Part shown: piece after piece, positions 1-42,630 of the stretch | Position numbering within the stretch: the stretch's first letter is position 1 | How the letters are laid out: each line of letters opens with the position of its first letter | Assembly (NCBI GenBank): GCA_019136105.1 | Contig: JAGVUU010000297.1 | Location: 1-42,630 of the forward strand | Reading direction: 5' to 3' | Origin: Gammaproteobacteria bacterium | Lineage (GTDB): Bacteria; Pseudomonadota; Gammaproteobacteria; Steroidobacterales; Steroidobacteraceae | Length of the DNA stretch: 42,630 bases | Position numbers and translations under genes: made by a program | Notes under the pieces: model-generated | Database searches by the model: none | The model's input: the letters and a program-made list of their open reading frames with translations, nothing else | Told to the model about the DNA's origin: nothing

Positions 1-521
1 GTGAGATCGACCGGGGGCTCGCCGTTCTCGGCCGGCGGTGGACTCTCGGCCAGCGCGACGGCTGCCCCGCCGTCAGCCGCGGCGGCCGCGGCTGCAGCCC
101 GGGCGGCACGCTCGTCGAACAGCGCGGAGCGGTCCTGCCGGCGATCCGGCAGGAGGCGCAGCTGATACAGCACTCGTGACACATCGACCGGGCGCACGGT
201 CTTGGGCAGCACGCCCACCGCGCCGAGCGCACGGGCCTGGCTGACGTACAGCTCGCCTTCCTGTGACGTGTACATCATCAGCGGAATGGTGGCGGTCTGG
301 GGATCGGCCTTGATGGTCTGCACGGCCTGGAAACCGTCCATGCCGGGCATGAGGTGATCCATGAAGATCACGTCGGGCCGCTGCTGGTGCAGGTACTCGA
401 GCGCCTGTTCGGCGGATTCGGCCGTGTCCACCGCCATGCCGTGCTGCTCGAGCATGCGGCTCAGGATCACCCGCGCCGATCGCGAATCGTCCACGATCAG
501 GGCACGCTTCCCCGTCGTCAT
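1..521 (-). CDS. Response regulator with CheY-like receiver domain. The N-terminus is in the window and the C-terminus runs off the left edge.
   Basis: Own translation of the minus strand from the ATG at 521-519: MTTGKRALIVDDSRSARVILSRMLEQHGMAVDTAESAEQALEYLHQQRPDVIFMDHLMPGMDGFQAVQTIKADPQTATIPLMMYTSQEGELYVSQARALGAVGVLPKT. This carries the DD...D...T...K receiver signature. It is open to position 1, so it is absent from the ORF track. Confidence 0.8.
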   Translation of the reverse strand, partial: MTTGKRALIVDDSRSARVILSRMLEQHGMAVDTAESAEQALEYLHQQRPDVIFMDHLMPGMDGFQAVQTIKADPQTATIPLMMYTSQEGELYVSQARALGAVGVLPKTVRPVDVSRVLYQLRLLPDRRQDRSALFDERAARAAAAAAAADGGAAVALAESPPPAENGEPPVDL

Positions 522-679
522 TCCCTGTAACCCCCAGGAGAGCGGCATCGAGCCGCCACGAGTACGGGCTTTCTACCCTGATCCGGCCTGCAAGCCAATC
601 CCGGCAAACGCTTCTAGCCCCCCCGGGGTCCCGGCGTATGCTCTGCCATAAGTACTAAAAGAGAGAACGGAGGCATCAA

Positions 680-2728
680 ATGCCCTACACCACCGCGGAT
701 ATCCGCAACATCGCCCTCGTGGGCCAGGCCGGCGCGGGCAAGACGCTGCTGGCCGAAGCCTTGCTCGCGCAATCCGGCGCCATCCGGTCCAAGGGGTCGC
801 TCGCCCGTGGCACGACGGTGTGCGACTTCGATCCACAGGAAAAGGACCTGCTGCACTCCCTCGACGCCGCCATCTGCGGGTTCGAGACGCAGGGCAAGCG
901 GGTCAACGTCATCGACACCCCGGGGTATCCCGATTTCCTCGGCCGCAGCCTGGTCGCCCTCGAGGCGGTCGAGACGGCGGTGATCGTGGTGAGCGCGGTG
1001 AACGGCATCGAGCCGATGACCCAGCGCATGATGGATTTCGCGAAGGCGCGCGGCCTGTGCCGGCTGATCGTCATCAACAAGATCGACAGCAAGGAAGCGC
1101 GCACCGAGCAGGTGCTCGCCGACATCCGCGAGCAGTTCGGCAAGGCCTGCCTGCCGCTCAACCTGCCGGCCGGGGGCGGCACGTCCGTGGTCGACTGCTT
1201 CTTCCAGCCGCACGGCAAGCCCGCCGACTTCTCGTCGGTCGAAGCCGCCCACACGGAGATCATCGACCAGGTGGTCGAGGTCGACGAGGACCTGATGGCG
1301 GTGTACCTCGAGCAGGGTGAGGAGCTCTCGCCCGAGCAGCTGCACGACCCGTTCGAGAAGGCGCTGCGCGAGGATCACCTCGTGCCGATCTGCTTCTGCT
1401 CTGCCGAGACGGGCGCCGGCATCAACGAGCTGCTCGACGTGCTCGCGAAGCTCGCGCCGAACCCGACCGAGGGTAACCCGCCGCCGTTCCTGAAGGGCGA
1501 AGGCGCCGACGCCGCGCGCGTCGAAGTGTCGCCCGACCCGTCGCAGCACGTCATCGCGCACGTGTTCAAGGTCACGATCGACCCGTTCGTCGGCAAGCTC
1601 GGCGTCTTCCGCGTCCACCAGGGCACGGTGAAGGCAGGCGCCCAGCTGCTGGTAGGTGACGGCCGCAAGCCCGTGAAGCTCGCCCACCTGTACCGGCTGC
1701 AGGGCAAGGAGAACATCGAGGTCCCGCAGGCGATCCCCGGCGACATCTGCGCGGTGGCGAAGATCGACGAGCTGCACTTCGACGCCGTGCTGCACGATTC
1801 GCACGACGAAGACCACTACCACCTGAAGTCGGTCGCGTTCCCGCCGCCGATGCTGGGCCTGGCGATCCGCGCCGAGAAGCGCGGCGACGAGCAGAAGCTC
1901 TCCGAGGGCCTGCACCGCCTCACGGCCGAGGATCCGTGCGTGCGCGTGGTGCACCACACCGCGCAGAACGAGACGGTCCTGTACGGCCTCGGTGACCTGC
2001 ACCTGCGCGTCATGCTGCAGCGTCTCACCGAGCGCTACGGCGTGGCCGTGAAGACCAGCCCGCCGAGCATCCCCTACCGCGAAACGATCACGCGCCCGGC
2101 CGAGGGCCACCACCGCCACAAGAAGCAGACCGGCGGTGCCGGCCAGTTCGGCGAGGTGTACCTGCGCATCGAGCCGCGCGAGCGTGGCGCGGGCTTCGAG
2201 TTCGTGGACGACGTGGTGGGCGGCGCGATCCCGAACCAGTTCATCCCCGCGGTCGAGAAGGGCGTGCGGGCGGTGCTGTCGGGCGGCGCCATCGCCGGCT
2301 TCGAGCTGCAGGACGTGCGCGTCAGCGTGTACGACGGCAAGCACCACCCGGTGGATTCGAAGGAGGTGGCGTTCGTCGCGGCGGGCAAGAAGGCGTTCAT
2401 CGCCGCGATCAAGGAAGCCTGGCCGATCGTCCTCGAGCCGATCGTGCGCGTGGCGATCAGCACGCCTTCCGCCTCGATCGGCGACGTGACGAGCGACCTC
2501 GCGACGCGCCGTGCGCGCATCAGCGGCCAGGACACGCTGCCGGGCGGACGCGCCGAGATCCAGGCGCTGGTGCCGCTGGCGGAGCTGCAGGACTACCTGT
2601 CGCGCCTCAAGGCCCTCACGGGCGGCGAAGGCACGTACACGATGGACCTGAGCCACTACGATCCAGTGCCGCCGCGCAAGCAGCAGGAGCTGGTAGCCGC
2701 GTTCAAGCCGCAGGAAGAAGCGGATTGA
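680..2728 (+). CDS. Elongation factor G family translational GTPase (EF-G paralogue)
   Basis: 682-aa ORF. G1 motif VGQAGAGKTLL, DTPGYPDF and INKID GTPase motifs, and EF-G domain II-V-like length. ACGGAGG Shine-Dalgarno sequence lies upstream of the ATG at 680. Confidence 0.9.
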   Translation: MPYTTADIRNIALVGQAGAGKTLLAEALLAQSGAIRSKGSLARGTTVCDFDPQEKDLLHSLDAAICGFETQGKRVNVIDTPGYPDFLGRSLVALEAVETAVIVVSAVNGIEPMTQRMMDFAKARGLCRLIVINKIDSKEARTEQVLADIREQFGKACLPLNLPAGGGTSVVDCFFQPHGKPADFSSVEAAHTEIIDQVVEVDEDLMAVYLEQGEELSPEQLHDPFEKALREDHLVPICFCSAETGAGINELLDVLAKLAPNPTEGNPPPFLKGEGADAARVEVSPDPSQHVIAHVFKVTIDPFVGKLGVFRVHQGTVKAGAQLLVGDGRKPVKLAHLYRLQGKENIEVPQAIPGDICAVAKIDELHFDAVLHDSHDEDHYHLKSVAFPPPMLGLAIRAEKRGDEQKLSEGLHRLTAEDPCVRVVHHTAQNETVLYGLGDLHLRVMLQRLTERYGVAVKTSPPSIPYRETITRPAEGHHRHKKQTGGAGQFGEVYLRIEPRERGAGFEFVDDVVGGAIPNQFIPAVEKGVRAVLSGGAIAGFELQDVRVSVYDGKHHPVDSKEVAFVAAGKKAFIAAIKEAWPIVLEPIVRVAISTPSASIGDVTSDLATRRARISGQDTLPGGRAEIQALVPLAELQDYLSRLKALTGGEGTYTMDLSHYDPVPPRKQQELVAAFKPQEEAD

Positions 2729-2738
2729 GCGCAGCGGG

Positions 2739-3590
2739 GTGACGGCGCTGTACGCGTTCGTCCACATCGAGAAGACCGCGGGCAGGACGGTGCGAGCCGT
2801 CCTGCTGCGGTCGTTCGGCGCGGGCCACTGCGAGATCCGCACGCCCTACGCGAAACGCCTGCCCGAGGTGGATGACCGCCGCGTCGCGGTCACGGGCGAC
2901 GACCTGCGCAAGGTGCGGCGCTTCTACCGCAACCTGCGCGGCATCGCCGGGCACAACGTCAAGGCGTACTCCGACCTGCATGTCGCCTGTCCGGACCTGC
3001 GCTACTTCACGTTCCTGCGCGACCCGGTGAAGCGCTACCTGTCGCACTTCAAGAACCGCTCGCGGGCCTATGCCCGTGCCGACTTCGACCGCTGGGCCGA
3101 CGCCACCTGGACCCACGACTGGCAGACCAAGATGATCGCCGGCGAAGCGAGCGCGCAGAAAGCGATCGACCTGATCGCGACGCGCATCGGCTTCGTCGGC
3201 TTCACCGAGACGTTCGACGAGTCGCTGCTGATGCTCGGGCAGTGGCTCGGCGAGCCGGGGTTCCGGCCCGAGTACCGGCCCGTGAACCAGCTGGCCGGCA
3301 AGCAGCGCGCGCGTGACGTCGCCCGCGAGCAGGCCGACATGAGCTACCTCGACTCGCCAGAGGTGAAGGCACGGCTGCGCGGAGTCAACGCGCTCGACCA
3401 GCAGGTGTACGACTTTTGCCTGCGCGAGTGCCATGCGCGGCAACTCGCGGCCTACCGGGGCGACCTCGCGGCCGACGTTGCGGCGATGCGCGAGCGCAAC
3501 CGGCACCTCGCCGAGTGGACCGAGCCGCTCTCCAGCCGGCTGTTGCGCAACTGGGTGTACAAGTCGGCGCTGGTGCTGCGCCTCGCCTGA
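2739..3590 (+). CDS. Sulfotransferase family protein (family-2-like)
   Basis: GTG start. FVHIEKTAGRTV resembles the 5'-PSB loop (hIPKTgGT). FLRDPVKRYLSHF resembles the 3'-PB motif (RDPveRxxS). Confidence 0.7.
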   Translation: MTALYAFVHIEKTAGRTVRAVLLRSFGAGHCEIRTPYAKRLPEVDDRRVAVTGDDLRKVRRFYRNLRGIAGHNVKAYSDLHVACPDLRYFTFLRDPVKRYLSHFKNRSRAYARADFDRWADATWTHDWQTKMIAGEASAQKAIDLIATRIGFVGFTETFDESLLMLGQWLGEPGFRPEYRPVNQLAGKQRARDVAREQADMSYLDSPEVKARLRGVNALDQQVYDFCLRECHARQLAAYRGDLAADVAAMRERNRHLAEWTEPLSSRLLRNWVYKSALVLRLA

Positions 3591-3596
3591 GCGGCG

Positions 3597-4268
3597 TCAG
3601 TCGTCGCGGGCCCCGTCCGGCGCGCGTTCCTCCAGGCCGAGTGCCTGCCTCAGCTTGCGCCACGCGGGACGCCACGGCTGGTCTGGCTTCGTGGGATTGG
3701 CGTGCGGCCACGGCTGGCTGGGTACCGGCGCGCCGAGGAAGGCACACAAGCGATCCCATCCGCCTTCGCGCGTCGGGTCGAACTCGAAGTACTGCTGCGG
3801 CCGGGTTGCGAAGAACTCGCGCACCGCGGCGTTGTGCGCGCGATAGGCATCCAGCCACGCCTGCCGGCTCTCCGGGCTGCTCGCCGGATTGGCGTGCGGC
3901 CCGAACATCCACACGCGCATCGGCCGGATGCGCCGGTGGCGGTAGAACTTCACGCAGCTCTCGATCCAGCGGTCCTCGTCGCGCACCGTGAGGATGTACT
4001 TCGCCTCCGGGAACATGCCGTACAGGTGGCGCCAGATGCGGAAGTACGGATTGTCGGAGAAGGCGTCGAACATCTCGAACGTCGGCAATCGGTAGTCGCC
4101 CGCGTCGATCTGCTTGATGAGGGTCTCGCCGTCGTCGGCGCCGGGGTAGCTGCCGGGCGTGTCGCCGTTGACCGTGTGGTAACCGAGCGCGCGCAACGCG
4201 TCGTAGAGCGTCGTGGTGCCCGTCTTGTAGAAGCCGATGCAGAAGATCTTGCCGTCGTGCTGCGCCAT
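3597..4268 (-). CDS. Sulfotransferase family protein (P-loop-like KTGTT type)
   Basis: 223-aa ORF. IGFYKTGTTTLYDAL matches the PAPS 5'-phosphate loop. LTVRDEDRWIESC matches the second sulfotransferase motif. Convergent with the preceding gene. Confidence 0.7.
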   Translation of the reverse strand: MAQHDGKIFCIGFYKTGTTTLYDALRALGYHTVNGDTPGSYPGADDGETLIKQIDAGDYRLPTFEMFDAFSDNPYFRIWRHLYGMFPEAKYILTVRDEDRWIESCVKFYRHRRIRPMRVWMFGPHANPASSPESRQAWLDAYRAHNAAVREFFATRPQQYFEFDPTREGGWDRLCAFLGAPVPSQPWPHANPTKPDQPWRPAWRKLRQALGLEERAPDGARDD

Positions 4269-4283
4269 GCGCCCTCTCCAGAC

Positions 4284-5171
4284 TCAACCGCCCCGGCCGG
4301 CCAGCCCCTGCACCTCGTCGGCGAGCGCCAACAACTGCCGGCGCGCCGCGGCGCGCTGCTGCGGCGTGAGCGAGGCGTCGATTGTAGCCATGAGCCGGGC
4401 GAGCGACTCGCGCCTTTGCTCGACGGCCGCACGGTATTGCGGCGTCCAGAGGTCGTCCGGCCGGGCGATCAGCACGAACATGCGCTGCCCGAACCCGGGA
4501 TCCGCGCGCCTCCCAGCGAGGGTCTCGGCCAGCTCTGCGCGCCACAGGCGCCGGTTCTCCCGCCATTCCGGCATGAACGACGGCGACTCGGCGACGTGTG
4601 CACGCACGCTCGCCCGCTGTGCCGCGTCGAGCGGGCCGGTGACGCGCTCGATGGCGCGCAGCATCGATTTCTCCCGGCGGGCCGCGCGTTCCGCAGGCGT
4701 GCGGCGGGCGAACTCGCGCCAGGTCTTCTCATCGGCCGCTGCGAGATTGGCGAGCAGCTCGGCGACCTGGGCGTCCGAGAAGGTGGCGGCGAGCGCCGTG
4801 TAGCCGGGCGCCGCCTGCTCGAAGATCTTGCGGAAGTACTGCTCGGTGCGCCGGCTCGCCTCGAGCCAGTCGCTGCTTCCGGTTCCGCCCTCGACCGCCG
4901 CCGCGACATCGCGCAGGAACTCCGCATAGCGCGCCAGTTCCGAACGCCTGTGCCATTCGAGGTTACCGGCCAGCGTGCGCTTCAGCTGCGCCGACTGGGC
5001 ATCGTCGAGCGACACGAGGCCCTGCAGGTAGAACCCGACCACAGTGTCGAGGCGGGGATAGACCAGGCCGAGCGCGCAGCCGCCGAGCCCCAGCGCGACC
5101 AGGCAGGCCAGGGCGCAGCGCGCGAGCAGGCGCGGGCGCGTGTGTAGCGATCGGCGGGCAGCGAGGAGCAT
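4284..5171 (-). CDS. DUF6279-like lipoprotein
   Basis: The internal ATG at 5171 gives MLLAARRSLHTRPRLLARCALACLVALGLGGC, a signal peptide plus lipobox. LEWHRRSELARYAEFL is the motif I associate with DUF6279. The upstream part of the 355-aa track ORF is Arg/Pro-rich and not credible. Confidence 0.55.
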   Translation of the reverse strand: MLLAARRSLHTRPRLLARCALACLVALGLGGCALGLVYPRLDTVVGFYLQGLVSLDDAQSAQLKRTLAGNLEWHRRSELARYAEFLRDVAAAVEGGTGSSDWLEASRRTEQYFRKIFEQAAPGYTALAATFSDAQVAELLANLAAADEKTWREFARRTPAERAARREKSMLRAIERVTGPLDAAQRASVRAHVAESPSFMPEWRENRRLWRAELAETLAGRRADPGFGQRMFVLIARPDDLWTPQYRAAVEQRRESLARLMATIDASLTPQQRAAARRQLLALADEVQGLAGRGG

Positions 5172-5185
5172 CGGGGCCAAGGACT

Positions 5186-5872
5186 TCAGCGCGTGGTGTC
5201 GGCCAACTCGATCTGTTCGATCAGTTCGGCGCCCTGGTTGCGCGCGTCGTTCACGCGCCGGCTCACGGGGCGCGCCTGCAGGTCGGGACGGCCGCACGGT
5301 TCGAACAGGCGCGCGAGGCGGTCCGTGGCCTCGTTCTTCGGATCGAGCCACTCAGCGTACGCGTCGGGCGGCACGATCACCGGCATTCGGTCATGCACGT
5401 GCGCGACCGTTGCTGCAGGCGCGGTGGTGACGATGCAGCACGACTCGAGCGGCTCGCCGCTGGCGGGATCACGCCAGCGCTCCCACAGCCCAGCCATGCC
5501 GAACGGCTGACCATCCCCGAAGCCGATGAAGTACGGCTGCTTGACCGCACCCGAGCGCTGCCACTCGTAGTAACCGTCGGCCAGGATCAGGCAGCGCCGC
5601 CGCCGGAACGCGTTACGGAACGACGGCTTCTCGCCGAGCGTCTCGGACCGCGCGTTGATCATGCGCGCGCCGATCGACCTCTCCTTGGCCCACGACGGCA
5701 CCAGGCCCCAATAGAGCATCGCCACCTCGCGCGGCCCGCCGGCCTCGCGGACGGTGACGATGAACTGCGTGGGCGCGATGTTCCAGCGCGGCTCGATCTC
5801 CGGCGCAGCGGCAACACCGAAGAGCCGGATCACGGCTTCGTGGGGCGAGTAGAAGGCGAAGCGGCCGCACAT
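5186..5872 (-). CDS. yedK: SOS response-associated peptidase (SRAP), abasic-site processing protein
   Basis: MCGRF N-terminus with the Cys2 nucleophile. WNIAPT, NARSET, ADGYYEW and HDRMPVI motifs. Confidence 0.9.
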   Translation of the reverse strand: MCGRFAFYSPHEAVIRLFGVAAAPEIEPRWNIAPTQFIVTVREAGGPREVAMLYWGLVPSWAKERSIGARMINARSETLGEKPSFRNAFRRRRCLILADGYYEWQRSGAVKQPYFIGFGDGQPFGMAGLWERWRDPASGEPLESCCIVTTAPAATVAHVHDRMPVIVPPDAYAEWLDPKNEATDRLARLFEPCGRPDLQARPVSRRVNDARNQGAELIEQIELADTTR

Positions 5873-5905
5873 GGGGAAGTGAATGGTGAATGGTGAATAG
5901 GGGAG
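5873..5905 (-). repeat. Heptad-repeat element, copy A. Read on the minus strand: CTCCCC-TATTCAC-CATTCAC-CATTCAC-TTCCCC, directly abutting the yedK ATG.
   Basis: Read directly from the sequence. Same architecture as the copy at 25526-25557. Confidence 0.8.
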
Positions 5906-5931
5906 AGCCAGCGGTGTCGCGGCCTTGGCAT

Positions 5932-6333
5932 TCAGCTGCGGAAGCCCTCGAAGTGTTGCTTGCCCGAGTCACCGATCTCGTCCCAAGGGGCTTTCGAGCC
6001 CACCCAGACGTGGTGGATGACTCTTAGCGACTCGGCGCCCTCGGTGAGGCAGCCCGCCGGCGCGAACATCGTGCTTGCGTCGTTCTCGCCAGGCACGGGC
6101 GAACCGCAGGTGCTGCAGAACCACTTGTGCCAGTCCGTGCCCGGCTTGTTCCAGGTGACGATGCAGTCCTCGCCACGGACCCACCGGAACTGCTCTTTCG
6201 GAAACACGACCACCGCGATCCCGCTGCTGCCCGTGGACCGGCGGCAGATCGAGCAGTGGCAGACGAAGATGCCTGGGAGATCCGCGTCGATCTCGTACTG
6301 GACGGCGCCGCAGTTGCATTCGCCCTTGACCAT
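5932..6333 (-). CDS. GFA family protein (glutathione-dependent formaldehyde-activating enzyme-like, Cys-rich Zn site)
   Basis: MVKGECNCGAVQYEI...CHCSICRRSTG...WFCSTCGSP Cys pattern. The start at 6333 was chosen because GGGGAGGG lies 4-5 nt upstream. The track ORF begins at 6354. Confidence 0.8.
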   Translation of the reverse strand: MVKGECNCGAVQYEIDADLPGIFVCHCSICRRSTGSSGIAVVVFPKEQFRWVRGEDCIVTWNKPGTDWHKWFCSTCGSPVPGENDASTMFAPAGCLTEGAESLRVIHHVWVGSKAPWDEIGDSGKQHFEGFRS

Positions 6334-6361
6334 CCGCCCTCCCCGACGCCCCACCGCGCCT

Positions 6362-6408
6362 CATTCCATTCACTATTCACTATTCACTATTCACGATCCC
6401 CTATTCCC
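6362..6408 (+). repeat. Heptad-repeat element, copy B: CATTC-CATTCAC-(TATTCAC)x3-GATCCCCTATTCCC
   Basis: Read directly. It lies between the permease stop (6401-6403) and the GFA gene start. Confidence 0.8.
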
Positions 6409-7210
6409 TCGTCCCCGTCCCCTTCTCCATCAGCCACACGCACAGGCCGAACAACGCCGCGGCGGCCACCGTCATCAGCGCAAACGAGACGCCGAGGTTC
6501 ACGTCGGACAGGCCGAGGAAGCCGTAACGGAACGCGTTGACCATGTAGAGGATCGGGTTCGCCTTCGACACGTGCTGCGCCCATTCGGGCAGCATGGTGA
6601 TCGAGTAGAACACGCCGCCCAGGTAGGTCATGGGCGTGAGGATGAACGTGGGCACGAAGCTGATCTGGTCGAAGTTCTTCGCAAACACCGCGTTCACGAA
6701 GCCGAGCAGCGAGAAGATCACCGAGGTGAGCAGCACCGCTGCGAGCACGGCGACGATGTGCTCCACGTGCAGGTGCGTGAAGAACAGCGCGATCAGCGTG
6801 ACGAGCAACCCGACGAGCAGCCCGCGCACCACGCCGCCGGCGATGTAGCCGAGCACGATCAGCCAGTTGGGCAGCGGCGCGACCAGCAGTTCCTCGAGGT
6901 GGCGGCCGAACTTGGCGCCGAAGAACGACGACACCACGTTGCCGTAGCTGTTGGTGATCACCGACATCATGATCAGGCCGGGCGCGATGTACTGCATGTA
7001 GCTCACGCCGCCCATGTCGCCGATGCGCCGCCCGATCAGGCTGCCGAAGATGATGAAGTACAGCGTGGCGGTGATGGCCGGCGGCACCAGGGTCTGGCCC
7101 CAGATGCGCGTGATGCGGCTGAACTCGCGGATGACGATGGTGCGGAAGCCCACCCAGCGGCGCTCGCCGCGTGGCACGGATGCCGCGGTCACGTGCGCGC
7201 CGGCGTTCAT
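6401..7210 (-). CDS. yadH: ABC-2 type transporter permease (YadH-like)
   Basis: 269-aa polytopic membrane protein with a REFSRITRIWGQTL N-terminal region typical of ABC-2 permeases. The ATGA overlap with the upstream ATPase indicates coupling. Confidence 0.8.
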   Translation of the reverse strand: MNAGAHVTAASVPRGERRWVGFRTIVIREFSRITRIWGQTLVPPAITATLYFIIFGSLIGRRIGDMGGVSYMQYIAPGLIMMSVITNSYGNVVSSFFGAKFGRHLEELLVAPLPNWLIVLGYIAGGVVRGLLVGLLVTLIALFFTHLHVEHIVAVLAAVLLTSVIFSLLGFVNAVFAKNFDQISFVPTFILTPMTYLGGVFYSITMLPEWAQHVSKANPILYMVNAFRYGFLGLSDVNLGVSFALMTVAAAALFGLCVWLMEKGTGTRE

Positions 7211-8157
7211 GCCGACACCGCCGGCTTCGCCTGGCCGGTCGCCGCATCACGCCCTTCGACCAGCCGCAGGAACAGCTCCTCGAGGCGGTTGGCCTTGTTG
7301 CGCATGCTCACCACCTCGATGCCGCGCGCCGACAGCGCCGCGAAGATGTCGTTCAGGTTCTGCGCCTTGGTCACCTCGACCTCGATCGAGCCGTCGTCGG
7401 CGAGCTTGAGCACATAGCCCGGCAGCTGCGGCGCCTCGGCCAGCGGCTGGCGCAGGTTCAGCACGAACACCTCGCTGTGCAGCTTGCGCAGCACGGCCGC
7501 CATGCGGTCGTGCTCGATGATGCGCCCCTCGTCGATGATGGCGATGTGCCGGCAGAGGTTCTCGGCTTCCTCGAGGTAGTGCGTGGTGAGGATGATGGTG
7601 GTGCCCGATTCGTTCAGCTCGCGCAGGAATTCCCACATCGAGCGGCGCACCTCGATGTCGACGCCCGCGGTGGGCTCGTCGAGGATCAGCAGCTTCGGCT
7701 CGTGGATGAGCGCACGCGCGATCATGAGCCGGCGCTTCATGCCGCCCGACAGCGAGCGCGAGATCGCGTCCCGCTTCTCCCACAGCTGCAGCTTGCGGAG
7801 CCACACTTCCATGCGCTCTCTCGCCACGCTGCGCGGGATGCCGTAGAAACCCGCCTGGTTGACGAGGATCGTCGAGACCTTCTCGAACTGGTTGAAGTTG
7901 ATCTCCTGCGGCACCAGGCCGAGGCACGACTTCGCCGTCTCGAGGTCGGTGTCGATGTCGTGGCCGAAGACCTGCACCTGCCCCGCCGACTTGTTCACCA
8001 GCGAGGCGATGATGCCGATCGCCGTGGTCTTGCCCGCACCGTTGGGGCCCAGCAGCGCGAAGAAGTCGCCCTGCTCGACGTCGAGGTCGATGCCCTTCAG
8101 CGCCTGCACGCCGTTGCGGTAAGTCTTCGACAGCTGGCGCAGCGAAAGGGCTTTCAT
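7207..8157 (-). CDS. yadG: ABC transporter ATP-binding protein (YadG-like)
   Basis: Walker A GPNGAGKTT, signature LSGGMKRRL and Walker B LLILDEPTAGVD. Confidence 0.9.
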   Translation of the reverse strand: MKALSLRQLSKTYRNGVQALKGIDLDVEQGDFFALLGPNGAGKTTAIGIIASLVNKSAGQVQVFGHDIDTDLETAKSCLGLVPQEINFNQFEKVSTILVNQAGFYGIPRSVARERMEVWLRKLQLWEKRDAISRSLSGGMKRRLMIARALIHEPKLLILDEPTAGVDIEVRRSMWEFLRELNESGTTIILTTHYLEEAENLCRHIAIIDEGRIIEHDRMAAVLRKLHSEVFVLNLRQPLAEAPQLPGYVLKLADDGSIEVEVTKAQNLNDIFAALSARGIEVVSMRNKANRLEELFLRLVEGRDAATGQAKPAVSA

Positions 8158-8220
8158 GCGGCGTGGGCGGGCGTAGCGGGGAGCGCAGGTTAATGGGCGG
8201 CCGGAGCCGCGGCAAGGAAC

Positions 8221-8886
8221 TCAACGCCGTGGGCGCCGCCTTGGCGGCGGCGGGGCCACGTCGCGGTCCGCGGCATCCAGCAGGCACAGGCCGATGCAGT
8301 GCGCCCACTGCAACGCCGTGGGCGTGCCTCGCCGTGCGGCCATCGCCAGCATCTCCCAGAAGCGCGCGTGCAGCCGCCAGCGTGGACGGATCACCCGGGG
8401 GCTGGCTGCAATCTCGGCGAGCTGGGCGAGCCGGCTCTCGGCCAGCCGGCGCTGCACCTCGTCGGACAGCCCGAGCACGAGCTGCAGCGTCATCGGCTCT
8501 CCGTCGAGCAGCCTTCGCGCGAGGAACATCGCCTGGTGCGCGAACGATTCGTATCGGCCTTGCCACCCGGACGGAGCGGTTGCCGCCCGGCTGTCTTCGA
8601 CGCGGGGGATCGTCGTTCCCGGGCCGGCGGGGGCAAGCACCAGGCCGTACAAGGCAAACGGCACGGCGGCGATCCTCGCGCGCGTGTCGGGGTCGGTCTC
8701 GAACAGGCAGCGGCGGACGGGCTCGGACCACCCGAATCGAGGGTCACCCTCGAGTCCTGCGGCCAGCCCCAGCTCCAGGTATTGGGAATTGAGGTCAGTG
8801 AGATCCTGTCGCAGTGCCGGTGGAAGGAGGCCGCCGCGTACAGGTGCCGGGGCATTCTGCTCCGGGCAGTGCAATGGATCAGTCAT
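8221..8886 (-). CDS. Hypothetical regulator with two FlhD-like segments (tandem FlhD-like protein)
   Basis: The ATG at 8886 has GGAG 8 nt upstream. DLNSQYLELGLAA...ARIAAVPFALYGL and FAHQAMFLARRLLDGEPMTLQLVLGLSDEVQRRLAESRLAQLAEIAASPRVIRPRW both resemble E. coli FlhD from memory (INLSYLLLAQRLIVQD...[36 protein letters not shown]). The family assignment is tentative. Confidence 0.45.
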   Translation of the reverse strand: MTDPLHCPEQNAPAPVRGGLLPPALRQDLTDLNSQYLELGLAAGLEGDPRFGWSEPVRRCLFETDPDTRARIAAVPFALYGLVLAPAGPGTTIPRVEDSRAATAPSGWQGRYESFAHQAMFLARRLLDGEPMTLQLVLGLSDEVQRRLAESRLAQLAEIAASPRVIRPRWRLHARFWEMLAMAARRGTPTALQWAHCIGLCLLDAADRDVAPPPPRRRPRR

Positions 8887-8896
8887 GGCTCTGGCT

Positions 8897-8966
8897 CCAA
8901 ATATGGTCCAAATGGACCATATTTGGTTATAGACTGCCAAATATGGTCCGGGTAGACCATATATGG
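8897..8966. promoter_or_regulatory. Two palindromic operator-like sites in the divergent promoter region
   Basis: Site 1: CCAAATATGGTCC-aaat-GGACCATATTTGG (8897-8926), a perfect 13-bp inverted repeat. Site 2: CCAAATATGGTCC-gggta-GACCATATATGG (8937-8966), with one mismatch. The left arms are identical and 40 bp apart. Confidence 0.6.
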
Positions 8967-9003
8967 CGAGAACGACCAGAAAATACGAACGAGGGGGACA
9001 GCC

Positions 9004-9543
9004 ATGCGCATCACCGACAGCCGCTACGACCGGGACCGTCAGCGGCTGAACGTCGCCTACCGACTGATTGGGCACGAAGCCCGGACCCAGACGATCCGCC
9101 AGGCGACCGGCCTGTCGGGTGACCGCATCCGCAAGCTCTACCGCGACTATTTCAAGGGGCAACCCGCCCGCCCGGTGCGCCGGCGGCGGGGCAAGTCGCC
9201 GCGCCAGATGTCGTTCTTCTGGCGCAGCCCGGTGCACGAAGTCCAGGCCGCTGCCCTCGCCGCCATGCTGCAGCACTGCCGGTTCATCGGGCGGCCGCGT
9301 GCTCTGTACCGGCCGAACCTCGACGAGGTGAACCGGTTCTGCGACCTGTACGAGACCTTCCGTGCCCTGTGCCCGGCCACGGTCATCTCGTTCGAGCACG
9401 CGTGGCACCTGCTGCACGTGCTGGCCCGGCTCGACGAGTTCGTGCTGGCGCGTTGCCCGGACTGCCACGGCACGTGGATCCGCGACACGCTCGACCTGCT
9501 GCCGGACAACTGCGCCGCCTGCCGCACCGACCCGCCCGACTGA
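9004..9543 (+). CDS. FlhC-like transcriptional regulator (Zn-binding, four Cys)
   Basis: [24 protein letters not shown] compares with E. coli FlhC [54 protein letters not shown] compares with [29 protein letters not shown]. CPDC-x15-CAAC compares with the FlhC CxxC-x16-CxxC zinc site. GAGGGGGA Shine-Dalgarno sequence present. Confidence 0.6.
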   Translation: [179 protein letters not shown]

Positions 9544-9601
9544 GGCGCCGCCCCGCAGGGCGTGTTGCTAGACTGCGCGACCCCGACCTGGCATCACGAC
9601 C

Positions 9602-10546
9602 GTGCGCAAGCCCAACGTCTTCGCGGGACCGTACCTCGACCGCGCCGCCCACCTGCGCAAGGACGCGGCCTGGGTCGCTGCGGCCCTCGCCGATCCGGGC
9701 ACGCTGATCGTGCCGCTCTGGCAGGCGCGCAATCTCGTGCGCCGCGGTGATCGCGCTTCCACTGCGGCCTTCGTCGAGGTGACCCACGAGATCCGCCGCA
9801 CGCTGCCGGACGGCGAACTGGTGTTGCTCGGCCAGTTCCGCGGCCACGCGGTCTTCGCGGCGGAGATCGCGGCGGAATCACCGCCCGCGCTGCTGCCGGA
9901 CGCGACGTTCGAGGACCTGCGCACGGCAGGCGGCTTCCTGCCGCACGATGAAGCGGGGCTGCTCGCCTATGCGCGTGCACTGATCCTCTGGCGCCAGCGG
10001 AACCGTTACTGCGGCAGTTGCGGCGCACCGGCGCGCGCCGAGAGTTCGGGCCACGTGATGCAGTGCACCGCGCGCGGGTGTGGCGCCGAGCATTTTCCGC
10101 GCCTCGACCCCGCCATCATCGTCCTGGTGACCGACGGCGAACGCGCACTGCTCGGACGCCAGGCGGCGTGGCCGCCGGGACGCTACTCGACCATCGCCGG
10201 CTTCGTCGAACCGGGCGAGAGCCTCGAGGACGCCGTGGCGCGCGAAGTGCTCGAGGAAACCGGCGTGCAGGTGCAGGAGTCCGAGTACCACTCGTCGCAG
10301 CCCTGGCCGTTCCCGTCGTCGTTGATGATCGGCTTCACCGCCCGCGCCTCGGCAGGCGCAGTACCTCGCGCGGATGAGGAACTCGAAGACGTCCGATGGT
10401 TCACGCGCGAGGAAATCGCGTCGGGCACGCCGGGCCTGCCACCGCCGCAGTCCGTATCGTTCCGGCTGATCGAGGACTGGTACGACTCCGGGGCTGCGCT
10501 GCCGCTGCGCGAGACGCCGGGCGTCAAGCTCTGGGGCCGCCGCTGA
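9602..10546 (+). CDS. nudC: NAD(+) diphosphatase (NADH pyrophosphatase)
   Basis: Zinc ribbon CGSCG...C..RGC. Nudix box GFVEPGESLEDAVAREVLEETGV. SQPWPFPSSLM NADH-pyrophosphatase signature. GTG start. Confidence 0.85.
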   Translation: MRKPNVFAGPYLDRAAHLRKDAAWVAAALADPGTLIVPLWQARNLVRRGDRASTAAFVEVTHEIRRTLPDGELVLLGQFRGHAVFAAEIAAESPPALLPDATFEDLRTAGGFLPHDEAGLLAYARALILWRQRNRYCGSCGAPARAESSGHVMQCTARGCGAEHFPRLDPAIIVLVTDGERALLGRQAAWPPGRYSTIAGFVEPGESLEDAVAREVLEETGVQVQESEYHSSQPWPFPSSLMIGFTARASAGAVPRADEELEDVRWFTREEIASGTPGLPPPQSVSFRLIEDWYDSGAALPLRETPGVKLWGRR

Positions 10547-10568
10547 GCGGCCGGCCGGTCCTGAGCGC

Positions 10569-11339
10569 GTGGGTTTCGAAATCGTCTTCGTGCTCGTCGC
10601 GGCGTTCGGCGCCGGCGTGATCGACGCGATGGCGGGCGGCGGCGGTCTCGTGCAGTTGCCCGCACTGTTCGCTGCGTACCCCACCGCGCCCCACACCACC
10701 CTGCTCGGCACGGGCAAGCTCGCGGGCTTCGCCGGTACCACGAGCGCGATCTTCCGCTTCGTCCGCCACGTCAGCATCGACTGGAAGCTCGTGCTGCCGG
10801 CCGCTGTGGGGGCGTTCGTCGCTGCATTAGTCGGCGCATGGATCGCCACCAGCATCCCGCCCGACCGGTTCCGCGCCATGGTGCCGGTGCTGCTCACGCT
10901 GGTGCTCGCCTACACCCTGCTGCACAAGGATTTCGGCCTGCAGCACCGCCCGCGCGGCCAGGGGCGGCGTGGCCGGGCGCTCGCCGCCGCGGGCGCCGGC
11001 GTGATCGGCCTGTACGACGGGTTCTTCGGTCCGGGCACCGGCAGCTTCCTGGTGTTCCTGTTCGTACGCGGTTTCGGGCTCGACTTCCTGCACGCCTCGG
11101 CGTCCGCAAAGATCGTCAATGCGACGACCAACATCGCGGCACTCATCCTGTTCGGCCTGACCGGCGAACTGCTGTGGCTGCTGGGACTGGCCATGGCGGT
11201 CTGCAACGTGGCTGGCGCCCAGGTGGGCAGCCATCTGGCGATCCGCCGCGGCAGCGGATTCGTGCGCGTGGTGTTCCTTCTGGTGGTGGGCTCGCTGATC
11301 GCCAAGACCGCCTGGGACGCGCTCGCCGCCCTTCCCTGA
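10569..11339 (+). CDS. TauE/SafE family sulfite/anion exporter-like membrane protein
   Basis: GAGVIDAMAGGGGLVQLPAL N-terminal motif, with a repeated half carrying GLYDGFFGPGTGSF. About 8 transmembrane segments. Confidence 0.85.
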   Translation: MGFEIVFVLVAAFGAGVIDAMAGGGGLVQLPALFAAYPTAPHTTLLGTGKLAGFAGTTSAIFRFVRHVSIDWKLVLPAAVGAFVAALVGAWIATSIPPDRFRAMVPVLLTLVLAYTLLHKDFGLQHRPRGQGRRGRALAAAGAGVIGLYDGFFGPGTGSFLVFLFVRGFGLDFLHASASAKIVNATTNIAALILFGLTGELLWLLGLAMAVCNVAGAQVGSHLAIRRGSGFVRVVFLLVVGSLIAKTAWDALAALP

Positions 11340-11406
11340 TTGTCGGCACCCCCGGGATCCGGCACGATCCCCCACTGCGGCCAGGCCGCGCAGCGCTGGA
11401 TGGCAC

Positions 11407-12006
11407 ATGGATTTCTCGATCGAATCGCTGATCGGCATCGCACTCGGCATCGGGCTCGCCGCGGCCACGGGCTTCCGCATCTTCATCCCGCTGCTGCTGG
11501 TCGGCCTGGCGGCGCGCTTCGACATGCTGCCGCTCGGCGACGGATTCCAGTGGCTCGCGACCACGCCTGCGCTGCTGACGCTCGGCACGGCGGCGGTGCT
11601 CGAGACGCTCGGCTACTACATCCCGGGCGTGGACCACGCGCTCGACGTGCTCGCTGGCCCGGCCACGCTGCTCGCGGGCATCGTCGCGAGCGCGGCCGTC
11701 ATGACCGAAGTTCCGCCGGCCGTGCTGTGGCCCGTCGCCGTGATCGCGGGCGGCGGCGCCGCCGGCCTCACCAAGGGCAGCACAGCACTGCTGCGCGCCA
11801 AGTCGGGCGTAGCCACCGGCGGGCTGGCCAACCCCGTCGTGTCCACGGTCGAAACCGTCGGTGCGACCGGCATCACCATCCTCGCGATCGCCGTGCCGCT
11901 CCTCTGCTTCGTCGCCGTGGTCGCGCTGCTGTGGTGGGCTGCGCGCAAAGCCGGCCGCCTGCTGTTCGGCCGCAGCAAGACGCCGCCGCCGCCCGCCACG
12001 ACCTGA
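11407..12006 (+). CDS. DUF4126 domain membrane protein
   Basis: 199-aa Gly/Ala-rich polytopic protein with N-terminus GIALGIGLAAATGFRIFIPLLLVGLAARF, as I recall for DUF4126. Confidence 0.65.
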   Translation: MDFSIESLIGIALGIGLAAATGFRIFIPLLLVGLAARFDMLPLGDGFQWLATTPALLTLGTAAVLETLGYYIPGVDHALDVLAGPATLLAGIVASAAVMTEVPPAVLWPVAVIAGGGAAGLTKGSTALLRAKSGVATGGLANPVVSTVETVGATGITILAIAVPLLCFVAVVALLWWAARKAGRLLFGRSKTPPPPATT

Positions 12007-12040
12007 ACGGCGCCCCCGCGCGCCCCCGTAGAATGCGGCC

Positions 12041-12814
12041 ATGTGCCTGCTCGTCGTCGCCTGGAGGTCACACCCCCGTTACCGGCTCGTGGTCGCCGGC
12101 AATCGCGACGAATTCCACGAGCGGCCGGCCGCTCCGCTCGGCTGGTGGAGCGACGCCCCGGACATCCTCGGCGGCCGCGACCTGCGGGCAGGCGGGACGT
12201 GGCTCGCCTTCGCCCGCTCCGGCCGCTTCGGCCTCGTGACCAATTTCCGCGACGCCAACGGCGCACCGCCCGGCGCACCGTCGCGCGGCGAGCTGGTACC
12301 GGCGTTCCTGCGCGGCGCTCGACCAGCGGCCGGGTTCCTGTCCGGCCTGCTGCCCGGGATCCGCGCGTATGCGGGGTTCAACCTGCTGCTGGGCGACGCG
12401 CACGGCCTGCACTACTGCTGCAACGTCGGTGGCGAGGAACCGCGCGAACTCCCGCCCGGCATCTACGGCCTGAGCAACCACCGGCTCGACGAACCGTGGC
12501 CGAAGCTCGAGCGCACGCGTGAGCGGTTCGCCGCGGCACTGAGGCACGCCGACCCGACGCCCGCGGACCTTTTCGACTTGCTGGCCGACAGCACGCCGTC
12601 CGCGTACGAGTCGCCGCCCGACCGCGGCCTGCCGCCCGAGCTCGAGCGCGCGCTGTCGGCGCCGTTCGTGCGGCACGAGCGCTATGGCACGCGCTGCTCG
12701 ACGGTGGCGCTGGTCGAGCACGGCGGGCTCACGTCCCTCCACGAGCGCCGCTTCAACCCGGCGGGCGCGCAGACCGGCGCGACGCGAGTCGAGTTCGCGG
12801 ACGCCACCGCATGA
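12041..12814 (+). CDS. NRDE family protein (TANGO2-like)
   Basis: MCLLVVAW...VVAGNRDEF carries the N-terminal Cys and the NRDE motif. Confidence 0.8.
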   Translation: MCLLVVAWRSHPRYRLVVAGNRDEFHERPAAPLGWWSDAPDILGGRDLRAGGTWLAFARSGRFGLVTNFRDANGAPPGAPSRGELVPAFLRGARPAAGFLSGLLPGIRAYAGFNLLLGDAHGLHYCCNVGGEEPRELPPGIYGLSNHRLDEPWPKLERTRERFAAALRHADPTPADLFDLLADSTPSAYESPPDRGLPPELERALSAPFVRHERYGTRCSTVALVEHGGLTSLHERRFNPAGAQTGATRVEFADATA

Positions 12815-14607
12815 CGGGCGCACGACAGGGTGCCGGTGTCCGGCGGTGTGGCACGTGGATGGCCGCCGTGCTGGCATTCACTTGGGCCGCCGGTGCATCT
12901 GCAGCCGATCGCATCCGGATCGAGATCGACGGCGTCGATGGCGCGATCAGGGACAACGTGCGCGGCTACCTGGCGTTGACCCGCTTCGCGCAACGCGACG
13001 ACCTCACCGACGCACAGGTGCGCAGGCTCGCCGACCGCGCGGTGGACGAGGCGGCCGATGCGCTGCGTCCCTTCGGCTACTACGCACCCACGGTGAAGAG
13101 CCGCACGAGCTGGGACGACCCACAGTGGATCGTGCGACTGCGCATCAAGCCGGGCGACCCGGTGCTGATGGAGTCGGTGAAGGTTCAGATCAGCGGACCG
13201 GGCAGCGCCGAACCGGCCCTCGCGGCGATCGCGCCGGCCAGTGCGCTGCAGGCTGGCGCGCGCCTGGATCACGCGGCGTACGAACAGCTCAAGACCGACC
13301 TGGTCCGTACCGCGCTCGGTCTAGGCTACCTCGACGCCAAGCTCACTCGCCGCGAATTGCTGGTCGATCCACCGCGGCGCAGCGCATCGGCACTGCTCGA
13401 GCTCGACACCGGCGGGCAGTACCGGTTCGGCGAGATCACGATCGAGCAGGACTTCATCGACCACGAGCTGGTGATGCGCCTGGTGCGTTTCAGGACGGGC
13501 GCGGTGTTCTCCAACGACCGCCTCCGCAGCACGCAATTCGCGCTGGAGGACAGCAACTACTTCTCGGCGGTGCGCGTCGTGCCGGGCCGGCGCGATCCCG
13601 ACACGCTCACGGTGCCCGTGACGATCGACGCCGAGCGCAACCGGCGCGATCGGTTCACGGTCAGCCTGGGCTACGGCACCGACACCGAGATCCGCGGCCG
13701 GTTCGCGTGGGACAACCGGAGAGTGAACTCGCGCGGCCATCGTTCGCGCATCGAGCTCACGGGCTCCTCGGTGTTGCAGGAGGTCATCGGGCGTTACGTC
13801 ATCCCGGTCGGCGACCCGGCGCTCGAGAAGCTCGAGTTCAGCGCGGGTTACATCAACGAAGAACTCGGCGACGTCGACAGCGAGCGGGTCGAGACGACGG
13901 CGGGCCTGACGCAGGCCATGGGACAGTGGCAACGGGTGCTGTTTGCCCGCCTGCAGAACGAGCGCTCGAGCTACCCGGACGGCACGCGGACGGAGGACCT
14001 GCTGCTCATCCCGGGCGTGAGCTACGCCAGCATGCCGCCGAACTTCCTCACCGGCTGGGTGCGCGACGCCGCGTACTATGTCGAAGTGTCGGGCAGCCCC
14101 GAGACCCTGGGCTCGGACGCCTCCTACCTGCGCTTCTACGGCCGCGCCGAGCGGGTGTGGCCGATCGGCGGGCCGTGGTACGTGCGGCTGCGCGGGGAGT
14201 TCGGCACCAGCTGGGTGAACGATTTCTCCGAACTGCCGGCCTCGCAACGCTTCTTCGCAGGCGGCGACCGGAGCGTGCGCGGTTTCGCCCTCGACGAACT
14301 GAGTCCTCCGCCGGAGCAGATCACCCTGCCGACACCGATCGACACGTCGAACAAGGGCGTGGGCGGCGAGCACAAGGTCGTCGGTTCGATCGAGATCGAG
14401 CGCGACCTGCCGGGCAATTTCCGGATCGCCGCCTTCTACGACACCGGCAACGCGTTCAACGACTGGAGCACCCCGCTCGAGTACTCCGTGGGCATCGGCG
14501 TGCGCTGGCGGCTGCCGATGCTGCTGATCGGCATCGACGTGGCGCAGGCGCTGTCGGAGCCCGACCGCAGGCCGCGCCTGCACCTCAACATCACGCAGGT
14601 GTTGTGA
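12811..14607 (+). CDS. tamA: Translocation and assembly module outer-membrane subunit TamA (Omp85 family)
   Basis: Signal peptide, POTRA-like N-terminal repeats and a C-terminal Omp85 barrel (RFFAGGDRSVRGF, ending ...NITQVL). ATGA overlap with the NRDE gene. Followed by tamB. Confidence 0.85.
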   Translation: MTGARQGAGVRRCGTWMAAVLAFTWAAGASAADRIRIEIDGVDGAIRDNVRGYLALTRFAQRDDLTDAQVRRLADRAVDEAADALRPFGYYAPTVKSRTSWDDPQWIVRLRIKPGDPVLMESVKVQISGPGSAEPALAAIAPASALQAGARLDHAAYEQLKTDLVRTALGLGYLDAKLTRRELLVDPPRRSASALLELDTGGQYRFGEITIEQDFIDHELVMRLVRFRTGAVFSNDRLRSTQFALEDSNYFSAVRVVPGRRDPDTLTVPVTIDAERNRRDRFTVSLGYGTDTEIRGRFAWDNRRVNSRGHRSRIELTGSSVLQEVIGRYVIPVGDPALEKLEFSAGYINEELGDVDSERVETTAGLTQAMGQWQRVLFARLQNERSSYPDGTRTEDLLLIPGVSYASMPPNFLTGWVRDAAYYVEVSGSPETLGSDASYLRFYGRAERVWPIGGPWYVRLRGEFGTSWVNDFSELPASQRFFAGGDRSVRGFALDELSPPPEQITLPTPIDTSNKGVGGEHKVVGSIEIERDLPGNFRIAAFYDTGNAFNDWSTPLEYSVGIGVRWRLPMLLIGIDVAQALSEPDRRPRLHLNITQVL

Positions 14608-17600
14608 TGCGCTGGCGCTGGATCGTACCGATCGTTGCACTCGCGGTCCTGGTCGGCCTGCCGCTGGTTGCACTCCACCGGGCGCTCACCACGGAAGCGG
14701 GCCTGCAGTGGGCGTTGGCGCAACTGGAGCGAATACCCTCCGTGCGGGTCGAGGCGCACGGCGCCAGCGGCACGCTCGCCGGGCCGCTCACGGTGCAGCG
14801 CCTGGTCGTGGATCACGAGGCCGCGCACATCGAGGCGCGCGGCGTCACGCTCGACCTCCAGCTGGCTTCGCTGCTCGCCGGCGACGTGTACCTCGAACAG
14901 TCCACCGTCGAGAGTCTCAACGTCGAACTCAAGGAGCGCGAACCGCCGCCGCCCGAGGCGCCGCGCTTCCTGCCGCAGTTCCTCGAGGTCGTTGCCCCGT
15001 CGCTGCGCGTCGGCAACGTCGGCCTGACGCTGGCCGATGGGCAGCGCTTCACCGTGGCGTCGGTCCGCGGCGCACTCGCCATGACGCGCTGGCGCATCGA
15101 CCTCACCGACCTCGTCGTCGAAGACCCGCTCGGCCGGATCGACGGGACGCTCACGTTGCGGGCGACGCTGCCGCTCGGGCTGCGCACCGCCCTGAACGGT
15201 CACTGGCAACTGCCGGACGAGCGCACCTACCGCTTCGCGGCAGCGGCACGCGGCAATCTCGACCGGCTCGCGACGGCAGTGACGCTCGCGGAGCCGGCAA
15301 ACCTGTCGTTCGTCGGAAACGCACTCACGCTCACCGGCACGCCGCGCATCGTCGGCACGCTGCGCGCCACGGACTTCGACGGGTCGCCGTGGCTGCCGCA
15401 GGGCGCCTGGCCGCGCATGAGCGGCTCGATCGCGCTCGACTCGGGCCTTGCCACGTTCGGGATCGACGGCACGCTCACGGCGGACGCGTTCGGTGACGGC
15501 CCGGTGCGGATCCAGGGCAACGGCCGGTGGCTCGAGCCCCGGCTCGAGATCGCGTCGCTGCGCGCGTGGCTGCCGCGATCGAGCCTGGCCGTCCAGACCG
15601 CGGGCACGGTGACGTTCGGCGAGGCATCGCCAACGCTGGACCTCGCCGGCGAGTGGGCGGCCCTGCGCTGGCCACTCACGGGACCGGTGGAGATCGAGAG
15701 CACGTTCGGCACGTACTCGCTGCAGGGAGCGATGCCTTACGCCTTCGACGTGCAGGCTCACGTGCGCGCTCCAGTGCTCGACACGGCGCCCGAGGCTCGC
15801 TTCAACGCAACCGGGACGTTCGATCGCGAGCAACTGGCGCTCGACCGGCTGCAAGGCGACGTGCTGCGCGGGCAACTGTCGGCGAGCGGGCGCGTCGCGT
15901 GGGCGGGAGCGCAACCGTGGAGCACGCGTTTCGAGGCCCGGAACATCGACATGGCCGGCCTTCGGTCCGACCTGTCCGGGCGCGTGAGCGCGACGGCCAC
16001 CGTCGAGGGCCGCGGGTTCACGCCGGACGCGCCGTGGACCGCGAGGCTCGCGTCGCTCTCCGGCACCCTCGCCGGGCGCGCGCTGACCGGGCGCGGCGAG
16101 ATCTCGCACCGCGCCGGCAACTACGACTTGCGCGGGGTGCGCATTGCGAACGGCCCGTCGCACGTCGACATCGACGGCCGCTGGGCCGACACGATGGACC
16201 TGCGCTGGAGCGCCGACGTGCGTTCGCTTTCCCTGTTGCACCCGGATCTCGCCGGTGAGCTGGTGTCGACGGGCCGTGTGAACGGCCGGGCCGCCCGGCC
16301 GCAGGTGGAGGGCGAGTTGCGGGCGCGGCGCGTGGGTTTCGCCGGGGCGACCATCGAGTCGCTCGACGTGGACGTCGATGTCGACGGCACGGACCAGCGC
16401 GAATCAAGGCTGGACGCGCGCGCCAAGGAGATCGACCTCGGGCCGGTCGTGCTCGACTCGGCGCGGCTCGATGCACACGGCCGCATGGACGAACATGCGG
16501 TGGCGTTCGAGTTCACGTCGCAAGGCGACCAGGAGCGGCAGTTGCCCGGATTCCGGGGCCGCGTCGGCGTAGCTGGCGCGTACGCGGCCGACCAGCGCAC
16601 CTGGCGCGGACGCCTCGACGAGTCCTCGGTGAAGTTCCCGGACGGCGGCGCCACGCTGCTGCAGCCCGCGCTCATCGAGGTGAGTCCCGCGCTCGTCAAG
16701 GTGGCGCCGATCTGCCTGAAATCCGACGAGGCGCGGCTGTGCGTCGAGGGGGAGCGGCGCGCCGACCCGGCTGCGTGGCGCGTGATCTACAGCGCGCAGG
16801 ACTGGCCGCTGCGGCGGCTGCTGCGCTCGATCCTCGGCTGGCGGGAATTCGACGGGCGCCTGCAGGCGGCCGGCTGGGCAGCACAGGAGCCGGGCCAGGA
16901 CTGGACCGGCGGCACGACGCTGCTGCTCGACAACCCGGTGCTCGACATTCCGCGCAACCAGTTCCGGACGCAGCGGGTCGAGCTCGGCCAGGGCCGGCTC
17001 GACCTGTTCGTCGACCCGGGCGAGATGCGCGCGCGCCTCGACCTGCGGCTGGCCGAGACCTCGCGGGTGCTCGGCGAGGTCAAGGCGCAGCGCGACCCGC
17101 AGCTCGCGACGCTGGACTTCCCGCTGAGTGGGTCGATCCGCGGCGAGTCCTCCGACCTGAGCGCACTGCCCTTGCTCGTCCCGGAGATCGACCACTCGGC
17201 GGGCCAGCTCGACGCTACGATCGCGGTCGGCGGCACGCTCGGCGACCCGCGCTTCGACGGCGAGTTCCACGTTCGCGACGGCCGCCTCGACACGTACCGC
17301 ACGAACATGCAGCTGTCGGACCTTACGCTCGACGGGCGGTTCAAGGGTGACGAACTGGTGTTCAGCGGGCAGGGCCGCGCCGCCCGCGGCACGCTCGCAC
17401 TCGACGGCCACTTCACGTGGCCCGGGAACGTGATGACCGGCGAGATGCACTTGAAGGGCGACAAGCTGATGGTCGCGGATACGCCGTCGTTCCGCATCGT
17501 CGCTTCGCCCGACCTGACGATCGCCGCCGGGAAGGACGGGTACGCCGTGCGCGGCGAAGTGCTGATCCCCCTCGCCCGCATCACGCCCCGCGACCTGAGC

Positions 17601-18383
17601 ACGACCGTGTCGACCTCGGCCGACGAGAGGATCGTGGGCCTGGAAGACCAGGCATCGGGCCCCTCGACGCTCGAGCGTGTCCGCGCCCGCGTGCGCGTGG
17701 TGCTCGGCGACGACGTGCGCGTGGACAGTTTCGGGCTGAAGGCGAAGCTTGCGGGCGCCGTGACGGTGCTCTCGAAGCCCGGCGACACGGTGCGTGGCAA
17801 CGGCTCGATCAAGGTCGTCGAGGGCGAATACAAGGCGTTCGGCCAGTACGTGACGATCAGGCGTGGCGTGCTGTCGTTCAACCGCACGCCGCTCGACGAC
17901 CCCACGCTCGACCTGGTCGGCGAGCGCACGATCCGGTCGGCAGACGTCGTCGTCACGCTCAACGTGCGCGGCACGCTGTCGCAGCCATTCGTGACGATCA
18001 GCTCGGAACCGCCGCTGCCCGAAGCCGAGGCGCTCTCCTACCTGCTCACGGGCCGGTCGATCAACACGCTGCAGTCCGGCGAGGCAGCGTCGCTCGATCG
18101 CGCGGCGCAGAGCCTCGCCGTGGGGGGCGGCGGCCTGCTGCTCGGTGGCCTCGGCACACGCATCGGCCTCGACGAGGTGAGCGTGGAGCAGACCGGCGAC
18201 GAAGACACGTCGGTCGTCCTCGGCAAGTACCTCTCGCCGAACCTGTTCGTGAGCTACGGCATCTCGATCGTCGAGGCCATCAACACGATCAAGCTGCGCT
18301 ACACGCTCAACGAGCGCTGGTCGCTGAAGGCGGAAGCCGGGCTCTACCAGAGCGCCGACGTCGAGTACAAGATCGAGCGCTAG
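14607..18383 (+). CDS. tamB: Translocation and assembly module inner-membrane subunit TamB
   Basis: The ATG overlaps the tamA stop (TGATG). N-terminal anchor MRWRWIVPIVALAVLVGLPLVAL. Long beta-rich body. C-terminal DUF490-type end LGKYLSPNLFVSYGISI...LRYTLNERWSLKAEAG. Confidence 0.85.
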   Translation: MRWRWIVPIVALAVLVGLPLVALHRALTTEAGLQWALAQLERIPSVRVEAHGASGTLAGPLTVQRLVVDHEAAHIEARGVTLDLQLASLLAGDVYLEQSTVESLNVELKEREPPPPEAPRFLPQFLEVVAPSLRVGNVGLTLADGQRFTVASVRGALAMTRWRIDLTDLVVEDPLGRIDGTLTLRATLPLGLRTALNGHWQLPDERTYRFAAAARGNLDRLATAVTLAEPANLSFVGNALTLTGTPRIVGTLRATDFDGSPWLPQGAWPRMSGSIALDSGLATFGIDGTLTADAFGDGPVRIQGNGRWLEPRLEIASLRAWLPRSSLAVQTAGTVTFGEASPTLDLAGEWAALRWPLTGPVEIESTFGTYSLQGAMPYAFDVQAHVRAPVLDTAPEARFNATGTFDREQLALDRLQGDVLRGQLSASGRVAWAGAQPWSTRFEARNIDMAGLRSDLSGRVSATATVEGRGFTPDAPWTARLASLSGTLAGRALTGRGEISHRAGNYDLRGVRIANGPSHVDIDGRWADTMDLRWSADVRSLSLLHPDLAGELVSTGRVNGRAARPQVEGELRARRVGFAGATIESLDVDVDVDGTDQRESRLDARAKEIDLGPVVLDSARLDAHGRMDEHAVAFEFTSQGDQERQLPGFRGRVGVAGAYAADQRTWRGRLDESSVKFPDGGATLLQPALIEVSPALVKVAPICLKSDEARLCVEGERRADPAAWRVIYSAQDWPLRRLLRSILGWREFDGRLQAAGWAAQEPGQDWTGGTTLLLDNPVLDIPRNQFRTQRVELGQGRLDLFVDPGEMRARLDLRLAETSRVLGEVKAQRDPQLATLDFPLSGSIRGESSDLSALPLLVPEIDHSAGQLDATIAVGGTLGDPRFDGEFHVRDGRLDTYRTNMQLSDLTLDGRFKGDELVFSGQGRAARGTLALDGHFTWPGNVMTGEMHLKGDKLMVADTPSFRIVASPDLTIAAGKDGYAVRGEVLIPLARITPRDLSTTVSTSADERIVGLEDQASGPSTLERVRARVRVVLGDDVRVDSFGLKAKLAGAVTVLSKPGDTVRGNGSIKVVEGEYKAFGQYVTIRRGVLSFNRTPLDDPTLDLVGERTIRSADVVVTLNVRGTLSQPFVTISSEPPLPEAEALSYLLTGRSINTLQSGEAASLDRAAQSLAVGGGGLLLGGLGTRIGLDEVSVEQTGDEDTSVVLGKYLSPNLFVSYGISIVEAINTIKLRYTLNERWSLKAEAGLYQSADVEYKIER

Positions 18384-18997
18384 TCGAAGTCCGCGGGCAG
18401 CGCGCGATTGCGCCAGTGCTCGAGCATGCGCGCCACCTGCCGCGGCGTGCTGCGACCGAGCGACATGTCGGGCAGCGCAGCGGGATCGAAGAAGCCCACT
18501 GCATCGGTCTCGTAGCTGCCGCGAGCCTCTCCGCCGGTGAGCTCGCACAGGAAGAAGACCTTCCAGCTGTGATGCAGCGTGGGTCCGTGGCCGTGCAACC
18601 GCCGGTCGTACAGGCCCGCGAGCTTCACGGCACGCGCCCGGAAGCCGGATTCCTGTTCGATCTCCTTCTCGACCGCCTGCGACGGCGACTCGTTGACGTC
18701 GGCCCAGCCACCCGGCAGGGTCCAGCGCCGGTCGGCCGACTCCCGCACCAGCAGCACCTTGCCGTCGCGGAACGCCGCGCCGCGCACCTCGACCTTGGGC
18801 GTCACGTAGCCGGTCTCGGTGCGCCAGAGCGCGAGCAGTGCGTCGCGGTCGGCGGGCGTGGAGCCGCCGAGCAGTTCCGCCGCGATCCGCTCGATTTCCT
18901 CGTACCGCTCGCGGTCGTACTCGTTGCCGCAGAAATGCAGCCCCGTACGGGCGAGCGCGTGCAGGCGCCGGGCGGGTTCGAGGGTACGGTCGGTCAT
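18380..18997 (-). CDS. NUDIX hydrolase with N-terminal helical domain
   Basis: The internal ATG at 18997 gives [35 protein letters not shown], followed by the Nudix box [24 protein letters not shown]. Confidence 0.8.
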
Positions 18998-19061
18998 GGC
19001 GGCCACCGGTGTCTGCAGGAGCGTGCATTGTCGCGCCAGCACCGGCCGCCGTCCCGGCAAT

Positions 19062-19077
19062 TGACAGCCTGCTGTCA
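19062..19077. promoter_or_regulatory. Candidate MarR operator: TGACAG-cctg-CTGTCA, overlapping a TTGACA -35-like hexamer
   Basis: Perfect 6-bp inverted repeat in the 126-bp NUDIX/MarR divergent intergenic region. Confidence 0.35.
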
Positions 19078-19123
19078 CTCTGCCAGCCTCTGTCGCCCAC
19101 CGCACCGGCTGACGGAACCGACC

Positions 19124-19660
19124 ATGACCGCTGCCCAGCGCACCGCCGACGACGCCTTCCAGGACGTGCTGCTCGGCCTCTTCCAGCTGCACGGCCGGGT
19201 GCTCGAGGCCGCCGACGTGATGTCGGGCGTGTTCGGGCTCACCGGCGCGCGCTGGCAGGTGATGAAGGTGGCGGCGCGCCAGTCACTCACGGTCTCGCAG
19301 ATCGCCCGCCGCCTCGGCCTCAAGCGCCAGAGCGTGCAGCGCACCGTCGATCAGCTCGCCGGGCAGGGGCTCGTCGAGCTGCAGCCCAACGTCGACCACC
19401 TGCGCGCCGGGCTCGTCGCCCTGTCCGGGGAAGGGCGGCGCATCCTGACCGCGCTCGAGAGCCGCCAGCAAGCGTGGCTCGGGCGCTGCCTCCGTGGCTT
19501 GACGCGCGCGGAACTCGAGCGGCTCGCCGCATCGCTCGGCACGCTGGCCGAGCGCGTCGAATCCGCGACGGATCGCGAGCGGGACGCGGACGCGCCCGGC
19601 GCCGGGCGCAGCGGGCGGCGTCCCGCGGCGGGCGGGCGCCGGCGGCTCGTGGCGGCCTGA
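19124..19660 (+). CDS. MarR family transcriptional regulator
   Basis: Winged-helix segment LTVSQIARRLGLKRQSVQRTVDQLAGQGLVEL...D.R. The ATG at 19124 lies inside a long GC-shadow ORF. Confidence 0.8.
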   Translation: MTAAQRTADDAFQDVLLGLFQLHGRVLEAADVMSGVFGLTGARWQVMKVAARQSLTVSQIARRLGLKRQSVQRTVDQLAGQGLVELQPNVDHLRAGLVALSGEGRRILTALESRQQAWLGRCLRGLTRAELERLAASLGTLAERVESATDRERDADAPGAGRSGRRPAAGGRRRLVAA

Positions 19661-19700
19661 ATACCGAAGCAACAACCCGATTCACCAGGGGAGAATCCGC

Positions 19701-20369
19701 ATGATCGCGAGTCACCTGATCCTGAAGTGGCTGCACATCGTCGCCATGGTCTACTGGCTCGGCGGCGAGTGGGGCGTGTTCCAGACGTCCTACCACGTCA
19801 CCAACCCGAAGCTGTCGCTCGACGAGCGCCGCCGCCACATGGAGACGGCCTACCGCATCGACATCCTCGCCCGGCTCGGCATCATCCTGCTGCTGCCGAT
19901 CGGCCTGCACATGGGCCACAATTTCGGCGTGCAGCCGCTCGGCGGCGGCTGGCTGGTGCTGATGTGGATCCTGACGGCCGGCTGGATCGCGCTGGCGCTG
20001 GCGGCCTTCGCCAAGCGTGGCACCGATGCCGGCATCCGCCTCACGCGCATGGACGACCGCATCCGCTACGTGCTGATCCCGGCGCTCATGATCTGCGCCA
20101 TCTCCTCGCTCACGATCGGCAAGCCGTTCCTGGCCGACTGGTACTCGACCAAGGTGCTGCTCTATTCCTTCACGCTGGTGATCGGCCTGATCCTGCGCTT
20201 CGTGATGCGCCACTGGACCGAGACCTTCCGCCAGCTCGCGGCGGGCGGCCCGAACGCCGAACTCGAAGCGAAACTGACGCGCGAGATCAACCTGTCGCGC
20301 AAGCTCGCCTACGTGTACTGGATCCTGATCCTGACGATCGCGTTCATCGGCGTCACCAAGCCGTTCTGA
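19701..20369 (+). CDS. Integral membrane protein of unknown function
   Basis: 222-aa ORF with several hydrophobic helices (HIVAMVYWLGGEWGVF, LGIILLLPIGL, WILTAGWIALALAAF, and others) and normal codon bias. GGGGAGAA Shine-Dalgarno sequence. No family recognised. Confidence 0.55.
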   Translation: MIASHLILKWLHIVAMVYWLGGEWGVFQTSYHVTNPKLSLDERRRHMETAYRIDILARLGIILLLPIGLHMGHNFGVQPLGGGWLVLMWILTAGWIALALAAFAKRGTDAGIRLTRMDDRIRYVLIPALMICAISSLTIGKPFLADWYSTKVLLYSFTLVIGLILRFVMRHWTETFRQLAAGGPNAELEAKLTREINLSRKLAYVYWILILTIAFIGVTKPF

Positions 20370-20403
20370 CCCGGCGGCCGCAGCCCGGCAAGTGCTCCCG
20401 GAC

Positions 20404-20430
20404 GGGGCCCGGTGCGACGCGCCGGGCCCC
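20404..20430 (+). terminator. GC-rich stem-loop downstream of the membrane protein gene (GGGGCCCGG-n9-CCGGGCCCC) with no U-tract
   Basis: 9-bp perfect stem read from the sequence. The lack of a T-run makes the terminator function uncertain. Confidence 0.3.
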
Positions 20431-20464
20431 GTCGTCATCGGGGGGCCAGCGATGCTTGACAAGT

Positions 20465-20503
20465 CGTGCATAATTATGCACATTCGGATGCTAATTATTC
20501 ACC
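20465..20503. promoter_or_regulatory. Tandem ARG boxes (ArgR operator) just downstream of a perfect TTGACA (20456-20461)
   Basis: Box 1: cGTGCATAATTATGCACa, whose 16-bp core is a perfect palindrome. A 3-bp spacer follows. Box 2: gGATGCTAATTATTCACc. The 18+3+18 geometry and the TGNAT-AATT-ATNCA form match the E. coli ARG-box pair. Confidence 0.7.
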
Positions 20504-20982
20504 CTGCCAGACCCGGACGCACCCCCTTGGCCACCGACCCCCACTCCCAGCTGCACCGCCGGGATGCGATCGCGCGCATCCTGCGGCAGACCGCGGTCGG
20601 CCGGCAGGCCGAGCTCGTGGAGTTGCTGCGCGCGGAGGGTTTCGAGGCCACGCAGTCGAGCGTGAGCCGCGACCTGCGCGAGCTCGGCGTCGTGAAGGGC
20701 GCGGACCGATACCTGCTGCCAGCGGTTGAAGACGCGCTGACGCCGAGTCACTTCGAGGCCGTGCAGTCGTTCGTCAAGGGTTACCGGGCCGCGGGCCCCA
20801 ACCTGACGGTGCTGCGCACCACGGCCGGCACGGCCCAGAGTGTCGCCATCGCCCTCGACAAGGCGCGCTGGCCAGAGATCGTCGGCACCATCGCGGGCGA
20901 CGACACGATCATGATCGCGACCGCGAGCGCACGCACCCAGCGCCGCTTGCACGCGCACCTCCAAGCCATTTTCGGACGCTGA
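20488..20982 (+). CDS. argR: Arginine repressor ArgR. The start is uncertain: ATG 20488 lies inside ARG box 2, and TTG 20527 is an alternative.
   Basis: ELVELLRAEGFEATQSSVSRDLRELGVVK is the winged-helix region. The C-terminal GTIAGDDTIMIA matches the arginine-binding GTIAGDDT motif. Confidence 0.85.
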   Translation: MLIIHPARPGRTPLATDPHSQLHRRDAIARILRQTAVGRQAELVELLRAEGFEATQSSVSRDLRELGVVKGADRYLLPAVEDALTPSHFEAVQSFVKGYRAAGPNLTVLRTTAGTAQSVAIALDKARWPEIVGTIAGDDTIMIATASARTQRRLHAHLQAIFGR

Positions 20983-20990
20983 GAACTGCC

Positions 20991-22220
20991 ATGACCCAGA
21001 CCTCCGCGGGCGCCAAGCCCATCCTGCTCGCTTTCTCCGGCGGCCTCGACACCTCGTTCTGCGTGCCGTGGCTCGCGGAAACCTACGGCCGCCCGGTCGT
21101 CACGCTCACGGTGAACACCGGCAGCATCGACGACGCCACCGCGAAGATGCTCGAGGAGCGCTCGAAGACCCTCGGCGCGGTCCAGCACTACCTCGTCGAC
21201 GCGCGGCCGGCGTACTTCGAGCAGGTGATCAAGTTCCTGATCATGGGCAACGTGCGCCGCGGCAACCTCTACCCGCTGTGCGTGGGCGCCGAGCGCGTGC
21301 TGCAGGCGCAGACCGTCGCGCAGTGGGCGCGCAAGCTCGGCACCGAGGTCGTCGCGCACGGCTCCACCGCTGCGGGCAACGACCAGGTGCGCTTCGAGGT
21401 GGCGCTGCGCACGCTCGCGCCGGAGCTCGAGATCCTGGCGCCGGTGCGCGATCGCGCGTTCAAGCGCCCCGAGCAGCTCGCCTACCTCGAGTCGCGCCAG
21501 CTGCCGGTGCCGCCGTTCGGCGCGGCGTACTCGGTGAATCGCGGCCTCTGGGGCACCACGATCGGCGGCAAGGAGACGCTCGTCTCCGACACCTGCATCC
21601 CCGACACCGCCTGGGTGCTGACCCGCGAGGCGTTCACGAATCCGCACGCCCCGGAGCGGCACACCATCGGCTTCGAGGCCGGCGTGCCCTGCTCGCTCGA
21701 TGGCAGGAAGATGGATGCGGTGAGCCTGATCGAAGCCGTCGAGTCGCTCGGCGCGAGGTTCGGCATCGGCCGCGGCATCCACCTGGGCGACACGATCATC
21801 GGTTTCAAGGGCCGCGTGGCGTTCGAGGCGCCGGCCGCCGAGATCCTGCTGAATGCGCACCGCGAACTCGAGAAGCTGGTGCTGTCAGCGCGCCAGGCGC
21901 GCCTAAAGGACTCGCTCGCCGGCCCGTACGGCGACCTCGTCCACGAAGGCCAGCACCTCGACCCGGTGTGCCGCGACATCGAGACGTTCTTCGTGTCGTC
22001 GCAGGCGCGCGTCACCGGCGAGGTGCACGTGCTGCTGCGGCCGGGCACGGTGTTCGTCGAGGGCGTGGCCTCGCCCTGGTCGCTGATGAAGGCCTCGAAG
22101 GGCGCCTACGGTGAATCCGCCGGCGAGTGGACCGCCGCCGAGGCGCACGGCTTTTCCAAGATGCTGGCGCTGCCGGGCATCTTCTACACGCGGGCCGGCC
22201 GGTCCGCGCAGGGAGAGTGA
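20991..22220 (+). CDS. argG: Argininosuccinate synthase
   Basis: AFSGGLDTS ATP-pyrophosphatase motif. 409 aa. Confidence 0.95.
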   Translation: MTQTSAGAKPILLAFSGGLDTSFCVPWLAETYGRPVVTLTVNTGSIDDATAKMLEERSKTLGAVQHYLVDARPAYFEQVIKFLIMGNVRRGNLYPLCVGAERVLQAQTVAQWARKLGTEVVAHGSTAAGNDQVRFEVALRTLAPELEILAPVRDRAFKRPEQLAYLESRQLPVPPFGAAYSVNRGLWGTTIGGKETLVSDTCIPDTAWVLTREAFTNPHAPERHTIGFEAGVPCSLDGRKMDAVSLIEAVESLGARFGIGRGIHLGDTIIGFKGRVAFEAPAAEILLNAHRELEKLVLSARQARLKDSLAGPYGDLVHEGQHLDPVCRDIETFFVSSQARVTGEVHVLLRPGTVFVEGVASPWSLMKASKGAYGESAGEWTAAEAHGFSKMLALPGIFYTRAGRSAQGE

Positions 22221-22222
22221 CG

Positions 22223-23314
22223 ATGGCAAGCCAGATGCGCACCGTCGTCGTCGACAAGATCGCCTCGATCGCGCAGGCCTGCGGCCTCAGCCACGAGATC
22301 CGCATCGCCACGCAGGACATCCCCTGCGAGGAAGGCGTGGTGCTGGTGGTCGAGGTCCTGAACAACAAGTCCACCTACAACACCCTGGAGCTCACCAGCG
22401 GCCGCATGGCGAAGGTGTCGCGTGGCGACGTGATCGTGGGCGCGCTCGGCCACCGCCAGGCGCTGTTCGGTTACTCGGGACACATCCCGGAGAAGGTGCA
22501 GGCGGGCGACATCGTGCAGCTCCTGAACATCGGCGGCGTGCTCGGCGTCTGCGATTCGGTGAACCCCGACAAGGGCCAGCCGTTCGACTGCCGCGTGCTC
22601 GGCTGCGTGCTGCAGTTCCCGTTCCTCGGCGAACGCATCGGCGTGCCGGCCAGGGTCGGCAGCCGCAAGCTCGACTACGCGGCGGGGCTCGATACGCACG
22701 GCGTACCCGTGGTGGCGCTCGCGGGCACCTGCATGGAGGCCGGCAAGACAGCCGCTGCCTGCGCGATCGTGAGCCGCATGCGTCACCGCGGCCTGTCGGT
22801 GCACGCATTCAAGGCCACCGGCGTGTCGCTGCGCCGTGACATCCTCGCCATGGAGGACTCGGGTGCGCGCCGCAGCATGATCTTCACGGATCTCGGCATC
22901 TGCACCACGACTGCAAAGTCGGGGCCGGCGCTCACTCGCACGATGCTGACCGAGATGACGCAGGGACGCCCCGACGTCGTCGTGTTCGAGCTCGGCGACG
23001 GCATCCTCGGAGCCTACGGCGTCGAGGCGATCCTCGCCGAGCACGACATCCGCATGGCGCTCACCGCCGTGGTGCTGTCGGCGAATGACCCGGTCGCGGC
23101 GTGGGGCGGCGTCAAGCTGCTGCGCGAGCGCTTCGACATCGAGCCCTGTGCTGTGACGGGGCCGGCCACCGACAACGCGGTGGGCGTGAACATCATCCAG
23201 GACCAGATGAGCGTGCGCGCGTTCAACGCCATGGCCTCGGGTGCCGCGCTGGGCGACCACATCATCGAAAGCCTCGGCCTCGGCGCGCAGCTCGCGCGAG
23301 CCGCCGCAGAATGA
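22223..23314 (+). CDS. Uncharacterised 363-aa protein embedded in the arg operon. The C-terminal half is a BioD/CobQ/DUF1611-like P-loop domain.
   Basis: The ATG lies 2 nt after the argG stop, with GGGAGAG upstream. Its TGA overlaps the argC ATG (ATGA). Motifs: VVALAGTCMEAGKTAAAC, FKATG and DVVVFELGDGILG. No canonical Arg enzyme signature. Confidence 0.7.
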   Translation: MASQMRTVVVDKIASIAQACGLSHEIRIATQDIPCEEGVVLVVEVLNNKSTYNTLELTSGRMAKVSRGDVIVGALGHRQALFGYSGHIPEKVQAGDIVQLLNIGGVLGVCDSVNPDKGQPFDCRVLGCVLQFPFLGERIGVPARVGSRKLDYAAGLDTHGVPVVALAGTCMEAGKTAAACAIVSRMRHRGLSVHAFKATGVSLRRDILAMEDSGARRSMIFTDLGICTTTAKSGPALTRTMLTEMTQGRPDVVVFELGDGILGAYGVEAILAEHDIRMALTAVVLSANDPVAAWGGVKLLRERFDIEPCAVTGPATDNAVGVNIIQDQMSVRAFNAMASGAALGDHIIESLGLGAQLARAAAE

Positions 23315-24372
23315 GCCCGCGCATCCCGGCGATCGTGCTGGGCGGCACCGGCTACGTGGCCGGCGAATTGCTGCGCCTGCTCGCCACGCACCCACACCTC
23401 GACCTCGCGGCGGTCGCCTCCGACAGCCAGCCCGACGAGCCCATCGCGCAGTTCTTCCGCCACCTGCAGCCGGTGCTGCCGCACCTGCGATTCGCCGGGC
23501 ACGACGAGGTCGTCGAGTACGTCACGGCCAACCCGGTCACGGCCGTGTTCTCGGCGGCGCCGCACGGCGTGTCGGCGGCCATGATCGACAAGCTGCTCGC
23601 CGCCGCCGAGCAGGCCGGCACGCAGCCGCGCGTCGTGGACATCTCGGCGGATTTCCGCTTCCGCACGGAGGAAGCGTACGAGGCGGTCTACAAGCACCCG
23701 CACGGCGCGCCGGCGCGGATCGCGCAGTTCTCCTGCGCCGTGCCCGAGCACCTGAACACGCTGCACACGCCGCACGTCGCGCACCCGGGTTGCTTCGCCA
23801 CGGCCATGCTGCTCGCGAGCGTTCCGCTGCTGTCGCTCGGACTGGTCGAGCCACGGCTGTTCGTCAGCGGCGTCACCGGCAGCACCGGCGCCGGGCGCCA
23901 GCCGACCGCCGGCACGCATCACCCGCAGCGCCACTCCGACCTGTACTCTTACAACGCGCTGACCCACCGCCACGCACCCGAGGTGCGGGCGCTCGCGCTC
24001 GAGGCAAGCGGCGTGGATGCCGACCTGCACTTCGTACCGCACTCCGGGCCTTTCGCGCGCGGCATCCACGTCACCGTGCAGGCCGTCGCGCGCGAGCCGC
24101 TCACCAGCCACGAGCTGGTGAACGCCCTGCGCGATTACTACGACCAGTCGGTGTTCGTGCGCGTGGCCGGGGAGGCGCCCCGCGTCAAGGACGTGGTGGC
24201 GAGCAACTTCGCGCAGCTGTCCGGCGTGGCTCACGGCGACAGCGTCGTCGTCACCTGTGTCGTCGACAACCTGACCAAGGGCGCGGCGGGTGGCGCCGTG
24301 CAGTGGATGAACCGGATGCTCGGGTTCGACGAAACCGCGGGACTGATGCAGGCGGCGGCAGGATGGACATGA
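23311..24372 (+). CDS. argC: N-acetyl-gamma-glutamyl-phosphate reductase
   Basis: VLGGTGYVAGELLRLL Rossmann motif. Catalytic HPGCFATA matches the PGCYPT-type Cys motif. Confidence 0.9.
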   Translation: MSPRIPAIVLGGTGYVAGELLRLLATHPHLDLAAVASDSQPDEPIAQFFRHLQPVLPHLRFAGHDEVVEYVTANPVTAVFSAAPHGVSAAMIDKLLAAAEQAGTQPRVVDISADFRFRTEEAYEAVYKHPHGAPARIAQFSCAVPEHLNTLHTPHVAHPGCFATAMLLASVPLLSLGLVEPRLFVSGVTGSTGAGRQPTAGTHHPQRHSDLYSYNALTHRHAPEVRALALEASGVDADLHFVPHSGPFARGIHVTVQAVAREPLTSHELVNALRDYYDQSVFVRVAGEAPRVKDVVASNFAQLSGVAHGDSVVVTCVVDNLTKGAAGGAVQWMNRMLGFDETAGLMQAAAGWT

Positions 24373-25508
24373 CCACCGACCATCTGGCTCCCGTCTACGC
24401 CCAATGGCCGCTCGACGTCGTCGACGCGGAGGGCGTGCACCTGCGCACGCGCGACGGACGGCGCATCCTCGACCTCTACGGCGGCCATGCGGTGGCGGCG
24501 CTCGGATACTCGCACCCGCGATGGCACACGGCTCTCGAGCAGCAGGCCCGGGCGTTGCTGTTCCAGAGCAACGCCGTGCCGCTCGGCGTCCGGGCCCGGG
24601 CGGCTACGCGCCTCACGCGTTTCGCCGGCCTGGGACTCGACACGGCGTTCTTCGTCAACACGGGCGCCGAGTCGAACGAGAACGCCCTCAAGCTGGCACT
24701 CAAGATCACGGGCCGCCGCACGGTGGTGGCAATCGAGGGCAGCTTCCACGGCCGCACCGCCGCGGCCGGTGCAGTCACCTGGGGCGCCGCGAAGAAGTGG
24801 TACGGCTTCCCGCAGATGCCGTTCGACGTGGAGTTCATCCCGCGCGGCGACCTCGGCGCGATTGCGCGCGTGATTGGCACGGACACCGCCGCCGTGATCG
24901 CCGAACCGGTGCAGGGCGTCGCAGGCGCCGTGGACCTCGGCCAGGAATTCCTGGCCGCACTGAGAGCACGCTGCAGCGAGACCTGCGCGATGCTGATCCT
25001 CGACGAAGTGCAGTGCGGCATGGGCCGCACCGGCTTCCCGTTCGCGGCGAACATGCACGGCATCGCGCCCGACATGCTGACGACGGCCAAGGCGCTCGGC
25101 GCAGGCTTTCCCTGTGCGGCGCTGCTGATGGCGGACCACGTCGCGGCGCACCTCAAGACTGACGACCTCGGCACCACTTTCGGCGGCGGCCCGATGGCGT
25201 GCGCGCTGATCGAAGCGGTGGTGGACATCATCGAAAGCGAAGGGCTGCTCGCCAACGTGCGCAGGTTGTCGCAACTGATCCGCGAGACCTGCGTCGTCGG
25301 TCCGGTGGTCGCGACTCAGGGCGCCGGGTTCCTGCTGGGGCTGCGCACCCGCCGCCCCGCGAAGGACGTGCAGCGCGAACTGCTCGAGCGCGACATCCTC
25401 ACCGGCACCAGCGGTGACCCCAACGTGGTGCGCATCCTGGCACCCTACGTGCTCGAGGCGCAGCACGTCGCCCAGCTGCGTGACGCGTTGGTGTCGCTGC
25501 CTGGTTGA
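24369..25508 (+). CDS. argD: Acetylornithine (acyl-ornithine) aminotransferase, class III PLP enzyme
   Basis: GAESNENALKLA, ILDEVQCGMGRTG and TTAKALGAGFP (PLP lysine). The start is the ATGA overlap at 24369, with an alternative ATG at 24363. Confidence 0.85.
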   Translation: MTTDHLAPVYAQWPLDVVDAEGVHLRTRDGRRILDLYGGHAVAALGYSHPRWHTALEQQARALLFQSNAVPLGVRARAATRLTRFAGLGLDTAFFVNTGAESNENALKLALKITGRRTVVAIEGSFHGRTAAAGAVTWGAAKKWYGFPQMPFDVEFIPRGDLGAIARVIGTDTAAVIAEPVQGVAGAVDLGQEFLAALRARCSETCAMLILDEVQCGMGRTGFPFAANMHGIAPDMLTTAKALGAGFPCAALLMADHVAAHLKTDDLGTTFGGGPMACALIEAVVDIIESEGLLANVRRLSQLIRETCVVGPVVATQGAGFLLGLRTRRPAKDVQRELLERDILTGTSGDPNVVRILAPYVLEAQHVAQLRDALVSLPG

Positions 25509-25525
25509 GGCTGCTGCTCTCACTA

Positions 25526-25557
25526 CCCCCTATTCACTAGTCACTAGTCACTTCCTC
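25526..25557 (+). repeat. Heptad-repeat element, copy C: CCCCC-TATTCAC-TAGTCAC-TAGTCAC-TTCCTC, directly abutting the argF' ATG
   Basis: Read directly. It occupies most of the 49-nt argD-argF' gap. Confidence 0.8.
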
Positions 25558-26556
25558 ATGCATCGCTTCCTCGACCTCGCCGACTTCTCCCGCGACCAGG
25601 TGGCGGACCTGATCGACCTCGCGCGCCGCCTGCAGGAGCACCCGGAGCCGCATGCGCTCGCCGGCAAGATCCTCGGCCTGCTGTTCATGAACCCGTCGCT
25701 GCGCACGCTGTCCTCGTTCCAGGCTGGCATGATGCGGCTCGGCGGCACGTCGTTCGTGGTGACGCCCGGCCAGGGAACCTGGAACGTCGAGACTCGCGAC
25801 GGCACGGTGATGAACGGCGGCGCAGCCGAGCACGTGCGCGAAGCGATCCCGGTGCTCGCGTCGTACTGCGACGCGCTCGGCCTGCGCGCCTTCGCGGAGG
25901 GCAAGGATCTCGCGGCCGACCTCGCCGAGACGCCGTTCAACCTGATGGCGAACCTCTGCCCGAAGCCTTTCGTCAACCTCGAGTCCGCCGTGAACCACCC
26001 GTGCCAGGCGCTCGCGGACTGGAAGACGATGGACGACCTCCACGTGCCGCGCGCTGGCAAGTTCGTGCTGTCCTGGGTCTATCACCCGCGCGCACTGCCG
26101 CTCGCCGTGCCGGCGGCGGCACTGCACATGGCCGCGCAGCGCGGCATGGAAGTGGTGGTACTGCGTCCCGACGGTTACGCATTGCCCGAGCCCATCATGG
26201 CAAAGGCGCGCGCCGCTGCAACCGCGTCCGGCGGCACGGTCAGCGAAACGACCGATCGCGCGACCGCGCTCGCTGGTGCGCACGTGCTGTACGCAAAGGA
26301 ATGGGGCTCACCCGCCTGCTACGGCAACGCCGAGGCGGAAGCCGCGCTGCGCCAGCCGCTCGTCGACTGGCGCGTGCAGGAATCCTGGTTCGCCGGCGCG
26401 CGCCCGGATTGCCACTTCATGCACTGCCTGCCCGTGCGACGCAACGTCGCCGTGGCGGACGCGGTGCTCGACGGGCCGCGATCGCAGGTGATCCGCGAGG
26501 CTGCCAACCGCATGGTCGTGCAGATGGCCGTGCTCTACCGACTGCTCAAGGGGTAA
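25558..26556 (+). CDS. argF': N-acyl-L-ornithine carbamoyltransferase (AOTCase/SOTCase-type, ArgF')
   Basis: FMNPSLRT, WNVETRDGTVMNGGAAEHVREAIPVL (compare X. campestris AOTCase WPIEFNLGTVMDGDTEEHIAEVARVL from memory), HPCQALAD, VLSWVYHPR and HCLPVRRN. Confidence 0.85.
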   Translation: MHRFLDLADFSRDQVADLIDLARRLQEHPEPHALAGKILGLLFMNPSLRTLSSFQAGMMRLGGTSFVVTPGQGTWNVETRDGTVMNGGAAEHVREAIPVLASYCDALGLRAFAEGKDLAADLAETPFNLMANLCPKPFVNLESAVNHPCQALADWKTMDDLHVPRAGKFVLSWVYHPRALPLAVPAAALHMAAQRGMEVVVLRPDGYALPEPIMAKARAAATASGGTVSETTDRATALAGAHVLYAKEWGSPACYGNAEAEAALRQPLVDWRVQESWFAGARPDCHFMHCLPVRRNVAVADAVLDGPRSQVIREAANRMVVQMAVLYRLLKG

Positions 26557-26563
26557 GACGAAG

Positions 26564-27493
26564 ATGATCGGACACAAGGGCGAACAGGCCGTCACGGTTC
26601 GGGCGCTGCGCGGGGCGGCGCCCTACATCCACATGTACAAGGGCAAGGTCTTCGTCATCAAGACCGGCGGCGGCGCGTTCCGCGACGTCGCGACCATGCG
26701 CGCGTTCATGGAGCAGGTGGCGATCCTGCACCACCTCGGCATCCGCGTGGTCCTGGTGCACGGCGGTTGCCCGCAGCTCGACGACGTCACGCAGAAGATG
26801 GGCGTCGAGACTCGCATGGTGCAGGGCCGGCGCGTGACCGACGACGCCGCGATCGACACCACGGCCATGGTGCTGAACGGCCTGATCAACACCCGCCTGC
26901 TGGCACTGTGCCGCGAGTTCGGCATCGCCGCGATCGGCGTGAGCGGCGTGGACGGCGGCCTGGTCAGGGCGCACAAGCGCGCGCCCGTCACGCTCGCAAG
27001 CGGCGAGGTGGTGGACTACGGCATGGTCGGCGACATCGATGGCATCGACGCGTCGGTGATCACGCGCCTGCTCGACGCCGGCTTCCTGCCTGTAGTGAGT
27101 CCGTTGTCGGCCGACGCCTCGGGCCAGCTGCTCAACATCAACGCCGACACCGTGGCGGCTGCGATCGGCGGCGCAATGGATGCCGAGAAGCTGATTCTCT
27201 GCACCGGTGCGCCGGGCATCCTCGAGCGGCTCGACGATCCGCACTCGCTGATCTCCTACACCGACGTCGCCGGCCTGCGCCGCTTGCGCGAGGAAGGCGC
27301 GCTCTCGGACGGCATGCTGCCGAAGTCGAGCGCCATCGAGTCCGCCATCCGCGGCGGCGTACGGCGCGTGCACGTGATCTCTTACGCCGCTCCGGACGCG
27401 CTGCTCGCCGAGATCTTCACCAACGAAGGCACCGGCACGCTGGTCGTCGCCGACACCAAGGCGCTGAGCGCGGCGGAACAGGGGGCCAAGTGA
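26564..27493 (+). CDS. argB: Acetylglutamate kinase (kinase domain only, 309 aa)
   Basis: VIKTGGGA, VLVHGG and LLNINADTVAAAI amino-acid-kinase motifs. No C-terminal GNAT extension. Confidence 0.9.
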   Translation: MIGHKGEQAVTVRALRGAAPYIHMYKGKVFVIKTGGGAFRDVATMRAFMEQVAILHHLGIRVVLVHGGCPQLDDVTQKMGVETRMVQGRRVTDDAAIDTTAMVLNGLINTRLLALCREFGIAAIGVSGVDGGLVRAHKRAPVTLASGEVVDYGMVGDIDGIDASVITRLLDAGFLPVVSPLSADASGQLLNINADTVAAAIGGAMDAEKLILCTGAPGILERLDDPHSLISYTDVAGLRRLREEGALSDGMLPKSSAIESAIRGGVRRVHVISYAAPDALLAEIFTNEGTGTLVVADTKALSAAEQGAK

Positions 27494-28677
27494 CACGACT
27501 TTGGGACAAGGGTGCCCCGCTCGACGAGCGCGTGCTGCGCTACACCGCCGGCGAGGACCACGCGCTCGACAACCGGCTGGTGGCCTACGACGTGCGCGCC
27601 TCGATCGCGCACGCCGAGATGCTGCACGACGCGGGCCTGGTGAGCGACGCCGACCTCGAGGCGATCCGCAACGGCCTGAACGAGATCGCCGCTGAACACG
27701 CTCGCGGCGAGTGGTCGGTGACGCTCGACCTCGAGGACGGCCAGACCGCGCTCGAGACATTGCTCACCAAGAAGACCGGTGCCGCGGGCGCACGCCTGCA
27801 TGCCGGCCGTTCGCGCAACGACCAGGTGCTGACCGCGTTGCGCCTGTACCTGCGCGACGCCGTCGAGGAACTGGTCGAGGGCGCCCACCACGTGGCCGAG
27901 GCGCTCGAAGGCCTGGCGAAGGAACAGGGCGCGATCGAGCTGCCCGGCTACACGCACATGCAGCAGGCGATGCCGAGCTCGGTGGCGCTGTGGGCGCGTG
28001 GCTTCGCCGCAGAGATCGTGGACGACGCCGACGGCCTGCGGCATGCATTCCGCCGCATCCTCAAGAATCCGCTCGGGAGCGCAGCCGGCTACGGCACGCC
28101 GAACCTGCCGGTGAACCGCGACGGCACGCGACGGCGGCTCGACTTCCCGCAGAACCACGAGCCGGTGACGGCCGTCCAGCTGTCGCGCGGCAAGGCCGAG
28201 GCGGAAGTGCTGTTCCAGGTGGCGATCCTGATGCAGGACCTCGGCCGCCTCGCCTCCGACCTGCTGCTCTTCTACACGCGCGAGTTCGGGTTCGTCGACC
28301 TGCCGGACGCCTTCACGACCGGTTCGTCGATCATGCCGCAGAAGCGCAACCCCGACGTGTTCGAACTCGTGCGCGGCCGCACGGCGACGGCGCAGGCCTG
28401 CCTCACGGAGGTGCTCGGCATCACCGCCAAGCTGCCGTCGGGCTACCAGCGCGACCTGCAGCTGATCAAGGCGCCGCTGTTCCGCTCGATCGACCTCTGC
28501 GGCGACTCGCTTGCGATCATGGCGGCCGCGATCCCGCAGTTGCGCTTCCGGCCGGAACGGATCCGCATGGACGCCGACATCCACGCGGCCGCCGAGGCGA
28601 ACGCCCTGGTGGCGAAGGAAGGCATCCCGTTCCGCGAGGCATACCGGCGCGTGGGGCAAAAATTGCGCGAGGACTGA
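27490..28677 (+). CDS. argH: Argininosuccinate lyase
   Basis: The GTG overlaps the argB stop (GTGA). GRSRNDQV and GSSIMPQKRNPD signature motifs. Confidence 0.9.
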   Translation: MTRLWDKGAPLDERVLRYTAGEDHALDNRLVAYDVRASIAHAEMLHDAGLVSDADLEAIRNGLNEIAAEHARGEWSVTLDLEDGQTALETLLTKKTGAAGARLHAGRSRNDQVLTALRLYLRDAVEELVEGAHHVAEALEGLAKEQGAIELPGYTHMQQAMPSSVALWARGFAAEIVDDADGLRHAFRRILKNPLGSAAGYGTPNLPVNRDGTRRRLDFPQNHEPVTAVQLSRGKAEAEVLFQVAILMQDLGRLASDLLLFYTREFGFVDLPDAFTTGSSIMPQKRNPDVFELVRGRTATAQACLTEVLGITAKLPSGYQRDLQLIKAPLFRSIDLCGDSLAIMAAAIPQLRFRPERIRMDADIHAAAEANALVAKEGIPFREAYRRVGQKLRED

Positions 28678-28690
28678 TACGATCGCCGGC

Positions 28691-30037
28691 ATGAAAGCGC
28701 CGCTGATCCACCTGTTCGCCCTCGCCGCCCTCGCCGCCCTCGCCCTGCCGGCCGCAGCCGCGGGGCGGGATTTCTCCCGCCTCGACAAGGACCTCACGCC
28801 CATCGGCGCCGAGCGCGCCGGCAATGCGGATGGCAGCATCCCCGCCTGGGACGGCGGCCTCACGCGGCCGCCCGCCGGTTGGAACCCGCAGCAGGGTTAC
28901 GTCGATCCGTTCGCCGACGACAAGCTGCTCTTCACGATCACGGCGGCGAATGCGGCCCAGCATGCGGACAAGCTGTCCACCGGCATGCAGGCGCTGCTCA
29001 AGAAGTACCCGCAGCACTTCCGCATGAACGTCTACCCGACGCGGCGCACGGCGGCGCTGCCGAGGGAAGTGACGGATCACGTGCGCGAGCAGGCGCCGAA
29101 GGTGGAGCTGAACGGTTTCGGCCTGAGGAACCTCGGCGGCTCGACCACGCCGTTCCCGATCCCGCAAAGCGGGCTCGAGGCGATCTGGAACCATCTCGTG
29201 CGTTACGTCGGCGGCGGCACCACGCGCGTCGGCCACTCGTTCCCGGTGCGTGCCAACGGCGACTACTACAAGATCGGATTCCGCTCGTCGCGCATCTACG
29301 CGCAGAACATGGCTGATGCCGAGCCGAACCGCCTGTTCTACGCGCTCGGCTACTTCACCGAGCCCGCGACGCTGCGCGGCACGATCTTCCTGGTGCACGA
29401 GCCGGTGGACCAGGTGGCCGAGCAGCGCTCGGCGTGGATCTACAACGCCGGCCAGCGGCGCGTGCGGCGCGCGCCCGACCTCGCCTACGACGGCATCAAC
29501 GACGGCTCCGAGGGCATGATCGTCACCGACCAGGTGGACGGCTACAACGGCGCGCCCGACCGCTTCGAGTGGAAGCTCGTCGGCAAGCGCGAGATGTACG
29601 TCCCGTACAACACCTACAAGGTGGGCGACAAGTCGCTCAAGTACAAGGACATCGTGGGCAAGCACACGCTCAACGCCGACCTCGTGCGCTACGAACTGCA
29701 CCGCGTGTGGGTGGTGGAAGGCACGCTCAAGGCGGGCCAGCGCCACGTCTACGGCAAGCGCACGTTCTACCTCGACGAGGACAGCTGGAGCGTCGTGTCG
29801 GAAGACGCCTACGACAACCGCGGCGGCCTGTGGCGGGTGTCACTGCTCGGCATGGTGCAGTACTACGACGCCGTGGTGCCGTGGTACCGCTTCGGCGTGG
29901 TGCACGACCTCACCACCGGCGGCTACATCGCCGGCGGCCTCGACAACGAGATCAAGGAACCGATCCAGTTCGGCGTGAAAGGCCGGCTGATGGATTTCCA
30001 GCCGGATGCGCTGCGACGGCTGGGAGGAACTCTCTAA
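28691..30037 (+). CDS. DUF1329 domain protein (LolA-like, secreted)
   Basis: Signal peptide MKAPLIHLFALAALAALALPAAAAG. GSIPAWDGGL, WNHLVRY and YELHRVWVVE are motifs I associate with DUF1329. Confidence 0.7.
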   Translation: MKAPLIHLFALAALAALALPAAAAGRDFSRLDKDLTPIGAERAGNADGSIPAWDGGLTRPPAGWNPQQGYVDPFADDKLLFTITAANAAQHADKLSTGMQALLKKYPQHFRMNVYPTRRTAALPREVTDHVREQAPKVELNGFGLRNLGGSTTPFPIPQSGLEAIWNHLVRYVGGGTTRVGHSFPVRANGDYYKIGFRSSRIYAQNMADAEPNRLFYALGYFTEPATLRGTIFLVHEPVDQVAEQRSAWIYNAGQRRVRRAPDLAYDGINDGSEGMIVTDQVDGYNGAPDRFEWKLVGKREMYVPYNTYKVGDKSLKYKDIVGKHTLNADLVRYELHRVWVVEGTLKAGQRHVYGKRTFYLDEDSWSVVSEDAYDNRGGLWRVSLLGMVQYYDAVVPWYRFGVVHDLTTGGYIAGGLDNEIKEPIQFGVKGRLMDFQPDALRRLGGTL

Positions 30038-30312
30038 TCCAGTCCTAGCGCGAAGCCCGCCTCGAGATCCTGCTTCGAATAGACCTTGAACGCGATCAGG
30101 GTCTCGGAGCTCGTGATGCCGCGCAGCTTGCGCATCTTGTCGCTGATCACGCGGGCGAGGTCCTCGTTCTCGCGCACGCGCACCAGCGCGACGAGGTCGT
30201 ACTGGCCGGCCACCGAGAACACCTCGCTCACGCCCTCCAGCTCGGCGAGCTTCTCGGCGAGGCCCGTGACCTGGTCGGTTTCAGCCTTGATCAGTACGAC
30301 AGCCGTGACCAT
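30034..30312 (-). CDS. Stand-alone Lrp/AsnC ligand-binding (RAM) domain protein
   Basis: 92 aa with the pattern VTAVVLIKAE...V.EVFSVAGQYDLVALVRV...L, and no helix-turn-helix. Confidence 0.7.
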   Translation of the reverse strand: MVTAVVLIKAETDQVTGLAEKLAELEGVSEVFSVAGQYDLVALVRVRENEDLARVISDKMRKLRGITSSETLIAFKVYSKQDLEAGFALGLD

Positions 30313-30324
30313 GCGATGGACTCC

Positions 30325-30975
30325 TTACTCAGCGTCGGGTTGGGCTTCCGGTCGCGCGGCGGCGAACGCCGGAACCGATTCGAGATGCTGCACCACTGCG
30401 GCCAGCCGCGGATAGGGCGACAGGTCGAGCTGCGCGCGCCGCGCGTTGTACACCTGGGGCACGAGAAACACGTCGGCCAGGGTCACCGACGAACCGTAGC
30501 AGTGCCGCCCATCGCCGGTATGACGGGCGATCAATCGCTCGAAGGCAACGAAGCCGCGGTCGATCCAGTGGCGGGTCCAGCGCGACACGGTCGCGTCGTC
30601 CTGTCCGAGCTCGCCGCGCAGGTACTGCTGCACGCGCAGGTTGTTGAGCGGATGGACATCGCAGGCGATCGCCAGCGCCATGGCCCGCACGGCAGCGCGT
30701 CCGAGCGGGTCGGCGGGCAGCAGCGGCGGCAACGGGTGGGTCTCTTCGAGGTACTCGCAGATCGCGAGCGACTGCGTCACCACGTGACCGTCGTGCTCGA
30801 GTGCCGGCACGAGACCTTGCGGGTTGAGTTCGAGGTACTCCGGGCGGCGCTGCTCGCCGCCGTCACGCAGCAGGTGGCGCGGCACTGCCTCGTACTGCAG
30901 TCCCTTCACCGCAAGCGCGATGCGCACGCGGTACGCCGCCGAGCTGCGCCAATAGGTGTAGAGCCTCAGCGCCAT
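30325..30975 (-). CDS. maiA: Maleylacetoacetate/maleylpyruvate isomerase (zeta-class GST)
   Basis: The internal ATG at 30975 gives MALRLYTYWRSSAAYRVRIALAVKGL...LNPQGLVPAL...QSLAICEYLEE, with the SSxxxRxRIAL zeta-GST motif. Confidence 0.85.
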   Translation of the reverse strand: MALRLYTYWRSSAAYRVRIALAVKGLQYEAVPRHLLRDGGEQRRPEYLELNPQGLVPALEHDGHVVTQSLAICEYLEETHPLPPLLPADPLGRAAVRAMALAIACDVHPLNNLRVQQYLRGELGQDDATVSRWTRHWIDRGFVAFERLIARHTGDGRHCYGSSVTLADVFLVPQVYNARRAQLDLSPYPRLAAVVQHLESVPAFAAARPEAQPDAE

Positions 30976-31001
30976 GTTCCTCCCCCGCCGCCTGCTGCCG
31001 C

Positions 31002-31688
31002 TCAGACGATCGTGATGCGCAGGGTCTCGAGCCCGTCGATGCCGCCGACGAGGCTGTCGCCGCGCGTCACCGGGCCCACGCCCTCGGGGGTACCGGTGAA
31101 GATCAGGTCGCCCGGGCGCAGCTCGAAATAGGTCGAGAGCTCGGCCACGATCTCCGGCACGCTCCAGATCATCTCGGACAGGTTCGCGCGCTGCCGGGGC
31201 TCGCCGTTCACTTCGAGCCAGATCGCGCCTTGCTCGAGATGCCCCATCTCGGCCGCCGGGCGGATGGCGCTCACCGGTGCCGAATGATCGAAGCCCTTGG
31301 CCACGTCCCATGGACGACCCTGGTCGCGCGCGGCGAATTGCTGGTCACGCCGCGTCAGGTCGAGGCCGACTGCGTAGCCGTACACGTGAGCCAGTGCACT
31401 GTCGAGCGGGATGTCGCTGCCGCCCGTGCCGATCGCCACCACCAGTTCGAGCTCGTGGTGCAGGTTCGACGTGCGCGGCGGGTACGGCACGGGCGTGCCG
31501 TTCGCCACGACGGCGTCCGCGGGCTTCGAGAAGAAGAACGGCGGCTCGCGATCCGGGTCCATGCCCATCTCGCGCGCGTGCTTGGCGTAGTTGCGGCCGA
31601 CGCAGTAGATGCGATGCACCGGGAAGCGCTCGCCGGAACCGGCGATCTCCACCGACGGCTGCGGGCTCGGGGGAATGACGAAGCTCAT
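31002..31688 (-). CDS. Fumarylacetoacetate hydrolase family protein (short, fumarylpyruvate hydrolase-like)
   Basis: [28 protein letters not shown] and [13 protein letters not shown] motifs. Confidence 0.85.
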
Positions 31689-31709
31689 GATGGCCTCCTG
31701 GCCGCGCGC

Positions 31710-32285
31710 TCAGTCGCAGCGGCCCAATGCGGGCAGGAACACTTCCTGCACGAGTATCGGCCAGTCGCCGAGGCGGTACACGGCGCGGCGCGCCCACAAC
31801 GAACCCGTGGACGCATCGGCGCCGGCTGCCCGGGCCAGCGGATGACGGCCGTGCAACTCGAGGTACTCGAGGGGCTCGCGCCGCACGTCCTCGACCGCGC
31901 TCAGCGACTCGCCGAGCGCCCGGTCACCGAGCTCGCGCAGCCACGGATGGTGCTTGACGCTCGATTGCGGCAGCACGGTCTGGGCGAAGATCCAGCGGCG
32001 CGCCCCGCAGGTGAACTCGATCTCTCGCAGCAGGCAGGTGGCATCGTCGACGCCGAGCCGCCGTGCAATGTGCGGATCGAGCGGCGCCGGATCGAGGCGC
32101 AGCATGTGCAGCCGCGCCGTCGGCCCACATGCCGCGCGTACGCGCGCGGTGAGCAGCCCGGGCTCCGCAAGCCACGGCTCGAGCGCAGCCGGCACGCGGT
32201 CGCGGCACTCCGCAAAAGGCAGCCACGCTTCGGCGCCGGCCGGGGCGTGGACCGGCGCGACGGCGTCGAGCAATGGCTGCGCCAT
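31710..32285 (-). CDS. ubiC: Chorismate--pyruvate lyase
   Basis: 191 aa. WLAEPGLLTARV, LLREIEF and WIFAQTVLP compare with UbiC (LLREI/VxL...A.S) from memory. Confidence 0.7.
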   Translation of the reverse strand: MAQPLLDAVAPVHAPAGAEAWLPFAECRDRVPAALEPWLAEPGLLTARVRAACGPTARLHMLRLDPAPLDPHIARRLGVDDATCLLREIEFTCGARRWIFAQTVLPQSSVKHHPWLRELGDRALGESLSAVEDVRREPLEYLELHGRHPLARAAGADASTGSLWARRAVYRLGDWPILVQEVFLPALGRCD

Positions 32286-32300
32286 GGCGGTGCAGCCCGC

Positions 32301-34085
32301 TCAGAAGTGCTCGGCGGCGAGCGCCATCTTCGACGCGCTGCCGGCCTGTACTGCGGCTGCATACGCCGTGCAGCGCGGCAGCACGTGCTCGGCGTAGAAC
32401 TTCGCCATCACGACCTGCGCCTGAAGGAACGGCTTGTCCTCGGCACCGGCGTTGAGTTCGTCGAGCGCTGCCAGTGCACCGCGCGCGAGCTGCCAGCCGC
32501 CGATCACCGTGCCGAGCAGCATCATGTAGTCGAACGCCGCGGCGCCGGCGAGCTCGGGATCCTTGCGCTCGGCGGTGAGCAGGTACGTGGAGCACTGCAC
32601 CAGCTCGTCGAGGCCGCGCGCGAGCGCCTTGCGCACGACGGCGAACTCGTCACCCGCGTTGGCGAGCGGCGCATCGACGCTGCGCATGTCGGTGACGAAC
32701 GCCGACACGGTGGCACCGCCGTCGCGCAGCACCTTGCGGCCGACGAGGTCGATCGCCTGGATGCCGTTCGTGCCTTCGTAGATCGAGGCGATGCGCGCGT
32801 CGCGATAGAACTGCGCGACGCCGGTCTCCTCGACGTAACCCATGCCGCCGTGGACCTGGATGCCGAGCGAGGTTGCTTCCTGCGCGGCCTCGGTGCACCA
32901 GGCCTTGGCGATCGGCGTCATCAGGTCGGCACGTGCCTGCCACACGGCGACCTGCTCGGCGTCGGTGCCGTGGGCGGAACGGTCGAGGCACGATGCGGTG
33001 TAGTAGCAGATCGCGCGCGAGGCTTGAGTGAGCGAGCGCATCAGGAGCAGCATCCGGCGCACGTCGGGGTGGCGGATGATTGTGACGCGGCCCTTCTCGC
33101 CCGGCGCGCGGCCCTGCACGCGCTCGCGCGCGTACGCGACCGACTTCTGGTACGAGCGCTCGGCGAGTCCGACGCCCTGCGCACCGACGCCGAGACGCAT
33201 GTAGTTCATCATCGTGAACATCGCGGCCAGGCCTTCGTTCGGCTTGCCGACCATGTAGCCGACGGAACCGCCCTTGCCGCCGAACGCGAGCACGCAGGTC
33301 GGGCTCGCGTGGATGCCCATCTTGTGCTCGACCGACACCGGGATCACGTCGTTGAACTCGCCCGGCGTGCCGTCGGCATTGAGCTTGTATTTCGGCACCA
33401 CGAACAGCGAGATGCCCTTCGTGCCCGGAGGCGCGTCCGGCAGCCGCGCCAGCACGAGGTGGACGAGGTTCCCGGCCATGGGGTGGTCGCCCCAGGTGAT
33501 GTAGATCTTGGTGCCGCTGATCAGGTAGTGGTCGCCGTTCGGCTCGGCCTTGGTGGTGAGCGACGACAGGTCGGAGCCCGCCGCCGGCTCGGTGAGGCAC
33601 ATGGTGCCCGACCACTGCCCGCTCACGAGCTTCTCGAGATAGGTCTGCTTGAGTTCATCCGTCGCGTGGCGGTCCATCGAGAGGATCGCGCCCTGGGTCA
33701 GCTCGGGGCACAGCGCGAACGCCACGTTGGCGGCCGCCCACATCTCGTCGCACGCGAGCGCCACGGTCTTCGGGAAACCCTGTCCGCCGAACTCGGGGTT
33801 CGACGCGATGCCCGGCCAGCCGGCCTCGCAGAACTGCTTGTAGGCGGTGGCGAACTCCTGCGGCACCTGCACGGCATCGTTCACCACCTTCACGCCCTGC
33901 CGGTCGCCCAGCCAGTTGATCGGCGCGAGCACGCTGCCGGCGAACTTGGCGGCTTCCTCGAGCACGGCCTGCGTCGTGTCGCCGTCCACGGACGAAAAGT
34001 CGGGCAACGCGGCCACCGCCTTGAAGTCGGCGAGGTGCTCGATGGTGAAACGCATCTGCCGGACTGGCGCCTGGTAATCGGTCAT
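32301..34085 (-). CDS. Long-type acyl-CoA dehydrogenase with C-terminal helical extension
   Basis: The internal ATG at 34085 gives MTDYQAPVRQMRF. MCLTEPAAGSDL, ITWGDH and IYEGTNGIQAIDL motifs. 594 aa. Confidence 0.9.
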   Translation of the reverse strand: MTDYQAPVRQMRFTIEHLADFKAVAALPDFSSVDGDTTQAVLEEAAKFAGSVLAPINWLGDRQGVKVVNDAVQVPQEFATAYKQFCEAGWPGIASNPEFGGQGFPKTVALACDEMWAAANVAFALCPELTQGAILSMDRHATDELKQTYLEKLVSGQWSGTMCLTEPAAGSDLSSLTTKAEPNGDHYLISGTKIYITWGDHPMAGNLVHLVLARLPDAPPGTKGISLFVVPKYKLNADGTPGEFNDVIPVSVEHKMGIHASPTCVLAFGGKGGSVGYMVGKPNEGLAAMFTMMNYMRLGVGAQGVGLAERSYQKSVAYARERVQGRAPGEKGRVTIIRHPDVRRMLLLMRSLTQASRAICYYTASCLDRSAHGTDAEQVAVWQARADLMTPIAKAWCTEAAQEATSLGIQVHGGMGYVEETGVAQFYRDARIASIYEGTNGIQAIDLVGRKVLRDGGATVSAFVTDMRSVDAPLANAGDEFAVVRKALARGLDELVQCSTYLLTAERKDPELAGAAAFDYMMLLGTVIGGWQLARGALAALDELNAGAEDKPFLQAQVVMAKFYAEHVLPRCTAYAAAVQAGSASKMALAAEHF

Positions 34086-34225
34086 GGGACGGCTCCGTTG
34101 GGGGTCTTTTGCTCTGCAACAATTGTGCCTTCTCGGGCCCTGCGGCGCCATGCGTGTACAGCCCAACCGCACCGGCTGCAGAGCCCCGGAGGGTACAATC
34201 GCGGACCCCACCCCCGAGACCCGCA

Positions 34226-34681
34226 ATGAGCATCTGGTTCCGACCATACACCCTGGAAGAACTCGACGGCTTGTCGAAGGACAGCATGGTCGAGTACCTC
34301 GACATCCGCTTCACGGAAATCGGGCCCGACTACATTCGCGCCACGATGCCCGCGGACAAGCGGACCTGGCAGCCTTACGGGCTGCTGCACGGCGGCGCCT
34401 CAGTGACGCTGGCCGAGACGCTCGGCAGCACGGGCGCCAACTGCGTGGTCGACACCACCCGGTACTACTGCGTCGGCCAGGAAATCAACGCCAATCACCT
34501 GCGTGCGGTCCGCAGCGGCCGCGTCACGGCCACTGCCCGCCCGGTCCATATCGGCGCACGGTCCCAGGTGTGGGAAATCCGCATCGAGGACGACAAGGGT
34601 AAGCTCGCCTGCATTTCGCGCCTCACCCTGGCGGTGGTCGAAGGCGCGCCGCCGCCGGTGGTCGGGAGCACGAAGCCGTGA
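34226..34681 (+). CDS. PaaI/YbdB-type hotdog-fold thioesterase
   Basis: QPYGLLHGGASVTLAETLGS and HIGARSQVWEIRI motifs. Confidence 0.8.
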   Translation: MSIWFRPYTLEELDGLSKDSMVEYLDIRFTEIGPDYIRATMPADKRTWQPYGLLHGGASVTLAETLGSTGANCVVDTTRYYCVGQEINANHLRAVRSGRVTATARPVHIGARSQVWEIRIEDDKGKLACISRLTLAVVEGAPPPVVGSTKP

Positions 34682-34920
34682 AACTGCGCATGCTGACGGG
34701 CATCGCACTGGTCGTCCTGGCGGCGAGTGGTTGCGGGCTGAAGGGGCCGCTCTACTTGCCGGAGAAGTCGGACGTCACGATCCGTCCGGCGCCAGCCGCA
34801 ACACCGCCGGAGGCATCGGCCGAGCCCGCGCCCGCCACCGAGCCGAAGCCTGCACCGGAGCCCGCGCAGAAACCGGAAGAGCCGCCGAAGGATCCCCAGG
34901 CCGGACCCAACCGTGGCTGA
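34678..34920 (+). CDS. lptM: LPS-assembly lipoprotein LptM (YifL-like) with Pro/Ala/Glu-rich tail
   Basis: LAASGCGLKGPLYLP compares with E. coli YifL LTGCGLKGPLYFP. The GTG overlaps the thioesterase stop, and the lptM stop overlaps the polA GTG start. Confidence 0.7.
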   Translation: MKLRMLTGIALVVLAASGCGLKGPLYLPEKSDVTIRPAPAATPPEASAEPAPATEPKPAPEPAQKPEEPPKDPQAGPNRG

Positions 34921-37672
34921 GCCGCGCACGCTCGTCCTGGTGGACGGCTCGTCGTACCTGTACCGGGCCTTCCACGCACTGCCGCCGCTCACCAACTCGC
35001 AAGGTGAACCCACGGGGGCGGTCCTCGGCGTGCTCAACATGCTGCAGAAGCTGCTCAAGGAGCAGGACCCGCCGCTGATCGGCGTGGTGTTCGACGCGCC
35101 GGGCAAGACGTTCCGCGACGAACTGTTCGCCGAGTACAAAGCCCATCGCCCGCCGATGCCCGACGACCTGCGGGCGCAGGTCGACCCGCTCATCACTGCC
35201 GTCGAGGCGCTGGGCCTGCCGCTGCTGCGGGTGCCGGGTGTCGAGGCCGACGACGTGATCGGCACGCTCGCGCGCCGTGCGGCGCAAGACGGCCTGCGAG
35301 TGCTCATCTCCACCGGCGACAAGGACATGGCGCAGCTGGTGGACGACCGCGTCACGCTGGTCAACACGATGACCGATTCGTCGCTCGACCGCGCGGGCGT
35401 GAAGATCAAGTTCGACGTCTACCCCGAGCAGATCGTCGACTACCTCGCGCTGGTCGGCGACACCTCGGACAACATCCCGGGCGTGCCGAAAGTCGGCCCG
35501 AAGACCGCGGCGAAGTGGCTCAACCAGTACACGACGCTCGACAACCTGCTCGCGCACCAGGACGAGATCGAGGGCAAGGTGGGCGAGAGCCTGCGCGCGC
35601 ACACCGCCGACCTCGCCCTGTCACGGCAGCTCGCCACGATCGACTGCGCACTCGAGCTCGAGCTGAAGCCGGACGAATTGCGGCGCCGCGACCCCGACGT
35701 GCCGCGCCTGCGCGAGCTGTTCACGAAGCTCGAGCTGCGTTCGCTGCTGAGGCAGTTGCCGGGCGCGACGGCGGAGCCGCCGCCGCTGCCTTCCGACCAA
35801 CCCTCCACGCAGCCCTCCCCCGCGGTGGCGGCAGCAAGCGCCCAGAGCTCGCGTGAGGCGTTCCCGCGCCACTACGAAACCGTCCTGACCGAGGAGCAGC
35901 TCGACGCCTGGCTCGAACGCCTGCGCAACGCCCAGGTCTTCGCGTTCGACACCGAGACCACGTCGCTCGACTACATGCAGGCCGAGATCGTGGGTGTGTC
36001 GTTCTGCGTCGAGCCCGGCCACGCGGCCTACGTGCCGCTCGCGCACACCTGCCCGGGCGCACCCGTCCAGCTGAATCGCGAGGCCGTGCTCGGGAAGCTC
36101 AAGCCGCTGCTCGAGGACGCGTCGCGGCCGAAGCTCGGCCATCACCTGAAGTACGACGCGCACGTCCTGCGCAATCATGGCATCGAGCTCCGGGGCATGC
36201 GCTACGACTCGATGCTCGAATCGTACGTGCTGAACAGCACGGCCACGCGCCACGACCTCGACTCGACCGCGAAACATTACCTCGGCGTCGACACGATCCA
36301 CTACGAAGACGTGGCCGGCAAGGGCGCGAAGCAGCTGCCGTTCAGCGAAGTGCCGGTCGAGAAGGCCGCGGAGTATTCCGCCGAGGATTCCGACGTCTCG
36401 CTGCAACTGCACCGCGCGCTGTGGGCGGAACTCGAGCGCCTGCCGCGACTCAAGCAGCTGTACGAGGAGATCGAGCAGCCGCTCGTGCCCGTGCTGCTCG
36501 ACATGGAGCACCTGGGCGTGCTGATCGACACGGCGATGCTGCGCAAGCAGAGCCACGAGATCGCGAAGAGCCTGATGGCGCTCGAGCAGTCGGCGCACGC
36601 CGCTGCAGGCTCGCCGTTCAACCTCGACTCGCCGAAGCAGCTGCAGGAAATCCTGTTCGGCAGGCTCGGCCTGCCGGTGAGCCGCAAGACGGCGACCGGC
36701 CAGCCCTCCACCGCGGAGGACGTGCTCGAGGAGCTTGCGACCGACTACGAGTTGCCGCGCATCATCCTCGAATACCGCGGGCTCGCGAAGCTCAAGTCCA
36801 CGTACACCGACAAGCTGCCCGGCCAGGTGGACCCGCGCACGGGCCGCGTGCACACGTCGTATCACCAGGCCGTTGCCGCCACGGGGCGGCTCTCGTCCAC
36901 CGACCCGAACCTGCAGAACATCCCGGTGCGCACGCCCGAGGGCAGGCGCATCCGCCAGGCATTCATCGCACCGCCCGGTCACGTGCTGATGGCGGCCGAT
37001 TACTCGCAGATCGAGCTGCGCATCATGGCGCACCTCTCGGGCGACGCGAGCCTGCTGCGCGCGTTCGCCGAGGATCGCGACATCCACCAGGCGACCGCGG
37101 CTGAGGTGTTCGGCCTCGAGGCCTCGGCCGTCACCGCCGACCAGCGTCGCGCCGCGAAGGCGATCAACTTCGGCCTGATCTACGGCATGTCGGCGTTCGG
37201 GCTCGCACGCCAGCTCGGCATCGAGCGTGGCGCTGCACAGAAGTACGTGGACCTCTACTTCGAGCGCTACCCCGGGGTGAAGCGCTACATGGACGACACG
37301 CGCGCCCAGGCCCGCGAACAGGGTTTCGTCGAGACGGTGTTTGGACGGCGGCTCTACCTGCCCGACATCCGTTCCCGCAACCAGGGGCTGCGCCAGTATG
37401 CCGAGCGCAGCGCCATCAACGCACCGATGCAGGGCACCGCCGCCGACATCATCAAGCGCGCGATGATCGACGTGCACGGCTGGCTCGCCCGCGGCGAGAT
37501 GCCGGCGCGGCTCGTCATGCAGGTGCACGACGAACTCGTGCTCGAGGTGCGCGAAGACGCGATCGGCGACGTGGAGCGCGGCGTCCGCGAGCGCATGGCA
37601 TCGGCGGCCGAGCTGCGGGTGCCGCTCAAGGTGGATATCGGCCGCGGCCCGCATTGGGACGCCGCCCACTAG
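34913..37672 (+). CDS. polA: DNA polymerase I
   Basis: 919 aa. 5'-nuclease N-terminus LVDGSSYLYRAFHA. 3'-5' exonuclease FAFDTETTSLD. Polymerase motifs DYSQIELR, RRAAKAINFGLIYG and QVHDELV. Confidence 0.97.
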   Translation: MAEPRTLVLVDGSSYLYRAFHALPPLTNSQGEPTGAVLGVLNMLQKLLKEQDPPLIGVVFDAPGKTFRDELFAEYKAHRPPMPDDLRAQVDPLITAVEALGLPLLRVPGVEADDVIGTLARRAAQDGLRVLISTGDKDMAQLVDDRVTLVNTMTDSSLDRAGVKIKFDVYPEQIVDYLALVGDTSDNIPGVPKVGPKTAAKWLNQYTTLDNLLAHQDEIEGKVGESLRAHTADLALSRQLATIDCALELELKPDELRRRDPDVPRLRELFTKLELRSLLRQLPGATAEPPPLPSDQPSTQPSPAVAAASAQSSREAFPRHYETVLTEEQLDAWLERLRNAQVFAFDTETTSLDYMQAEIVGVSFCVEPGHAAYVPLAHTCPGAPVQLNREAVLGKLKPLLEDASRPKLGHHLKYDAHVLRNHGIELRGMRYDSMLESYVLNSTATRHDLDSTAKHYLGVDTIHYEDVAGKGAKQLPFSEVPVEKAAEYSAEDSDVSLQLHRALWAELERLPRLKQLYEEIEQPLVPVLLDMEHLGVLIDTAMLRKQSHEIAKSLMALEQSAHAAAGSPFNLDSPKQLQEILFGRLGLPVSRKTATGQPSTAEDVLEELATDYELPRIILEYRGLAKLKSTYTDKLPGQVDPRTGRVHTSYHQAVAATGRLSSTDPNLQNIPVRTPEGRRIRQAFIAPPGHVLMAADYSQIELRIMAHLSGDASLLRAFAEDRDIHQATAAEVFGLEASAVTADQRRAAKAINFGLIYGMSAFGLARQLGIERGAAQKYVDLYFERYPGVKRYMDDTRAQAREQGFVETVFGRRLYLPDIRSRNQGLRQYAERSAINAPMQGTAADIIKRAMIDVHGWLARGEMPARLVMQVHDELVLEVREDAIGDVERGVRERMASAAELRVPLKVDIGRGPHWDAAH

Positions 37673-37852
37673 ACGCGGTCCAACGGCCCATTTTGTTGCC
37701 TCTTGGCAACGATTCCAGCCTATGCGCTTCCGCGTATGCGCGAGCGTACGTTTCGGGCGTAGCATTTGCGTCACAGGGAGAGCTCGGCCGACACGTTGGC
37801 CTCGCGGATGTCCCGCCCCAATGCGCTGCCGGCCGTCATTGGAGGAATCACC

Positions 37853-38359
37853 ATGAGATTCATCTTTGCGATCGTCGCCGCTGCAGCGTTCGCGATTTCG
37901 CCGGCCATGGCTGCCGAAAATGGCCCGTACATCGGAGCCGGCATCGGTGATTTCGGCGTCAAGGTCGACGGCTTCGACGCAAGCGACACCGGCTTCAAGG
38001 TGTTCGGCGGCTACCGGTTCATGGACTACTTCGCGGCCGAACTCGAGTACATCGACGGTGGCACCGCGGAAGACGGCGGGTTCGAGATCGACGTTTCCGG
38101 CTGGAACCTCTCCGGCATTGGCAGGCTGCCGATCGGCGAGAAGTTCAATGTGTTCGCCAAGCTTGGCATGATCTTCTGGGACGCCGACCTGGGCGGCATC
38201 GCCGGCGGCAGCGAGAGCGGCGAAGACTTCTCCTGGGGCATCGGCGCAGGCTATTCGTTCACCGACCAGTTCGGCGTGCAGGTCGAGTACCAGGGCTTCG
38301 AGATCGAGGACGCCGACACGGTGGACATGATCTCGCTCGGAGCGAGCTGGCAGTTCTGA
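37853..38359 (+). CDS. Small outer-membrane beta-barrel protein (OMP_b-brl type), paralogue 1
   Basis: GGAGGA Shine-Dalgarno sequence. Signal peptide ...AISPAMA-AE. Alternating beta pattern. C-terminal ...ISLGASWQF aromatic terminus. Confidence 0.75.
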   Translation: MRFIFAIVAAAAFAISPAMAAENGPYIGAGIGDFGVKVDGFDASDTGFKVFGGYRFMDYFAAELEYIDGGTAEDGGFEIDVSGWNLSGIGRLPIGEKFNVFAKLGMIFWDADLGGIAGGSESGEDFSWGIGAGYSFTDQFGVQVEYQGFEIEDADTVDMISLGASWQF

Positions 38360-38385
38360 CCGACCGTCGATTGCGTCGCAACTTC

Positions 38386-38416
38386 GGAGCCCGCCTCGAA
38401 GCGGGCTCCTTCTTCG
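38386..38416 (+). terminator. Intrinsic terminator: GGAGCCCGC-ctcgaa-GCGGGCTCC followed by TTCTTCG
   Basis: 9-bp perfect stem with a T-rich tail, 27 nt after the stop codon. Confidence 0.65.
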
Positions 38417-38479
38417 TGGGCCGTGCGGCCCGCCAACCATTAGACTGCCGTCATCTTTCACCCAGGAGGGTACGACATC

Positions 38480-39010
38480 ATGCGTAAGCAGATCCTGACC
38501 GGACTCGTCGCCACATTGGCCCTGACCACGTTGCCCGCGGTCGCCGCGGACAACGGCATCTACCTCGGGGCCAGCGTCGGCCAGAGCGGTCTCCAGATCG
38601 ATGATTTCGACTACGACGCCAGCGCAACCGGCTACAAGATCATCGCCGGCTGGCGATTCCTCGATTGGCTGGCCGTCGAAGGCAACTACGTCGATTTCGG
38701 CTCGGGCGACGACAGGGTCGCGGGCACGAAGATCGAGACCGAAGCGGACGGCATCTCGCTGTCGGCAGTGGGTTTCCTGCCGGTCGGGCCCGTGGACCTG
38801 TTCGCCCGCGTGGGCGCGGTGGACTGGAGCGCCGACCTCTCGTCGCCGGGCTTGGGCAGCGGCAGCGATGACGGCACCGACCTGACTTACGGCATCGGCG
38901 CCCAGTTCCGCGTCTGGAGCCTGAGCATTCGCGCCGAGTACGAAATGTTCGACATCTCGGACGCGGATCTCGACATGATCTCGTTGGGCGTCACCTGGAC
39001 GTTCCTCTGA
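38480..39010 (+). CDS. Small outer-membrane beta-barrel protein, paralogue 2
   Basis: AGGAGGG Shine-Dalgarno sequence. Signal peptide ...LPAVA-AD. Collinear similarity to paralogue 1 (NG.Y.GA..G......D.FD....TG+K...G+RF.D......Y.D.G ... D+ISLG..W.F). Confidence 0.75.
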   Translation: MRKQILTGLVATLALTTLPAVAADNGIYLGASVGQSGLQIDDFDYDASATGYKIIAGWRFLDWLAVEGNYVDFGSGDDRVAGTKIETEADGISLSAVGFLPVGPVDLFARVGAVDWSADLSSPGLGSGSDDGTDLTYGIGAQFRVWSLSIRAEYEMFDISDADLDMISLGVTWTFL

Positions 39011-39059
39011 GAACAGCCTGAAGCGGCGGCCCTGCGTGGTCGCCGTGGCTGACTGACCG

Positions 39060-39095
39060 GGGCCCGCTTCGCAGCGGGCCCTTTTTTATTTTTTG
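39060..39095 (+). terminator. Strong intrinsic terminator: GGGCCCGC-ttcgca-GCGGGCCC followed by TTTTTTATTTTTT
   Basis: 8-bp GC stem followed by a 13-nt T-rich run. Confidence 0.85.
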
Positions 39096-39190
39096 TTGAT
39101 TATCAACCCAAATATAGTCAGTCCGGAAACGTATTTAAGAAATCTGGATTGATTTTCAATGGGTGGCGCGATTCCTCCAGACGGAGGCAC

Positions 39191-39218
39191 GGAACTTCCA
39201 CTGGACCGCCCGCTCTAA
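39191..39218 (+). promoter_or_regulatory. Extracytoplasmic-stress sigma (sigmaE/AlgU-type) promoter: GGAACTT-N16-TCTAA
   Basis: The -35 is an exact GGAACTT (39191-39197). The spacer is 16 nt. The -10 TCTAA (39214-39218) compares with the consensus TCAAA/TCTGA. Confidence 0.5.
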
Positions 39219-39224
39219 GTTTTC

Positions 39225-39347
39225 GGGCATCCTGCGATGCCCAACGCCGGCCTACCTCCCTGGGCCTGGCGTTCACCCGGTCATCCCCCAACGCCGGGTT
39301 TGCCTTGCCCGGTTGGATCCGCTGGTCCAACCGGGTTTTCTTTTTCT
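39225..39347 (+). ncRNA. Candidate sigmaE-dependent small RNA of about 120 nt, at the Spot 42/ErsA-equivalent position
   Basis: The predicted TSS lies about 7 nt after the -10. Stem-loops: SL1 GGGCATC-ctgc-GATGCCC; SL2 AACGCCGGCC...GGCCtGGCGTT with loop UACCUCCCUG; SL3 CCCGG...CCGGG with loop UCAUCCCCCAACG. Terminator CCCGGTTGGA...TCCAACCGGG followed by TTTTCTTTTTCT (39308-39347). Convergent with engB and antisense to its last ~22 codons. Confidence 0.45.
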
Positions 39348-39934
39348 GGACGACTCGCCAGCAGCCGCAGCAGTGCTCCCCGGGCCTCGCCCACGCCGTC
39401 CCCGTTCAGCGCCGAGAAGAGCTGCACCGTCACCGCCGGACCCACCGCCTTCTGCACCGCCGCCATCGCCTGCCTGCCCGCGCCCCGGCCGAGCTTGTCG
39501 GCCTTGGTGAGCACGATGTGCACGGGTACCGACTGCGCCAGCGCCAGCTCGAGCATCGACTGGTCATGCTCGGTGAGCGGGTGGCGCACGTCCATCACCA
39601 CGATCGCGCCGCGCAGGCACTCGCGACGCTTGAAGTACCCCTCGATCAGCGTGCCCCAGTGCTCGCGCATCTGGCCCGGCACGGCCGCGAACCCATAGCC
39701 GGGCAGGTCCACGAGCCGCCGGCCGGCCTCGAGCTCGAAGAAGTTGATCAGGCGGGTTGCCCCGGGGGTCTTGCTGGTCTTGGCGAGGCCCTTGCGCTGG
39801 ACGATCGCGTTGATGGCAGTCGACTTGCCGGCGTTCGACCGGCCGGCCACGGCGACCTCGGCGCCGGTGTCCGGAGGGAACTGCCGGGCCTGGTGCGCGC
39901 TGGTCAGGAAGCGGACGCGGGGGAAGGCAGACAT
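39281..39934 (-). CDS. engB: Ribosome biogenesis GTP-binding protein YihA/EngB
   Basis: The internal ATG at 39934 gives MSAFPRVRFLTSAHQARQFP. G1 GRSNAGKST, DLPGYGFA and LTKADKL motifs. Confidence 0.9.
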   Translation of the reverse strand: MSAFPRVRFLTSAHQARQFPPDTGAEVAVAGRSNAGKSTAINAIVQRKGLAKTSKTPGATRLINFFELEAGRRLVDLPGYGFAAVPGQMREHWGTLIEGYFKRRECLRGAIVVMDVRHPLTEHDQSMLELALAQSVPVHIVLTKADKLGRGAGRQAMAAVQKAVGPAVTVQLFSALNGDGVGEARGALLRLLASRPEKENPVGPADPTGQGKPGVGG

Positions 39935-40015
39935 CGGACGCTGGCTCGGACGTCGGGTAGGGCCGTTAGTGTACAATTCTGCGGTTCCCCGCCCCTCTCG
40001 TTCGGAGTGGTCACT

Positions 40016-40624
40016 ATGTCCGCGAAGCTCGTCGCCGCCCTCTCGCTGGTGGCTTTCCTCGGCAGCGCTCCCGCATTCGCCGCAGGTTCCGTCGAAGCCG
40101 GCCAGGCCAAGTCCGCCACCTGCGGCGCCTGCCACGGCATGGACGGCAACAGCCTGAGCCCCGAATGGCCGAACCTCGCGGGCCAGCACGCCGGCTACAT
40201 CGAGAGCCAGCTCCGGGCGTTCAAGGCGGGCGAGCGCAAGAACGACCTGATGGCGCCGATGGCGATGATCCTGTCCGACGAGGACATGGCCGACCTTGCG
40301 GCGTTTTTCTCGACCCAGAAGGCCCGTGGCGGCGAGACCGAGCCGTCGAAGCTGGCGCTCGGCCAGCGCATCTACCGCGGCGGCGACGTGCAGCGGGGCC
40401 TGATTGCCTGCGCCGGCTGCCACGGCCCGAACGGCCGCGGCAACCCGCTCGCGGGCTATGCGTCGGTCCAGGGCCAGCATGCCGTCTACCTCGCAAACCA
40501 GCTGCGCGCCTTCAAGTCTGGCGCCCGCGCCACCGACCCGAACCAGATGATGCGCAACGTCGCGGCGCTGCTCACCGACGAAGAGATCGACGCGGTTGCG
40601 TCCTACATGCAGGGCCTGCGTTGA
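40016..40624 (+). CDS. Dihaem cytochrome c4
   Basis: Signal peptide, then two CxxCH haem sites (CGACH and CAGCH), each followed by Met-containing segments. The engB / c4 / dsbA synteny is classical. Confidence 0.9.
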   Translation: MSAKLVAALSLVAFLGSAPAFAAGSVEAGQAKSATCGACHGMDGNSLSPEWPNLAGQHAGYIESQLRAFKAGERKNDLMAPMAMILSDEDMADLAAFFSTQKARGGETEPSKLALGQRIYRGGDVQRGLIACAGCHGPNGRGNPLAGYASVQGQHAVYLANQLRAFKSGARATDPNQMMRNVAALLTDEEIDAVASYMQGLR

Positions 40625-40656
40625 ACCGGAAGGCCCGCGCCCGGTCATAGCCATTC

Positions 40657-41301
40657 ATGAGCACGTTCATCTCCCGCATTGCCCGCCCGCTCGTGGCGGG
40701 CCTGATGGTCCTCGCGGCCCAGTCCGCCCTCGCGGTCGACCTCGTCGAGGGTGTCAACTACAAGACGCTGAAGCCGGCCGTGCCCACGAACGTGGCGCCC
40801 GGCAAGGTCGAGGTCGTCGAGGTGTTCTGGTACGCCTGCGGCCATTGCTACCTGCTCGAGCCCAAGCTCGAAGCGTGGGAGAAGAAGGGCAAGCCCGCGA
40901 ACGTGGAGCTGATCCGCATGCCGGCCGTCTGGAACGAGCTGCTCAAGACCCACGCGCGGCTGTTCTACACGATCGAGATCCTCGGCCGGCCCGAACTGAA
41001 CAACGAGGCGTTCCGCGAGATCAACGTGCGCGGCAACCGCCTCGACACGCCCGACAAGATCGAGGCGTTCTTCACCTCGCGCGGCGTGCCCAAGGCCGAC
41101 TTCCAGAAGGCCTTCTCGGGCTTTGCGGTCGAATCGAAGCTCGCGCGCGCCACCGACCTCAACAAGCGCTACCGCATCACCAGCACGCCGACCGTGGTCG
41201 TGAACGGCAAGTACGTCACCGACGCCGGCATGGCGGGCGGCGAGGACAAGCTGTTCCAGGTGATCAACGCGCTCGCGGCGCGGGAGAAGCCGGCCGGCTG
41301 A
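40657..41301 (+). CDS. dsbA: Thiol:disulfide interchange protein DsbA
   Basis: Signal peptide, FWYACGHCY active site (CxxC) and TPTVVVNGKY cis-Pro loop region. Confidence 0.9.
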   Translation: MSTFISRIARPLVAGLMVLAAQSALAVDLVEGVNYKTLKPAVPTNVAPGKVEVVEVFWYACGHCYLLEPKLEAWEKKGKPANVELIRMPAVWNELLKTHARLFYTIEILGRPELNNEAFREINVRGNRLDTPDKIEAFFTSRGVPKADFQKAFSGFAVESKLARATDLNKRYRITSTPTVVVNGKYVTDAGMAGGEDKLFQVINALAAREKPAG

Positions 41302-41395
41302 TTCCGTGACGAAGGTGGCGTCCGCGGCTTCCACGGACGTCACCCGCGCAACCGCCCGGTAGGATGTTCCCGGCGTCCCTGCCGAGGTCCCCCTC

Positions 41396-42630
41396 ATGCG
41401 ACGCTTCCTGCGTCCCGCCGCCGCGGCGGCCCTTGCACTCCTCGTAGCCTGCTCCGGCGGCGACGGCGACGGCTCGTCCTCCGCGGACGGCAACGCACTG
41501 GTCGTCAACAGTCTGCTCGATTCGGCCTCGCCAGCGGCCGGCACGGTCACGCTGCGGTCGGCCCTCGCAACAGCGGGGTCGGGCCAGGCGATCCGCTTCG
41601 ACCGTAGCCTCGACGGCGGCACGATTGCACTGTCGATCGTGGCCGACGAGCACACCCGCCTCAAGGGCGAGGTGATGGGTATGCGGGACGAGCCGAGCGG
41701 CCCCGTTTCGTACCTCGTCGGCTGGTTCGACCGTGACTACGGCCGTTCCGCGCTCGTCGCGCGCAAGAACGTCGTGATCGACGCCTCCGACCTGCCCTCC
41801 GGCATCACGCTCGCCTGGGCCGGCGGCGTGCCGGCGCGCGTGCTCGCGGTCGAGGGCAACCTGACGCTGATCAACGTGGACATCACGGGCGGCCACAGCG
41901 TCACGGAGAAACTGGCGGTCGTGAACCCGGACGACCAGCCGTGGACGCTCGCGCGCGGGGGCGCCGTGGCGGTCTGGGGCGTCGCGAACCTGCGGGACTG
42001 CCGCCTCTACGACAACCACGTCGAAGGCGACTTCGATTCGTCGCGTGACCGCGGTGCGTTCGGCGGGGCCGTGTACGCGGACATCGTCGAGATGCAGCGC
42101 TGCGTGGTGAGCGGCAACTCGGCCCTCGGTGGCGGGGCGGCGGGCGGCGGCATCTATTCGGTCGGCGGTGCCGGCAGCGCGCGTACGCGGTCGACGATCG
42201 ACCAGTCCACGGTGAGCGGGAATGCGATCCGCGGGCTGTTTGCCTACGGCGCCGGCATCTACTCCGACGGCGGCGGCATCGGCCGGAGCAAGACGCTGCT
42301 CGTCACGAACACCACGGTCGCACGCAACCTCGCGGAGCCGTCCGCGAACCTCCCCCCGTTCCTGCTCGCCATGGGTTACTGGCGCGGCGGCGGCCTCTAC
42401 ATGTCGAACGGCTACATGCAACTGCAGAGCGTCACCGTCGTCGAGAACGCAGTGCGCGGCAAGGCGCGTACGGACAGCCTCGGGCGCCGCAACCTCGCCG
42501 GCGGCATGGCGGCGACGGTCGGCAACGCGCACGCGGTCGAAAGCATGACCGTGGGTCACTCGATCATCGCCGGCAACACCGTCGAGGAAATCGGCGGCGC
42601 CACTTACGCGCACGACCTGTTCACTGGCTC
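41396..42630 (+). CDS. Lipoprotein with right-handed parallel beta-helix / Pmp-like repeats (partial; runs off the right edge)
   Basis: Own translation: MRRFLRPAAAAALALLVACSGG (lipobox), then repeats of the type GGAVAVWG, FGGAVYAD, GGGIYSVGG, GAGIYSDGG, RGGGLYMSNG and IIAGN. No stop before 42630, so it is not in the ORF track. Confidence 0.65.
   Translation, partial: MRRFLRPAAAAALALLVACSGGDGDGSSSADGNALVVNSLLDSASPAAGTVTLRSALATAGSGQAIRFDRSLDGGTIALSIVADEHTRLKGEVMGMRDEPSGPVSYLVGWFDRDYGRSALVARKNVVIDASDLPSGITLAWAGGVPARVLAVEGNLTLINVDITGGHSVTEKLAVVNPDDQPWTLARGGAVAVWGVANLRDCRLYDNHVEGDFDSSRDRGAFGGAVYADIVEMQRCVVSGNSALGGGAAGGGIYSVGGAGSARTRSTIDQSTVSGNAIRGLFAYGAGIYSDGGGIGRSKTLLVTNTTVARNLAEPSANLPPFLLAMGYWRGGGLYMSNGYMQLQSVTVVENAVRGKARTDSLGRRNLAGGMAATVGNAHAVESMTVGHSIIAGNTVEEIGGATYAHDLFTG

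What the first reader, a model, noticed from the sequence alone, without database searches (positions are those of the whole stretch)
22223..23314. Unassignable P-loop protein translationally coupled inside the arginine operon: candidate missing acylation or deacylation enzyme
**Position.**
- The 363-aa ORF starts 2 nt after the argG stop.
- It ends in an ATGA overlap with the argC start.
- It is therefore an integral member of the operon argR-argG-X-argC-argD-argF'-argB-argH.

**Sequence.**
- It carries none of the canonical Arg enzyme signatures.
- Its C-terminal half has VVALAGTCMEAGKTAAAC, a GTxxxxGKT Walker A of the kind seen in BioD, CobQ/CobB and DUF1611.
- This is followed by FKATG and by the strand-plus-acidic motif DVVVFELGDGILG (compare BioD VLVEGAGG and DUF1611 EGQGS).
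- The N-terminal ~190 aa look beta-rich, and I cannot place them.

**Pathway gap.**
- The operon encodes an acyl-ornithine transcarbamylase route.
- That route needs a glutamate N-acylating enzyme and an N-acyl-citrulline deacylase.
- No ArgA, ArgJ, GNAT or ArgE/M20 gene is in the window.
- ArgB is kinase-only, with no fused acetyltransferase as in the Xanthomonas NAGS/K.

**Precedent and hypothesis.**
- From memory, the DUF1611 member DgcN has been described as an acetyl-CoA-dependent D-glutamate N-acetyltransferase. A related fold acylating glutamate therefore has precedent.
- X could be a non-orthologous replacement of ArgA, either acyl-CoA dependent or an ATP-dependent acid:glutamate ligase.
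- Less likely, X supplies the deacylation step.
Basis: partly seen in the sequence, partly recalled or inferred. Interest (0 to 1): 0.85.

Follow-up and report, generated by a model that had tools for sequence, protein, structure and literature searches.

The report
Predicted replacement for arginine enzyme ArgA
A conserved two-domain P-loop protein inside the arginine operon is most likely the missing first enzyme, which puts a succinyl protecting group on glutamate, but a 2024-2026 preprint already predicted this for the same protein family and nobody has tested it.

Summary
**Observation: confirmed.** X (22223-23314, 363 aa) starts 2 nt after the argG stop and overlaps the argC start in ATGA. 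It sits in argR-argG-X-argC-argD-argF'-argB-argH. No Pfam or NCBIfam family claims it.

**Interpretation: supported by comparative evidence, not proven.**
- The same gene order recurs in 80 Steroidobacteraceae loci.
- X is also linked to arg genes in Acidobacteriota, Planctomycetota, Wallbacteria, Peregrinibacteria and an Asgard archaeon.
- Some operons carry X together with an M20 or AstE-type deacylase, so X is not the deacylase.
- Split clusters keep X with the early genes (X-argC-argB, X-argC-argD-argB).
- One homologue is fused in frame to ArgB.
- Linked ArgF' proteins carry Ala, never Glu, at the specificity position. This points to succinylated intermediates.

**Fold.** An N-terminal all-beta domain has no PDB match. 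The C-terminal domain is a BioD/DUF1611-class P-loop that keeps the equivalents of BioD K15, T16, K37 and E115.

**Not new.** Price et al. (bioRxiv 10.1101/2024.10.14.618325) already predict the Steroidobacter orthologue ACG33_RS14135 as an alternative N-succinylglutamate synthase.

**Still open.**
- The biochemical proof.
- The acyl donor: succinyl-CoA, or ATP plus succinate.
- The missing desuccinylase.

The parts
20466..20481 (.). Perfect 16-bp palindrome GTGCATAATTATGCAC, an ARG-box-like operator upstream of argR
   Evidence: The core TGCATAATTATGCA is unique in the window. It is present at the same relative position in 21 Steroidobacteraceae loci. Sequence read.
20392..20982 (+). argR, the arginine repressor. 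The ORF opens at 20392; the likely start is TTG 20527.
   Evidence: Pfam Arg_repressor and Arg_repressor_C. Start candidates listed.
20991..22220 (+). argG, argininosuccinate synthase
   Evidence: Pfam Arginosuc_synth and Arginosuc_syn_C.
22223..23314 (+). [quoted passage not shown]
   Evidence: Operon conservation. Published prediction.
22223..22690 (+). X N-terminal all-beta domain (residues 1 to about 156). Family-invariant residues S15, G38, R78, P89 and G105.
   Evidence: AF2 models with pLDDT 90.6 and 87.4. No PDB structural match, best E 0.64. Invariant residues.
22724..22750 (+). X Walker A motif GTCMEAGKT (residues 168-176)
   Evidence: G174, K175 and T176 are invariant in 45 diverse members. 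The motif aligns with BioD G8-T16.
22811..22813 (+). X K197, the invariant Lys of the K-x-T-G motif
   Evidence: Invariant in the family. Aligns with BioD K37.
22973..23011 (+). X Walker-B-like strand and loop DVVVFELGDGILG (residues 251-263). E256 and G258 are invariant.
   Evidence: E256 aligns with BioD E115.
23311..24372 (+). [quoted passage not shown]
   Evidence: TIGR01850, 288.7 bits against a cut-off of 233.6.
24369..25508 (+). argD, N-acylornithine aminotransferase
   Evidence: NCBIfam argD-family hits in this frame. Start read.
25558..26556 (+). argF', N-acylornithine carbamoyltransferase. Ala (codon 25825-25827) stands at the position of Xanthomonas AOTCase E92.
   Evidence: NF003384, 354 bits. 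The best PDB hit is the 3L02 variant, which has Ala where wild-type 3KZC has Glu. Among linked ArgF' proteins the position is Ala in 63 of 66, Thr in 2 and Gln in 1.
26564..27493 (+). argB, N-acylglutamate kinase (kinase domain only)
   Evidence: Pfam AA_kinase and TIGR00761 at 202 bits.
27490..28677 (+). argH, argininosuccinate lyase (short 395-aa form)
   Evidence: Pfam Lyase_1. C-terminal shortening shown.

Best explanation
**What it does.** X catalyses the first step of a Bacteroides-type arginine pathway that runs on N-succinylated intermediates. It makes N-succinyl-L-glutamate, the substrate of ArgB, and so replaces the unrelated GNAT enzyme ArgA.

**Shown**
- X is a real, translationally coupled operon member that is conserved across phyla.
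- It has an orphan all-beta N-domain.
- Its C-domain is a BioD/DUF1611-class P-loop with intact phosphate- and Mg-binding residues.
- It co-occurs with separate deacylases.
- The linked ArgF' proteins carry the succinyl-type residue.

**Inferred**
- The P-loop holds the diphosphate of the acyl donor or cosubstrate.
- Glutamate binds at the domain interface, possibly through the invariant R78.

**Donor.** My preferred donor is succinyl-CoA, on the precedent of the DUF1611 enzyme DgcN (about 0.4). ATP plus free succinate, through an acyl phosphate as in BioD or CobQ chemistry, comes second (about 0.25).

The confidence given (0.65) is for the step-1 role whichever donor is used.
For: **Operon context**
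- argR-argG-X-argC-argD-argF'-argB-argH recurs in most of 80 Steroidobacteraceae loci.
- The same core order occurs in Acidobacteriota, Planctomycetota, a JGI contig, Peregrinibacteria, Wallbacteria and an Asgard archaeon.

**Elimination**
- In the and operons (M20) and the operon (AstE-like), every step except glutamate acylation is assigned and X is the only unassigned gene (family assignments).

**Association with the early steps**
- Seven loci carry only X-argC-argB.
- L090 carries X-argC-argD-argB.
- P0215 is an in-frame fusion of X to an ArgB-like kinase.

**Acyl group**
- The window ArgF' has Ala at the AOTCase E92 position.
- None of 66 linked ArgF' proteins has Glu there.
- The E92 rule and the same inference are given in the preprint and in PMC7311316.

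**Fold**
- The AF2 model has pLDDT 90.6.
- Foldseek matches BioD, SRP GTPases, HypB, DUF1611 entry 2OBN and CTP synthase.
- hhalign maps K175/T176, K197 and E256 onto BioD K15/T16, K37 and E115.

**Literature**
- S. denitrificans grows on minimal medium, has no ArgA homologue, and carries the orthologue ACG33_RS14135.
- X homologues and ArgA homologues are never found in the same genome.

**Regulation**
- A conserved ARG-box-like palindrome lies upstream of argR.
Against: - There is no biochemical or genetic test anywhere.
- I could not search the source genome, or any other X-carrying genome, for argA, argJ or argE.
- The similarity to DgcN/DUF1611 is no better than to BioD, SRP GTPases or HypB, so the fold does not specify acyl transfer.
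- The N-domain has no characterised relative.
- Steroidobacteraceae and Acidobacteriota operons have two pathway holes (ArgA and ArgE) but only one unassigned gene.
- Two candidate-phyla-radiation (CPR) homologues have no arg genes nearby.
- The X-ArgB fusion is a single metagenomic prediction.
Confidence: 0.65

Rival explanations
1. Same step, different chemistry. X is a CoA-independent, ATP-dependent succinate:L-glutamate ligase. The P-loop phosphorylates succinate to succinyl phosphate and the glutamate amine attacks it, as in the carboxyl or carbamate activation performed by BioD, CobB/CobQ and CTP synthase. Succinate released by the desuccinylase would then be a recycled protecting group.
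For: - The best structural matches are dethiobiotin synthetases, at E 2.6e-6. These rank ahead of DUF1611, at 5e-5.
- The best PDB profile hit is BioD.
- The BioD residues for gamma-phosphate and Mg binding (K15, T16, K37, E115) are invariant in the X family.
- CbiA and AAA_26 models hit many members.
- X is present in Peregrinibacteria. From general knowledge, CPR bacteria usually lack a TCA cycle and so have little succinyl-CoA.
Against: - DUF1611 keeps the same motifs, and its one characterised member reportedly uses acetyl-CoA (cited; the primary paper was not readable).
- No N-acyl-amino-acid ligase of this fold is known to me.
- Nothing in the gene context speaks for ATP over CoA.
Confidence: 0.25
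2. X is an accessory NTPase with no acyl-transfer activity of its own. It could be a regulator, assembly factor or metallochaperone-like partner of the arginine enzymes. In that case step 1 is done by an unrecognised enzyme elsewhere in the genome.
For: - Foldseek also matches HypB, with TMt 0.62 and rmsd 4.5, and SRP-type GTPases.
- MobB models hit 28 of 45 members.
- Two CPR homologues lie outside arg clusters.
Against: - Reading the sequence, I see no metal-binding Cys/His cluster and no NKxD-type motif.
- Strict co-transcription with biosynthetic genes, the reported absence of ArgA homologues from all X-carrying genomes, and the persistence of X in minimal X-argC-argB clusters all fit an enzyme better than a helper.
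Confidence: 0.1
3. X is an ArgJ-like transacylase that moves the succinyl group from N-succinylcitrulline (or N-succinylornithine) to glutamate. This would close both the ArgA and the ArgE holes in Steroidobacteraceae with one protein.
For: - S. denitrificans lacks both ArgA and ArgE.
- No M20 or AstE homologue lies within 10 kb of X in the window, in any of 80 Steroidobacteraceae loci, or in two Acidobacteriota loci.
Against: - Other lineages keep a dedicated deacylase next to X.
- An isoenergetic acyl shuttle has no need for an intact NTP-binding site.
- There is no similarity to the ArgJ fold.
Confidence: 0.05
4. X is the N-acylcitrulline deacylase (ArgE function).
For: ArgE is also missing from the window and from S. 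denitrificans.
Against: - X co-occurs in one operon with ArgE/DapE-family or AstE-family hydrolases.
- When operons split, X stays with argB and argC, not with argF', argG or argH.
- X has no hydrolase fold or metal site.
Confidence: 0.03

Closest known systems
[quoted passage not shown]
   Same: - Same bacterial family and same position in the arg cluster.
- Same reasoning: operon context, absence of ArgA, and ArgF' position 92.
- Window X is 77% identical to the S. flavus protein that occupies the identical operon slot.
   Different: - Nothing substantive differs; the window gene is another orthologue.
- I did not have the A0A127FCT3 sequence to align directly.
- The preprint's assignment is a prediction without experiment.
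DgcN / DUF1611 (PF07755), D-glutamate N-acetyltransferase, PDB 7XRJ; DUF1611 structure 2OBN
   Same: - A P-loop domain of the BioD-like class with GT-x4-GK[T], K/T-G and E-G-x-G motifs.
- The substrate is glutamate and the product an N-acylglutamate, according to the literature cited.
- 2OBN is a Foldseek match at E 5e-5.
   Different: - X scores below the Pfam threshold, 16.5 against 25 bits.
- There is no DUF1611_N Rossmann-like domain. X has an all-beta N-domain with no PDB match.
- BioD and SRP GTPases score as well or better.
- The substrates are L-Glu and probably succinyl, rather than D-Glu and acetyl.
Dethiobiotin synthetase BioD (and the CobB/CobQ and CTP synthase N-domain group)
   Same: - It is the best structural match, E 2.6e-6, and the best PDB profile match.
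- The equivalents of K15, T16, K37 and E115 are invariant in X.
   Different: - X has an extra 155-aa N-domain.
- Only about 13-17% identity.
- X lies in an arginine context, not a biotin context.
- No family HMM passes its threshold.
GNAT-type N-succinylglutamate synthase of Bacteroidetes (BT3761; related to Cabys_1732)
   Same: - The same proposed reaction.
- The same kind of argR/argG/argC/argD operon, in a pathway with an N-succinylornithine carbamoyltransferase.
   Different: - The fold is unrelated: GNAT against P-loop plus beta domain. X has no GNAT hit.
- BT3761 has genetic support. X has none.
Classical ArgA / bifunctional ArgA-ArgB (NAGS/K) and ArgJ
   Same: - They perform the first pathway step.
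- P0215 fuses X to an ArgB-like kinase, much as NAGS/K proteins join an amino-acid-kinase domain to the acyltransferase.
   Different: No sequence or fold relationship. They use acetyl rather than succinyl.

Membership tests
Predicted alternative N-succinylglutamate synthase family (ACG33_RS14135 type) | Homologue encoded inside an arginine biosynthesis cluster of Steroidobacter and relatives | tested here: met
   - The operon is conserved in 80 Steroidobacteraceae loci, including the isolates S. flavus and P. agariperforans.
Predicted alternative N-succinylglutamate synthase family (ACG33_RS14135 type) | Linked ArgF' has a small or non-acidic residue (A, P, S or V) at AOTCase position 92 | tested here: met
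   Ala in the window. Across 66 linked ArgF' proteins: Ala 63, Thr 2, Gln 1, Glu 0.
Predicted alternative N-succinylglutamate synthase family (ACG33_RS14135 type) | The genome lacks ArgA and ArgJ homologues | not testable with these tools
   - Only the 42.6-kb window and flanks of up to 10 kb are held, and these contain no GNAT or ArgJ gene.
- The genome-wide anti-correlation is reported only in the preprint.
DUF1611 / DgcN (PF07755 plus DUF1611_N) | C-terminal P-loop domain scores above the Pfam gathering threshold | tested here: not met
   16.5 bits against a cut-off of 25, and only residues 159-200 align. The best E-value among 45 family members is 1.3e-5.
DUF1611 / DgcN (PF07755 plus DUF1611_N) | N-terminal Rossmann-like DUF1611_N domain | tested here: not met
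   No Pfam hit. The AF2 N-domain is all-beta. Foldseek finds no PDB match, best E 0.64.
DUF1611 / DgcN (PF07755 plus DUF1611_N) | Acyl-CoA-dependent N-acylation of glutamate | not testable with these tools
   This needs an enzyme assay.
BioD-like ATP-dependent synthetases (AAA_26/CbiA) | Walker A GK[TS], a second Lys (BioD K37) and a Mg-binding Glu (BioD E115) | tested here: met
   hhalign of A1 against E. coli BioD pairs K175/T176, K197 and E256 with these residues. All are invariant in the family.
BioD-like ATP-dependent synthetases (AAA_26/CbiA) | Family HMM above threshold, single-domain architecture, biotin or cobalamin gene context | tested here: not met
   Only weak hits: AAA_26 in 9 of 45 members and CbiA in 28 of 45, best E-values 1.8e-4 and 3.4e-6. 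X has an extra N-domain and lies in an arg context.
GNAT N-acylglutamate synthases (ArgA, short NAGS, BT3761 type) | GNAT acetyltransferase domain | tested here: not met
   No GNAT hit in Pfam or NCBIfam.
ArgJ (ornithine acetyltransferase) | ArgJ/DmpA fold | tested here: not met
   No Pfam hit. All structural matches are P-loop NTPases.
ArgE/DapE (M20) or AstE/AspA deacylases | Metallohydrolase domain | tested here: not met
   No hit in X. Genes of these families occur beside X in other operons.
G3E metallochaperone GTPases (HypB/UreG/MeaB) | NKxD base-specificity motif and a metal-binding Cys/His motif | tested here: inconclusive
   - Foldseek matches HypB.
- Reading the sequence and the family alignment, I see neither motif.
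- No dedicated profile test was run.

The most novel reading that the evidence does not exclude
X is a CoA-independent, ATP-dependent succinate:L-glutamate ligase. It would be a BioD-like P-loop enzyme, joined to a structurally orphan beta domain, that re-attaches free succinate to glutamate through succinyl phosphate. The protecting group of arginine synthesis would then cycle without acyl-CoA. This would be a new enzyme reaction, and it would explain how organisms poor in succinyl-CoA, such as Peregrinibacteria, run the pathway.
Probability: 0.25. Interest if true: 0.8.

Novelty: already known. Interest (0 to 1): 0.4.

Why it matters
**If confirmed**
- X would be a third, evolutionarily independent solution for the first step of arginine synthesis, after the GNAT ArgA types and ArgJ.
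- It would close a known pathway gap in Steroidobacteraceae, Blastocatellia-type Acidobacteriota, Planctomycetota, some CPR bacteria and an Asgard archaeon.
- It would give a function to a family of more than 1,400 clusters at 50% identity that is still annotated as hypothetical.

**Why the discovery value is limited**
- The prediction is already published and built into GapMind.

**What remains open**
- The experimental proof.
- The acyl donor: succinyl-CoA, or ATP plus succinate.
- The role of the orphan N-domain.
- The identity of the still-missing N-succinylcitrulline desuccinylase in Steroidobacteraceae.

Tried and rejected
**Searches that gave nothing useful**
- A single-sequence PDB search gave only noise.
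- NCBIfam gave nothing for X.
- Foldseek of the isolated N-domain gave no significant match.

**Searches limited by the tools**
- The genome-contig scan with X alone returned only Steroidobacteraceae at 77-91% identity, because its search patterns come from a single protein.
I obtained distant contexts through the look-up of encoding contigs instead.
- The primary DgcN paper (PMC10030869) is not held. The acetyl-CoA dependence of DgcN therefore rests on the preprint's citation and on my memory.
- 7XRJ was not among my top 50 Foldseek hits, so I could not reproduce the preprint's specific DgcN match. Only the DUF1611 entry 2OBN appeared.
- No atomic coordinates were available to me, so the pocket could not be analysed.

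**Apparent fusions rejected**
- P0178, an apparent X-ArgC fusion, is frameshift junk.
- P0426, at 554 aa, carries an unrelated extension with a hydrophobic segment and is probably a gene-calling fusion.

**Hypotheses rejected**
- A LysW/ArgX carrier-protein route: rejected because the carbamoyltransferase is of the N-acylornithine (AOTCase/SOTCase) class.
- A deacylase role: rejected because dedicated deacylases occur alongside X.
Full report
**1.

The argG stop (TGA 22218-22220) is followed after 2 nt by the ATG of X at 22223, with AGGGAGAG just upstream. X ends with TGA at 23312-23314, which overlaps the argC ATG at 23311. The 363-aa translation contains the quoted motifs.

Pfam, NCBIfam and PDB searches identify the neighbours:
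- argR, argG and argC (TIGR01850).
- argD, whose ATG overlaps the argC stop in ATGA.
- argF' (NF003384 N-acetylornithine carbamoyltransferase, 354 bits against a cut-off of 288).
- A kinase-only argB.
- argH, whose start overlaps the argB stop in GTGA.

Pfam scans of about 40 ORFs across the whole window found no GNAT, ArgJ, M20 or AstE gene.

X is a real gene. Its GC3 is 0.90. It has more than 7,000 close homologues and 1,433 representative clusters at 50% identity. Every homologue that carries a name is called a hypothetical protein, except one JGI entry named molybdopterin-guanine dinucleotide biosynthesis protein. Pfam gives only a sub-threshold DUF1611 P-loop hit and NCBIfam gives nothing.

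**2. Anatomy**

An AlphaFold2 model built on 60 homologues is confident (pLDDT 90.6, pTM 0.88).

*N-terminal domain.* Residues 1 to about 135 form an all-beta domain, followed by a less confident linker up to about residue 160. Modelled alone (pLDDT 87), this domain has no significant Foldseek match in the PDB. The best E-value is 0.64 and TM scores stay below 0.25.

*C-terminal domain.* This half is a P-loop domain of the SIMIBI class (the NTPase class that includes the signal-recognition-particle GTPases, MinD and BioD). Its best structural matches are:
- Dethiobiotin synthetases, E 2.6e-6.
- SRP/FtsY GTPases.
- HypB.
- The DUF1611 structure 2OBN, E 5e-5, rank 16.
- CTP synthase.

A profile of 45 diverse family members hits BioD best among PDB sequences. 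Individual members weakly hit the Pfam models DUF1611 (29 of 45), CbiA (28), MobB (28) and AAA_26 (9).

hhalign against E. coli BioD pairs these residues:
- G168-T176 of X with the BioD P-loop G8-T16.
- K197 with K37.
- E256 with E115.

These residues are invariant across the family, as are S15, G38, R78, P89, G105, G200, G214/A215, G225, D289 and G313. The conserved Cys of GTCM is replaced by Ser, Ala or Gly in some members, so it is not an obligatory nucleophile.

**3. Context across life**

*Steroidobacteraceae.* In 80 Steroidobacteraceae genomes the order argR-argG-X-argC-argD-argF'-argB-argH is kept wherever the contig allows it to be seen.

*Distant homologues (30-48% identity)* were reached through two profile searches:

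| Lineage or locus | Gene order around X |
|---|---|
| Acidobacteriota | argR-argG-X-argC-argD-argF-argB |
| JGI contig | argG-X-argC-argD-argF-argB-M20-argH |
| Planctomycetota | argG-X-argC-argD-argF-argB-M20-argH |
| Peregrinibacteria | argG-argF-X-argC-argD-argB-AstE/AspA-like-argH |
| Asgard archaeon | argG-argH-X-argC-argD-argF |
| Wallbacteria | argG-X-(1430-aa ORF)-argC |
| 1.7-Mb contig | X-argC-argD-argB |
| Gracilibacteria | X beside an argH-like lyase |

- The M20 gene belongs to the ArgE/DapE family, and the AstE-like gene to the aspartoacylase/succinylglutamate desuccinylase family.
- Two CPR loci show no arg genes nearby.
- Seven Steroidobacteraceae species carry only X-argC-argB.
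- One representative, P0215, is an in-frame fusion of X to an ArgB-like kinase with a plausible linker. Another apparent fusion, P0178, is frameshift noise.

**4. Which acyl group**

The window ArgF' is closest to Xanthomonas N-acetylornithine carbamoyltransferase. Its top PDB hit is a variant that carries Ala where the wild type has Glu: query NGGAAEH against wild-type DGDTEEH. According to Shi et al. 2007, as cited, replacing E92 with A, P, S or V switches the enzyme to N-succinylornithine.

Across 66 ArgF' genes linked to X, I find Ala in 63, Thr in 2 (Acidobacteriota), Gln in 1 (Peregrinibacteria) and Glu in none. The AstE-type partner in Peregrinibacteria is compatible with desuccinylation, but the family also includes an N-acetyl-amino-acid hydrolase.

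**5. Prior art**

Price et al. (GapMind 2026, bioRxiv 10.1101/2024.10.14.618325) already state the following:
- S. denitrificans grows in minimal medium but lacks any ArgA homologue, and also lacks ArgE.
- The hypothetical protein ACG33_RS14135 in its arg cluster is virtually always found in arg operons.
- Homologues of that protein never share a genome with ArgA homologues.
- Foldseek weakly links it to DgcN (7XRJ).
- 90% of linked ArgF' proteins have A, P, S or V at position 92.

[quoted passage not shown] No experiment is reported, and no other paper in the library mentions the protein.

**6. What my analysis adds or qualifies**

- (a) The link to DgcN is not specific. BioD and other SIMIBI proteins match as well or better. 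X also fails both defining features of DUF1611: the HMM threshold and the Rossmann-like N-domain. Fold evidence therefore supports a BioD-like nucleotide- or diphosphate-binding catalytic domain. It does not support acyl-CoA transferase chemistry in particular.
- (b) The N-domain is structurally orphan.
- (c) Split clusters and the ArgB fusion tie X specifically to the early steps of the pathway.
- (d) The deacylase partners differ between lineages: M20, AstE-like or none. No M20 or AstE homologue lies within 10 kb of X in Steroidobacteraceae or Acidobacteriota, so the desuccinylase gap stays open there.
- (e) The family reaches CPR bacteria and an Asgard archaeon.

**7. Mechanism**

Most likely (0.65), X makes N-succinyl-L-glutamate for ArgB. 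For the donor I prefer succinyl-CoA (about 0.4), on the DgcN precedent. ATP plus succinate through an acyl phosphate (about 0.25) fits the invariant BioD catalytic set and the family's chemistry equally well, and cannot be excluded.

The rivals are less likely:
- Accessory NTPase: 0.10.
- ArgJ-like transacylase: 0.05.
- Deacylase: 0.03.

The operon-level evidence for these rankings is in sections 3 and 6.

**8. Verdict**

The finding is not new, because it is already in the literature and in GapMind as a prediction. The residual interest lies in the untested biochemistry, the choice of donor, the orphan N-domain and the missing desuccinylase.

Noticed in passing
window 20466-20481: A perfect 16-bp palindrome, GTGCATAATTATGCAC, lies about 45 nt upstream of the likely argR start (TTG 20527), and a second ARG-box-like half-match follows at about 20488-20501. 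The 14-bp core is unique in the window. It sits at the same relative position in 21 Steroidobacteraceae loci, including two isolates. It is probably the ArgR operator of the whole operon.
   Followed up: partly
window 27490-28677: ArgH is only 395 aa. It lacks about 65 C-terminal residues (most of the ASL_C2 domain) that are present in the Planctomycetota and Asgard ArgH. The short form is shared by nearly all Steroidobacteraceae loci, including isolates, so it is a lineage trait and not an assembly error.
   Followed up: partly
L038, L054, L055, L058, L067, L073, L079 (X at about 10001-11050); L090 8001-12014: Seven Steroidobacteraceae species carry a minimal X-argC-argB cluster with no argR, argG, argD, argF' or argH nearby. 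An unclassified 1.7-Mb contig has X-argC-argD-argB.
   Followed up: partly
protein P0215 (626 aa; 50%-identity representative, contig not retrievable): An in-frame fusion of an X homologue (residues 4-309) to an ArgB-like amino-acid kinase (364-595; TIGR00761 at 127 bits, below its cut-off), joined by a linker of about 50 aa. It is a single metagenomic prediction, so an artefact cannot be excluded.
   Followed up: partly
L087 10001-11053; L091 8001-9032; L083 10001-11026: - Two candidate-phyla-radiation homologues (L087, L091) have no arg genes within 8-10 kb. L087 lies divergent to a RimK-type ATP-grasp gene.
- The Gracilibacteria copy (L083) lies divergent to an argH-like lyase and a PRK06886-type amidohydrolase.
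- The family may have a second role in these reduced genomes, or their arg genes may be scattered.
   Followed up: no
L086 14055-15089: The Peregrinibacteria arg operon carries an AstE/AspA-family hydrolase between argB and argH, where Planctomycetota have an M20 ArgE/DapE-type gene. It is a candidate non-M20 N-acylcitrulline deacylase. Its ArgF' has Gln at the position-92 equivalent.
   Followed up: partly
L081 12340-12956; L089 5664-9956: There are insertions inside otherwise conserved arg operons. In an Acidobacteriota MAG, a HigB-like toxin and an HTH_3 antitoxin pair lie between argC and argD. In Wallbacteria, a 1430-aa ORF with no Pfam hit lies between X and argC.
   Followed up: no
window 25414-25558: The argF' ORF opens at GTG 25414 and would overlap argD by 95 nt. 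Homology to AOTCase begins near residue 45, and the first ATG is at 25558, which is the likely true start.
   Followed up: yes

Follow-up and report, generated by a model that had tools for sequence, protein, structure and literature searches.

In the window, i.e., the whole 42.6-kb stretch of DNA that was analyzed, an sRNA of about 121-123 nt is predicted at 39225-39347 on the plus strand from its fold, its score with a covariance model (R1) and an alignment of homologues (A2). The genes identified around it with Pfam are polA, two OMP genes, engB, a gene for a dihaem cytochrome c (cytochrome c4) and dsbA. polA (34913-37672, plus strand) is the upstream syntenic gene; the insertion after it of two small OmpA-like β-barrel genes (about 37808-38359 and 38480-39010, plus strand), noticed in a preliminary description of the same DNA, is borne out by Pfam, and both genes lie between polA and the sRNA. 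On the minus strand, engB/yihA (39281-39934; 217 aa), recognized by its translation and by Pfam MMR_HSR1, is convergent with the sRNA, and the best-named homologues of its product are Steroidobacteraceae MAG proteins. The promoter, the hairpins, the U-run and the engB overlap are all present where the preliminary description had placed them.

The second OMP gene (OMP2) is followed on the plus strand by an intrinsic terminator at 39059-39095, consisting of a 10-bp GC-rich stem (39059-39082) and then TTTTTTATTTT, about 110 nt upstream of the sRNA promoter. Since OMP2 has this terminator of its own, the sRNA can be regarded as an independent transcription unit in the window and not simply as the end of the OMP transcript. 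No additional copy of the sRNA was found in the 42.6-kb window by a search with model R1. A small ORF inside the RNA was also considered, as an ATG at 39237 starts a frame of 153 codons that runs antisense to engB; this reading was rejected because the ATG is missing in most relatives, whose SL1 reads GACGCTC.

Promoter and fold of the predicted sRNA

An ECF sigma-E (RpoE/AlgU)-type promoter can be found at 39191-39218 on the plus strand, identified by its consensus match and by its conservation in relatives. It comprises a -35 element GGAACTT (39191-39197), a spacer of 16 nt and a -10 element TCTAA (39214-39218). Motifs of the type GGAACTT-N16-TCTAA correspond to the RpoE/AlgU (ECF02) consensus, which reads GGAACTT-N16-TCAAA in E. 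coli and GAACTT-N16/17-TCTGA in P. aeruginosa; similar AAC/TC motifs are also recognized by other ECF sigma factors. The sigma factor is assigned here from the consensus alone, and the sRNA would accordingly be a candidate for sigma-E dependence; no rpoE gene was found within the 42.6-kb window. The pattern GGAACTT-N16-TCNAA has a single match in the 42.6-kb window, the two strands taken together, even with one mismatch allowed, for a chance expectation of 0.12 matches per window (at least one match in 11 of 100 shuffles), and a looser promoter pattern leads to the same single site in the window. The near-consensus envelope-stress promoter put forward in the preliminary description is the only such site in the window, and it is conserved in about 100 relatives among the matches listed.

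More precisely, the promoter is kept in 99 of the 102 distinct relatives among the matches listed. The -35 element in these 102 distinct upstream regions is GGAACTT (81), TGAACTT (16), GAAACTT (3) or another sequence (2), the spacer measures 16 nt in 89 and 17 nt in 10, and the -10 element is most often TCTAA (60), followed by TCCAA (14), TCAAA (8), TCTTT (5), TCTCA (3), TCTGA (3), TCAAT (3), TCGAA (2) and TCCCA (1). The relatives were retrieved by a pattern located inside the RNA, the promoter lying outside the search pattern, and the spacer sequence as well as all DNA upstream of the promoter is variable among them.

From the position of the promoter, the sRNA is predicted to start at about 39224-39226. 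RNAfold applied to 39225-39347 of the plus strand gives four hairpins (39225-39336) with an MFE of -66 kcal/mol, as compared with -43.5 +/- 3.6 kcal/mol for dinucleotide shuffles (z = -6.2), none of the 200 shuffles folding as well; the reverse strand folds well too (z = -4.8). The 5'-terminal hairpin, SL1 (GGGCAUC-CUGC-GAUGCCC; 39225-39242), starts about 7 nt past the -10 element, so that the RNA would begin with a hairpin, which is probably a protective 5' structure. SL2 (39243-39273) presents the loop UACCUCCCUG at 39253-39262, within which CCUCCCUG (39255-39262) resembles an anti-Shine-Dalgarno sequence and is a candidate seed. SL3 (39275-39299) has a 7-bp stem and a loop, CAUCCCCCAAC, at 39282-39292, which is likewise C-rich and another candidate seed. 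The C-rich loops are these two, the loops of the terminator and of SL1 being CGCU and CUGC, respectively. The strong intrinsic terminator claimed earlier is present at 39307-39347 of the plus strand according to a terminator scan, with a stem (39307-39336) of 13 pairs and not of the 10 first given, then UUUCUUUUUCU, the U-run right after the stem being TTTCTTTTTCT. The hairpins initially proposed were recovered by RNAfold and RNAalifold, with all four helices.

Conservation, strand and the overlap with engB

Two samples of relatives were gathered. An EngB-anchored scan retaining one genome per species led to 12 loci. In all seven with an EngB of at least 55% identity, the element comes right after engB, on the other strand, and model R1 detects an RNA convergent with engB in every one of the 11 proteobacterial loci that were obtained by means of EngB alone. 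A metagenome scan with the pattern CCTCCCTGNGN{7,16}CCCGGTCAN{0,1}TCCCC, located inside SL2-SL3, provided at least 120 stretches, of which one, L061, was a false positive. More than 100 homologues in Steroidobacteraceae-like metagenomes and MAGs were obtained in this way. Synteny was counted among the matches listed by tblastn with the proteins of the window: the downstream neighbor is a convergent engB in 114 loci, i.e., all those with an EngB match, with cytochrome c further on in 70; on the upstream side, in the orientation of the sRNA, OMP gene(s) can be found in 100 loci and polA in 74. The gene order is constant, namely polA, zero to two small OMP genes, the sRNA, convergent engB and cytochrome c4, and in a subclade (L005, L006, L016, L018, L034, and L075) the RNA directly follows polA, which is the classical polA-sRNA-engB order. 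The convergent geometry of sRNA and engB after polA, to which attention had been drawn at the outset, is thus constant among the relatives in the matches listed.

The loops CCUCCCUG and CAUCCCCC are invariant across the homologues among the matches listed; this invariance is not independent in the metagenome set because both loops are specified in the search pattern, and CCUCCCUG is invariant also in the EngB-anchored genome loci, where no preselection was made. Regarding the stems, alignment A2 comprises 97 distinct homologues among the matches listed, with a consensus structure of four helices from RNAalifold. In these 97 copies, 98.5% of 3077 pair cells are standard-paired and double changes can be found in 18 of the 32 pairs (211 cells), which answers positively the search for compensatory changes suggested in the preliminary description for relatives of the polA-engB region. 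On each of the five measures taken, the observed value is higher than in any of 500 shuffles (0/500), and when the 3' partners are slid by 1-3 columns as a control, pairing falls to 27-53%. Among the matches listed, all six consensus pairs of SL1 show two-sided changes (e.g., GAGCGUC/GACGCUC and GAGCGCC/GGCGCUC), and double changes occur in seven of the eight pairs of the SL2 stem and in 5 of the 11 consensus pairs of the terminator, one position of which is U-A in 61 copies and C-G in 33. The SL3 stem, the 5' arm of which is included in the search pattern, shows no double change in the 97 copies among the matches listed and is uninformative on pairing; it has three invariant pairs and a G-U/A-U alternation at both ends.

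The strand is set by an asymmetry of G·U pairs. In the 97 copies among the matches listed, 347 cells are G·U, and the plus strand is 98.5% paired versus 87.4% for the minus strand; taken together with the U-run, this places the RNA on the plus strand. A regulatory RNA of about 120 nt is very probably real, the comparison of sequences providing strong support for it.

The C-terminus of EngB, encoded on the minus strand, is PEKENPVGPADPTGQGKPGVGG. With the stop codon of engB (39281-39283) falling where the stem and the loop of SL3 meet, the RNA is antisense to the engB coding sequence over about 65-67 nt, in agreement with the overlap of about 67 nt with the 3' end of the ORF given earlier. The last 22 or so codons of engB come from the strand opposite the linker, the terminator and the U-run, the peptide KETPVGPADPTG being the antisense reading of the U-run and hairpin. 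In nearly all loci of the clade with a followable frame among the matches listed, the engB frame crosses the terminator, with an overlap of 43-66 nt. The overlap results are confined to two dominant classes and to a motif-anchored recount of the tails. Among the matches listed, the first class has a 47-nt overlap and a 211-aa EngB ending in ...KETPVGPADPTGAS, and the second a 64-66-nt overlap and a protein of 217 aa ending in ...GKPGVGG; the overlap measured for the window in this analysis is 65 nt. In the recount, again among the matches listed, the tail residues are V..T in 61 copies, A..A in 29 and A..T in 3, which corresponds to one base pair of the terminator being U-A, C-G and U·G, respectively. 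Since the tail residues covary with the terminator pair, the RNA structure dictates the EngB tail, and the coupled V..T/A..A changes bear out the proposal that the terminator hairpin, read in antisense, yields this tail. A terminator hairpin of an RNA dictating C-terminal residues of an essential GTPase is a clean example of overprinting. The overlap of the sRNA with the engB coding sequence is lineage-specific, since it is absent in Thiobacillus, where the RNA is located past the stop codon of engB, and in E. coli, where spf and yihA are 123 nt apart.

Distant kinship with anti-hemB, and comparison with other sRNAs at engB

At gathering thresholds, Rfam gives no match in the window and, by its own criterion, the window RNA belongs to no family. 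Annotation at these thresholds misses the RNA entirely, though it is among the best-supported features of the window. With relaxed thresholds in a 501-nt search, anti-hemB (RF02837) scores 28.2 bits (E = 1.3e-4; cut-off 49.5) and sX13 (RF02232) 22.5 bits (E = 0.037; cut-off 50), both models aligning end to end with the window RNA on the plus strand. The anti-hemB scores are 30-32.5 bits for the relatives L001-L004, 46.2 and 45.3 bits for L005 and L006, and 76 and 70 bits, above the cut-off, for two Thiobacillus MAG loci of the EngB scan (L008 and L010). Conversely, model R1, which was built from the clade of the window alone with a short calibration and hence yields rough E-values, gives 143 bits for the window RNA and matches both Rfam-positive Thiobacillus copies over their full length (39 and 35 bits, with rough E-values of about 5e-9 and 5e-8). 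In two other gammaproteobacterial MAGs (L007 and L009), R1 also detects related RNAs as tandem pairs lying between polA and engB. The L007 copies have sub-threshold matches (28-35 bits) to ar14, CcsR1, ErsA, sX13 and anti-hemB; since so many C-rich-loop families are matched at once, cross-matches of this kind reflect a shared motif style and are no proof of homology. Neither the anti-hemB nor the sX13 kinship appeared in the preliminary description.

The architecture of anti-hemB can be found in the window RNA, i.e., a hairpin with a CCUCCCUG loop, a second hairpin and a terminator hairpin with a U-run, and the SL2 loop CCUCCCUG is identical to the consensus loop of anti-hemB. The second hairpin is C-rich in both, and in both a 5' hairpin lies ahead of the part modelled by Rfam. 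The Thiobacillus anti-hemB copies lie just past engB and are convergent with it, as in the window. In Thiobacillaceae, resB, cytochrome c and engB come first, followed by the sRNA on the opposite strand and then by hemB, so that engB and cytochrome c are the shared neighbors and hemB stands in the place of polA. The likeness includes the promoter: all five distinct Thiobacillaceae copies have an upstream GGAACT[TA]-N16/17-TC(AAT/CAT/TAT/TGA/AAC), which is of the sigma-E type. On the basis of the reciprocal model matches, the identical loop, the promoter and the synteny, with cytochrome c4 beyond engB, the window RNA is judged to be a distant homologue of anti-hemB/ncS04. Differences can also be found: the host of anti-hemB is betaproteobacterial whereas that of the window RNA is a Steroidobacteraceae-like gammaproteobacterium; anti-hemB has a divergent hemB upstream whereas the window RNA has polA and OMP genes, hemB not being adjacent; and, unlike in anti-hemB, the terminator loop of the window RNA is without a C-rich motif and its terminator lies inside the engB coding sequence. 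In viral contigs, eight pattern matches included no anti-hemB according to Rfam.

In its first description (PMC1950547; Weinberg 2007), anti-hemB was presented as a probable non-coding RNA whose strand was ambiguous. It corresponds to ncS04 of Burkholderia cenocepacia J2315, a 105-nt RNA confirmed by Northern blot that co-purifies with Hfq and has the gene orientation '<- -> <-' (PMC5688073, PMC4603805), with its own transcription start site (PMC4603805). In B. cenocepacia, ncS04 is unchanged under osmotic stress, low pH and low iron, envelope stress lying outside that set (PMC5688073); strong induction by stress is thus not suggested. A 2026 preprint reads anti-hemB as an antisense regulator of hemB and heme synthesis. 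No paper linking RpoE to anti-hemB, ncS04 or sX13 was found in the literature. With the window RNA, the functionally uncharacterized anti-hemB/ncS04 family reaches into Steroidobacteraceae-like Gammaproteobacteria, and the conserved sigma-E-type promoter points to a concrete candidate regulator for ncS04.

The window RNA is judged to be sX13-like in architecture. With sX13 it shares a length of about 115-120 nt, a position downstream of polA and stable hairpins with apical C-rich loops, and both Xanthomonadaceae and Steroidobacteraceae are Gammaproteobacteria. sX13 itself is 115 nt long, 'always downstream of polA' and Hfq-independent, and its three C-rich loops, compared with two in the window RNA, repress mRNAs bearing G-rich motifs near the start codon (PMC3771888; Schmidtke 2013); the RNA builds up at 37 deg C and under high salt. 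Unlike the window RNA, it is followed in Xcv by XCV4199, which codes for a hypothetical protein (PMC3771888), and it is described as constitutive, with no sigma-E promoter reported. A degenerate sX13 pattern had no match in viral contigs, and the Rfam consensus had none in plasmids.

Two other sRNAs are known from the same position. The preliminary description had compared the locus with E. coli, in which the slot polA, spf, convergent yihA/engB is confirmed, and with P. aeruginosa, in which the location of ErsA at engB and its dependence on sigma-22 are supported by PMC3349714 and PMC5819304. Membership in either family was rejected, however: the covariance models suggested for this comparison returned nothing, ErsA (Pseudomon-1, RF01719) having no match at E <= 10 in 38950-39450 and Spot 42 (RF00021) none in the window at gathering thresholds or in the 501-nt search at relaxed ones. 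Spot 42 thus shares the slot and no sequence or model similarity. It regulates carbon metabolism in an Hfq-dependent manner; its repression by cAMP-CRP is stated in a title cited in PMC3771888. ErsA, first reported as 'Spot42' RNA antisense to PA5492/engB (PMC3349714), is driven by the envelope-stress sigma-22/AlgU (PMC5819304), and both an AlgU-type promoter motif and the position at engB are present at the window RNA; ErsA pairs via its unstructured nt 26-56 (PMC5819304), however, and not via C-rich hairpin loops.

The window RNA also has the sigma-E consensus promoter, the size, the terminator and the expected repression of envelope protein synthesis in common with MicA, RybB and MicL, but no homology to them. 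These sRNAs of E. coli/Salmonella have a sigma-E promoter, a length of about 80-120 nt, an intrinsic terminator and 5'-end or linear seeds, whereas the candidate seeds of the window RNA are C-rich loops. In summary of kind, C-rich-loop sRNAs of the anti-hemB/sX13 type at the engB locus were already known, the window RNA being a sub-threshold case; what is new is that a sigma-E-type promoter is conserved, that the partner is engB throughout, and that the EngB tail is overprinted.

Proposed function and its alternatives

The window RNA is probably the product of an independent gene, a trans-acting sRNA of about 120 nt transcribed from a sigma-E-type promoter, whose C-rich loops would act on Shine-Dalgarno-like sites. 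Envelope stress would activate the sigma factor and thereby transcription of the sRNA, starting about 6-8 nt past TCTAA, straight at SL1. The C-rich loops CCUCCCUG and CAUCCCCC would then pair with G-rich Shine-Dalgarno-like sites in mRNAs and block the initiation of translation, a seed role suggested by the sX13 experiments and by the complementarity of the loops to GGAGG. The strong terminator with its U-tail would end the RNA and may bind Hfq; in the lineage of the window, the engB frame has been extended across this terminator. With regard to targets, the SL2 loop pairs with the ribosome-binding site of OMP2 in the window, CCAGGAGGGUA, at 10 of 11 positions (-18.4 kcal/mol), better than with any other of the six start regions compared in the vicinity. 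The start regions of OMP2 in relatives, however, are ordinary Shine-Dalgarno regions, with duplex energies equal to those of polA (median -10.6 vs -11.0 among the matches listed); as the OMP2 match is not kept in relatives among the matches listed, the neighboring OMP genes were rejected as a conserved target, and no conserved target was found.

A role mainly in cis, in which convergent antisense pairing or collision lowers engB under the stress sigma factor and the loops are secondary, is compatible with the trans model and, as the principal function, rather unlikely. Its basis would be the perfect complementarity of 47-67 nt to the 3' end of the engB mRNA, or transcriptional collision, and it is favored by the overlap of the two genes in nearly all followable loci of this clade and by the convergence of the sRNA on engB in 114 of 114 loci with an EngB match among the matches listed, engB being the one constant neighbor across gamma and beta lineages; moreover, no engB terminator is present between the engB stop codon and the sRNA gene, and ErsA is likewise classed as antisense to PA5492/engB (PMC3349714). 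Yet the coding-sequence overlap is lineage-specific, as the Thiobacillus and E. coli arrangements indicate, the loops are mostly outside the overlap in this clade, and pure antisense pairing leaves invariant single-stranded loops unexplained, an argument weakened by the presence of the loops in the metagenome search pattern.

It is very unlikely that no independent sRNA exists, the hairpins being the 3' UTR or terminator of the OMP operon or of polA behind an inactive promoter-like motif. Such an arrangement is suggested by a few relatives (L040, L086, and L100) in which the -35 element lies 9 nt after the OMP2 stop codon without a separate terminator, so that OMP transcripts must read into the element. 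It is opposed by the strong terminator that OMP2 has of its own in the window, by the promoter, which is kept with correct spacing in about 100 relatives among the matches listed and also in lineages having polA or a divergent hemB on the upstream side, and by the transcription start site of the homologous ncS04 (PMC4603805). A function on the minus strand, as a 3' UTR element of engB or a cis-regulator resembling the 'hemB motif', is scarcely conceivable and was rejected on the G·U asymmetry: on that strand A·C mismatches take the place of the 347 G·U pairs and pairing drops from 98.5% to 87.4% in the 97 copies among the matches listed, and the U-run and promoter belong to the plus strand only, even if the reverse strand also folds well and the original description, in which Weinberg et al. 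left the strand of hemB/anti-hemB open, reported comparable covariation for both strands (PMC1950547).

Beyond the preferred reading of a trans-acting sRNA, it is possible, albeit unlikely, that one ancient engB-convergent sRNA under an envelope-stress sigma factor was ancestral to anti-hemB/ncS04, the Steroidobacteraceae RNA, the gammaproteobacterial tandem copies, sX13 and perhaps ErsA and Spot 42, and that it links envelope stress to the expression of a ribosome-assembly GTPase via the confrontation of its 3' end with engB. If this were true, 'anti-hemB' would be an sRNA of the sigma-E regulon tied to engB and not an antisense regulator of hemB. The constant partner is engB, not hemB, and one chromosomal slot joins Spot 42, ErsA, sX13 and anti-hemB.

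Transcription into the sRNA and its upstream spacer

While OMP2, the second of the two small OmpA-like beta-barrel genes preceding the sRNA, has its own terminator in the window, the distance between the OMP2 stop codon and the start of the sRNA -35 element is only 9 nt in three related loci (L040, L086, and L100), and no terminator is found between these two points. Since this interval lacks a terminator, OMP2 transcripts must enter the sRNA element in these loci. The sRNA terminator is probably the end point of the OMP2 transcripts there, and the sRNA could additionally be generated as a 3'-UTR product.

In the window, an AT-rich spacer (39083-39165) extends from the OMP2 terminator toward the sRNA promoter, the 130 nt that precede the -35 element having a GC content of about 46%, in contrast to the GC-rich window. 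Two near-palindromes are found inside this spacer, namely TTGATTATCAA (39096-39106) and TTGATTTTCAA (39148-39158), and similar boxes, TTGATTATCGA and TTGATATTCGA, are present in a close relative (L130). The strict near-palindrome pattern, however, occurs in just 2 of 104 sRNA upstream regions. These boxes may constitute a regulator site.

At the OMP2 terminator region (39022-39096, plus strand), a suhB/mmgR match was obtained with Rfam at 22.2 bits, below the cut-off of 41, together with weak sub-threshold matches to other terminator-dominated sRNA models. A chance resemblance to a hairpin followed by a U-run is the most likely cause of these matches.

Tandem copies and viral contigs

Two other gammaproteobacterial MAGs each harbor a tandem pair of related sRNAs in the polA-engB interval, on the minus strand (L007:5675-6069 and L009:5077-5492). 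Each copy displays three C-rich loops, the terminator loop among them. The engB-proximal, downstream copy has the promoter motif TGAACTT-N16-TCTCA/TCTTA; the polA-proximal, upstream copy has GAACTT/GAAGTT as -35 and only a tentative -10 (ATATA/ATTAA).

The 16-mer CTCCTCCCTGAGCGGG directly adjoins tRNA genes in two IMG/VR viral contigs, one of which also bears an RT-15 RNA (156 bits); the loci concerned are L139:3023-3124 and L141:1670-1768, and L139:11080-11271. No anti-hemB relationship of the viral sites was detected by Rfam.

EngB length and gene neighborhood

EngB is either 211 or 217 aa long in the sRNA clade (window 39281-39934 and loci L001-L132). These classes are distinguished solely by the position of the engB stop codon within the sRNA gene, which is either a TAA in the linker between SL3 and the terminator or a TGA in the SL3 loop. 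The divergently transcribed engB-cytochrome c pair (window 40016-41301; L008 and L142-L156) is kept from Steroidobacteraceae-like Gammaproteobacteria to Thiobacillaceae, the next gene being dsbA in the window and resB in Thiobacillaceae.
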